Of a stretch of 64,000 nucleotides of DNA, positions 1 to 64,000 are shown piece by piece (the first letter of the stretch is position 1; the number at the start of each line of letters is the position of its first letter). Made by a program: the position numbers and the translations under genes. A model generated the notes under the pieces. That model searched no databases and was not told where the DNA came from. It was given only the letters and a program-made list of their open reading frames with translations. Location of the stretch: assembly GCF_054482525.1 (NCBI RefSeq), contig NZ_CM137006.1; one strand, written 5' to 3'.

Positions 1-342
1 CTGGATGATGAATATCTACAGGCTCGCTATATTGATGTGGACGATCTTCTGCATCGCACCCTGGTCCACCTGACCCAAACGAAAGAAGAACTCCCGCAGT
101 TTAACTCGCCAACTATTCTACTGGCGGAGAACATCTATCCCTCCACAATACTGCAACTGGATCCGGCGGTTGTAAAAGGTATCTGCCTTAGCGCCGGAAG
201 TCCGCTATCCCACAGCGCCCTGATCGCCCGTGAGCTGGGGATTGGCTGGATTTGCCTGCAGGGTGAGAAACTGTATGCGATACAACCAGAAGAAACGCTA
301 ACGCTGGACGTTAAAACGCAACGTTTCAGCCGTCAGGGTTAA
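1..342 (+). CDS. dhaM: DhaM, dihydroxyacetone kinase phosphotransferase subunit (3' partial, 5' end outside window)
   Basis: Frame open from window edge to TAA at 340-342; PEP-utilizing-enzyme-like C-terminal residues (SHSALIARELGI); lies next to treA as in K-12. Confidence 0.8.
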   Translation: MDDEYLQARYIDVDDLLHRTLVHLTQTKEELPQFNSPTILLAENIYPSTILQLDPAVVKGICLSAGSPLSHSALIARELGIGWICLQGEKLYAIQPEETLTLDVKTQRFSRQG

Positions 343-348
343 GCCACC

Positions 349-377
349 GTTCGGATGGCATCGTTCTGATGCCATCC
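349..377 (+). terminator. Hairpin downstream of dhaM (cggatggcatc / gatgccatccg), candidate terminator
   Basis: Inverted repeat directly after dhaM stop; weak T-run. Confidence 0.45.
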
Positions 378-662
378 GGCTATTTACTCTGCACGGATGA
401 TTTTTAACTACCTGTTATATTTTTTACCAAATCAGGATGATTTTTTCTGCGCTAATCGCGAACCCAACGCCGCTGGCTGGCTAATAAACAGACGTTATTT
501 GATCACTCTATTTTGCCGTTATTTATCCCTTTAATTCCCATTTCTAAAATGCCTGACAGTTCGCAGAATGAGATTTCGATCATGCAGCTAGTGCGATCCT
601 GAACTAAGGTTTTCTGATACTTGAATACCGTTTTATTCGGTTTCGCCAAAGGAGAATGATTG

Positions 663-2360
663 ATGAAATCCCCCACCCCTTCTCGCCCGCAAAAAATGGC
701 GTTAATTCCAGCCTGCATCTTTTTGTGTTTTGCTGCGCTATCGGTGCAGGCAGAAGAAACATCGGTAACGCCACAGCCGCCTGATATTTTATTAGGGCCG
801 CTGTTTAATGATGTGCAAAACGCCAAACTTTTTCCGGACCAAAAAACCTTTGCCGATGCCGTGCCGAACAGCGATCCACTGATGATCCTTGCTGATTATC
901 GGATGCAGCAAAACCAGAGCGGATTTGATCTGCGCCATTTCGTTAACGTCAATTTCACCCTGCCAAAAGAGGGCGAGAAATATGTTCCGCCAGAGGGGCA
1001 GTCACTGCGCGAACATATTGACGGACTTTGGCCGGTATTAACGCGTTCTACCGAAAACACCGAAAAATGGGATTCTCTGTTACCGCTGCCGGAACCTTAT
1101 GTCGTGCCGGGCGGACGTTTTCGCGAGGTATATTACTGGGACAGTTACTTCACCATGTTAGGACTTGCCGAAAGCGGTCACTGGGATAAAGTCGCGGATA
1201 TGGTGGCCAATTTTGCTCATGAAATAGACACTTACGGTCATATTCCCAACGGTAACCGCAGCTATTATTTGAGCCGCTCGCAGCCGCCCTTTTTTGCCTT
1301 GATGGTAGAGTTACTCGCGCAACACGAAGGTGACGACGCGTTGAAACAATATCTGCCGCAACTGCAAAAAGAGTACGCGTACTGGATGGACGGTATTGAA
1401 AACCTGCAGGCCGGACAACAGGAAAAGCGCGTTGTTAAACTCAAGGATGGCACTATTCTTAACCGCTACTGGGATGACCACGATACGCCACGTCCGGAGT
1501 CGTGGGTAGAAGATATTGCCACCGCCAAAAGCAATCCGAATCGACCTGCCACTGAAATTTACCGCGACCTGCGCTCTGCCGCTGCGTCTGGCTGGGATTT
1601 CAGCTCGCGCTGGATGGACAATCCGCAGCAGTTAAATACCTTACGCACCACCAGCATCGTACCGGTCGATCTGAACAGCCTGATGTTTAAAATGGAAAAA
1701 ATCCTCGCCCGCGCCAGCAAGGCTGCCGGAGATAACGCGATGGCAAACCAGTACGAAACGCTGGCAAATGCCCGTCAAAAAGGGATCGAAAAATACCTGT
1801 GGAACGATCAACAAGGCTGGTATGCCGATTACGACCTGAAAAGTCATAAAGTGCGCAATCAGTTAACCGCGGCCGCCCTGTTCCCGCTGTACGTCAATGC
1901 GGCAGCGAAAGATCGCGCCAGCAAAATGGCGACGGCGACGAAAACACATCTGCTGCAACCAGGCGGCCTGAACACCACGTCGGTGAAAAGTGGGCAACAA
2001 TGGGATGCGCCAAACGGCTGGGCACCGTTGCAGTGGGTCGCGACAGAAGGATTACAAAACTACGGGCAAAAAGAGGTGGCGATGGACATTAGCTGGCACT
2101 TCCTGACCAATGTTCAGCACACCTATGACCGGGAGAAAAAGTTGGTGGAAAAATATGATGTCAGCACCACCGGAACAGGGGGCGGCGGTGGCGAATATCC
2201 ATTACAGGATGGCTTTGGCTGGACCAATGGCGTGACGCTGAAAATGCTGGATTTGATCTGCCCGAAAGAGCAACCGTGTGACAATGTTCCGGCGACGCGT
2301 CCACTCAGTGAATCAACAACACAGCCGGTAAAACAAAAAGAGGCGGAACCTACGCCTTAA
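663..2360 (+). CDS. treA: Periplasmic trehalase
   Basis: 565 aa from ATG 663 (GGAG 9 nt upstream); signal peptide; near-identity to remembered K-12 TreA. Confidence 0.95.
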
Positions 2361-2696
2361 CTTTGCTGTATATCGAGCAATGCCATTATGTGCATAAAAT
2401 TGGCATTGCTCTTTTTTCGCCACGAAATACCAAATACCACTCTTTCTACGGTCTATGCCTTTATTTTCTTTTATTAGAGAAGATTTTAATTTTATTTTAT
2501 CAACTTGTTAATCATTACACCTCTATTTATATTTTCCCCCACTCCCCATTCTCCCTGACAATTTTCTTGTGGAACAAAGTGTTATTTAAGAAACAAGCAA
2601 ATCATTCTGTCTCTTTAGACAAATTTTGACATCAAACATGATCTTTTTCGCTATATGTGTAAGTATATAGCGGTTTTAATTATCAGGATATTACTT

Positions 2697-3719
2697 ATGT
2701 CACTAACCAGACGGAGGTTTACACAGATTCTTGCGTCGACATTGTTCCTGCATCATCTGCCGTCCTTTGCACTATCAGTCAAATTCTGGGCCTCACTGAC
2801 GCTTCCCGAAGCCCAAAACATTACACGCATCGTCAGCGCAGGCGCGCCCGCCGATTTACTATTGCTGGCTGTCGCGCCAGAAAAAATGGTCGGTTTTTCC
2901 TCTTTTGATTTTGCCCGTCAGGCATTAATTCCATTGCCAGAGCACATTCGCCAGTTCCCCAGGCTGGGACGACTCGCCGGGCGCGCCAGCACACTCTCGC
3001 TGGAAGGGCTTATGGCGTTACATCCCGATTTGGTCGTTGATTGCGGCAATACGGATGAAACCTGGATCTCCCAGGCACGGCAGGTTAGCGAACAGACACA
3101 AATACCCTGGTTATTGCTTAACGGGAAACTGGCGCAATCAGCAGAACAGTTAACAACGCTTGGCAAAACGTTAGGCGAAGAGCACCGCGCCGCAGAACAA
3201 GCCAATCTCGCCAGCCGCTTCGTTGGTGAAGCTCAGGCATTCGCCACCTCACCCGCCGCTAACCTCAGCTTTTATGCTGCGCGCGGTCCTCGAGGGCTGG
3301 AAACGGGCTTACAGGGTTCGTTGCATACCGAGGCGGCGGAATTATTAGGTTTGCACAACGTCGCGCAAATAGCCGATCGCCACGGTCTGACACAGGTTTC
3401 CATGGAAAATCTCCTGCGCTGGCAGCCGGATATTATTCTGGTTCAGGAGGCCGTTACTGCAGATTTTATTCGTCGTGATCCTCTCTGGCAGGGCGTGAAA
3501 GCGGTTGCGGAACAACGCATCTTATTTTTAAGTGGCCTGCCCTTTGGCTGGCTGGATGCCCCGCCGGGAATCAACCGTCTTCTGGGATTACGCAGACTTC
3601 ACGCCTGGCTGGATCCCGCCATCAATCGCCAGTTTAAAAGTGACATGCAGAATTACGCCCAACTGTTCTGGCATTGCCCATTAAGTGACGCCAACTATCA
3701 AAAATTGGTGGCGAGCTAA
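2697..3719 (+). CDS. ABC transporter periplasmic substrate-binding protein (FecB/BtuF-like), probable Tat signal
   Basis: N-terminal LTRRRFTQIL twin-arginine-like motif; stop overlaps next start (TAATG). Confidence 0.75.
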   Translation: MSLTRRRFTQILASTLFLHHLPSFALSVKFWASLTLPEAQNITRIVSAGAPADLLLLAVAPEKMVGFSSFDFARQALIPLPEHIRQFPRLGRLAGRASTLSLEGLMALHPDLVVDCGNTDETWISQARQVSEQTQIPWLLLNGKLAQSAEQLTTLGKTLGEEHRAAEQANLASRFVGEAQAFATSPAANLSFYAARGPRGLETGLQGSLHTEAAELLGLHNVAQIADRHGLTQVSMENLLRWQPDIILVQEAVTADFIRRDPLWQGVKAVAEQRILFLSGLPFGWLDAPPGINRLLGLRRLHAWLDPAINRQFKSDMQNYAQLFWHCPLSDANYQKLVAS

Positions 3720-4699
3720 TGAGAACCGTAAACGGATGTATTTTGCTGCTGGCAGTTATCAGTATCACTTTTGCCGCCGTAAGTGGGGCTTATCATCTCG
3801 ATATACAGCAACTGCTGGCGCTCATTCTGCGTCAAGAAAATGTTCCTGTGCAGGAACAAATTGTCTTCTGGCAAATCCGCCTGCCGCGTATTCTTGCTGC
3901 GCTGTTTCTGGGCGCGGCGCTGGCAGGGGCCGGAACCACCTATCAGGGAATGTTCCGTAATCCCTTAGTGTCACCGGATATTTTAGGCGTCTCCGCCGGT
4001 GCCGGACTTGGTGCCTGCGCGGCAATCCTGTGGGGATTATCCATTGTTTACATCCAGCTGTACGCATTTTGCGGCGGGCTGATGGTGGTCGCGGGCGTCT
4101 GGTTGATTACGCGTCGGGTGACCCGCCACGATCCGATCTTAACCCTGGTGCTGGTAGGCATTGCGTTAGGAACGTTGTGCGGAGCGGGGATATCGCTAAT
4201 AAAAACGCTGGCCGATCCTTACACCCAGTTACCGTCAATTACCTTCTGGTTGCTGGGGGGGCTGTCCACCGTGACCTTACGCGATCTCTGCTATGCTGCA
4301 CCGATCATTCTCATAGGCTCCTTGCCCCTGTTTTTTCTCCGCTGGCGCATGAATTTACTCACGCTTTCCGACGACGAAGCCCGTTCGCTGGGACTGAACG
4401 TGACACGTCTGCGCTTTGGATTAATTGTCTGCGCCACACTAATCACCGCCAGCACGGTAGCAATAGCGGGCATAATTGGTTGGGTCGGCCTGGTCGTTCC
4501 GCACATTGCCCGCTTGTTGACCGGTCATAACCATCAGCAGCTGTTGCCCATGGCAATGTGTACTGGCGCGATTCTGCTCCTGCTTACCGATACGCTGGCA
4601 CGCAGCATTGGAACAACAGAAATCCCACTTGGCATTCTGACCGCTTTTGTTGGTGCACCGTTTTTCCTGTTTTTGTTGTTACGCGGAGGTCGCCATTGA
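3719..4699 (+). CDS. ABC transporter permease, FecCD family
   Basis: 326 aa polytopic membrane protein typical of iron-siderophore/cobalamin-type permeases. Confidence 0.8.
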   Translation: MRTVNGCILLLAVISITFAAVSGAYHLDIQQLLALILRQENVPVQEQIVFWQIRLPRILAALFLGAALAGAGTTYQGMFRNPLVSPDILGVSAGAGLGACAAILWGLSIVYIQLYAFCGGLMVVAGVWLITRRVTRHDPILTLVLVGIALGTLCGAGISLIKTLADPYTQLPSITFWLLGGLSTVTLRDLCYAAPIILIGSLPLFFLRWRMNLLTLSDDEARSLGLNVTRLRFGLIVCATLITASTVAIAGIIGWVGLVVPHIARLLTGHNHQQLLPMAMCTGAILLLLTDTLARSIGTTEIPLGILTAFVGAPFFLFLLLRGGRH

Positions 4700-5454
4700 C
4701 TTTGCTTGCCGTCCGTCATGCGTCTCTGGGTTACTCCCGCCATCCGGTGCTACGCGACGTGTCCTTCACCCTGTCGCAAGGAACAATTTGTTGTCTGTTA
4801 GGAGCCAATGGTTGCGGCAAAACCACACTCATGCGCTCCATTCTTGGCGTTATACCGTTATTAAAAGGCGAGATCTTACTGGATAGCCTCCCTGTGCAGA
4901 CACTCAGCCATCGCCAACGCGCGCAGGCTATTGCCTGGGTGCCGCAGGCGCACGACGGCATTTTTGCTTTTAGTGTGCTGGATATGGTGTTGATGGGCCT
5001 GGCCCCCACCATAGGCGCTTTTTCCGTTCCCGGTAAGCAAGAACGCCTGAAAGCCACGGAGCAACTGGAAAAGCTGGGCATTTTGCATCTGGCGACACGA
5101 CGCTGGAATACGCTTAGCGGCGGTGAACGTCAGCTGGCTTTAATCGCCCGTGCACTCGTCCAGCAACCGCGCTTGTTATTACTGGATGAGCCTGCCTCCA
5201 GCCTCGATTTCGGTCATCAGATCCAACTACTGGACACGCTGGCGCAGCTCAAAAATAACGGCATGACAATGCTAATGTCGACTCATCATCCGCTCCATGC
5301 CAACGCCATTGCCGACAGCATTATCCAGGTAGAGCCAGATGGACGAGTAACACAAGGCTTACCGACCGAACAGTTAACAACAAACAAACTGGCTGCCCTG
5401 TATCGGGTTTCTGCCGACCAGATTCATCATCACCTCTCTGCAATTAGCCACTAA
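4696..5454 (+). CDS. ABC transporter ATP-binding protein
   Basis: Walker A GANGCGKTT, signature LSGGERQ, Walker B LLLDEP; probable TTG start at 4696 overlapping permease stop. Confidence 0.8.
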   Translation: MTLLAVRHASLGYSRHPVLRDVSFTLSQGTICCLLGANGCGKTTLMRSILGVIPLLKGEILLDSLPVQTLSHRQRAQAIAWVPQAHDGIFAFSVLDMVLMGLAPTIGAFSVPGKQERLKATEQLEKLGILHLATRRWNTLSGGERQLALIARALVQQPRLLLLDEPASSLDFGHQIQLLDTLAQLKNNGMTMLMSTHHPLHANAIADSIIQVEPDGRVTQGLPTEQLTTNKLAALYRVSADQIHHHLSAISH

Positions 5455-5463
5455 GGAATAATC

Positions 5464-6276
5464 ATGCTCATTGATGATATTGATTTTGCGGACCTTTACC
5501 TGCAGCAACTCAAACTGGCCCACCGCACAGAAAAAACGCCGGATCACTGGGATCAACGGGCGGAAAAAATGGCGGAAAATTGCGCCTCGCCTACGGACAG
5601 CTACCTGCAACAACTGACCGCTAAAATTGATCTGCAAGGCGCGCAGACCTTATTCGATATGGGCTGCGGACCGGGTACCGTATCGCTGGCGCTGGCTGAC
5701 AAACTCACGACGATTTATGGCGTTGATTACAGTCAGGGGATGCTGAAGGTTGCCGCCCGTCGCGCCGCCGCGCTAAAGGCAGACAATGTCCACTGGATCC
5801 AGCGCGCATGGGAAGAGGACTGGAGTGACCTGCCACGCTGCGATATTGCCGTGGCTTCCCGCTCCACTCTGGTGGCTGATATTCGCCAGGCAATGAGCAA
5901 ACTGAATAATCAGGCACGGCTTCGCGTCTATACGACTCATCTGGTCAGCACCTCGTTCGTCTCTCCAGCCATTCAGCGGGCGGCTGGTCGGGAAGTGATC
6001 GAATTACCCAACTATATCTTTGCGCTCAACGTCCTGTATCAGATGGGAATTTATGCTCACGTTGATTTTATCCGTGGACAAAATTGCCAACAGGATAACA
6101 GCACCTGGGAACGTTTTGAGCAGAACGTCAGCTGGAGTCTGGGCGCGCTTAACGACGATGAGCGTGAGCGGTTATATCGCTGGTATCAACAACAAGATGC
6201 TCGTGCCCTCGCCCCTGCCAGCCGCGACTGGGCGCTCATCTGGTGGGATAGCGTACCGCAAGAGGCACTGCGATGA
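5464..6276 (+). CDS. Class I SAM-dependent methyltransferase
   Basis: SAM-binding motif DMGCGPGTVSLALA; 3' end overlaps next gene by 4 nt (ATGA). Confidence 0.7.
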   Translation: MLIDDIDFADLYLQQLKLAHRTEKTPDHWDQRAEKMAENCASPTDSYLQQLTAKIDLQGAQTLFDMGCGPGTVSLALADKLTTIYGVDYSQGMLKVAARRAAALKADNVHWIQRAWEEDWSDLPRCDIAVASRSTLVADIRQAMSKLNNQARLRVYTTHLVSTSFVSPAIQRAAGREVIELPNYIFALNVLYQMGIYAHVDFIRGQNCQQDNSTWERFEQNVSWSLGALNDDERERLYRWYQQQDARALAPASRDWALIWWDSVPQEALR

Positions 6277-7127
6277 TTTTCCTTTCTCAGGCACAAATCG
6301 ATGCGTTACTTCTGGAAGATATCCAGGGCGGTGACCTGACCACGCGAGCATTAAATATTGGACACCAGCATGGCTATATAGAGTTTTTTCACCGTCAGGG
6401 CGGCTGCGTCAGCGGAATTTCTGTCGCGTGTAAGATGTTAACTACGCTGGGATTAACTATTGATGACGCGGTCAGCGACGGTTCACAAGCGATCGCGGGT
6501 CAGCGGCTAATCCGTGCGCAGGGTAATGCCGCAGCACTTCATCAGGGATGGAAGGCAGTCCAGAATGTGCTGGAGTGGAGTTGCGGTGTTTCTGATTATC
6601 TCGCTCAAATGCTGGCGTTACTTCGTGAACGTTATCCTGATGGCAATATCGCCTGCACCCGAAAAGCAATTCCGGGCACCCGCTTACTGGCCTCGCAGGC
6701 AATTCTGGCTGCCGGAGGACTGATTCATCGTGCCGGATGTGCGGAAACCATATTATTGTTTGCCAACCACCGCCATTTTCTTCATGACAATCAGGACTGG
6801 TCAGGCGCAATCAATCAGTTACGTCGCCACGCACCCGAGAAGAAAATAGTTGTTGAAGCCGACACGCCGAAAGAGGCAATCGCCGCGTTACGCGCGCAAC
6901 CAGACGTACTTCAGCTCGACAAATTTAGTCCGCAACAGGCAACTGAAATTGCGCAAATAGCACCGTCGCTGGCTCCCCACTGCACGCTGGCTCTGACCGG
7001 CGGAATTAATCTGACAACTCTCAAAAATTACCTCGACTGCGGCATTCGCCTTTTTATTACCTCCGCGCCTTATTACGCGACACCAGCTGACATTAAAGTC
7101 AGTCTGCAACCCGCAGCCTCTATTTAA
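6273..7127 (+). CDS. modD: ModD-like protein (nicotinate-nucleotide pyrophosphorylase family)
   Basis: 284 aa; family call by pattern recognition only; translationally coupled to the methyltransferase. Confidence 0.6.
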   Translation: MIFLSQAQIDALLLEDIQGGDLTTRALNIGHQHGYIEFFHRQGGCVSGISVACKMLTTLGLTIDDAVSDGSQAIAGQRLIRAQGNAAALHQGWKAVQNVLEWSCGVSDYLAQMLALLRERYPDGNIACTRKAIPGTRLLASQAILAAGGLIHRAGCAETILLFANHRHFLHDNQDWSGAINQLRRHAPEKKIVVEADTPKEAIAALRAQPDVLQLDKFSPQQATEIAQIAPSLAPHCTLALTGGINLTTLKNYLDCGIRLFITSAPYYATPADIKVSLQPAASI

Positions 7128-7152
7128 TTCTTTGTTAAACGGAATTTATTCT

Positions 7153-9123
7153 ATGAGACTCAAAAAACGTTATCTCTGCACAGCATTATCACTTGCCTTT
7201 ACCCAGCAGGCCTTAGCGGCTCAGGAGAGTGACTCGCTGACCGTATGGTCCAGTCCGGTATCATCAACGACGACCACCGTTCTCGATCAACCCACCATGA
7301 AGGCCCTGGATAAACAGAATGTCGCTCAGGCATTAAGTGTCGTCCCCGGCGTGGTGCTGCAAAAGTCAGGTAGCCGCAACGAAGAACAGGTCAAAGTTCG
7401 TGGCTTTGATAGTCGTCAGGTGCCGGTCTATTTCGACGGTGTGCCCATTTATGTTCCCTATGACGGCAACCTCGATCTAGCGCGGATTCTGACCAACAAT
7501 TTGGGGGCAGTTGAAGTTTCCAAAGGGTATTCGTCGCTGCTTCAGGGGCCTAATCAGATGGGCGGAGCCATTAATATCACTACCCAGAAGCCAACAAAAC
7601 CTCTGGAAGCAAATCTGGGATATCGCCAGGGATGGAGCCGTAGCCAGGACAATGCCTACGATATGCATGCTTCATTTGCCGCCAGCAGCGATCTGGGGTA
7701 TTTGCAAGTCAGCGGTAGCCAGCTAAAGCAGGATTTTCTCGGCCTGCCGCATGGTGTAAATAATGATATTGCAGGCAAACACGGCAAGATGATTAATTCA
7801 TCGGCTGATGATAAACGCGGCATTGTGAAGCTCGGTTTTACACCACGCGAAAACGATGAATACACATTGACTTACATTAAGCAGGATGGTGAAAAAGATA
7901 ACCCGCCATACAGTGGAAATAGTGGTCAAAAATCACGCTACTGGCAGTGGCCAGAGTATGACAAAGAAAGTTTTTATTATCAGGGAACGACCCAACTAAA
8001 CGATCGTTTTACCCTGAAAAGTCGGCTGTATCGCGACACCTTTGAAAATACGCTGATGATGTACAACTCGCTGGCTGATTTGAAAAATAAAAAAGGCAGC
8101 TACAGCCATTATTCCGATTACAGCGACGGTGCCGGGTTACAACTGGCAGCCGATGTGCGTGAAAACGATCTGCTGTCGTTTGCCGTTAACTGGAAAGATG
8201 ACGTACACCGGGAAAAAGGTGCGCCGCACGCCGCTTACGATCGCTATGAAGATCGTACCTGGTCGCTCGCCAGTGAATATCAATGGGCTGCTGCCGATAA
8301 TGTCGATGTCGTGGCTGGAATCAGCTATGACTGGCGCGATAGCGTAGAAGCGAAAAAACATGAGAAAGATGGCAGCATCACCCATTATGACGACAACAAT
8401 CAGTCAGCTTTTAACTGGCAGGTGATGGGGAAATACCACTTTGCCAATGAAGACACGCTGGCGCTTTCGTACTATGACCGCACACGCTTTCCGACGCTGA
8501 AAGAACGCTATACCACGTCCAAACCTGCGTATAACCAGATAGCGATTGTTAACCCGCAGCTCAAACCGGAACGCGCGCGCGGGGTGGATTTAACCTGGAA
8601 TGGTGCCTTCACGCACGACTGGGGGTTTGAGGTCAGCGTTTACTATAACCGGGTGAGTGATGCCATCCTCTCGCACAATATCGATGCCGATACCATTCAA
8701 AATCAGAACAGCGGCACGGTGGATTACAGCGGTCTGGATGCCGGTATTAAGGGGAAAATCAGCAATATACTGGATGTAGGATTGAGCTACGCCCTGATCC
8801 ACGCTGATGCCAAACGCAAAGACATCGGCAAGATAACCGATCTGCCAACGCAGACAATGACCGCATGGATGACTCTCAAACCGTGGGAGCCGTTAAGCGT
8901 AACGCTGTCGGAAGAGGCGCGTTCCTCCAGCTACAGCAACAGTGACGGTTCACAAAAAGCCGCCGGTTTTGCGGTGACCCACATTCGAGCCGATTACACC
9001 TTAGGTCATGGCTTCAGCGTCAATGCGTCGGTCAATAACCTGTTTGATACCAAATATGCCTACAGTGAAGGGTTTATTGAAGAAGGTCGCAATTTCTGGG
9101 CAGGTATCGAGTATACGTTCTGA
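7153..9123 (+). CDS. TonB-dependent outer membrane receptor
   Basis: Signal peptide MRLKKRYLCTALSLAFTQQALAAQ, plug and barrel architecture, C-terminal aromatic residue (YTF). Confidence 0.85.
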   Translation: MRLKKRYLCTALSLAFTQQALAAQESDSLTVWSSPVSSTTTTVLDQPTMKALDKQNVAQALSVVPGVVLQKSGSRNEEQVKVRGFDSRQVPVYFDGVPIYVPYDGNLDLARILTNNLGAVEVSKGYSSLLQGPNQMGGAINITTQKPTKPLEANLGYRQGWSRSQDNAYDMHASFAASSDLGYLQVSGSQLKQDFLGLPHGVNNDIAGKHGKMINSSADDKRGIVKLGFTPRENDEYTLTYIKQDGEKDNPPYSGNSGQKSRYWQWPEYDKESFYYQGTTQLNDRFTLKSRLYRDTFENTLMMYNSLADLKNKKGSYSHYSDYSDGAGLQLAADVRENDLLSFAVNWKDDVHREKGAPHAAYDRYEDRTWSLASEYQWAAADNVDVVAGISYDWRDSVEAKKHEKDGSITHYDDNNQSAFNWQVMGKYHFANEDTLALSYYDRTRFPTLKERYTTSKPAYNQIAIVNPQLKPERARGVDLTWNGAFTHDWGFEVSVYYNRVSDAILSHNIDADTIQNQNSGTVDYSGLDAGIKGKISNILDVGLSYALIHADAKRKDIGKITDLPTQTMTAWMTLKPWEPLSVTLSEEARSSSYSNSDGSQKAAGFAVTHIRADYTLGHGFSVNASVNNLFDTKYAYSEGFIEEGRNFWAGIEYTF

Positions 9124-9130
9124 TGTGAAA

Positions 9131-9160
9131 GCGGATAGCGGCATCTGTATCGCTATCCGC
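9131..9160. terminator. Hairpin between convergent TonB receptor gene and ymgE
   Basis: Perfect 10 bp inverted repeat gcggatagcg / cgctatccgc. Confidence 0.5.
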
Positions 9161-9172
9161 CTTATGAAAATC

Positions 9173-9427
9173 TTATTCTCTTCGCAGGAGGCGGAATACG
9201 CCCAGCACCAGGATAGCGCCCACTACCGCCACCAGGAAGCTGTGCAGATTAAAACCACTAATGGAGCCGCCAATGCCAAACATGGTCGCCAGCCAGCCGC
9301 CGACCACCGCACCGACTATCCCGAGAATACAGGTCAGGAAAAATCCACCACCATCACGCCCCGGCATGATTAGCTTGGCGATAATGCCGGCTATCAGGCC
9401 AAAAATAATCCAGGCAATAATTCCCAT
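9173..9427 (-). CDS. ymgE: YmgE/GlsB-family small membrane protein
   Basis: 84 aa from MGIIAWIIFGL; matches remembered K-12 YmgE. Confidence 0.8.
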   Translation of the reverse strand: MGIIAWIIFGLIAGIIAKLIMPGRDGGGFFLTCILGIVGAVVGGWLATMFGIGGSISGFNLHSFLVAVVGAILVLGVFRLLRRE

Positions 9428-9566
9428 GTTCAGGCCCTCGTTTCGATGAATCGGACGCAAGAAATGCTTACGTCAACGCTCTAAGTATAGGCAAGGGCGG
9501 GATCGATGCTGGGCGTATGTCGGCTGATTTAAGAACAACATGTAAAAAATATTCACGCATTTGTAT

Positions 9567-9592
9567 TAAGTTTTGTTAACTGTGACCGATAA
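9567..9592 (+). promoter_or_regulatory. Putative sigma-28 (FliA) promoter upstream of ycgR
   Basis: TAAG-N14-ACCGATAA resembling the flagellar class 3 consensus TAAA-N15-GCCGATAA. Confidence 0.55.
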
Positions 9593-9627
9593 ACCTAAGA
9601 CAGTTTGTCAGTCAGGAGTTTTTCCGC

Positions 9628-10362
9628 GTGAGTCATTACCATGAGCAGTTCCTGAAACAAAATCCGTTAGCCGTCCTGGGCGTGTTACGCGATTTGCACA
9701 AAGCCGCAATTCCTTTGCGTATCAGTTGGAATGGCGGGCAGCTGATCAGCAAAATACTGGCAATAACCCCGGATAAACTGGTGCTGGATTTCGGCAGTCA
9801 AACCGAAGATAACAACGCTGTGTTAAAGGCGCAGCACATTACCATAACCGCCGAAACCCAGGGCGCGAAAGTCGAATTTACTGTTGAACAACTACAGCAG
9901 AGTGAATACTTGCAGCTTCCGGCATTTATTACCGTACCGCCTCCCACCTTGTGGTTTGTACAACGACGCCGATATTTCCGCATCTCCGCCCCACTCCATC
10001 CGCCTTATTTTTGCCAGACCAAACTGGCGGATAACAGTACGTTACGTTTCCGCCTGTATGATTTGTCGTTAGGCGGCATGGGCGCATTACTGGAAACAGC
10101 AAAGCCTGCCGGATTGCACGAAGGCATGCGCTTCGCTCAGATTGAAGTCAACATGGGGCAATGGGGTGTTTTTCACTTTGACGCCCAGTTAATCTCCATC
10201 AGCGAGCGCAAAGTGATTGATGGCAAGAATGAAACCATCACCACTCCCCGTCTGAGCTTCCGTTTTCTTAACGTCAGCCCGACGGTGGAGCGGCAATTAC
10301 AGCGGATTATTTTCTCTCTCGAGCGGGAAGCCCGGGAGAAAGCGGACAAAGTGCGCGACTGA
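9628..10362 (+). CDS. ycgR: Flagellar brake protein YcgR (c-di-GMP binding PilZ protein)
   Basis: 244 aa, GTG start, matches K-12 YcgR. Confidence 0.9.
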   Translation: MSHYHEQFLKQNPLAVLGVLRDLHKAAIPLRISWNGGQLISKILAITPDKLVLDFGSQTEDNNAVLKAQHITITAETQGAKVEFTVEQLQQSEYLQLPAFITVPPPTLWFVQRRRYFRISAPLHPPYFCQTKLADNSTLRFRLYDLSLGGMGALLETAKPAGLHEGMRFAQIEVNMGQWGVFHFDAQLISISERKVIDGKNETITTPRLSFRFLNVSPTVERQLQRIIFSLEREAREKADKVRD

Positions 10363-10363
10363 T

Positions 10364-11989
<1,626 letters not shown>

Positions 11990-12035
11990 AAAAATCACGC
12001 TTCAGGGCTAAGTAAAACGCTGTCTCTGCCGCTAA

Positions 12036-13820
<1,785 letters not shown>

Positions 13821-13921
13821 ATTTAATGCAGCATCTATCCCCGAATGCGATGCTTTGCAGAACGCAGCCTGAGCCTGTAATAAACTTGTCATTTCCTGAT
13901 TTTGATATGCTCATCCCAACA

Positions 13922-49303: not shown

Positions 49304-49978
49304 CTTGCACCTATCATAAAATTAAAACAAGTTGATAGTAGTCAAATAACAACCAATTAAATACACAATCATAATCAGGATGATGTGCATTTATATTTTT
49401 ATACACAAAATTATAGTTTGCAAATTTTAATAAATTTCATTTAAGATTAAATTATTATATGTATATTGTTTTTTATTCTAACGTATTTCAAAGTTACATT
49501 TTTCAACGCTTACTATGCTTTTTATTAACATAAACTCACTACAACGCACCTGAAACCTCTTGCTATATATATGTCAACCGTTTGAATTTAAAATAAAAAG
49601 AGTATCATTTTTACTTGCATTTCTTATCAAGTCACATTCAACAACAGTAAAAAAACATTATTAGAACCATTCAATTAACAAAAAACCAACATCCAGCTTG
49701 CTTAATTTTTCTTTATTAAACGATATTGAAAATCAATTGATAAAATACATCTAAACAACCTTTTTGGGCGCAAAAGCATAACATCAAACAAACAAATAAC
49801 ACACCGAAAAAACTCACAATTAATAACCTATGATATACATACTGTTTATTATGGTTGAATAAGCCACTCGATATCTGGTGCTACGGAAGTGTCCACACGG
49901 TTTAGCAGCACCCGATACTTTTTCCAGGCTTCCAGCAACGAGTTTTCTTCCTCCGTTGCATATACAGCTCACCTTTTT

Positions 49979-50287
49979 TCACCCACGATTAACCAACAGC
50001 CAGACCAGCAGACACGCCACCACCGGCACAGCAAAATCCATCAGGCTTGCCACATCCCATGCACGTGTATCAAAACCGCCCCACCACGGCATATTCATTC
50101 GCTTGCCATGCCCGAACATTTCGATCCAGCGATATTCTGCCTGGGTGTGTTCACGCGCAATGAAGAACGTACAACCGGCTATCGCCCCGTAAGCCCAGTT
50201 CCCGGTAAAAAGACCAATCAGTAGCTGCGCAGCCACAGCACAAAGCGCATGAAGGAAAGGTGTTATATCCATTTTCATCCTACCCAA
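49979..50287 (-). CDS. Hypothetical small membrane protein (prophage)
   Basis: 102 aa ORF with two hydrophobic segments; family not recognised. Confidence 0.4.
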   Translation of the reverse strand: MGRMKMDITPFLHALCAVAAQLLIGLFTGNWAYGAIAGCTFFIAREHTQAEYRWIEMFGHGKRMNMPWWGGFDTRAWDVASLMDFAVPVVACLLVWLLVNRG

Positions 50288-50314
50288 TAAAACGGGGCGC
50301 TCGGCCCCTTAATA

Positions 50315-51355
50315 TTATTTAGACGCAAGCGCCGCATCAATTGCAGATAATCTTTGTCTTAATTCTGCGTTTTCTTCTTCCAGTGCTGTTATTCTGTCGT
50401 CTGACTCTCTGGCTACCTGAACAAGCAAGCCAGTAACACCAGAATAATCAACTGTGTAATAACGTTCACCTTCTTCACCTTCCGATCCGCTTGCACCGTC
50501 CTGATATTTCATTGCGGAACCTACAACTTCTGGGATTGCTTCCAGAGCTTCCTGTGCAATGACTCCAGCATAGGGCATACCGTTTTCTTTAAGCGTGTAT
50601 GTATAGCCGTTCATTTTACGGATGCGGTCGGTTGCATTATCGATCACCTGAATGTTGTCTTTCAGATCCCGGTCGGAATGCTGGTTAAATGCGGTGGCAT
50701 GACATGCACCATTAACGCTTAACATATAGGTGTTATCGGTATTTTTCTGCGCATAGAACATATAAGCGCCACCATCAGCACCAACTTCATATACAACCGG
50801 ACGGGTAGAGTTACCCCACAAACTAGTAGTAGCGCCAGAATGAGCGGTTCCCTGTGTGTTGATTGTCATGGTTGACCCATGATTGGCATATTTGATTTGT
50901 AATGTGTCTGTGCAGTCAAACTTAATAAGCGCGTTACTTCCCCGCACACCATACGACATGAGACAGTTCCCCATCTTAAGGTAACCATCACTGCCTGGAA
51001 AAATTAATGTTCCGCCGTAAAGATCGCTAAAATCCCAAAAGATACCTTTTGTTCCATTGTGTGTGACAATCCTTGTCATTGTATCTTTTGTACCGTCAAT
51101 ATTTTTTCTGGTGTACATCTCACTATAAGCGTTTTCGGTTTCTCCTGTCTTATTTGACAAGTGAATCTTACCGCTAAATATAGTTCCAGTGGTCGGCAAT
51201 GTCTTTTGATTATAGATTACATTGCAATAACTATTCCATGTTGTTTTATTGTCTACATATGATTTTGTTGCGTAGCTTCCTTGATCGTTTTTTAATTTGC
51301 TAACGTCGGATTTTAGCGTTTTGATATCATCAGGAATTACTGTCGATGTAGCCAT
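50315..51355 (-). CDS. Tail fiber-like protein with C-terminal peptidase S74 intramolecular chaperone domain
   Basis: 346 aa; C-terminal DLKDNIQ...GYTYTLKENG...ALEEENAELRQRLSAIDAAL typical of self-cleaving chaperone domains. Confidence 0.6.
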   Translation of the reverse strand: MATSTVIPDDIKTLKSDVSKLKNDQGSYATKSYVDNKTTWNSYCNVIYNQKTLPTTGTIFSGKIHLSNKTGETENAYSEMYTRKNIDGTKDTMTRIVTHNGTKGIFWDFSDLYGGTLIFPGSDGYLKMGNCLMSYGVRGSNALIKFDCTDTLQIKYANHGSTMTINTQGTAHSGATTSLWGNSTRPVVYEVGADGGAYMFYAQKNTDNTYMLSVNGACHATAFNQHSDRDLKDNIQVIDNATDRIRKMNGYTYTLKENGMPYAGVIAQEALEAIPEVVGSAMKYQDGASGSEGEEGERYYTVDYSGVTGLLVQVARESDDRITALEEENAELRQRLSAIDAALASK

Positions 51356-51364
51356 TTTTCTTCC

Positions 51365-51646
51365 TCACATCCAGCCACGAAGTTGATGCTCAACAGCAAC
51401 CGCGTATTCATCGAATAATGACGATATTTGCGAATCATTAATGATGCGCACGTTTACAAAATATCCGTCCTCCTTAACACATACCGGCTCGCCATCTTCA
51501 GTAAGTTCTCCGGTTTCTTTGTACACATTACCTATCACGTCAATAAGAATATCATCCTGCATCGACTCGTCATCATAATAGCCAATACTCTCCATAAAGG
51601 CCGAAAAGTCGGCCCTGTCGGCAAATTTGAGTGTTAAATCTTTCAT
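51365..51646 (-). CDS. Hypothetical acidic protein (prophage tail fiber region)
   Basis: 93 aa; start overlaps upstream stop (TAATG). Confidence 0.45.
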   Translation of the reverse strand: MKDLTLKFADRADFSAFMESIGYYDDESMQDDILIDVIGNVYKETGELTEDGEPVCVKEDGYFVNVRIINDSQISSLFDEYAVAVEHQLRGWM

Positions 51647-52263
51647 TAGATTGACTCCCCCATCTGAGCATCAGTCAATGCCTTGTGCCATATTCTGAAA
51701 TTCCTGACATGACCAAATAAATGACGCAACCCGGCTGTAGTCTGGCCTCCAATACGGATAATTGCGGTGTTCTGAATATAGGACCATGTGGCTTTCTTTT
51801 CGCTGGATATACGCCCGTTACTTACTGAGCACGTAGACTGATCTGACTTTACACGCATCCCCATAACCATTTTTTCAAGCGATGCGTTTTCGTTTACCCG
51901 TCTGTTAGCCAAACCTATATCGCAATAAGGAAATCCGTCGTAATCTGTTGAACGACCGAAGCCAAGAATAATAGCCGCTCCGGTTTGATGACCGCCGGTA
52001 TCAAAAACACGCGGTGCTGCATTTGGCGTTTTATACCAGTTCTTATGTACCTCACAAAGAACTGTAAAAGGAAGATTATAAAGGTTATTCTTGATTGAGA
52101 CTGTCACCATATCGCTTGCGCGAGTGCTTGCAATTATATCAGTTACAATAAATGACGAAGCACTTGATCCACCTTCCACTTGTGGAGTTGCGATATCCAG
52201 ATAGTCTCCAGATGCTGTGCCTGAACCTTTTACTGGAGCATATTGAACCATCGCACCAATCAT
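51646..52263 (-). CDS. Tail fiber distal segment, in frame with stf beyond an amber codon
   Basis: 205 aa ORF in same frame as stf, separated by TAG and 14 sense codons. Confidence 0.5.
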   Translation of the reverse strand: MIGAMVQYAPVKGSGTASGDYLDIATPQVEGGSSASSFIVTDIIASTRASDMVTVSIKNNLYNLPFTVLCEVHKNWYKTPNAAPRVFDTGGHQTGAAIILGFGRSTDYDGFPYCDIGLANRRVNENASLEKMVMGMRVKSDQSTCSVSNGRISSEKKATWSYIQNTAIIRIGGQTTAGLRHLFGHVRNFRIWHKALTDAQMGESI

Positions 52264-52305
52264 GCTCTCTGTATCTAGTGCATTAATTGTAGCCTGATAG
52301 AAAAT

Positions 52306-54030
52306 CTAACCAGTAGCCTCATCTTTTACAGCCTTTGCAATAATACGATTTGCTGCACCACCAGTCTTATCAATTACAAGTGTTGATAAATTGAGGTAAG
52401 CATCTCCCAAAAAAGTGTAAGTAGAACCATCATGATGTTCAAATCTTAAACGACACCTTATATTTTCAACATCACTTCTGACACGGCATGAAATGGTCAC
52501 ATATTTTTCATCACCTGTGACATCAAATCCTTTACTGCCAGAAACCGTTACGATATTAATCGCACTTGTCTGATCAATAAGAGTATCTTTTACAGTAAAT
52601 CTCCCATAAGTAAAATTAAAAGAATCCGTGGATATTTCTGTGAGTTCCAGATTGCCTGACTTATTCCATTTAGATGGATTTGTTGAATTAAGCAGAAGAT
52701 TAGTTCTTTGCCCCTCAATAAGCAGGCCATCACGTTCAAATCGCGGCTCGTCAATGGCAGCCTCTGTCAGTACACCAGATTTATTAATATAGGTTGCTTT
52801 CGATGCGCGTTTAAACTTAACAACCTTGTCACCAGGCATCGTTATTTCATCATCACCAATAACAATCTTTTTATATGATGGCGAAAAGCCCGTAATCATA
52901 TCCAGTGAATCGTTAAACGGTATCCACACATCGGGAAGCGGCTGCAAAACTTGTTTATACGGCTCCGCAGCCTGGCTTGCATACTCTCTGGCTGCGTCTT
53001 CACTTGCTTTTGCAGCCGTCTGGCTTGCAGCGGATGCTTTCGCCGAGTTAGCCGCCGCAGTCTCGCTCGCCTTTGCGTTGGTTTCACTGGTTTTTGCAGC
53101 TTTTTGACTGTTGGCTGATGCAGTGGCAGAAGAAGCCGCCGCACTTGCAGAACCAGCTGCGGCACTCTCGCTTTGGGCTGCAGCATCCTGACTGTTTTTC
53201 GCCGCAGTTTCACTGGCTTTGGCATTCGTTTCGCTGGTCTTCGCTGCCGTCTGGCTGGACTTTGCGTTAGTTTCACTCGTCTTCGCAGCTTTCTGGCTGT
53301 TAGCCGCAGCAGTTGCTGATCCAGCTGCTGAAGTCGCAGAACCGGCTGCCGCGCTCTCGTTTTGGGCTGCTGCAACCTGGCTGTTTTTTGCCGCAGTTTC
53401 ACTGGCTTTGGCATTCGTTTCGCTGGTCTTCGCTGCCGTCTGGCTGGACTTTGCGTTGGTTTCGCTCGTCTTTGCGGCTGTCTCGCTATTTTTCGCGTTG
53501 GTTTCTGATTTTTTGGCTGCTGCCGCGGAGTTTGCTGATGCAGTCTGTGAGGTCGCTGCCGCCTGTGCACTATTAGCTGCATTCGTTTCTGAGGTTTTCG
53601 CCGCGTTCTTCGATGATGCCGCTGCAGTTTCGGATTTCTTTGCCGCCGCTGCGCTCTGAGAGGCGGCTTCAGCGTTGCGTGCCGCTTCTTCCACCATTTC
53701 CTCAAAACGACGCAATGCCTCCGGCATGACATCATCTTCCGTCATGGCACCGAGAAAATCATTCAGCGTACCTGGTCTGGAACCTTCATAGACGGTAATG
53801 GTCCCGGCATGCGAAGGCGGAAAACCTTCAACCAGCAGGGTGACGCTGTACTGGCCATACTCAACATCCATGCTGTAACGCCCGGCTTCATCAGGATTTT
53901 CAGAGGCCACCGTGTTCACCAGTACCGTGGTGCTGTTACGCTTTGCCTTCAGTTGAATAGTGCAGTTCTGTATTGGTTTTCCCGCACCATCTTTCAGCAC
54001 ACCTGAGATTTTTACTGCTGCCATATCCAC
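52306..54030 (-). CDS. stf: Side tail fiber protein Stf (N-terminal and shaft portion)
   Basis: N-terminus MAAVKISGVLKDGAGKPIQNCTIQLKAKRNSTT matches lambda Stf; Ala/Ser/Thr-rich repeats; ends at TAG 52306-52308. Confidence 0.85.
   Translation of the reverse strand: MDMAAVKISGVLKDGAGKPIQNCTIQLKAKRNSTTVLVNTVASENPDEAGRYSMDVEYGQYSVTLLVEGFPPSHAGTITVYEGSRPGTLNDFLGAMTEDDVMPEALRRFEEMVEEAARNAEAASQSAAAAKKSETAAASSKNAAKTSETNAANSAQAAATSQTASANSAAAAKKSETNAKNSETAAKTSETNAKSSQTAAKTSETNAKASETAAKNSQVAAAQNESAAAGSATSAAGSATAAANSQKAAKTSETNAKSSQTAAKTSETNAKASETAAKNSQDAAAQSESAAAGSASAAASSATASANSQKAAKTSETNAKASETAAANSAKASAASQTAAKASEDAAREYASQAAEPYKQVLQPLPDVWIPFNDSLDMITGFSPSYKKIVIGDDEITMPGDKVVKFKRASKATYINKSGVLTEAAIDEPRFERDGLLIEGQRTNLLLNSTNPSKWNKSGNLELTEISTDSFNFTYGRFTVKDTLIDQTSAINIVTVSGSKGFDVTGDEKYVTISCRVRSDVENIRCRLRFEHHDGSTYTFLGDAYLNLSTLVIDKTGGAANRIIAKAVKDEATG
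53201..53578 (-). repeat. Tandem 189 bp duplication inside stf
   Basis: Near-identical 63-codon units starting at 53201 and 53390. Confidence 0.8.
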
Positions 54031-54088
54031 TCCACAAAAAAGCCCGCCTGAACCGGCGGGCTGTCATAACACTGTGTTACCTGGCTAA

Positions 54089-54688
54089 TCAGAATTTATA
54101 ACCGACACCCACGATGAAACCGTCAGTGCGCCAGTCACCACTGCCGGAACCTTCATAAGCAAGGTCAATGGCCACGGATTCGGTCGGGTTAAACTGCACG
54201 CCAGCCCCCCACGCCAGAGACGTGTTGCTGTGGCGACCGTCATCACTTCCGGTCAGCACATCGTGCGTTTTCCCCTTGTTGTCAGTTACGCGGAGATAAT
54301 CCCCGGAGAAGGTCGACACACGGCTGTAAGCCATACCCGCCATCGCATAAGCACTGAACCATTCATTCACGCGTACAGATGGCCCCGCCATCATGCTGAA
54401 CCAGCGGTTACACACTGAATCTTCATGCCAGCGGGTATCGCTGTAATGCGTTTTTTGCTCATCTTTGGCATTGGCATAACTGAATGACGTCACCAGCCCC
54501 AGCGTGTCCGTAAATTCATAACGGTATTTCACGTTAATGCCCTTCAGGTCATCACTGCCTGGCATATCAGTATGGGTCTGAAGATACCCGGCGCTTAGTG
54601 TGGACTGATGCTCTGCTGCGCTCGCTGGCGTACCAGCGGCAACCAGCCAGACTACTGCGGACAGAATAACAGCACATAATTTACGCAT
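54089..54688 (-). CDS. lom: Outer membrane protein Lom (Ail/Lom family)
   Basis: 199 aa, signal peptide, C-terminal GYKF; between J and stf as in lambda. Confidence 0.85.
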   Translation of the reverse strand: MRKLCAVILSAVVWLVAAGTPASAAEHQSTLSAGYLQTHTDMPGSDDLKGINVKYRYEFTDTLGLVTSFSYANAKDEQKTHYSDTRWHEDSVCNRWFSMMAGPSVRVNEWFSAYAMAGMAYSRVSTFSGDYLRVTDNKGKTHDVLTGSDDGRHSNTSLAWGAGVQFNPTESVAIDLAYEGSGSGDWRTDGFIVGVGYKF

Positions 54689-54755
54689 AATTACCTCTCG
54701 CTTTTCTGCAATAAAAAAGGCGTCATTTCTGACGCCCGTATTGAGGTTATAAAAT

Positions 54756-57700
54756 TCAGCTGATACTGATGCCTGCGGTGGCTTTCTTCATCACCACAAC
54801 CAGCAAATCGCTGATACTTGCTGTGGGATACCAGTCATTTACCAGCCATGCTGACACCGAAAACTCCAGCGTCATGTGACCGTGACCGGCAGGCATATCA
54901 ATAACGCCACTGTAAATCAGCGTATTATCCAGCGCGGTACGGTTATAAATTTCAGCACCGTTTTTCCGCACTATCAGACGGCATGAGGAGTAAATATCAG
55001 TATGCTCTCTCTCATGTTTAGCGCCGCTGAATGCCACCGCCGGAATAACAATCTGCCGGTCAAACGGCTGATCGTCATAAACCCTGACGGTAATGGTCCC
55101 TGATGGCCACCGTTCCGGTGCACGGGAGTCCCGGGGGAAAGCTTTGCCCACTGTTTTAACGAGATCGCCTTCAATCTGGTTCGCGGACAGTTTTCCCAGA
55201 ACCCGGCAGTTCTCGTTAATCGTGACGTTGTTGAGCGTCCCGGAGTTCGCATTCACGTTACCGCTGATATCGGCATTTTTCGCCGTCAGCCGCCCGTCCG
55301 GTGTCAGGGAAAATGCCGGAGGATTACCGCCGCTGGTAATGGTGGGAGCCGTCAGATATTTCAGGAACACTTCGTTCATGAATATCTGATCGCCCTGACC
55401 AACAAACATCGGCTTTGTGTTGCCATTCGCAGGATTAACCATCGCAATCCTGTCCGCCGCCAGCAGCACCTGACTCTGCATGCCGTCAGGGGTGTTCTCA
55501 ATACCGGCACCAATACCCGCGATATAAAGGCGTCCGTCCTGCATCTGCTGCAGCTTCACAGCCCACATGCTGTTCAGGTTATTATTTGTATCAACCTGAA
55601 CCTTCTGTATCTGCTGAATTGCCGCACTCTGGTCTTCCAGTTTCTTATTGACGGTCTGCGTGATTTCATTGCTGACATCCGTAATGGACGTCCTGATTTC
55701 AGCCAGGTCAGGCGCAAGCTGACCGTTATCAATCTGCGTCCACAGCTCCTGAGCCAGATGGCTTTTCCCTATCTCGCCTTTGAAAAAATCCAGATAGCCG
55801 GATGCATCATCACTCGGCTGGCCAACAGCCTCCACAAATGCCGATTTGCCAACGGTGTTCACACTGCGGATGTAAAAATAATAATCATGGCCCGGTTTGA
55901 TATTGATACTGGCGGCTATCCAGTACAGCGCCGTGCCAAGATAGCGGGCTGTGGTTTCAACCTGCCTGATATCGGTAATCCGCGTTTCCGAGAACCAGAA
56001 CTCAAACTGTACCGTCGGATCATAAACCGCAAGATGCGGCGTGGCAGTTATCTGAAAATAGCCCGGCGTCAGCTCAATCCGCGACGGCGCTGCCGGTGCG
56101 GCAATCCGGAACGATACCGATGCCGGATCGCCCTGCTGTCCCCACGCATTTACCGCCCGGACCGTCAGCGTGTAACGCCCCAGCGCCAGTTGCCTGAAGC
56201 GGTATGTGGTTTCCGTCGTCCTGGCCGTGCTGACCAGCCGCTCACTGCCGTCGTCCGCTGCCACGGTCAGGCGAAGCAGGAAGCTCACGCCCTTCACCAC
56301 CTTCGGCGTGTCCCAGCGGGCCAGTACCTGATACTCCCCGCTGTCTGCAGTGACTTCGGCAGTCAGGTGCTGCACCGCTGGCGGCGTGACACCATTCACC
56401 GTGCCGCTCTGGTCACCGTCAAAGTGCGCCCCGTTATCCACGATGGCTTCTTTCTCCGGTACATGCTGCACGGCAGTGATGGCATACGTGCCGTCGTCGT
56501 TCTCACGGATACTCACACAGCGGAACAGTCGCTGACGCAGCGTCGGCAGCTTCAGCCCCCATACGCTGTATTCAGCAACACCGTCAGGAACACGGCTCAC
56601 TTTTACCTTCACGCCGTCGGTGACGGACTGAACCTCCACGCTGACCGGATTGCCACTTCCGTCAACCAGGCTTATCAGCGTGGTACCGGAGGATGGCAGC
56701 GTGATTTCACGGTCGAGCGTCAGCGTCCGGGTCTGGCTGTTTACCGCCAGCACGCGCCCGCCGGTGCTGATACCGGCATAGTCATCATCGCAGATTTCAA
56801 TGACATCGCCCGGTACATGGCGAAGCCCTTCTGCACCCACGCTGAAGTCCACGGTCTGCGTTTCCAGCAGTTCCGTTTTAATCAGCCACAGCCCGGCGCG
56901 GTGCGCCTGCCCCCGGCTGGTACAGCCAAAGGCATCCATCTTCGTGACATTACGACCGTAACGGGCAATGGCCTGCGTATCTTCAACAAGCTCTGTCGCC
57001 GTCTCCCAGCCGTTGTTCGGGTCAATCCAGTTCACCTCAACGGCATTATGGCGGTCCTTCAGGGCGCTGAAGCTGTAGCGGAACGGCGCGCCATCATCCG
57101 GCATCACCACATTACTGCGGTTATAGGTCCACACCTTATCTGATGGTCGGTCCTGCACGAACGTCAGCGTCTGCCCGTTCCATACCGGCATACAGCGCAT
57201 CGCCGAGCAGAAATCACTGAGCACATCCCACGCCTTACGCTGCGTGGTCAGGTAGGCATTACAGGTGATGCGCGGCTCCGTGCCGCCAAAACCGTCCGGC
57301 ACTGACTGGTCGCAGTACTGGCCGATGACATACAGCGCCCATTTATCCACATCCGCCGCACAAAGACGTTTCCCCATGCCGTAGCGCGGGTGGGTCAGCA
57401 TATCCCACAGACACCAGGCCGGGTTGTTGCTGTATGCCGGCTTAAACGTTCCGTCCCAGATACCGCTGTATTGCCGCGTCTGCGGGTTATAGTTCGACGG
57501 CACCTGCAGAATGCGCCCGCGAAGATGATAATTACGGCTCACCTGCTGGCTGCCGAACTGCTCCGAGTCCACCTGCACGCCGACCAGTGCCGTGTTCGGG
57601 TAGCACTGTTTCACATCGATGATTTCGGTGTATGACGACCAGAGCGTTTTGTTCTGCAGCTGGTCTGTGGTGCTGTCCGGCGTCATCCTGCGCATCCGGA

Positions 57701-58235
57701 TATTAAACGGGCGCGGCGGCAGGCTACCCACCACCACCGAGGCCAGATACTGCGAGGTGGTTTTGCCCTTAATGGTGATGTCTTTTTCCGTCACCCAGCC
57801 ACCGTTACGTTGTATCTGAACCAGCAGACGGACTTCCGACGGATTCCTGTCCCCCTTTGAGGTGGTTTCCACCAGTGCCTGTACACCGAAGGTAAAGCGC
57901 AGACGGTCGATGTTTGCAGACGTAATGGTGCGGGTGATCGGCGTGTCATATTTCACTTCCGTACCCAGCACCGTCTCGGAGCCGGAGGATTCAAACCCCT
58001 CCGGCGGTGTCTGCTCCTGCTCACCGGCACGGAACACCACCGTGACACCGGAGATGTTGGTATTCCCCTCAGTGTCCAGCACCGGCGTACTGTTCAGCAG
58101 CACGCTTTTTAATCCATCCACCGGACCTTCAACCGGCCCTTCGCTGATGGCATCGATCACACTCAGCAACTGCGTGGACTTCAGGTTGTCCTTCGCTTCG
58201 CGCGGGGTATGCCCCTTACTGCTTCCTTTACCCAT
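54756..58235 (-). CDS. J: Tail tip host specificity protein J
   Basis: 1159 aa, lambda gpJ-like along its length. Confidence 0.9.
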
Positions 58236-58295
58236 TCCTCACGCTCCATAAATGACAAAACCGCCCGCAGGCGGTTTCACATAAAACATTTTGCA

Positions 58296-58967
58296 TCAGC
58301 GACCAATCACCACAACCTGACCACCGTCCCCTTCGTCTGCCGTGCTGATCTCCTGAGAAACCACGCGTGACCCCACGCGCATTTCCCCGTACAGAACAGG
58401 CAGAACATTGCCCTGGGCAACCATGTTATCCAGTGAAGAGAAATAGGTGTTCTGCTTACCGTTATCCGTTGTCTGTGTACGGGGAGTTCTGGCTTTCGGT
58501 GCCAGCATCTGCGCCACACCACCGAGCACCATACTGGCACCGAGAGAAAACAGGATGCCGGTCATACCACCGGCCCCAATGGCTGCCCCCCATGCTGCAA
58601 GGGTGGCTCCGGCGGTAAAGAATGATCCGGCAATGGCGGCAGCCCCCAGGACAATCTGGAATACGCCACCTGACTTGGCCCCGGCGACTCTGGGAACAAT
58701 ATGAATCACAGCGCCATCAGGCAGAGTCTCATGTAACTGCGCCGTTAACCCGGACGTGCTGACGTCCCGCCCGGCAATCCGTACCTGATACCAGCCGTCG
58801 CTCAGTTTCTGACGAAACGCCGGGAGCTGTGTGGCCAGTGCCCGGATGGCTTCAGCCCCCGTTTTCACACGAAGGTCGATGCGGCGGCCAAATCGTTGTA
58901 AATCCCCGTAAAGGCAGATGCGCGCCATGCCCGGTGACGCCAGAGGGAGTGTGTGCGTCGCTGCCAT
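58296..58967 (-). CDS. I: Tail assembly protein I
   Basis: 223 aa, lambda gpI-like. Confidence 0.85.
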   Translation of the reverse strand: MAATHTLPLASPGMARICLYGDLQRFGRRIDLRVKTGAEAIRALATQLPAFRQKLSDGWYQVRIAGRDVSTSGLTAQLHETLPDGAVIHIVPRVAGAKSGGVFQIVLGAAAIAGSFFTAGATLAAWGAAIGAGGMTGILFSLGASMVLGGVAQMLAPKARTPRTQTTDNGKQNTYFSSLDNMVAQGNVLPVLYGEMRVGSRVVSQEISTADEGDGGQVVVIGR

Positions 58968-59608
58968 TTGTCGGTGTACCTCTCTCGTTTGCTCAGTTGT
59001 TCAGGAATATGGTGCAGCAGCTCGCCATCACCACAGTAAATGGCGGCATGATTCGGCACCGATGAACCAAAACAGCACAGCAGCACATCGCCCGGTTGTG
59101 CTGATGACAACGGCACCTGATACAGCCCTGTGGCCTCCAGATTATCCAGATAGAGATTCTGGCCGTTACGCCACCAGTCATCCTCACGATGAAAGTCCGG
59201 CATCTCAATCCCCGCCAGATGATAAGCATCCCGGAACAGTGTGTAACAGTCCGTCACACCGTGCTCAAAGCGCCGCCCGGTGAGATGCGGCACACAGCGG
59301 AACTTATGAATCGTCCCCCGGCAGACCAGCCACCACGGCAAATCACTCTGCACCTGCAGCCGCCGGTCGGCCTCACTCAGCCAGGGCAGACCACCGGGGT
59401 GGCTGTGGACCAGCGCCACAATCTCACCCTGCATTTCTGCCTGCAGCCAGTCTTCCGGCGACATACGGAAATACGCCTCCGGCTCACCGGAGATATTCAC
59501 GCAGGGGAAATATCTTTCCCCCTCCGGCGTGCTTACCACGAAGCCGCACGACTCCGCTGGCGCACATCGCCGGGCGTGCGCCAGAATCGCTGATTCTGTC
59601 TGTGTCAT
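58865..59608 (-). CDS. K: Tail assembly protein K (NlpC/P60-like)
   Basis: Lambda gpK-like; 3' end overlaps I. Confidence 0.8.
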   Translation of the reverse strand: MTQTESAILAHARRCAPAESCGFVVSTPEGERYFPCVNISGEPEAYFRMSPEDWLQAEMQGEIVALVHSHPGGLPWLSEADRRLQVQSDLPWWLVCRGTIHKFRCVPHLTGRRFEHGVTDCYTLFRDAYHLAGIEMPDFHREDDWWRNGQNLYLDNLEATGLYQVPLSSAQPGDVLLCCFGSSVPNHAAIYCGDGELLHHIPEQLSKRERYTDKWQRRTHSLWRHRAWRASAFTGIYNDLAAASTFV

Positions 59609-59613
59609 GGGAT

Positions 59614-60312
59614 TTACTGCGAAAGTTTGTTAATGGAAAGGAAGCCGCCAAAGTTGCCGACGTTATTGCGGAACTTACAACCGCTCAGGCATTTGCTGCA
59701 TTTATCCTTCGTGATATCGGACGTTGGCTGGTCATATTCATCCGCGACAGCCGGACCGCTATAACCGCACTCGTCACCGCGATAGGTCCAGGTGCAGGTG
59801 TTGGCCAGCATGATACGTCCCGGAAAAACAGCGCCATCCGTTTCCGTCGGCGTGGACAGTACAAAGGAGGCACTCACCGCGCTCAGTTCGCTGCACTGCT
59901 CAATGCGCCAGCGGCTGATCACCTCCTGCTCCGGATCGGCGTAACTGTTTCCGTTGACGAAGTTCACCGCATCCAGAAAACGGGCGTAAACCTTACGCCG
60001 GACCACCGTTCCGCCGACCAGACTCTGCATATCTTCCGCCATCCCGGTGACCATACCGTACAGGTTAGAAACCGTCAGCGTGGGGCGCGTACTGGTGCCT
60101 TTGCCATTCAGTTCAAAACCGCTCCCCTGAATGGGATACGGCTGATACTGTCGCCCCTGCCAGGTGACCGGCTCACCTTTTTCGTTCTGCTCATTACAGA
60201 AAAAATAACGTTCTCCACCGACCTCTGTCAGGTCGATTTCCCAGAGCACCACGCTGGCCGACTGCTCCGCACGGGTGCATTCATTCAGTGTTTCCTGCCG
60301 GATATCCTGCAT
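59614..60312 (-). CDS. L: Minor tail protein L
   Basis: 232 aa, same length and character as lambda gpL. Confidence 0.85.
   Translation of the reverse strand: MQDIRQETLNECTRAEQSASVVLWEIDLTEVGGERYFFCNEQNEKGEPVTWQGRQYQPYPIQGSGFELNGKGTSTRPTLTVSNLYGMVTGMAEDMQSLVGGTVVRRKVYARFLDAVNFVNGNSYADPEQEVISRWRIEQCSELSAVSASFVLSTPTETDGAVFPGRIMLANTCTWTYRGDECGYSGPAVADEYDQPTSDITKDKCSKCLSGCKFRNNVGNFGGFLSINKLSQ

Positions 60313-64000: not shown

Follow-up and report, generated by a model that had tools for sequence, protein, structure and literature searches.

Six genes between treA and ymgE

The window, the whole 64,000-nucleotide (nt) stretch of DNA that was analysed, carries six plus-strand open reading frames (ORFs) between treA (positions 660–2360) and ymgE (9173–9460, minus strand). 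They encode, in order, a binding protein with a Tat signal, a FecCD permease, an ATPase, a SAM methyltransferase, ModD and a TonB-dependent receptor. The binding protein and permease genes meet at a TAATG (3717–3721), the TTG start codon of the ATPase gene, with GGAGG upstream, overlaps the TGA stop codon of the permease gene (4696–4699), and an ATGA (6273–6276) couples modD to the methyltransferase gene; the six tightly packed genes form a genuine operon. A sequence-only reading of the locus had proposed six co-directional genes of these families, joined by tight or overlapping junctions in an operon. Its gene content is borne out by the ORF listing and by the RefSeq annotation of an identical genome and of CFT073, both of which hold the same six genes, and its family assignments, junctions and operon structure likewise hold. 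The start of the binding protein gene was corrected from 2655, a position within the ModE operator described below, to the ATG at 2697, as in RefSeq; an AGGA Shine–Dalgarno sequence lies 8 nt upstream of this ATG, and the encoded protein begins MSLTRRRFTQ. The receptor start was corrected to 7153. A perfect 10-bp inverted repeat read directly from the sequence, GCGGATAGCG-N10-CGCTATCCGC (9131–9160), lies between the convergent receptor and ymgE genes and is probably their shared terminator; it was not called by the terminator scan, and it is also kept in the K-12-type allele. In NCBIfam, ModD scores above its cut-off, and the other five operon proteins fall below every equivalog cut-off. No published characterisation of the operon was found in the literature searched.

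Of the 5426 complete Escherichia coli genomes, 2139 (about 39%) carry the operon, CFT073 and O157:H7 among them. The K-12-type allele has ycgY in its place, as the sequence-only reading had anticipated in placing the operon outside K-12. That reading had also described the operon as an island that replaces ycgY, and here the direction is reversed. The G+C content of the genes (0.45–0.57) is like that of the flanks and ordinary for E. coli, the ORF listing of the locus contains no integrase or transposase ORF, the treA–operon–ymgE order recurs in E. albertii, Citrobacter, Raoultella and Enterobacter, and the K-12 allele retains the final 24 nt or so of the receptor ORF. On these grounds we rejected a horizontally acquired island. 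The ordinary G+C content, the same slot in relatives and the receptor remnant indicate that K-12-type strains lost the operon, which, judged from these comparisons, appears to be ancestral to Enterobacterales and lost from K-12 rather than gained by others.

A predicted ModE operator ahead of the operon

The region upstream of the binding protein gene contains a predicted ModE operator (Mo-box), TTCGCTATATGTGTAAGTATATAGCGGT (2647–2674), with a core palindrome, CGCTATAT-N8-ATATAGCG, at 2649–2672. It matches 17 of the 20 positions of the consensus ATCGNTATATA-N6-TATATANCGAT, as quoted in PMC545781, and is the sole match to this consensus in the whole 64-kb window. The predicted box ends 24 nt before the ATG of the binding protein gene and shares the architecture CGnTATAT-N8-AyATAnCG with the validated K-12 modA operator, which scores 16/20 and ends 19 nt before the modA ATG. 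Nearly every locus for which upstream sequence is available has a box scoring 15–20/20 ahead of the operon. These boxes come from at least 12 genera (Escherichia, Citrobacter, Raoultella, Klebsiella, Enterobacter, Serratia, Symbiopectobacterium, Proteus, Pantoea, Erwinia, Pectobacterium and Affinibrenneria), with a further one from a metagenomic relative of 45% G+C. A scan of 1.22 Mb gave 62 sites of 15/20 or better, and 58 of these precede the operon or mod genes. The operon box is the best site in each locus of roughly 20 kb, except in Proteus, which, like Pectobacterium, has a second ModE box directly before the receptor gene that in Proteus scores equal or higher.

In an alignment of the upstream regions of 16 taxa (45% mean column identity), only the ModE box and a −35-like TTGAYN, 17–20 nt upstream of the box, are conserved. 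Here the latter is TTGACA (2626–2631, plus strand), and T67 and A70 of the aligned block are invariant. The promoter scan called no canonical sigma-70 promoter at this hexamer, because the 18–20 nt that separate it from the TATAT of the box are not a canonical −35 to −10 spacing, and we therefore infer the promoter assignment at this position. From the sequence comparisons we also strongly infer ModE control of the operon. The palindrome at 2649–2672 would be bound by molybdate-loaded ModE at a site predicted to overlap the −10/transcription-start region, as the modABC operator does, so that ModE would switch the operon off at sufficient molybdate. ModE is also an activator at some promoters, and thus repression of this operon is read only from the position of the operator. 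The literature searched yielded no reports of ModE binding or of molybdate-dependent expression for the operon.

The same palindrome (2648–2673) could instead be an RNA hairpin, either a treA terminator or attenuator or a leader structure, rather than a protein site. The terminator scan does report an 11-pair stem at this position, followed by TTTTAATTAT, but only three of the pairs are G–C, and the element lies about 290 nt past the treA stop codon, close ahead of the operon ATG. Moreover, the genera share the ModE consensus sequence and not the pairing: the right arm in Proteus (GAAATAACG) and the left arm in Pantoea and Erwinia (ATCATTAT) each break the hairpin and keep the ModE half-site positions. 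We consider the hairpin reading most improbable.

Fur sites and riboswitches had been suggested alongside ModE as candidates for this region; the ModE search was positive, and the other two were negative. At best, a Fur box is matched at 13/19 positions here and at 9–14/19 across 40 orthologous promoters, which is background level, and nothing in 2200–9700 matches a riboswitch or any other Rfam family at E values up to 1. These results bear on the annotated function, an iron–siderophore or haem importer under Fur, for which the ModE-like palindrome would be incidental. RefSeq names the products iron ABC transporter substrate-binding protein and TonB-dependent siderophore receptor, and there are weak matches to the FecB, FepB and IsdE models and to siderophore and haem receptor subfamilies. 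However, all iron-family scores lie far under their curated cut-offs (FecB, for example, 28 bits versus 320), the Fur matches are at background, the ModE box is kept in sequence and position across genera and the remaining promoter is not, and the linkage to modD is left unexplained. An iron importer is therefore very unlikely, and the earlier view that the operon is not a plain siderophore importer stands.

Transport proteins and accessory enzymes

As shown by homology, the predicted transport architecture comprises an outer-membrane receptor, a binding protein and a type II ABC importer. The binding protein (2697–3719, plus strand; RefSeq start) is a periplasmic class III (Peripla_BP_2) protein with the twin-arginine signal noted above, and every NCBIfam match to it is far under cut-off. 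Its nearest solved relatives by profile are, in order, 4PAG (Sulfurospirillum, no ligand known), 4OVK and MolA (HI1472). A Foldseek search with its AF2 model (pLDDT 85.8) places 4PAG at the top, followed by MolA (3PSA). The protein has the expected class III fold and clusters with 4PAG, 4OVK and MolA, not with siderophore, haem or B12 binders; MolA, second by structure and third by profile, is only about 20% identical in the structural alignment, and the protein is probably not a MolA orthologue. The FecCD/BtuC-type permease (3719–4699, plus strand) is MolB-like: its best PDB match is HI1471 (MolB, 2NQ2) at 225 bits, ahead of FhuB (179), HmuU (169) and BtuC (148). For the ATPase (4696–5454, plus strand), the best single-domain importer match is HI1470 (MolC) at 126 bits, a small margin over FhuC (121).

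An alternative is the salvage of corrinoids or other cofactors, in which BtuB/BtuFCD-like import would be followed by remodelling of the imported cofactor by a corrinoid-associated methyltransferase and a CobT-like phosphoribosyltransferase. In NCBIfam, the permease matches BtuC best, the best match of the methyltransferase is the corrinoid-protein-associated methyltransferase CpaM (E = 3e-11), and the receptor weakly matches BtuB models. All three scores, however, are below cut-off (BtuC 245 bits versus 461, CpaM 43 versus 180, BtuB 69 versus 836), MolB leads BtuC by about 80 bits in the PDB search, no cobalamin riboswitch appears in the Rfam search described above, and the regulator site is of ModE type. 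Corrinoid salvage is accordingly a far-fetched reading of the locus.

The receptor (7153–9123, plus strand; 656 amino acids) fits the class of TonB-dependent transporters, which is marked by a signal peptide, a TonB box, a plug with a 22-strand barrel, and a C-terminal aromatic residue. Its signal peptide ends in ALA, before AQE, and its C-terminus is YTF. The TonB box, (D/E)x(M/L)T(V/I)WSSP, follows the signal peptide and recurs in 13 taxa, the receptors of homologous operons have plug and barrel Pfam domains on record, and there is no N-terminal signalling extension. TonB-dependent siderophore and haem subfamily models match residues 45–663 below their cut-offs, and the TonB-copper model gives 51 bits against a cut-off of 472.

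The methyltransferase (5464–6276, plus strand) is a predicted cytoplasmic class I SAM-dependent enzyme of small-molecule type, with the SAM motif DMGCGPG, in which D65, G67, C68, G69 and G71 are invariant in 23 homologues. No specific NCBIfam or PDB family was found for it, and its AF2 model (pLDDT 88.6) resembles natural-product and phosphoethanolamine N-, O- and C-methyltransferases at TM scores of 0.5–0.6, a generic likeness only. Its homologues stay with the receptor/ABC module even where a P-loop NTPase replaces ModD, and Edwardsiella has a methyltransferase–ModD pair behind a ModE box with no adjoining transporter.

ModD (6273–7127, plus strand) matches TIGR01334 at 500.6 bits (cut-off 178.85) and is quinolinate-phosphoribosyltransferase-like. 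Among 63 ModD proteins, the phosphoribosyltransferase residues T129-R130-K131, H152-R153 and E195 are invariant, and D/E216 and G243-G244 are nearly so. Both enzymes thus keep their catalytic motifs, on which the sequence-only reading had made its proposal depend. We take the quinolinate site of NadC, in Mycobacterium tuberculosis numbering, to comprise Arg105′, Arg139, Lys140, His161, Arg162 and Lys172. Two of these positions are replaced in ModD (Arg105 by Lys94 and Lys172 by Phe163), and these signatures are invariant in the same 63 proteins. NadC itself was rejected as an assignment (TIGR00078, 133.6 bits versus a cut-off of 198.4); ModD is therefore phosphoribosyltransferase-like but not NadC.

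The modD gene adjoins modABC/modE in Alcaligenaceae, Gilliamella, spirochaetes, Thermovibrio and Comamonadaceae, the Oligella modD locus also has modABC/modE, and modD occurs in nif clusters (PMC4999443). Its company with plain modABC and in nif clusters argues that ModD handles molybdenum itself, not an imported ligand. The ModD proteins of Rhodobacter capsulatus and of nif and mod clusters (TIGR01334) are of the same family and have the same invariant residues as the operon ModD, and in R. capsulatus the ModD protein is repressed by Mo (PMC6925177). These other ModDs are linked to modABC or nifUSVW, whereas the operon ModD is linked to a TonB/type II ABC system and a methyltransferase. A simple oxyanion importer accounts for neither the role of ModD nor that of the methyltransferase.

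Relationship to known molybdenum systems and the predicted cargo

The closest parallel is Haemophilus influenzae MolBC-A (HI1469–HI1475, the 'secondary molybdenum transporter'), which, as here, combines a type II BtuCD-fold importer with a class III binding protein and provides the best solved relative of the permease and the best importer match of the ATPase. Linkage of the transporter to modD is common to both loci, as the H. influenzae mol locus also holds modD (HI1473), adjoining molCBA (PMC3928620). Transcription of molB is repressed by molybdate (PMC4031551); the H. influenzae regulator was not identified by its authors, whereas the E. coli operon has a canonical ModE box. The gene list of the H. 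influenzae locus names neither a TonB-dependent receptor nor a methyltransferase (PMC3928620), and both are present in the E. coli operon. The affinity of MolA is low (about 100 μM; PMC3928620), and is thus a poor fit to a scavenging role.

The operon and E. coli modABC would both be molybdate-repressed uptake operons. ModABC differs in being a type I importer whose binding protein belongs to class II, it lacks both an outer-membrane component and accessory enzymes, and tblastn detected no sequence relationship between the transport proteins of the two systems. For the receptor, the parallel lies with TonB-dependent transporters of metals other than iron. OprC/NosA (copper), ZnuD (zinc) and FrpB4 (nickel) are under the regulator of their cognate metal instead of Fur and carry that metal's regulon to the outer membrane, as the predicted ModE site would do for the operon receptor. 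The receptor has no significant specific sequence match to these transporters. To our knowledge, none of them carries molybdenum, and we know of no TonB-dependent transporter for any oxyanion.

We propose that this ancestral Enterobacterales operon probably acquires molybdenum, or possibly tungsten, under shortage, as a molybdate-repressed and TonB-powered system. The regulation, the kinship with MolB and the linkage to ModD suggest a cargo that contains Mo or W. Once molybdate is exhausted, all six genes would be expressed. The receptor would capture the cargo at the cell surface and deliver it to the periplasm, driven by the proton-motive force, and the Tat-exported class III binding protein would pass it to the MolB-like type II ABC importer for entry into the cytoplasm. 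There, ModD, with its altered substrate pocket, and the methyltransferase would act in molybdenum handling or on a ligand of the cargo.

The form of the cargo is more tentative. Free molybdate or tungstate is quite possible, if short of an even chance; molybdate is small enough to pass through porins, so that with this cargo the need for the receptor is unexplained. A Mo–ligand complex is possible, with a somewhat lower probability. In a fuller version of the latter, the operon would import a molybdophore or xenometallophore, ModD would phosphoribosylate and the methyltransferase would methylate the ligand inside the cytoplasm, and the modifications would serve metal release or the recycling or detoxification of the ligand. 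This version is a sub-variant of our main explanation that differs in the cargo and in the roles of the enzymes; catecholate- or pyridine-carboxylate-type chelates are examples of such ligands. Chelates and cofactors are the classic cargo of TonB-dependent receptors and type II ABC importers (reviewed in PMC4245157), the methyltransferase is of a small-molecule type and accompanies the receptor/ABC module even without ModD, the receptor and methyltransferase are both missing from the H. influenzae mol gene list, and the conserved change of Lys172 to Phe alters the ModD pocket. Against this, ModD is also found beside plain modABC and in nif clusters, settings without import of an organic ligand (PMC4999443), the ModE-box-driven pair in Edwardsiella has no adjoining transporter, ligand biosynthesis genes were not found in the locus, and the permease is nearest to MolB, the small-substrate member among type II importers. 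On balance we regard this molybdophore version as somewhat unlikely. The sequence-only reading had suggested that the substrate is modified on uptake, and a role of ModD and the methyltransferase in this is conjectural.

Taken furthest, the operon would be the first TonB-dependent outer-membrane route for molybdenum, with a 'molybdophore' captured under ModE control and its ligand modified by ModD phosphoribosylation and SAM methylation, freeing the metal in the cytoplasm; this we hold to be doubtful. Such a molybdophore might be a product of other microbes or of the host.

Blooms of Enterobacteriaceae in the inflamed gut are driven by anaerobic respiration that depends on molybdoenzymes; such respiration also supports urinary-tract infection, and molybdate uptake through ModA is a known fitness factor (PMC7759655, PMC10174112). 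If molybdenum acquisition is the function of the operon, a second, ModE-controlled route with an outer-membrane receptor would add an unrecognised component to molybdenum homeostasis in its carriers, which include Proteus, Citrobacter and plant pathogens besides the E. coli genomes counted above. TonB-dependent transport would then extend to molybdenum, and the receptor would offer a target exposed on the cell surface and possibly a way in for tungstate or drug conjugates. Capture of molybdenum complexes, if it occurs, would count uropathogenic and enterohaemorrhagic E. coli and Proteus among its users, and ligand modification would supply ModD, uncharacterised for decades, with a biochemical function. 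The current iron-transport annotation misdirects the reading of transcriptomes and virulence screens, and the operon makes E. coli a tractable system in which to find the function of ModD.

Organization of the operon and the treA–ymgE interval

The interval between treA (660 to 2360) and the convergent ymgE (9173 to 9460) is filled by six co-directional open reading frames (ORFs) on the + strand, and the same six genes are present in the RefSeq annotations of a 100% identical genome and of CFT073. They encode, in order, a binding protein with the twin-arginine motif MSLTRRRFTQ (2697 to 3719), a FecCD permease (3719 to 4699), an ABC ATPase (4696 to 5454), a class I SAM methyltransferase (5464 to 6276), ModD (6273 to 7127), which is the sole product with an NCBIfam assignment over the curated cut-off, and a TonB-dependent receptor (7153 to 9123). 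The sequence-only reading had identified these genes correctly, as well as the overlaps between them (TAATG, 3717 to 3721; TTGA, 4696 to 4699, with GGAGG upstream; ATGA, 6273 to 6276). Two start sites had to be moved, that of the binding protein to the ATG at 2697 and that of the receptor to 7153. The ATG at 2697 has an AGGA 8 nt upstream and opens directly onto the twin-arginine motif; a longer binding-protein ORF, from 2655, would begin within the regulatory palindrome described below. An 88-codon ORF with a TTG start (2363 to 2629), lying in intergenic DNA of 37% G+C where RefSeq has no annotation, is probably spurious.

A megablast search of 5,426 complete Escherichia coli genomes detected the full 6.8-kb segment in 2,139, CFT073 and O157:H7 among them, and just its last 73 nt in the remaining genomes; ycgY fills this slot in the K-12-type genome. 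The region had been read as an uptake island that replaced ycgY, and the comparison reverses this direction. The coding part has the same G+C content as its flanks (0.45–0.57), and there are no mobility genes among the ORFs of the region. When 64 loci drawn from a species-level genome collection were queried by tblastn with all six proteins, the arrangement of treA, the six genes and ymgE proved to be shared by E. albertii, eight Citrobacter species, Raoultella and Enterobacter. Furthermore, homology to the K-12-type allele restarts at 9100, within the receptor ORF, so that this allele retains the last codons of the receptor (…GIEYTF*). Together, composition, synteny and the receptor remnant argue against an acquired island and indicate that the operon is ancestral and that a ycgY segment took its place in K-12-type strains. 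Alleles with the operon and those of K-12 type have treA genes that are 96–99% identical, except over the last ~80 nt, where identity falls to ~75% (2283 to 2361, compared with 2800 to 2878 of the K-12-type locus L002); the recombination that brought about the replacement therefore has its left breakpoint inside treA, at the 3′ end. Plasmids account for 12 of the 5,336 megablast matching places, a count that does not tell whole operons and short fragments apart.

A putative ModE operator upstream of the first gene

The first gene is preceded by 336 nt of AT-rich DNA, which contains the palindrome CGCTATATgtgtaagtATATAGCG (2649 to 2672). The enclosing 28-mer (2647 to 2674) agrees with the E. 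coli ModE consensus, ATCGNTATATA-N6-TATATANCGAT (PMC545781), at 17 of its 20 defined positions, so that, of the upstream motifs proposed for a search by the sequence-only reading, ModE is the one that was found. With a looser pattern allowing two mismatches, the palindrome is the sole site in the 64 kb. The K-12 modA operator, which is established by experiment, reads CGTTATATtgtcgcctACATAACG in MG1655; it scores 16/20 and has the same architecture, ending 19 nt before the modA ATG compared with 24 nt at the operon.

Almost every orthologous locus whose sequence extends upstream has a box scoring 15–20/20 before its first gene, and this box is the top-scoring site of its ~20-kb locus except in Proteus, where a second box, at the receptor gene, scores equally or higher. 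Sites of at least 15/20 occur 62 times in 1.22 Mb, and in 58 cases an operon gene, modA or modD follows within 350 nt; the second Pectobacterium box is one of the other four positions. These second boxes, scoring 18–19/20, immediately precede the receptor gene in both Proteus (L028–L038 and L040; ~10,920 to 11,080 in locus coordinates) and Pectobacterium (L044 and L045; 8599 and 10891, respectively), in which the spacer between ModD and the receptor is longer than that of E. coli, which is just 25 nt and has no box. Their position suggests that the receptor itself, beyond the head of the operon, is tied to ModE. A distant operon of 45% G+C likewise has ModE boxes before both the binding protein (18/20) and the receptor (16/20).

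When 16 upstream regions were aligned (mean column identity 45%), conservation was confined to two blocks, the box and a TTGAYN hexamer located 17–20 nt upstream of it (~26 nt in Proteus), which is how a −35 element accompanied by an operator across −10/+1 would be expected to look. The palindrome was also called by a terminator scan and could instead form an RNA hairpin; however, the pairing is not conserved, as Proteus, Pantoea and Erwinia break the hairpin yet hold the ModE half-site positions, leaving this reading poorly supported. The other proposed motifs gave negative results. The best Fur match in the 336-nt region has a score (13/19) that occurs 29 times in the window, and a consensus scan of 40 orthologous promoters gave 9–14/19 with no conserved box; on these background-level scores, Fur control was rejected. 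A riboswitch or other RNA element was likewise rejected, there being no Rfam match at E values up to 1 across 2200–9700. Collectively, the comparative evidence strongly suggests that the operon is controlled by ModE. In a relative of 70% G+C (L071–L073), an AT-rich palindrome, ATCGCTATTCA-N6-GAATAACG, lies ahead of the operon, ~35 nt before the receptor gene (2553 to 2580 in L071); it scores 11/20 against the E. coli consensus and may be a variant Mo-box with TATTC for TATAT.

Transport proteins, associated enzymes and predicted cargo

Among solved structures, the closest relative of the permease is HI1471 (MolB; 225 bits), ahead of FhuB (179), HmuU (169) and BtuC (148). MolB belongs to Haemophilus influenzae MolBC-A, a type II importer of molybdate and tungstate (PMC4031551; reviewed in PMC4245157); molybdate represses molB transcription (PMC4031551), and the locus is ordered modA-molCBA-modD-salX-cysU (PMC3928620). 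MolC is the best match of the ATPase among importer ATPases, by a slim and uninformative margin. The binding protein has a class III fold, and its profile search ranks 4PAG from Sulfurospirillum (158 bits) above 4OVK (74), MolA (66) and 4HN9 (57), with haem, B12 and siderophore binders at 42 or less. The top Foldseek matches of its AlphaFold2 model (pLDDT 85.8) are 4PAG and then MolA, and the two rankings place the protein in the neighbourhood of MolA, although it is not a MolA orthologue. The receptor has a signal peptide, a conserved TonB box (…E/D-x-M-T-V-W-S-S-P) and a C-terminal YTF, and lacks an N-terminal signalling domain; its PDB matches are confined to the plug region (22–30 bits) and are uninformative as to its substrate. 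An iron importer and a corrinoid module are both poorly supported as alternatives, as the iron and haem models and the B12 models, respectively, all scored far below their curated NCBIfam cut-offs, as did the copper and F420 models.

ModD scores 500.6 against an NCBIfam cut-off of 178.85, fails the NadC cut-off and can be aligned with the quinolinate phosphoribosyltransferase of Mycobacterium tuberculosis. Judged by the active-site residues of the 1QPR structure, it keeps the PRPP and catalytic positions (T129-R130-K131, H152-R153, E195, D216 and G243-G244), whereas two quinolinate-contacting positions are altered (Arg105 to Lys94 and Lys172 to Phe163). The listed ModD residues are invariant in 63 sequences from Enterobacterales to Thermovibrio, except for D216 (D/E) and G244 (one Cys). 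ModD is thus a competent-looking phosphoribosyltransferase with a substrate other than that of NadC. The SAM motif of the methyltransferase is invariant as well, and the two enzymes that had been singled out within the import operon therefore both retain their catalytic motifs, the changed quinolinate contacts apart. NCBIfam, PDB sequence and Foldseek searches, the last with a confident model (pLDDT 88.6), gave the methyltransferase no specific name, showing only generic likeness to small-molecule N-/O-/C-methyltransferases of class I.

Among more distant taxa, ModD adjoins modABC and/or modE in Alcaligenaceae, Gilliamella, Spirochaetaceae, Treponema, Thermovibrio and Comamonadaceae, and the Oligella modD locus carries modABC/modE too. 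In Alphaproteobacteria, ModD occurs within NifA-regulated nif clusters (PMC4999443), and the Rhodobacter capsulatus protein is repressed by Mo (PMC6925177). ModE regulation, kinship with MolB and linkage to ModD together point to molybdenum or tungsten as the cargo, which could be either the free oxyanion or a ligand complex, and the predicted transport architecture follows from homology. On the best-supported reading, the operon would import molybdenum, or possibly tungsten, under ModE control and with energy supplied through TonB, and would come into use when molybdate is in short supply. The system would be related to the MolBC-A/ModD locus of H. influenzae, but would span two membranes and be equipped with enzymes.

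The ModD family and MolBC-A are already known, and thousands of genomes carry annotations of the operon genes. Our full-text literature search found no paper characterizing the operon or noting its ModE box, an earlier in silico mention being possible, and none connecting ModE or molybdenum with a TonB-dependent receptor of any kind. Studholme and Pau (2003) reportedly surveyed ModE boxes. Reviews of molybdenum uptake by pathogens cover ModABC, MolBC-A and non-specific anion systems only (PMC7759655; PMC10174112). The candidate tag Z1966, mentioned once as an uncharacterized down-regulated gene (PMC5543532), is unconfirmed as a member of the operon, and the APEC receptor '2235' (of '0007/0008/2235'; PMC6979363) could not be equated with the receptor gene. 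Our analysis corrects a misleading iron annotation of the operon genes. It also suggests, from sequence, that important pathogens may take up molybdenum by a route that depends on TonB, a proposal open to direct testing.

Orthologous loci, reduced forms and a possible duplication

The six-gene order also occurs without the treA and ymgE flanks in Klebsiella indica, Yokenella, Serratia, Symbiopectobacterium, Proteus, Pantoea, Erwinia, Pectobacterium and Affinibrenneria (tblastn, 44–97% identity). More distant methyltransferase homologues (40–49% identity) reside in operons ordered TBDR-DUF2478-SBP-FecCD-ABC-MT or SBP-FecCD-ABC-MT-TBDR-NTPase_1, indicating that the conserved unit is a transporter and methyltransferase module, to which either ModD or a P-loop NTPase is added as the last accessory enzyme.

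Edwardsiella (L039 and L046; 9040 to 10850) has only the ModE box, methyltransferase and ModD, with transporter genes absent nearby. One E. tarda protein (P0230, 315 residues) combines ABC_tran and methyltransferase Pfam domains and looks like a deletion scar in which the 3′ end of the ATPase gene is fused to the methyltransferase. Intestinirhabdus alba (L026, 2783 to 6564) has a 20/20 box followed by the methyltransferase, ModD and the receptor, and is missing the binding protein, permease and ATPase; in Citrobacter koseri (L017, 6352 to 9164), the binding-protein and ATPase matches are fragmentary and the permease has no match. These two lineages show partial decay of the operon.

E. albertii (L007, 4828 to 6369) carries ~1.5 kb between treA and the ModE box that is missing from E. 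coli. A 3.2-kb contig labelled MAG: Collinsella sp. (L005), with 98–99% protein identity to the E. coli ATPase, methyltransferase and ModD, is almost certainly a binning contaminant in an actinobacterial MAG. Scaffold 1 of Affinibrenneria salicis contains two whole copies of the operon ~750 kb apart (L041, 143–164 kb; L042, 911–932 kb) with identical gene coordinates and identities, reflecting a large duplication or else an artefact of assembly.

Follow-up and report, generated by a model that had tools for sequence, protein, structure and literature searches.

A set of six co-oriented, tightly packed genes lies directly downstream of treA in the Escherichia coli chromosome analysed here, and its RefSeq labels include 'iron ABC transporter' and 'TonB-dependent siderophore receptor'. 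Directly upstream of the first of these genes, which encodes a periplasmic binding protein, an AT-rich leader contains a perfect palindrome. This raises the question of which regulator, if any, reads the palindrome, and to which metal the genes behind it respond. The initial annotation of the stretch (64,000 nt, referred to as the window) left the choice between an operator for a metal-responsive regulator and an attenuator hairpin. The palindrome at 2649-2672 is very probably an operator of the E. coli molybdate sensor ModE, through which the operon would be repressed. This assignment draws on how well the site matches the ModE consensus, on where it lies and how it is conserved, on the molybdenum-related genes downstream, and on modE being present in the species.

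The palindrome and its leader

The leader extends from the treA stop (2360) to position 2696 and comprises 336 nt with a GC content of 31.5%, compared with 48% for the window. Its first 60 nt are occupied by the intrinsic terminator of treA, which forms the upstream limit of the regulatory region. Owing to this terminator, the binding-protein operon needs a promoter of its own. The inverted repeat consists of the arms CGCTATAT (2649-2656) and ATATAGCG (2665-2672) on either side of GTGTAAGT (2657-2664). In the repeat search, both arms measure 8 nt, are 100% complementary and stand 8 nt apart. From the end of the palindrome, 24 nt remain to the ATG at 2697, which is the RefSeq start in a strain that is 100% identical to the window over 2300-3800 (1.5 kb compared). 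A perfect 8-bp inverted repeat some 25 nt before this ATG, in an AT-rich leader of about 330 bp, is what the initial annotation had described, and the measured values agree with it on each count. A longer open reading frame from an ATG at 2655, inside the palindrome, was considered and rejected, as this ATG occurs in the window allele only and the other E. coli allele has ATG-TAA in a different frame.

Taken simply as an inverted repeat of 8 bp, the palindrome is weakly unusual at most. A perfect repeat of this length (loop of 3-12 nt) is present in 7.4% of shuffled leaders, and about 30 distinct 8-bp inverted repeats occur within the window. Its significance derives from the motif that it matches, not from its palindromy. 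The features of the leader and the operon are collected in Table 1.

Table 1. Coordinates of features in the leader and of the six genes downstream of treA, numbered from the first nucleotide of the window.
Feature	Position	Strand	Description
treA intrinsic terminator	2375..2419	+	Fully complementary 11-bp arms GAGCAATGCCA / TGGCATTGCTC, then TTTTTT (hairpin 2375-2411)
Conserved element TTGACATCAAACAT	2626..2639	+	Putative FNR-type site (TTGAT-N4-ATCAA, 7/10) and/or sigma-70 -35 TTGACA (2626-2631)
Candidate ModE operator (Mo box)	2649..2672	.	15/16 to consensus; kept in 36/37 orthologous loci
Mo box, left half-site	2649-2657		CGCTATATG
Mo box, spacer	2658-2663		TGTAAG
Mo box, right half-site	2664-2672		TATATAGCG
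Alternative -10 TATATG	2652-2657	+	20 bp from TTGACA
Putative extended -10 TGTAAGTAT	2658..2666	+	TGn + AAGTAT, inside the box
Shine-Dalgarno AGGA, binding-protein gene	2685-2688	+	From sequence; cAGGAt kept in orthologs, 7-9 nt before ATG
Class III periplasmic substrate-binding protein (Peripla_BP_2)	2697..3719	+	Pfam; RefSeq start; first operon gene
FecCD/BtuC-type permease	3719..4699	+	Closest solved relative MolB (HI1471)
ABC ATPase	4696..5454	+	Domain and RefSeq annotation
Class I SAM-dependent methyltransferase	5464..6276	+	Kept in the cluster across all orthologous loci
ModD (quinolinate-phosphoribosyltransferase-like)	6273..7127	+	TIGR01334, 500.6 bits against a cutoff of 178.85
TonB-dependent outer-membrane receptor	7153..9123	+	Last operon gene; starts 25 nt after modD

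The match to the ModE consensus

The consensus of E. coli ModE has been given as ATCGNTATATA-N6-TATATANCGAT (Rodionov et al. 2004, PMC545781), and the RegulonDB matrix of footprinted sites yields ATCGCTATATANNNNNNTATATAACGAT (PMC2700814). Compared with CGnTATATA-N6-TATATAnCG, the window site carries 15 of the 16 specified bases and a single mismatch, so that among the matrices proposed earlier for such a check (Fur, ModE, Zur and NikR) it is ModE that the box fits. It is the sole match with up to three mismatches in the entire window. The match is highly non-random, the chance expectation for at most one mismatch being 9.5e-4 per 64 kb and 1.7e-5 in the leader.

The modA, moaA, dmsA and napF regions of K-12 served as positive controls for the pattern, which finds exactly one site in each of these four promoter regions. 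The moaA site (CGCTATATACATGATTACATAGCG) and the dmsA site (CGATGTATACAAGCCTATATAGCG) each have one mismatch, while two are present in the modA site (CGTTATATTGTCGCCTACATAACG, 14/16) and the napF site (GGTTATAAATATATTTATATAGCG). All four are ModE targets in K-12, and for modA and moaA the regulation is documented (PMC11672702; PMC9171197; PMC2408646). Judged by its bases, the window site is no poorer a fit to the consensus than these canonical operators. The box is in this respect an ordinary example of a well-known operator class, and every feature that defines the class in sequence is present. The regulator itself is widespread in the species, with modE found in 5391 of the 5426 complete E. 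coli genomes. A literature search that covered sources other than the comparative ModE survey by Studholme and Pau (2003), the likeliest place for this site to be listed, returned no published account of the promoter or of the island, and no experiment on the promoter.

Conservation across orthologous loci and alleles

The DNA upstream of the binding-protein gene was inspected in 37 orthologous loci, taken from one genome per species. A box with at most three mismatches is present in 36 of them. The genera concerned are Escherichia, Citrobacter, Yokenella, Klebsiella, Raoultella, Enterobacter and Symbiopectobacterium, together with Serratia, Pectobacterium, Erwinia, Providencia, Affinibrenneria, Pluralibacter and Shewanella. 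In nearly all loci the element reads CG(C/T/A)TATATA-N6-TATATA(G/A/T)CG, and where the start is well defined the ATG follows 18-35 nt past the end of the box. The binding proteins of the locus set with the box range down to 48-52% identity. The only locus without a box is that of Citrobacter braakii ATCC 51113 (L020), where the upstream DNA is unrelated and the match to the binding protein begins at residue 37, which suggests a rearranged or truncated 5' end. Conservation in orthologous islands was the test on which the initial annotation had made the palindrome depend, and the palindrome has passed it.

The surrounding leader cannot be aligned even between E. coli and E. albertii, apart from the box, an upstream TTGA element and the Shine-Dalgarno sequence. 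An information profile of 26 distinct sites puts the specified bases at approximately 1.3-2 bits, while the N positions (3 and 22) and most of the spacer carry 0.4-0.65 bits. Bases are therefore conserved where the consensus specifies them and variable where it reads N, and the profile reproduces the consensus. The box spacer TGTAAA is more conserved among the orthologous sites than expected of an N6 spacer.

Two alleles of the box exist in E. coli. The window allele carries C3, G9 and G15; its counterpart CGATATATATGTAAATATATAGCG, which occurs in O157:H7 and elsewhere, matches the consensus perfectly. Of the three positions at which they differ, 3 is an N of the consensus and 15 belongs to the spacer. 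The change from A to G at position 9 is the only mismatch of the window allele, and it also creates the spurious in-frame ATG at 2655.

Additional boxes are found inside two of the clusters. In Shewanella fodinae (L031), whose cluster is without modD, a second perfect ModE box, CGTTATATAGTTAATTATATATCG, lies at 6740-6763 directly upstream of the TonB-dependent receptor gene. This second box at the receptor gene indicates that the whole gene set travels with ModE boxes. A weaker second box is present in Pluralibacter (L038, 5719-5742).

Promoter architecture and proposed regulation

Among 18 orthologs, the 45 nt that precede the box share just two blocks, TTGA(Y) at -23..-19 and CA(A/T) at -12..-10. 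Together, these parts read TTGAY-N4-nnCAA. In Enterobacteriaceae, the element starts exactly 23 nt 5' of the box and is separated from it by a gap of 9 nt. The match of the orthologs to the FNR consensus averages 7.7/10 at this offset, compared with 4.3 or less at all other offsets. The window scores 7/10 and most orthologs from Enterobacteriaceae 7-9/10, with 5/10 in one locus (L029). The left half of the element could also be a plain -35. The FNR-like site suggests that anaerobic activation may be combined with ModE repression at this promoter.

The -10 region is less distinct. No canonical sigma-70 -10 hexamer is located 17 bp from the conserved TTGACA, and a sigma-70 scan called no promoter at the box; its two hits at 2483-2533 are at chance level. 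If the FNR-like site were centred at -41.5, transcription would start at approximately 2673-2674, and TGTAAGTAT would occupy -15..-7 as an extended -10. As an alternative, TATATG could act as the -10 with TTGACA as the -35, although this pairing needs a poor spacer of 20 bp; transcription would then begin near 2664. The loci of Pectobacterium and Shewanella have a plain -35/-10 pair that stops 2-3 nt short of the box, so that the box falls over +1 there.

Molybdate binding reorients the DNA-binding domains of ModE, activates operator binding and represses modABC (PMC11672702; PMC9171197). At the operon described here, a ModE dimer would bind molybdate when molybdate (or tungstate) is sufficient and would become competent for CGnTATATA-N6-TATATAnCG. 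Since the dyad is situated between the upstream promoter element and the ribosome-binding site, the bound dimer would cover the -10 and the transcription start, exclude RNA polymerase and switch the six-gene operon off. Under molybdenum limitation, ModE would leave the box and the operon would be expressed, plausibly with co-activation by FNR under anaerobiosis. Repression by promoter occlusion is the best-supported mode of action because the box covers the -10 or +1 in every promoter model.

ModE is a dual regulator, and it activates moaA from an upstream site (PMC2408646). It is thus conceivable, albeit improbable, that ModE binds the box but activates the operon or has no net effect. As ModE activates some promoters, the direction of regulation is read entirely from geometry, which makes repression the most likely one. 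The centre of the box (2660.5) lies 36 nt before the ATG and only 24 nt away from the Shine-Dalgarno sequence, a layout that excludes an activator position on geometrical grounds: with activation from -41.5 or further upstream, transcription would begin at the Shine-Dalgarno sequence or past it. In addition, the placement relative to the ATG copies that of the repressed modA promoter, and the -35/-10 pairs of the Pectobacterium and Shewanella loci argue against activation as well. We infer that ModE binds the box and represses the operon from it.

Other regulators

The annotation of the genes as iron ABC transporter and siderophore receptor would favour a different regulator, such as Fur, Zur, NikR or a further factor recognising AT-rich dyads. 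GTTATA/TATAAC half-sites also bear a loose resemblance to those of Zur. Nevertheless, this reading is quite unlikely. A scan for the Fur box (GATAATGATAATCATTATC) reached 13/19 at best in the window, a score equalled in 21.5% of shuffles, and 16 orthologous leaders gave 10-13/19, all within the shuffle range. The remark in the initial annotation that no canonical Fur box was seen is hence supported by a quantitative scan. Zur consensus half-sites are 1 nt apart and the NikR consensus is GTATGA-N16-TCATAC; the spacing of the box fits neither of them. The N6 between the two 9-mers and the outer CG dinucleotides, in contrast, fit ModE exactly. Furthermore, no regulator gene is encoded in the island.

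The palindrome as a possible RNA element

A palindrome in a 5' leader may also act as RNA, either as an attenuator or terminator hairpin or as an element affecting translation or stability. A scan indeed flags the site as terminator-like, with 11 pairs (G-T allowed) followed by TTTTAATTAT, and the hairpin folds at about -10 kcal/mol. The fold check proposed earlier found this value unexceptional (z = -0.95), with 35 of 200 shuffles folding as well. The stem contains just three G-C pairs, and the T-run after the palindrome is not kept in orthologs.

The alignment of 29 sites argues against a conserved RNA structure. Eight of the ten stem pairs are without any two-sided change. The two pairs that do change correspond to a consensus N position and a spacer position, and 11 and 9 sequences, respectively, are unpaired there. 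Overall, 89% of cells are paired, compared with 86% after shuffling the partners among sequences, which indicates that the stem pairs because the palindromic sequence itself is conserved. In the second E. coli allele, pair 3/22 is broken by an A/G mismatch. Moreover, the motif recurs at moaA, dmsA and napF, whose promoters are quite unlike this leader, and in the best promoter model the element is untranscribed. An Rfam covariance search, which included the Moco riboswitch, matched no family; it returned nothing but a chance hit of 12.7 bits (E = 0.59) at the treA terminator. A function as RNA is accordingly very unlikely. Of the two options left by the initial annotation, the operator stands, with ModE as its predicted regulator, and the attenuator hairpin is not borne out.

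That the box is a functionless chance palindrome in AT-rich DNA can be dismissed, despite the frequency of such repeats in shuffled leaders, as 36 of the 37 loci keep it down to about 50% protein identity within an otherwise unalignable leader and a consensus match of this quality is expected only about 1e-3 times per 64 kb.

Genes of the operon

The predicted link of the operon with molybdenum is drawn from three features, namely the ModE box, modD and the MolB-like permease. For the permease, 2nq2_A (MolB) is retrieved with E = 9.5e-66, followed by FhuB as the next best match (1.6e-51). The binding protein was modelled with a pLDDT of 88, and a PDB fold search places it nearest to 4pag, an uncharacterised SBP of Sulfurospirillum, to TM0189 and, at rank 4, to MolA (3psa), with which it shares about 20% identity. 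Iron, siderophore and haem binders follow close behind MolA; for this reason, the fold search does not identify the cargo. In the searches of the remaining components, no solved relative of the TonB-dependent receptor was found at E < 1e-10, and by the NCBIfam cutoffs no component qualifies as an equivalog from an iron, B12 or haem system. As a possible counterpart of the island, the 'fit' iron system (fitABCDE/fitR, PMC2593036) was rejected, since it has a regulator gene and is without modD or a methyltransferase.

Two further observations concern individual proteins. The binding protein begins with MSLTRRRF (window 2697-2730), which contains a twin-arginine-like motif (TRRRF) whose R5 and R6 are invariant in 19 orthologs; this suggests Tat-dependent export. 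Across genera, no protein of the cluster is better conserved than the methyltransferase, with about 80% identity in Citrobacter compared with 71% for the binding protein, and the methyltransferase gene always follows that of the ATPase.

Comparison with known systems

A close parallel is the modABC operator of K-12, which has the same 24-bp dyad and consensus as the island box. The modA box ends 19 nt before the ATG and the island box 24 nt, and both stand immediately before the gene that opens an ABC importer operon. The same regulator is present in the cell, and the same logic, repression at sufficient molybdate, is expected for both. The two differ in what they control: the modA operator serves the type I importer ModABC, whereas the island box would govern a type II importer of the BtuCD/MolBC type along with ModD, a methyltransferase and a TonB-dependent receptor. 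Unlike the modABC operator, the island box resides on a variable island (~40% of E. coli), and it is preceded at 9 nt by TTGAY-N4-nnCAA, an element that is missing at modA.

In K-12, the motif of the island box recurs with one or two mismatches at moaA, dmsA and napF. The dmsA and napF promoters combine ModE with FNR, and ModE enhances expression at both. The moaA promoter likewise combines ModE with FNR (PMC2408646). Its ModE site is located upstream of the start and acts as an activator site, whereas the island box overlaps the core promoter beside the Shine-Dalgarno sequence. The island promoter may nonetheless combine ModE and FNR as these three promoters do.

Haemophilus influenzae has a related molybdate/tungstate importer, MolBC-A with ModD (molABC-modD, HI1470-HI1473). 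MolB is the closest solved relative of the island permease, and in the fold search MolA ranks near the top for the island binding protein, albeit at the low identity given above. The molABC genes and modD are neighbours in H. influenzae and form a 'secondary molybdenum transporter' (PMC3928620), so that modD is linked to transporter genes in both organisms. Compared with MolBC-A, the island of the E. coli type adds a methyltransferase and a TonB-dependent receptor. The regulation of MolBC-A has been described as poorly understood (PMC4031551).

A more distant case is known from Methanosarcina acetivorans, in which a ModE motif precedes 'Fe ABC transporter' operons and binding was demonstrated by EMSA (PMC12327845). 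There, as in the island, a palindromic ModE motif stands before operons annotated as iron ABC transporters. The M. acetivorans system differs from the island in its consensus (RTTATGT-N8-RCATAAY), in its archaeal regulator and in having no TonB-dependent receptor.

Proposed function of the island

The predicted ModE site implies that a six-gene island annotated for iron and siderophore transport responds to molybdenum rather than to iron. Tentatively, and with the odds leaning somewhat against it in full, the island may be not an iron system at all, but a ModE-repressed and possibly FNR-activated system for TonB-dependent molybdenum or tungsten acquisition. Its cargo would then perhaps be a chelated or organic Mo/W species ('molybdophore' or cofactor-like) that is processed after import, instead of free molybdate. 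What suggests such a cargo is that the island joins ModD and a conserved methyltransferase to a class III binding protein and an outer-membrane receptor. Carriers of the proposed Mo/W island are about 40% of E. coli, including O157:H7, as well as many Enterobacterales and Shewanella.

If this proposal is true, the island would be the first such Mo/W system in enteric bacteria, and ModD would gain a context. What the ModE box chiefly offers is a corrected functional annotation: in this common accessory island, the operator of a molybdate sensor is the one regulatory signal that can be recognised, and no Fur box accompanies it. Should ModE control be confirmed, many pathogenic and commensal E. 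coli would have a second acquisition system, induced by molybdenum starvation and equipped with an outer-membrane receptor. Such control would be relevant to anaerobic respiration in the inflamed gut, a setting in which molybdoenzymes are important, as well as to the role of ModD and to how MolBC-A-type importers are regulated (PMC4031551).

Distribution and decay of the island

The accessory island (2362-9099) is present in 2149 of the 5426 complete E. coli genomes (~40%). In K-12 (L049), homology to the window breaks off right at the treA stop and begins again at 9100; in between, an unrelated segment of 623 bp with ycgY takes the place of the island. Since this segment is unrelated to the island, ycgY was rejected as an island remnant. 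K-12 thus retains the final 24 nt of the receptor gene, together with the shared terminator (inverted repeat 9132-9159). In one E. coli O157:H7 genome (L045, Z1831), the methyltransferase gene contains an internal stop and treA is frameshifted, and other strains carry IS1 in the binding-protein/permease region (H14, H15). The internal stop, the frameshift and the IS1 insertions indicate that the island is decaying in some lineages.

Follow-up and report, generated by a model that had tools for sequence, protein, structure and literature searches.

The region is best explained as the outer portion of a two-component side tail fibre cassette carried by a DLP12-type lambdoid prophage of E. coli. 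In the window, which is the whole 64,000-nucleotide stretch of contig NZ_CM137006.1 that was analysed, three minus-strand open reading frames of 93, 346 and ~97-102 amino acids lie just beyond stf, and all were recovered at the positions given in an earlier note on this DNA (51365-51646, 50315-51355 and 49979-50287). The reading preferred here, with a probability of about 0.68, is that Stf would be the proximal fibre, the 346-aa protein a distal, self-chaperoned receptor-binding fibre docked on Stf, and the two small genes accessories. The domain identities, the conserved dyad, the synteny, the pattern of variability and a stop codon in stf are demonstrated. The features are summarized in Table 1.

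Table 1. Features of the side tail fibre cassette, in positions of the window
Feature	Position	Strand	Details
stf, proximal side tail fibre	51646..54030	-	795 codons; phage_tail_N anchor, Ala/Ser-rich repeat shaft, ~430-aa C-terminal module
Amber codon TAG in stf	52306..52308	-	replaces invariant Trp (TGG); context ACT GGT TAG ATT TTC
93-aa acidic accessory protein	51365..51646	-	PHROG 1361 (no assigned function), E=5e-46; ATG overlaps stf stop
346-aa distal fibre / receptor-binding protein with C-terminal self-cleaving intramolecular chaperone (predicted)	50315..51355	-	Pfam S74; PHROG 4563
N-terminal docking segment (proposed), codons 1-30	51266..51355	-	MATSTVIPDDIKTLK and short predicted helix
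Hypervariable beta-rich domain, codons 31-110	51026..51265	-	entropy per position
S74 intramolecular chaperone, codons 227-346	50318..50677	-	predicted cleavage before Ser227 (50675-50677), Lys232 (50660-50662) general base
Terminator-like site	50294..50308	-	GC-rich 5-bp hairpin then GTTTTATT, between fibre gene and membrane gene (consensus scan)
Small membrane protein gene	49979..50278	-	97-99 aa; PHROG 1443 E=3e-58; 'Ybl63' in one UniRef entry; last cassette gene
39-aa 3' remnant of tfa	49852..49968	-	Pfam Caudo_TAP E=2.7e-15, profile positions 95-130 of 131; preceded by stop codon

The C-terminus of the 346-aa protein, which the earlier note had likened to peptidase S74 chaperone domains, was analysed with sequence profiles. 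Residues 227-278 matched Pfam PF13884 Peptidase_S74 over positions 1-57 of 58 with 52.4 bits (E=6.4e-14; curated cut-off 22 bits), a significant match that confirms the domain. Over its full length the protein matched PHROG 4563 'tail fiber protein' (E=6e-208). It also matched the LtfB family PHROG 6921 (E=8.5e-20), and PDB profiles gave matches to the S16 gp37 IMC (4e-13) and the MYRF ICA domain (1e-7). The catalytic dyad that had been named as a check on the domain was also located. Ser227 and Lys232, in the sequence SDRDLK, align with SSDRRIK of S16 gp37, are invariant across six phage lineages and are at least 90% conserved in 36 homologues. In T5 pb1 the dyad was defined experimentally as the scissile Ser1264 with Lys1269 five residues downstream (PMC4690869), and the spacing of Ser227 and Lys232 is the same. 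The predicted fold is likewise that of an S74 chaperone, in which a mixed alpha/beta part leads into a long coiled-coil helix at the C-terminus. After the T5 pb1 mechanism (PMC4690869), autoproteolysis is predicted before Ser227 with Lys232 as the general base; the mature fibre expected from such a cut has 226 residues (24.8 kDa), which replaces the earlier estimate of ~210 aa. The C-terminal S74 domain, the Ser/Lys dyad and the long trimerising helix are shared with K1F endosialidase, T5 pb1, GA-1 gp12 and S16 gp37. These are, however, long one-piece proteins that attach to the virion themselves, whereas the mature fragment of the 346-aa protein would have 226 residues and a docking segment of only ~30.

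The variability along the mature part was examined by entropy per position. The N-terminus is its lowest-entropy part and carries the motif MxTxTxIPxDIxxLK, in which M1, T3, T5, I7, P8, D10, I11, L14 and K15 (nine of the first 15 residues) are invariant in the six phage lineages; a helix is predicted at residues 9-29 in the structure model. Among 18 distinct sequences of the 346-aa type, the entropy of residues 31-110 was 0.5-1.0 bits per position, while the flanks had 0.1-0.2. The monomer model is only moderately confident (mean pLDDT 68, pTM 0.31), with pLDDT ~82 for residues 51-100. The hypervariable segment is likely the receptor-contact region.

The stf gene was analysed along its whole length. 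Its N-terminus is a lambda-type anchor (Pfam phage_tail_N, E=4e-67), and a conserved ~430-aa lectin-like C-terminal module begins at QPLPDVWIPFNDSL, from which long invariant runs extend to the C-terminus in the cross-lineage alignment. This module gave weak matches to Laminin_G_3 and GTA_spike_fiber, and no S74 domain was found with Pfam in either of the two stf open reading frames. These frames, of 574 and 205 aa, match PHROG 1419 at positions 1-570 and 586-793, and stf forms one reading frame with a single stop in it. Intact 792-aa versions occur in strain MS8345 and phage Tritos (OV696610); 2G7b, HannyBb and PhiR63_1 are further intact relatives. The stop is an amber codon, by which Stf is truncated after residue 574 and loses its last 220 residues. 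The same position is TGG in all 27 related loci with the same context, W573 is invariant in the alignment of the C-terminal modules, and the amber codon is private to the present prophage. The stf of this genome is a pseudogene through this one in-frame codon, a feature absent from the earlier note. The loss of these residues through the amber codon suggests that the side fibres of this prophage have stopped working, and the apparatus is probably dead here. Possibly nothing in the cassette is functional in this strain.

The recurrence of the cassette was then compared across phage groups. A three-gene module, consisting of a fibre with the ~430-aa C-terminus, a ~92-aa protein and an S74 fibre, was found in lambdoid, T5-like, T1-like and Queuovirinae phages; its carriers include the T5-like FGS017 and IrisVonRoten, the T1-like swan01 and KarlJaspers, the Nonagvirus JenP1 and a distant prophage. 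The N-terminal 15-mer, the ~92-aa gene and the ~430-aa module of the upstream fibre thus travel together in four siphovirus lineages with differing tail anchors. Across the lineages, identity is 74-98% over the first 95 residues of the Stf module but only 39-54% for the 92-aa protein. Recombination breakpoints lie at gene borders: the Stf module of FGS017 is 92-98% identical to that of the prophage and its 92-aa protein only 42%, a contrast that argues against tight co-evolution of the 92-aa protein with Stf. Among prophage loci, a gene starting MA(T/I)STVIP follows the 93-aa gene in 80 of 80, and two fibre alleles of 346 and ~234 aa occur; two further IMG/VR scans, started from T5-like and T1-like homologues, yielded just five loci. 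The two alleles behind one N-terminus in the 80 prophage loci, along with the hypervariable residues 31-110, support the mosaic host-range region proposed before.

One of the closest known counterparts is the Gp22-Gp23-Gp24 locus of IrisVonRoten (Bas32; PMC11990801), which holds three homologous genes in the same order. Its proximal fibre terminates in a ~430-aa module 62-77% identical to that of Stf, its ~92-aa gene overlaps the proximal-fibre stop and encodes a protein 38-39% identical to the 93-aa protein, and its distal fibre shares the MxTxTxIPxDIxxLK N-terminus, a homologous T5-like domain and the S74 chaperone. The anchor of the proximal fibre is of lambda Stf type here and of T5 Ltf type in IrisVonRoten, and the temperate cassette adds the membrane-protein gene. 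Gp24 is T-shaped, with a Gp12-like RBD1 and a T5-like RBD2; the alignment showed that the 346-aa protein does not have the ~230-residue RBD1 insertion and therefore it would be a plain short fibre, not a T-shaped one. In the branched, L-shaped LtfA/LtfB pair of DT57C (PMC4728585, PMC10713586) the second of two fibre proteins is attached through the first, and LtfB, which determines the O-antigen specificity, has a C-terminal S74 chaperone as in the 346-aa protein. LtfA differs from Stf in having its own S74 domain and in binding LtfB through a mid-fibre phiEco32 gp14-like region (PMC4728585), whereas Stf has a lectin-like end and no S74 domain; no gene lies between ltfA and ltfB, judged from the gene numbering gp108/gp107. 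With lambda Stf-Tfa the cassette shares the phage_tail_N attachment domain, the position after J and lom and a small gene translationally coupled to the fibre gene, but the C-terminal receptor domain and the Tfa chaperone have been replaced, and only the 39-aa Tfa remnant is left downstream.

The 93-aa protein is acidic, as had been noted before, with a pI of 4.05 and 21 D+E against 7 K+R. Its start codon overlaps the stop codon of stf (ATGA, at 51646), and homologues occupy the equivalent position in lambdoid, T5-like, T1-like, Queuovirinae and rV5-like phages. AlphaFold2 gave a confident alpha/beta fold (pLDDT 90); a fold search revealed no significant solved or annotated structural neighbour, and neither sequence nor fold similarity to Tfa was found. 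The 92-aa profile also matched giant PKD-repeat proteins among 1.84 billion representatives. These matches are regarded as compositional or as sums over repeats, since the 93-aa protein has no Pfam PKD match and is predicted to adopt an alpha/beta fold rather than an Ig sandwich. The pair of upstream fibre and small protein is kept without an S74 gene in phage 21 and in the rV5-like EmilHeitz, which supports that the 93-aa protein belongs with the upstream fibre. As both phages do without a distal fibre, the Stf module is evidently able to act alone, and it may itself be a receptor-binding domain. rV5 itself does not have the small gene, so the published rV5 proteome cannot decide the role of the 93-aa protein.

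From the above results we infer the cleavage, the docking, the type of receptor and the roles of both small proteins as follows. Stf would be the proximal fibre with its N-terminus anchored to the tail tip, and the 346-aa protein would be the distal, exchangeable receptor-binding fibre, trimerising through its own C-terminal S74 chaperone. On correct folding the chaperone would cut itself off before Ser227, and the conserved N-terminal ~30 residues of the mature subunit would dock onto the C-terminal module of Stf, leaving residues 31-110 to touch a variable receptor on the cell surface, for which a glycan, O-antigen for instance, is the likeliest candidate. The 93-aa protein, translationally coupled to stf, would serve specifically the C-terminal module of Stf, a part that lacks a built-in chaperone domain; most likely it helps in assembly, and it may remain as a connector. 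That the short fibre attaches to another fibre protein, as the earlier note suggested, is supported by comparison only, namely by the co-travelling modules and by the T5-like pair predicted as proximal and distal (PMC11990801). In that work AlphaFold-Multimer placed IrisVonRoten Gp24 distally on the proximal fibre Gp22, whose C-terminus is galectin-like.

Other arrangements of the 346-aa protein were considered. It might attach itself to the tail tip or the J region as a separate short fibre independent of Stf, and phages with two independent receptor-binding proteins are indeed common (PMC11990801). This is improbable, as the tail-tip proteins differ among lambdoid, T5-like, T1-like and Queuovirinae phages, yet the N-terminal 15-mer is nearly invariant and always stands alongside the conserved Stf C-terminal module and the 92-aa gene; moreover, the tail core of DT57C shows no density for a second fibre (PMC10713586). 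Equally little probability is given to the short S74 proteins of this family being caps or chaperones of the Stf tip and not receptor binders. [quoted passage not shown] The 346-aa allele, however, has the hypervariable 80-residue beta domain in at least three allelic versions, a pattern usual for a part that contacts a receptor; the stretch ahead of its cleavage site resembles shaft and tip motifs of the T4 gp34 and T5 pb1 fibres; and the homologous LtfB of DT57C sets host range experimentally (PMC4728585).

For the 93-aa protein, the alternative to a departing folding helper is that it acts as a structural connector, comparable to the T4 gp35 'knee', and stays in the virion to join the C-terminal module of Stf to the distal-fibre N-terminus. 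The order of proximal fibre, small protein and distal fibre is kept in four siphovirus lineages and the distant prophage, the protein is a compact domain predicted with confidence, and the depositors of IrisVonRoten call the small protein 'tail fiber protein'. The connector is nevertheless regarded as a minority possibility, because the small protein is kept without a following distal S74 gene in phage 21, EmilHeitz and L097, and evolves faster, at 39-54% identity across lineages, than either proposed partner surface. In addition, one and the same Vequintavirus fibre terminates either in a receptor domain together with an intramolecular chaperone, as in rV5 gp41, or else in the Stf module accompanied by the small protein, an alternation expected of a tip and its chaperone. 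A wider generalisation, held only tentatively, is a universal plug-and-socket through which short self-chaperoned fibres would be swapped among lambdoid, T1-like, T5-like, Queuovirinae and partly rV5-like phages. Its pieces would be the opening ~95 aa of the Stf C-terminal module, the ~92-aa protein and, on the S74 fibres, the N-terminal 15 residues. The 92-aa protein would then be an undescribed class of connector or chaperone and the membrane protein a lysogen-specific partner, which could, for example, protect the lysogen envelope or modulate the receptor.

The cassette is common, ordinary and already annotated, far more so than the earlier note implied; identical proteins are labelled "tail fiber domain-containing protein" in RefSeq, and nothing specific was found in the literature on S74 fibres in lambdoid prophages. 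New with respect to that note are the amber codon, the 39-aa Tfa remnant and the confinement of the membrane gene to temperate cassettes. Side tail fibres set which E. coli surface types a temperate phage reaches, and hence the cassette bears on the spread of prophages and on the engineering of lambda-based delivery particles. A conserved Stf hub that appears to take exchangeable short self-chaperoned fibres would simplify retargeting. Conserved forms of both small proteins occur in thousands of genomes, and the 93-aa family extends across five phage groups.

The last gene of the cassette was read as a 102-aa frame on the minus strand (49979-50287), and its true start is likely the ATG at 50278 (99 aa) or 50272 (97 aa). 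Two strongly hydrophobic segments, at residues ~5-26 and 75-99 of the 102-aa product, uphold its description as a membrane protein, and it is 95% identical to a 'putative membrane protein' of phage 21. The gene follows the S74 gene in every prophage locus with room for it and is absent from the T5-, T1- and Queuovirinae phages compared. No match was found in Pfam, NCBIfam, PADLOC or PDB, and no mention of 'Ybl63' in the literature. A role in receptor-specific superinfection exclusion is thought unlikely, because an identical membrane protein stands behind both fibre alleles. Found in temperate versions only and lying behind the terminator-like hairpin, it is probably an accessory expressed in the lysogen and not a part of the virion. 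The hairpin is weak, and it is taken only as a lead because such sites are no commoner in the region than in shuffled sequence.

The earlier note had recognised no lambda Tfa-like gene beyond stf. This holds for an intact gene, but a 39-aa C-terminal remnant of tfa is present, and it is the scar of an earlier stf-tfa cassette. The remnant also matches PHROG tail-fibre-assembly families and corresponds to the tfaX end of K-12 DLP12, where TfaX ends in ...ATEEERSLLEA.

The 346-aa protein encoded beyond stf, the gene of the proximal side tail fibre, was compared with family profiles. The Pfam Peptidase_S74 profile matched residues 227-278 (E=6.4e-14; 52.4 bits, the cut-off being 22) and PHROG 4563 'tail fiber protein' covered the protein over its full length. 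Ser227 and Lys232 (SDRDLK) were invariant in the alignment of homologues from six phage lineages and at least 90% conserved among 36 broader homologues, with the same spacing as Ser1264, the scissile residue, and Lys1269 defined experimentally in T5 pb1 (PMC4690869). The significant match and the conserved pair uphold the S74 assignment of the earlier note, and neither of the outcomes that it named as refuting (no significant S74 or tail fibre profile hits, or a missing catalytic dyad) occurred. Hits of the family profile among solved structures were S16 gp37 of a Salmonella phage in its chaperone domain (6F45, E=4e-13), MYRF in its ICA domain (7DC3, 1e-7) and, for residues ~175-220, a shaft motif of T4 gp34 (4UXE, 3e-5). 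The predicted cut before Ser227 would leave a mature part of 226 residues (24.8 kDa), which replaces the former estimate of ~210 aa.

The same gene trio, namely a proximal fibre, a protein of the ~92-aa family and a distal S74 fibre, was found in phages with quite different tails. The carriers are lambdoid (Tritos, 2G7b and many prophages), T5-like (vB_Si_CECAV_FGS017, IrisVonRoten), T1-like (swan01, KarlJaspers) and a Nonagvirus (JenP1); an unrelated prophage has the order J, 565 aa, 100 aa and a 332-aa S74 protein, its small protein being ~30% identical to the 93-aa protein of the window. The alignment across lineages revealed that the N-terminal anchor of the proximal protein differs by lineage and that the protein is conserved from QPLPDVWIPFNDSL on, that is over its last ~430 residues, with long invariant runs. 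The ~92-aa protein has 19 invariant positions among its homologues. The distal protein always starts with MxTxTxIPxDIxxLK and ends in S74, and its middle ranges from almost nothing to ~430 residues. In published AlphaFold-Multimer models of the IrisVonRoten homologues, the distal fibre Gp24 sits on the proximal fibre Gp22, whose C-terminal domain is galectin-like (PLoS Biology BASEL paper, PMC11990801); Gp24 minus its ~230-residue Gp12-like RBD1 is the counterpart of the 346-aa protein. A two-protein branched fibre has been demonstrated genetically for LtfA/LtfB of DT57C (PMC4728585; PMC10713586), where LtfA, unlike the proximal fibre of the present cassette type, carries an S74 domain of its own. 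The Stf module of FGS017 has 92-98% identity to its prophage counterpart and the 92-aa protein 42%, a pattern which points to a recent exchange with the joint at the gene border. At the DNA level, JenP1 has the distal fibre gene alone in common. Recombination joints coincide with gene borders, and the parts of the cassette are evidently interchangeable. At the DNA level, the Stf C-terminal module of FGS017, a T5-like Salmonella phage, has ~90% identity to the prophage of the window.

The variability of the distal gene was analysed in 80 IMG/VR prophage loci carrying the 93-aa gene. The gene that follows starts with MA(T/I)STVIP wherever sequence is available and exists in two alleles, of 346 aa and ~234 aa, the short one also having S74 (E=4.7e-6). 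Among 18 distinct sequences of the 346-aa type, variation was focused on residues 31-110, a segment with at least three versions, and to a lesser extent on patches within 171-225; hardly any was seen in residues 1-30 or in the chaperone. This distribution is evidence that the 346-aa protein may be the variable, receptor-facing part of the cassette. Comparison between lineages gave 74-98% identity for the first 95 residues of the Stf module, a nearly invariant 15-mer at the N-terminus of the distal fibre and just 39-54% identity for the 92-aa protein. L094, a distant prophage, has diverged at both the module start (44%) and the distal N-terminus (15%). The pattern, over seven lineages, would agree with the distal fibre touching the start of the Stf module through its N-terminus.

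The 93-aa protein was confirmed as acidic (pI 4.05). Its start codon, ATG, overlaps the stop codon of stf, and genes of its family always overlap the preceding fibre gene at its stop codon in this way. The family gene is kept without a downstream S74 gene in phage 21, in a metagenomic phage and in the rV5-like myovirus EmilHeitz, whose 1478-aa fibre has at its C-terminus a module with 44% identity to that of Stf; the gene of a 110-aa homologue comes next. In rV5 the corresponding fibre, gp41, has a C-terminal receptor domain plus S74 chaperone with 45% identity to the 346-aa protein over residues 151-343 of the latter, and no small gene follows. One and the same large Vequintavirus fibre thus has alternative ends, a tip with a built-in chaperone (rV5) or a lectin-like tip plus small protein (EmilHeitz). 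Because chaperone and small protein appear as alternatives at one locus, the role of assembly helper is favoured for the 93-aa protein; that it is instead a connector within the virion is a serious rival. The family profile also scored against giant PKD-repeat proteins (P0063, P0075, P0095 and others, 4-10 matched stretches each), which was set aside as probably a compositional or repeat-summation effect and not homology.

The 102-aa ORF has two strongly hydrophobic segments, in accordance with the membrane protein expected earlier; its most likely start is an internal ATG, which shortens it to 97-99 aa. It belongs to PHROG 1443, and an identical 97-aa protein is extremely common in E. coli contigs. 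In all prophage contexts examined, which span several chromosomal sites and both fibre alleles (including the E. coli loci L101-L110), this gene comes after the S74 gene; in phage 21 a homologue (95% identity) directly follows the 92-aa gene. The virulent T5-, T1- and Queuovirinae versions of the cassette lack it. The fibre gene and this gene are separated by a short GC hairpin and its T-rich tail, such sites being no commoner than chance. The occurrence in temperate versions, the absence from virulent ones and the separating hairpin suggest a lysogen-related accessory and not a virion part.

The three ORFs are real and their positions were confirmed. The window is E. coli chromosome with a lambdoid prophage, assigned to the DLP12 position on the gene order, which matches tfaX-appY-ompT of K-12 DLP12. 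The arrangement recurs at ~97% identity in related complete E. coli genomes, labelled by NCBI, in order, as tail fiber assembly protein (remnant), hypothetical, tail fiber domain-containing protein, hypothetical and prophage tail fiber N-terminal domain-containing protein. The cassette is widespread, some part of the 2.7-kb region being matched in 4388 of 5426 complete E. coli genomes. Its architecture is already described for homologous T5-like genes, and RefSeq already lists the S74 protein under a generic name, its two small neighbours being labelled just 'hypothetical protein'. What the earlier note observed and how it interpreted this were essentially correct.

Coordinates of features in the window and in comparison loci
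Feature	Sequence	Position	Strand
IS200-type transposase-like ORF	window	43652-44161	
GNAT-like ORF	window	45687-46244	
XRE/cupin-like regulator ORF	window	46269-46871	
ompT, left of cassette	window	47351-48304	+
appY, left of cassette	window	48554-49303	-
Caudo_TAP remnant	window	49852-49968	-
Membrane-protein gene	window	49979-50278	-
stf, after J and lom, then the three ORFs	window	51646-54030	-
stf TAG	window	52306-52308	-
ORFs on both strands over the repeats in stf	window	52826-53735	
Terminator-like hairpin	window	54041-54062	-
lom, right of the three ORFs	window	54089-54688	-
J, right of the three ORFs	window	54756-58235	-
FGS017 Stf module match	L003	4704-7318	
EmilHeitz fibre and 110-aa homologue	L099	565-5333	
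rV5 gp41	L111	19206-19814	

In this genome stf is a single 795-codon frame with one TAG, which splits it into ORFs of 574 aa and 205 aa. The codon is TGG in 27/27 related loci, the change being private to this genome among these, and the module alignment shows the Trp in all lineages. The last 220 residues, half of the conserved module, are lost, so that, barring suppression of the codon or an error in the sequencing, the side-fibre apparatus probably does not work in this genome. No Tfa-like gene had been recognised before; a 39-aa Caudo_TAP remnant (E=2.7e-15) is nevertheless present downstream, next to appY, although as a C-terminal fragment only. It corresponds to the tfaX end in K-12 and is the scar of an older stf-tfa cassette. 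In other E. coli lysogens (L107 and L106) an IS element (transposase with rve domain) or a frameshift interrupts the 346-aa gene, showing that the cassette decays repeatedly in prophages.

Between lom and stf a strong terminator-like hairpin was seen (8 bp, 7 GC, T-run); phage 21 has an annotated terminator between J and stf, upstream of stf. ORFs of 279, 146 and 93 aa in other frames or on the opposite strand lie over the Ala/Ser-rich KTSETNAK repeats of stf, where GC is about 0.56 and AT skew about -0.5, and are most likely artefacts of repeat composition. The transposase-like, GNAT-like and regulator-like ORFs left of ompT were identified by eye.

Follow-up and report, generated by a model that had tools for sequence, protein, structure and literature searches.

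In a lambdoid prophage of Escherichia coli, the side tail fibre gene (stf) is cut in two by one in-frame amber codon. This interruption is very probably a recent loss-of-function nonsense mutation. The gene is on the minus strand of the stretch of 64,000 nucleotides that was analysed here (the window). In the sequence of events that we propose, a G-to-A change at position 52307 turned a TGG codon into TAG, which would end translation at codon 573 of 792. The resulting protein of 572 aa would retain the anchor and the shaft of the fibre; its terminal domain would be incomplete and a second domain would be absent. The 3' part of the gene (51646-52305, minus strand) is not expected to be made on its own and should now be untranslated, with no separate product from its 219 sense codons.

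Layout of the interrupted gene

A first-pass annotation of the window had described an stf open reading frame of 574 codons, which ends at a TAG at 52306-52308 and is followed by 14 sense codons and by a 205-codon ORF that runs to 51646, where its stop overlaps the start of the next gene. All of these elements are present as described, and only the start of the gene has been corrected. The frame contains 574 codons when it is counted from a GTG at 54030 and 572 codons when it is counted from an ATG at 54024, two codons downstream. Homologues start at the position of this ATG, as does the gene in the NCBI annotation; the ATG and not the GTG is therefore likely to be the start of stf. Counted in this way the 5' part of the gene (52309-54024, minus strand) consists of 572 sense codons. 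It encodes an N-terminal domain that anchors the fibre to the tail (aa 3-132; 54018-53629), an Ala-rich repeat shaft (approximately aa 105-352) and the first 220 or so aa of a distal module. The premature amber codon at 52306-52308 (minus strand) is codon 573. Beyond it, the 3' part begins with the 14 sense codons at 52305-52264 (IFYQATINALDTES), continues with the 205-codon ORF from an ATG at 52263, which is in frame with stf, and ends with a TAA at 51648-51646. The last base of this TAA is also the first base of the ATG with which the next gene begins (TAATG). The 3' part codes for the last strands of a first beta-sandwich and for an entire second lectin-like domain. A read-through product would have a length of 792 aa if it started at the ATG and of 794 aa if it started at the GTG.

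Over the same 1.3 kb (approximately 437 codons) the stf frame contains only two stops, namely the TAG and the terminal TAA, while the other two frames contain 21 and 45. The open frame past the TAG is thus not a product of chance.

The TAG allele is private to one genome

The 2,385 bases of stf were used as a megablast query against 5,426 complete E. coli genomes. A near full-length match was present in 176 of these, the best of them at 99.2% identity. In LR-60 the gene is annotated as one CDS of 792 codons. It differs from the gene in the window at 18 of the 2,385 bases, and one of these differences is TGG versus TAG at codon 573. The alignment shows TGG at this site also in SMS-3-5 and in a T5-like Salmonella phage. 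Because the near-identical relatives carry TGG, a codon for Trp, the lesion is a single G-to-A transition on the coding strand at 52307.

The TAG allele itself was found in none of the 176 E. coli genomes that have the region; a 201-nt probe centred on the stop gave a best match of 99.5%, and never of 100%, in the set of 5,426. A 32-mer containing the TAG occurs in no viral contig of IMG/VR, while the same word with TGG occurs in seven stretches of DNA. In a look-up among approximately 15 billion proteins the exact products of 572 aa and 205 aa were each recorded from one contig only (5,135,068 bases). The TAG allele is private to one genome. Since the stop is absent from every relative examined, including all phage records, none of which is split here, it is not a programmed feature.

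An allele that comes from a single assembly, and that differs by a one-base substitution from near-identical relatives, could also reflect an error of assembly or base calling. The true codon would then be TGG and the gene would be intact. This is the main rival to a genuine mutation, and we consider it unlikely. When long-read assemblies of E. coli contain systematic substitution errors, these are usually in homopolymers and at Dam or Dcm motifs; the site in question is part of no homopolymer and of no Dam (GATC) or Dcm (CCWGG) motif. Also, the gene contains a second private substitution, P643S (position 52098), only 210 nt from the TAG, which suits real divergence of this copy; other homologues have Ser at this position.

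P643S is one of two further codon differences from the nearest relative downstream of the stop. The other one, M788V, is a shared polymorphism. Two differences, one of them shared and one private, are too few events to bear on whether selection on the distal part is relaxed.

The stop falls within a conserved domain

The first-pass annotation had proposed that the joined translation be aligned with full-length homologues. Such an alignment, with 48 diverse homologues (26-95% identity) and the query (49 sequences in total), shows continuous homology across the TAG. The Trp at codon 573 is kept in 37 of the 49 sequences, and the remainder have aromatic or aliphatic residues at this position. The conservation extends well beyond the stop: 15 of the 34 columns that are conserved to at least 90% are located downstream of it, and the C-terminal ends of all 48 aligned homologues fall within 0-2 residues of the same position. 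When the TAG is read as Trp, aa 2-792 of the protein match positions 1-793 of the 793 positions in the phrog_1419 profile with 1473 bits. The end-to-end match to this profile, the unsplit homologues and their common C-terminal end together indicate that the gene is one unit. This upholds the central claim of the first-pass annotation, namely that one tail fibre gene is cut by a single in-frame amber codon: homology runs through the site of the TAG without a break in all relatives examined, and the ancestral codon is TGG.

The NCBIfam model NF048003, 'phage head spike fiber domain', matches aa 435-636 (52722-52117) with 57.9 bits (cut-off 36) and spans codon 573. The sequence of PDB entry 6tb9, the head spike fibre Rcc01080 of the gene transfer agent (GTA) of Rhodobacter capsulatus, aligns across the stop with an E value of 6e-5. 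The first beta-sandwich is homologous in the two proteins, and the homology includes a Gly-Trp pair, kept in Rcc01080, which the mutation has destroyed in stf. The similarity is a distant one, and Rcc01080 differs from stf in that it is on the capsid and not on the tail and in that it does not have the second domain arrangement.

An AlphaFold2 model of the distal module was obtained with a pLDDT of 92.5 and a pTM of 0.88. Its fold matches include the Pa193/E217 tail fibre, pentraxins, CBM40 and the binding domains of BoNT. In this model the Trp is residue 220 and stands at the start of strand 221-228, so that translation would end after strand 208-214. Five further strands of this region and the whole second sandwich would be lost past the stop. 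According to the alignment and the predicted structure, the stop interrupts the first beta-sandwich, which folds as a unit and is conserved. With the stop at this point the 572 aa product would end in an incomplete domain, and the truncated protein is probably non-functional. The gene has the features of a nonsense pseudogene: the stop is premature relative to a sense codon in relatives, it falls within a conserved domain, and the remainder has no independent start. An intact reading frame is missing in this stf alone, with its TAG at codon 573; all homologues examined are continuous there.

Restart, read-through and suppression

The NCBI pipeline annotates the two halves as separate CDSs (WP_458911860.1 and WP_458911879.1), neither of which has a pseudogene label, and an ATG is present 14 codons past the stop. 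This could mean that the locus contains two functional genes, one for a short fibre of 572 aa and one for an independently translated protein of 205 aa. Such an arrangement is extremely improbable, as no homologue is split at this boundary and as the beta-strands on either side of the break belong to a single domain in the model. Furthermore, no ribosome-binding site was found before ATG 52263 when its anti-Shine-Dalgarno pairing was compared with that of five ATG-start genes of the locus; the value is -2.9 kcal/mol, as opposed to -6.0 to -8.4 kcal/mol for J, lom, stf, the 93 aa gene that follows stf (orf93) and the gene for a second fibre. Two separate genes in homologues, with a ribosome-binding site before the second, is what the first-pass annotation had named as evidence against its own reading, and neither was seen. 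In the protein cluster of the 205 aa product all other members listed are shorter, and most of them are labelled 'partial' by NCBI.

A restart of translation at ATG 52263 or at ATG 52251 was rejected for want of Shine-Dalgarno pairing. An internal promoter for the 205-codon ORF was rejected as well, because the matches in a consensus scan do not exceed those in shuffled sequences; the sole minus-strand match between the start of stf and ATG 52263 is approximately 520 nt upstream of that ATG.

The first-pass annotation had offered two explanations for the interruption, a decaying prophage gene or a gene that depends on amber suppression. A decaying or inactivated gene is favoured by our results, and suppression found no support. 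In the latter case the gene would be functional because a suppressor tRNA is encoded elsewhere in the genome or because termination is leaky, and the prophage would make a mix of short and full-length fibres. It is true that the downstream frame is fully open, with only the two further codon differences from relatives, and that the base after the stop is an A; this context was reportedly found in the studies of Bossi and Miller to be well suppressed where a suppressor exists. However, wild E. coli strains seldom carry amber suppressors, the stop is conserved in no relative and the allele is private. ARAGORN detected no tRNA gene in the 64 kb window, which led us to reject a suppressor tRNA in cis. 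We also rejected an RNA structure that promotes read-through: the sequence of 112 nt that begins two bases before the stop contains no stable structure and folds no better than shuffled sequences (z = +0.39). Taken together, a gene that is kept functional by suppression or leakiness is very unlikely. Natural read-through of UAG at a low level would still produce a small amount of full-length protein.

A lambda-type fibre with a different distal module

The gene is located in the slot of the late operon directly after J (58235-54756) and lom (54688-54089), with stf starting at 54024; lambda stf has the same slot. Its N-terminal region (aa 3-132) is a prophage tail fibre domain of family PF08400 (E 7.3e-67; 223.9 bits with a cut-off of 26.6). 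The anchor and the Ala-rich shaft are homologous to those of lambda, with 59% identity over approximately 340 aa (aa 3-329 aligned to orf-401). The likeness to lambda Stf is thus limited to the proximal part of the protein. It does not extend to the distal half, which has no significant similarity to lambda orf-314, the gp37-like tip; the best E value is 3.4, and homology of the distal half with lambda Stf was rejected. Since orf-314 is unmatched, the similarity in length, approximately 794 aa against approximately 774 aa, on which the earlier comparison had relied, is a coincidence. Judged by the sequence of its anchor and shaft the protein is an Stf, yet its distal module is of another kind.

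The gene is a mosaic, in which a lambda-type N-terminal anchor and an Ala-rich shaft are fused to a distal module of 439 aa (aa 354-792; 51649-52965, minus strand). The module has a G+C content of 40.8%, compared with 55% for anchor plus shaft. It consists of two tandem beta-sandwiches of the concanavalin-A-like or jelly-roll type and is presumed, from this fold and from its context, to bind the receptor, a surface glycan.

The module is carried by many unrelated coliphages at the end of their lateral fibres. More than 2,000 proteins end in an intact copy of it (2,532 matches in a word index and 2,024 representative matches). At least 80% of the module is covered in 203 phage records, and among the matches listed it is found by tblastn as a single uninterrupted piece. 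The carriers include lambdoid phages, Drexlerviridae, Seuratvirus, T5-like phages and rV5-like phages. Lateral fibres of phrog_1419 and phrog_5939 which share the two-lectin module are, for example, the 'tail protein' of Salmonella phage FGS017 (vB_Si_CECAV_FGS017), the 'lateral tail fiber protein' of the BASEL phage KurtStettler, and fibres of the Drexlerviridae swan01 and tuinn and of the lambdoid phage 2G7b. All of these fibres are uninterrupted, and their N-terminal anchors differ with the tail to which they are attached. At the protein level the distal 439 aa are 93% identical in FGS017 and 77% identical in KurtStettler, and the identity decreases to approximately 33% in other phages. The DNA of the module is 92.8% identical in FGS017, a T5-like phage, where the module protein is encoded after the LtfC-like collar gene of the L-shaped fibre, that is in the position of LtfA. 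The locus is a clear case of the exchange of fibre-tip modules among lambdoid, T5-like and Seuratvirus phages, a kind of exchange which is already recognised in the field.

The two genes that follow stf

The stop of stf overlaps the start of orf93 (51365-51646, minus strand), a gene for a 93 aa protein of unassigned function which belongs to phrog_1361 (E 5e-46). The gene has its own Shine-Dalgarno sequence, GGGGAG, with a pairing energy of -8.4 kcal/mol. It is always found after the module. The next gene (50315-51355, minus strand) encodes a second, short tail fibre of 346 aa, which matches phrog_4563 end to end and has a C-terminal intramolecular chaperone domain (PF13884, Peptidase_S74; E 6e-14). 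This second fibre is in the position of LtfB in T5-like phages. FGS017 and KurtStettler have the same arrangement, with the module, then a gene for approximately 92 aa with an overlapping start, which is the homologue of orf93, and then a second fibre. The first 16 or so aa are conserved among the second fibres of these two phages and of the prophage, and the remainder diverges.

An anchor-bearing first fibre followed by an anchorless second fibre is also the gene order of LtfA and LtfB in phages DT57C and DT571/2, and the second fibre of FGS017 is labelled with DT571/2 LtfB as its top match. The LtfB of DT57C is attached to the virion via LtfA (PMC4728585, PMC10713586). The gene order and the conservation of the first 16 aa of the second fibre suggest, by analogy, that this prophage may have had a branched fibre of the LtfA/LtfB type.

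This arrangement raises the question of whether the truncation has re-tooled the fibre instead of destroying it. The 572 aa anchor and trimeric shaft might still carry the 346 aa second fibre, which would turn a branched fibre with two specificities into a fibre with a single one. We regard this as quite unlikely. It would take the conserved N-terminal 16 aa of the second fibre, which look like a docking peptide, as just that, and the docking site would have to be upstream of codon 573.

Comparison with laboratory lambda and consequences

The closest known parallel to the nonsense mutation in stf is found in lambda itself. In lambda PaPa a frameshift has split stf into orf-401 and orf-314, while Ur-lambda has an intact Stf of 774 aa. 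Both in lambda PaPa and here, a point lesion in the middle of the gene removes the distal, receptor-binding part. The two cases differ in that the lesion here is a nonsense substitution and not a frameshift, and in that it is an allele of a natural isolate and not of a laboratory stock. The prophage also differs from lambda in having no intact tfa chaperone gene after the fibre; only a relic with the last 36 codons is present (49849-49959, minus strand), which is 99% identical to an annotated tfa pseudogene in strain SB0258h1. A prophage fibre gene interrupted by a nonsense codon is an already known kind of event.

Particles of this prophage would have no working side fibre tip, as is the case for laboratory lambda, and the strain probably yields particles without working side fibres. 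Loss of the tip presumably impairs adsorption. By analogy with laboratory lambda, such particles could still infect through J: in the passage of PMC12617516 that cites Hendrix and Duda 1992, laboratory lambda with its stf frameshift has no side fibres, still forms plaques and is not reduced in plaque counts. The lateral fibres of DT57C are needed on hosts that bear O-antigen (PMC10713586), and the use of Stf by Gifsy-1 depends on O-polysaccharide (PMC12312913). Because the T5-like and Gifsy-1 fibres are needed for cells coated with O-antigen, loss of the fibre could, by analogy, matter in nature. On the same footing, the lesion may mark an early stage of the process by which the prophage becomes trapped in its host.

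The practical consequence is for annotation. The two NCBI proteins, one of which is labelled 'hypothetical', should be merged into a single pseudogene. Beyond annotation the lesion is of little significance.

Prophage context

The window is part of an E. coli chromosome and is 100% identical to SCU-102 over 24 kb. No prophage separates icd from iraM in SCU-102; in the window the end of a lambdoid prophage adjoins iraM.

The other 11 genes of the tail region that were compared, namely T, H, M, L, K, I, J, lom, orf93, the second fibre gene and a gene of approximately 100 aa, have the lengths that are annotated in a related prophage with 96% identity; the exception is gene I, whose ORF in the window is longer by 33 codons at its 5' end than the annotated gene. 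As these 11 genes are full length and stf alone among the genes compared is broken, the lesion stands by itself and is probably recent.

Between lom and stf, just 5' of the start of stf, a consensus scan gave a terminator-like hairpin (54041-54062, minus strand); the number of such hairpins in the region is not above that in shuffled sequences. The end of the prophage carries a cargo of a GNAT acetyltransferase, an XRE-type regulator, ompT and appY.

A three-gene fibre cassette of distinct base composition

The G+C content of the fibre locus (54024-50315, minus strand) is 55% in the anchor and shaft portion of stf, 40.8% in the distal module and 42% in both orf93 and the second fibre gene. The step is abrupt and falls within stf itself. 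Because of this internal step, the cassette of distal module, orf93 and second fibre gene is marked, on compositional grounds, as a unit of horizontal exchange. A 36-codon relic of the tail fibre assembly gene tfa is retained at 49849-49959 (minus strand), with 99% identity to an annotated tfa pseudogene of strain SB0258h1; its persistence suggests that the present three-gene cassette took the place of an older stf-tfa distal end. The relic is flanked by appY on one side and by the fibre cassette on the other.

In the window (50315-51646) and in the phage loci L003 (4298-6328) and L006 (4799-6619), a protein of about 92 aa (phrog_1361) is always encoded between the module and the second fibre gene; these proteins share 42% identity across phage families. 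Similarity among the second fibres is confined to about 16 residues at the N-terminus (M.T.T.IP.DI..LK), a stretch resembling a docking peptide. The second fibre gene of phage KurtStettler is annotated as 'putative lateral tail fiber chaperone'.

Other changes in stf

The same stf allele is interrupted in E. coli SMS-3-5 (NC_010498.1; L002, 3007-6612), where an IS3-family element is inserted about 10 bases 5' of the stop. The gene has thus undergone an independent knock-out there. The window also carries a CCA to TCA change (Pro to Ser) at codon 643 (52098, minus strand), 210 bases 3' of the TAG and absent from all close relatives compared; both it and the TAG mutation are G:C to A:T transitions. 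Among diverse homologues this residue is Pro in 30 of 49 and Ser in four others.

The Ala-rich shaft of Stf (53000-53650, minus strand) consists of near-perfect repeats (AAKTSETNAKSSQTAAKTSETNAKASETAAKNSQ...). Several of the differences between the window and its relatives lie in this shaft, as would fit repeat-mediated exchange, and both strands of the region show long spurious ORFs.

The prophage end and its neighbours

The prophage end (44749-49303) carries genes for a GNAT acetyltransferase and an XRE-type regulator together with ompT and appY, and adjoins iraM on the icd side. The 96% related prophage of SB0258h1 is located at the ybcH-envY-ompT-appY (DLP12) locus. Either ompT-appY is travelling phage cargo, or prophages of the two sites have recombined. 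An IS200/IS605-family transposase gene (43652-44161, minus strand) lies between ycgX and iraM, a position shared by strain SCU-102.

What the first reader, a model, noticed from the sequence alone, without database searches (positions are those of the whole stretch)
53201..53578. Tandem 189 bp duplication in the stf shaft region
Two near-identical 63-codon units (starting at 53201 and 53390) encode an Ala/Ser/Thr-rich repeat (KTSETNAKSSQTAAKTSETNAKASETAAKNSQ...). Repeat copy number could change fiber length, and the duplication makes this a likely site of slippage and assembly error. The antisense ORFs here are artefacts of the repeat.
Basis: seen in the sequence. Interest (0 to 1): 0.3.

Follow-up and report, generated by a model that had tools for sequence, protein, structure and literature searches.

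The report
Nine-heptad tandem duplication in Stf shaft
A real 189-bp (63-codon) tandem repeat lies in the coiled-coil shaft of a lambda-type prophage side tail fibre gene; related E. coli prophages carry one, two or three copies, but this is an ordinary case of a shaft already known to vary in length by whole heptads.

Summary
Tandem Repeats Finder gives period 189, 2.3 copies, 84% matches at 53053-53487.

The repeat lies on the minus strand in stf, downstream of J and lom. The protein has a PF08400 N-terminal domain matching the solved Ur-lambda Stf collar. The repeat sits inside 33 uninterrupted Ala/Ser-rich heptads, and each unit is exactly nine heptads. By homology this is the trimeric proximal coiled coil, called PCoil in the literature.

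Related prophages carry one unit (seven protein clusters and one complete genome), two (the large majority; the copy-1-type tail occurs in 1013 of 5426 complete E. coli genomes) or three (one draft contig). Hybrid alleles point to unequal recombination.

The two-copy allele is not an assembly artefact. The overlapping antisense ORFs have no family matches and are not conserved in extent.

Length differences in multiples of seven residues were already published for this domain, so the finding is ordinary.

Separately, stf in this window carries an amber codon (52306-52308) that cuts a 792-residue gene at codon 575.

The parts
53053..53487 (-). 189-bp tandem array, 2.3 copies. In gene order: copy 1 at 53293-53481 (aa 184-246), copy 2 at 53104-53292 (aa 247-309), partial copy 3 at 53053-53103 (aa 310-326).
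   Evidence: TRF. Offset scans. Block-shuffle control.
53201..53268 (-). Exact 68-bp core of copy 2. It is identical to 53390-53457 in copy 1 and is the likely crossover substrate.
   Evidence: exactly two matches in the window.
53390..53457 (-). Exact 68-bp core of copy 1.
52978..53670 (-). 33 uninterrupted in-phase heptads (aa 121-351). Position 3 is Ala in 30 of 33, position 6 is Ser in 31 of 33, and position 2 is Ala (25) or Asn (7). This is the PCoil / proximal coiled-coil shaft.
   Evidence: The AF2 monomer model is helical over aa 102-253 and 263-358. Homology to the lambda Stf proximal coiled coil (PMC12617516) and to PCoil (PMC3368898).
53629..54018 (-). Stf N-terminal domain (PF08400, aa 5-134). 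Residues 5-97 match the solved Ur-lambda Stf collar domain.
   Evidence: E = 4.3e-67. (PDB 9e7m/9mgh, E = 4.4e-49).
52306..54030 (-). stf reading frame as it stands in the window: 574 codons, ending at a premature amber codon.
52306..52308 (-). TAG amber codon where the homologues compared have TGG (Trp). It is a single G-to-A change at 52307 on the gene strand.
51646..52305 (-). The 3' remainder of stf, cut off by the amber codon. The ORF listing shows it as the 205-aa ORF 51646-52263. It is continuous with the upstream part in the intact 792-aa homologue.
   Evidence: The NF048003 spike-fibre domain lies at aa 435-636 of the intact homologue.
53219..53659 (+). Antisense 146-codon ORF encoding a hydrophobic low-complexity product. 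It is judged a by-product of the shaft's codon composition. Similar ORFs: 53313-53576 (+), 53073-53270 (+), 52826-53107 (+), and the alternative sense frame 52896-53735 (-).
54089..54688 (-). lom (Ail/Lom outer-membrane protein), immediately upstream of stf in the gene's direction.
   Evidence: PF06316, E = 1.7e-126.
54756..58235 (-). Tail tip protein J homologue. Together with lom and stf it gives the lambda order J-lom-stf.
   Evidence: Annotation of the homologous locus.

Best explanation
The 189-bp array is a higher-order duplication of nine heptads (63 residues). It lies inside the Ala/Ser-rich alpha-helical coiled-coil shaft of a lambda-type side tail fibre protein (Stf) encoded on the minus strand.

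The shaft links the N-terminal collar domain, which clamps the fibre to the tail, to the distal receptor-binding part. The unit is a whole number of heptads, so adding or removing one keeps the coiled-coil register and the reading frame. By inference from the usual rise per residue, each unit changes the rod length by about 9.4 nm (63 x 0.1485 nm).

The array arose, and still changes copy number, by unequal homologous recombination or slipped misalignment between the near-identical unit heads (68 bp exact). This produces alleles with one, two and three units in E. coli prophage populations.

Shown here: the repeat, its register, the domain identity, the helical prediction, the natural copy-number alleles and the hybrid units. 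Inferred: the trimeric coiled-coil state in this particular protein, the length per unit, and any effect on adsorption.
For: Repeat.

Gene identity and context.

Heptad register:
- 33 in-phase heptads with Ala at position 3 (30 of 33) and Ser at position 6 (31 of 33). Small residues show a strong 3.5-residue periodicity.
- Lambda Stf and K-12 StfR shafts are also in phase throughout.

Structure:
- The AF2 monomer model is all helix over aa 102-253 and 263-358, mean pLDDT 73.
- The Ur-lambda cryo-EM/ET study assigns Stf residues 102-393 to a trimeric proximal coiled coil (PMC12617516).
- The PfN-PCoil fragment of an O157 homologue was shown to be alpha-helical and trimeric by CD, SEC-MALLS and EM. 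That paper notes PCoil length differences in multiples of seven (PMC3368898).
- The same AKTSE-NAKSS-AAK motif lies in the sequence stretch (residues 1-190) that includes the unmodelled N-terminal triple-helical bundle and linker of depolymerase DpK2.

Copy number:
- Exact 63-residue in-register deletions in 7 of 120 protein clusters.
- One unit in the complete genome MSB1_4I.
- 3.3 copies in the IMG/VR locus L029.
- 74 of 81 loci have about two copies.
- Among 91 distinct shafts sharing the window's EPY-type (Glu/Asp-Pro-Tyr) shaft-end junction, 86 have lengths that differ by multiples of 7.

Recombination: P0104 is a hybrid unit, and the middle unit of L029 has a copy-1-type tail.
Against: - No trimer model or experiment for this protein. 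The AF2 run was a single chain with a low-confidence break at aa 254-262. That break falls on a sequence predicted helical in copy 1, so it is probably a fold-back artefact.
- The core is Ala/Ser rather than Leu/Ile, which is atypical for coiled coils.
- Five singleton shaft variants are out of heptad phase (-4, -12, -30, -41 and -68 residues), so phase is not absolutely preserved. Alternatively those sequences are defective or erroneous.
- The bias toward heptad multiples could come from the 21-bp DNA periodicity guiding recombination rather than from selection on structure.
- The three-copy allele rests on one draft contig. It was not found among the top hits in complete genomes.
- In this window the gene is truncated by an amber codon, so the repeat may have no current function here.
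Confidence: 0.85

Rival explanations
1. There is no discrete duplication. The similarity only reflects the low-complexity, 21-bp-periodic composition of the shaft.
For: Every offset that is a multiple of 21 gives 42-50% identity across 52900-53700. TRF also reports nested periods of 21 and 42.
Against: Offset 189 scores 129, against 22 or less for all other offsets. None of 500 heptad-block shuffles exceeded 54. There is a 68-bp exact run. Natural alleles differ by exactly one 63-residue unit.
Confidence: 0.01
2. The two-copy state in this window is an assembly artefact: a mis-expanded or mis-collapsed repeat.
For: Tandem repeats can be mis-assembled from short reads. The source and sequencing method of the window are unknown.
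Against: The copies are only 84% identical and the longest exact stretch is 68 bp, so ordinary reads can resolve them. The same 2.3-copy structure without indels is present in E. coli CH4811. It appears in all but two of the 130 complete-genome records listed (some records recur between the lists), in phage 2G7b and in 74 of 81 loci. The copy-1 tail occurs in 1013 of 5426 complete genomes.
Confidence: 0.02
3. The Ala/Ser/Thr-rich repeat is a flexible, intrinsically disordered spacer rather than a rigid coiled coil. Unit number would then tune tether length, not rod length.
For: The region is low-complexity and lacks large hydrophobic core residues. AF2 confidence is only moderate (mean pLDDT 73, pTM 0.28). 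phmmer even aligns it weakly to the RNA polymerase II CTD heptads.
Against: The heptad phase is strict over 33 repeats, with conserved positions 3 and 6. AF2 predicts helix throughout. CD, SEC-MALLS and EM show a trimeric helical rod for the homologous PCoil (PMC3368898). Cryo-ET of Ur-lambda shows a rod-like proximal domain that moves as a rigid body (PMC12617516).
Confidence: 0.07
4. One of the overlapping ORFs, for example the 146-codon ORF at 53219-53659 (+), is a real gene, and the repeat is maintained for it.
For: The ORF is long. In its frame 65% of codon differences among homologues are synonymous. PGAP annotates an equivalent antisense 'hypothetical protein' in strain EFF60.
Against: That frame shares wobble positions with stf, so the high synonymous fraction is expected. 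There is no Pfam match. The open stretch varies from 78 to 214 codons among 68 distinct homologues. The product is hydrophobic low-complexity sequence. PGAP calls the ORF only where stf itself is disrupted. The stf frame is continuous with two recognised domains.
Confidence: 0.02

Closest known systems
Bacteriophage lambda (Ur-lambda) side tail fibre protein Stf
   Same: The gene order J-lom-stf is the same. The N-terminal collar domain matches PDB 9e7m/9mgh over aa 5-97 (E = 4.4e-49). It is followed by a long Ala/Ser-rich region in an unbroken heptad phase. In Ur-lambda this region is the trimeric proximal coiled coil, residues 102-393 (PMC12617516).
   Different: The lambda shaft is about 38 heptads and TRF detects no higher-order repeat in it. 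The distal part differs: lambda has a gp37-like tip and Tfa, whereas here there is a spike-fibre-type domain (NF048003), a 93-aa ORF and a second fibre gene with an S74 chaperone domain. The copy in the window also carries an amber codon.
PCoil domain of E. coli prophage tail-fibre proteins (EPclA/EPclB; Ghosh et al. 2012, PMC3368898)
   Same: The position is the same, directly after the PfN/PF08400 domain. The Ala/Ser/Glu-rich composition and loose Ala-x-x-Ala/Ser-x-x-Ser heptad are the same. It was shown experimentally to be alpha-helical and trimeric. Its length varies between alleles in multiples of seven residues, which is the behaviour found here.
   Different: In EPcl proteins PCoil is shorter (about 16 nm) and is followed by collagen-like Gly-X-Y repeats. 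Here there is no collagen region, and the length change comes from a discrete nine-heptad unit present in one to three copies.
Escherichia phage 2G7b (Nesevirus) and E. coli CH4811 prophage stf
   Same: The N-terminal domain and shaft are 98% identical in protein to 2G7b. The first 1.7 kb of stf is 99.4% identical in DNA to CH4811. The 2.3-copy array and the downstream gene order are the same.
   Different: Those genes are intact (791-792 aa). The window has TAG at codon 575. CH4811 carries cdtABC downstream, where the window has appY and ompT.
N-terminal region of Klebsiella phage RAD2 depolymerase DpK2 (PDB 7LZJ), which includes a triple-helical bundle
   Same: It shares the heptad motif AKTSEDNAKSSENAAKNSE at residues 129-173. 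These residues lie in the unmodelled stretch 1-190, which includes an extended triple-helical bundle seen at low resolution (PMC8552709).
   Different: It is a short segment in a tailspike of a different architecture. The similarity is confined to the low-complexity motif (E about 3e-4), and that part of the structure was not modelled.

Membership tests
Lambda-type side tail fibre (Stf; PF08400-containing prophage tail fibre) | N-terminal PF08400 / StfN collar domain | tested here: met
   PF08400 at aa 5-134, E = 4.3e-67, 224.7 bits against a cut-off of 26.6. PDB 9e7m/9mgh Ur-lambda tail fibre chain, E = 4.4e-49.
Lambda-type side tail fibre (Stf; PF08400-containing prophage tail fibre) | Gene located downstream of the tail tip gene J and lom in a lambdoid tail module | tested here: met
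   J homologue at 54756-58235, lom at 54089-54688 (PF06316), then stf, all on the minus strand. The order is the same in annotated homologous loci.
Lambda-type side tail fibre (Stf; PF08400-containing prophage tail fibre) | Ala/Ser-rich heptad shaft (PCoil / proximal coiled coil) after the N-terminal domain | tested here: met
   33 in-phase heptads. AF2 predicts helix. The same phase is kept in lambda Stf and StfR.
Lambda-type side tail fibre (Stf; PF08400-containing prophage tail fibre) | Homotrimeric assembly of the shaft | not testable with these tools
   Only single-chain AF2 is available. The trimeric state is taken from PMC12617516 and PMC3368898 for homologues.
Lambda-type side tail fibre (Stf; PF08400-containing prophage tail fibre) | Intact reading frame through the distal receptor-binding part | tested here: not met
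   TAG at 52306-52308 replaces Trp at codon 575. Intact homologues are 791-792 aa. The window copy is best called a nonsense-mutated stf.
Lambda-type side tail fibre (Stf; PF08400-containing prophage tail fibre) | gp37-like distal tip with a downstream Tfa assembly chaperone, as in lambda itself | tested here: not met
   The distal part matches NF048003, the spike-fibre domain. The downstream genes are a 93-aa ORF and an S74-domain fibre, with no tfa. This is mosaic variation and does not affect the assignment of the shaft.
Polymorphic coding tandem repeat (minisatellite/VNTR type) | Head-to-tail copies of a discrete unit, above the low-complexity background | tested here: met
Polymorphic coding tandem repeat (minisatellite/VNTR type) | Unit length keeps the reading frame (and here the heptad phase) | tested here: met
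   189 = 63 x 3 = 9 x 21.
Polymorphic coding tandem repeat (minisatellite/VNTR type) | Copy number differs among otherwise near-identical alleles | tested here: met
   One unit: P0104, P0105, P0109, P0112-P0115 and L083. Two units: the majority. Three units: L029.
Polymorphic coding tandem repeat (minisatellite/VNTR type) | High mutation rate or within-strain instability | not testable with these tools
   This needs population sequencing or fluctuation assays. The two-copy allele dominates in every survey listed, which argues for rare events.

The most novel reading that the evidence does not exclude
The nine-heptad unit could act as a modular length 'ruler'. Phage lineages would gain or lose units to match the reach of the side fibre to the thickness of the host's O-antigen or capsule layer, so copy number would be an adaptive host-range or adsorption-rate determinant rather than neutral length variation.
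Probability: 0.1. Interest if true: 0.4.

Novelty: already known. Interest (0 to 1): 0.12.

Why it matters
- **Annotation:** the region belongs to a single minus-strand gene. The overlapping ORFs should not be called, and stf here should be flagged as nonsense-interrupted.
- **Biology:** this is a clean, well-sampled example of how a coiled-coil fibre shaft changes length in whole heptads through unequal recombination. The domain is already known to behave this way.
- **Engineering:** the unit boundaries are natural, register-preserving points for shortening or lengthening lambda-type side fibres.
- **Overall:** nothing here overturns or opens a question. The finding is ordinary.

Tried and rejected
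- **Synonymous versus non-synonymous counts to rule out the antisense ORFs.** The test is not discriminating for the 146-codon ORF. Its frame shares wobble positions with stf (72% against 65% synonymous). I relied instead on the lack of conservation of its extent and the lack of family matches.
- **Three-unit alleles in complete E. coli genomes.** I searched with a synthetic three-copy query and with the real L029 sequence. All listed hits were two-copy, so the three-unit state rests on one draft contig.
- **Estimating the one-unit fraction from tail-specific 84-nt probes**. The counts (1013 and 698 genomes) are not comparable, because a second shaft type has a shortened copy-2 tail. I used them only to show that the duplicated state is widespread.
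- **A simple shaft-end definition (first hydrophobic residue).** It gave spurious short shafts because of single substitutions. I replaced it with the distance from MVEE to the first Pro.
- **Sequence search of the PDB with the shaft alone.** It returned only low-complexity matches: the depolymerase motif and the RNA polymerase II CTD. No solved structure covers this region.
- **Rfam scan of 50000-56000.** No matches.
- **Fold search on the AF2 model.** Not run, because a single long helix is uninformative.

Full report
**1. Observation**

Tandem Repeats Finder reports one array of period 189 at 53053-53487: 2.3 copies, 84% matches, no indels, score 611. Nested arrays of period 21 and 42 lie inside it.

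Their first 68 nt are exact and identity then decays. The best ungapped register at offset 189 is 53053-53298 against 53242-53487, which is 246 bp at 84% identity.

It anchored the repeat on the exact 68-bp core (53201-53268 = 53390-53457), ran the second unit about 90 bp past the array's end, and missed 53053-53200.

The repeat is not just low complexity. With +1/-2 scoring, offset 189 scores 129 and every other offset from 6 to 519 scores 22 or less. In 500 shuffles of the 33 heptad-codon blocks the mean was 27.8, sd 4.7, maximum 54, and none reached 129.

Within a unit, the first five heptads are 17-21 of 21 nt identical between copies and are the same at the protein level apart from the first residue (Thr in copy 1, Lys in copy 2). 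The last four heptads are 12-18 of 21 nt identical.

**2. What the repeat lies in**

The array is on the minus strand, inside the ORF 54030-52306 (574 codons).

- Residues 5-134 match PF08400, 'Prophage tail fibre N-terminal' (E = 4.3e-67).
- Residues 5-97 match the solved Ur-lambda tail fibre chain, PDB 9e7m/9mgh (E = 4.4e-49).
- Upstream in the gene's direction are lom (54089-54688; PF06316, E = 1.7e-126) and a 1159-residue J homologue (54756-58235). This is the lambda order J-lom-stf.

The quoted peptide is encoded at residues 187-218 and 250-281.

Laid out in sevens, residues 121-351 form 33 uninterrupted heptads. Position 3 is Ala in 30 of 33, position 6 is Ser in 31 of 33, and position 2 is Ala (25) or Asn (7). 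Small residues show a strong 3.5-residue periodicity.

The 63-residue unit is exactly nine of these heptads. Copy 1 is aa 184-246, copy 2 is aa 247-309 and the partial copy 3 is aa 310-326.

**3. Structure and mechanism**

- A single-chain AlphaFold2 model of aa 100-368 is helical over aa 102-253 and 263-358, with mean pLDDT 73.
- The low-confidence break at aa 254-262 falls on a sequence predicted helical in copy 1. I read it as a monomer fold-back artefact. The Ur-lambda authors report that AF3 likewise predicted a folded full-length structure inconsistent with their cryo-ET.
- In Ur-lambda, cryo-EM/ET with AF3 assigns Stf residues 1-91 to a collar domain, 92-101 to a linker and 102-393 to a trimeric proximal coiled coil that moves as a rigid body (PMC12617516).
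- For an O157 prophage homologue, the PfN-PCoil fragment was shown by CD, SEC-MALLS and rotary-shadowing EM to be an alpha-helical trimeric rod. The authors noted that PCoil lengths differ by multiples of seven (PMC3368898).
- The same AKTSE-NAKSS-AAK motif occurs at residues 129-173 of depolymerase DpK2 (7LZJ). These lie in the unmodelled stretch 1-190, which includes an extended triple-helical bundle seen at low resolution.

I therefore read the array as a nine-heptad duplication within the proximal coiled-coil shaft. Each unit should add about 9.4 nm (63 x 0.1485 nm) without disturbing the register. The length figure and the trimeric state in this protein are inferences.

**4. Copy number among relatives**

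Protein database (360-residue query, best 120 clusters listed):
- 36 clusters have the same shaft length as the window.
- 7 clusters (P0104, P0105, P0109, P0112-P0115) have an exact in-register 63-residue deletion.
- By my hand count of the table, the two-copy clusters hold about 500 member sequences and the one-copy clusters hold 8.

Complete E. coli genomes:
- The top 40, 60 and 30 hits to synthetic three-copy, synthetic one-copy and real three-copy queries were all two-copy, judged by record span. Some records recur between the lists. There were two exceptions.
- Strain MSB1_4I has a single unit.
- Strain EFF60 has a 105-bp period, that is a five-heptad copy followed by a nine-heptad copy.

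Other sources:
- Among 81 loci, mostly from IMG/VR, 74 have about two copies and one (L029) has 3.3 copies at 88% matches.
- Phage 2G7b has the 2.3-copy array in an intact 791-residue gene.
- The copy-1-type tail occurs in 1013 of 5426 complete genomes. In my sample this tail is seen only in alleles with two or more units.

Shaft length: among 91 distinct shafts that share the window's EPY-type (Glu/Asp-Pro-Tyr) shaft-end junction, 86 have lengths that differ by multiples of seven (182, 217, 231, 245, 308). Five singletons are off phase.

Evidence for unequal crossover:
- All one-unit alleles have a copy-2-type tail.
- P0104 is a hybrid: it has the copy-1 junction residue followed by a copy-2 tail.
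- The middle unit of L029 has a copy-1-type tail.

These patterns fit unequal crossover within the near-identical unit heads.

One caveat applies to the heptad-multiple pattern. The 21-bp DNA periodicity alone would bias indels toward heptad multiples, so it does not by itself prove selection.

**5.

- *Assembly error:* not supported, for the reasons in sections 1 and 4. Many draft-assembly proteins in the hit list are partial, but they end at residues 475-630, downstream of the repeat.
- *Antisense ORFs:* the ORFs at 53219-53659 (+), 53313-53576 (+), 53073-53270 (+), 52826-53107 (+) and the alternative sense frame 52896-53735 (-) have no Pfam matches. Their stop-free extents vary widely among 68 distinct homologues, for example 78-214 codons.
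- The synonymous-fraction test does not discriminate for the 146-codon ORF, because its wobble positions coincide with those of stf (0.72 against 0.65).
- These ORFs follow from the restricted codon repertoire of the whole heptad region rather than from the duplication. PGAP has annotated one such antisense ORF in EFF60, where stf is disrupted.

**6. Comparison with known systems, and novelty**

This is a member of the lambda-type Stf / PF08400 prophage tail-fibre family, with the PCoil shaft described in 2012 and visualised in 2025. The first 1.7 kb of stf, which includes the whole repeat, is 99.4% identical to an annotated RefSeq gene.

That the shaft varies by whole heptads is published. 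I did not find the specific nine-heptad unit with one to three copies described in the papers I read, but it is an unsurprising instance of the same behaviour. I therefore rate it already known and of low interest.

**7. Other points**

- stf in this window is interrupted by TAG at 52306-52308, where the homologues compared have Trp. The 205-codon ORF 51646-52263 is the cut-off distal part.
- The closest relative, CH4811, carries cdtABC downstream. The window has appY and ompT there instead.

Noticed in passing
window 52306-52308 (minus strand); ORFs 52306-54030 and 51646-52263: stf is split by an in-frame amber codon (TAG) where the homologues compared have TGG (Trp). Read-through gives a single gene matching the intact 792-aa protein of E. 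coli CH4811 and the 791-aa protein of phage 2G7b. The side fibre of this prophage is therefore probably truncated before or within its distal domain.
   Followed up: yes
window 47351-49303; L001 10562-12662: The closest relative found for the stf region (E. coli CH4811; first 1.7 kb of stf 99.4% identical) carries cdtABC, the type IV cytolethal distending toxin genes, just downstream of the tail-fibre genes. Homology to the window stops at 49986, and the window has appY (48554-49303) and ompT (47351-48304) there, as at the DLP12 prophage site of K-12.
   Followed up: partly
window 50315-51646 (minus strand): Downstream of stf lie a 93-aa ORF with no family match and a 346-aa second tail-fibre protein with a Peptidase_S74 intramolecular chaperone domain (aa 227-278). 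No tfa-type assembly gene is present. Phage 2G7b has the same arrangement.
   Followed up: partly
L084 3195-3551 (E. coli EFF60, NZ_CP086678.1): RefSeq/PGAP annotates an antisense 'hypothetical protein' (WP_416373223.1) inside the stf shaft where stf is called as fragments. This is the same kind of composition-driven ORF as window 53219-53659 (+).
   Followed up: partly
L084 (EFF60), L002 (AREA_504), L028-type IMG/VR loci: Other shaft length alleles exist on the same N-terminal domain. EFF60 has a 105-bp period (a five-heptad copy plus a nine-heptad copy). AREA_504 has an 18-heptad shaft with no 63-residue unit. A third allele has a second unit of eight heptads joined to a different distal module (the DPASVPPLP junction). 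The shaft is shared across different receptor-binding ends.
   Followed up: partly
Proteins P0043, P0044, P0115, P0118, P0120: Five singleton shaft variants differ from the common form by -4, -12, -68, -30 and -41 residues, which breaks the heptad phase. They could be coiled-coil stammers or stutters, defective prophages or sequencing errors.
   Followed up: no
Protein hits P0001-P0120: Most database homologues are 'partial' proteins of 475-630 residues from short contigs. Draft assemblies therefore tend to break in the distal half of stf, not in the 189-bp repeat. The likely reason is that distal modules are shared among several prophages in one genome.
   Followed up: no
PDB 7LZJ residues 129-173; phage hits H163-H173: The heptad motif AKTSE(T/D)NAKSSxxAAK recurs in the Klebsiella phage depolymerase DpK2 and in tail fibres of Klebsiella siphophages and T5-like phages. 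This suggests a widely exchanged coiled-coil module.
   Followed up: partly
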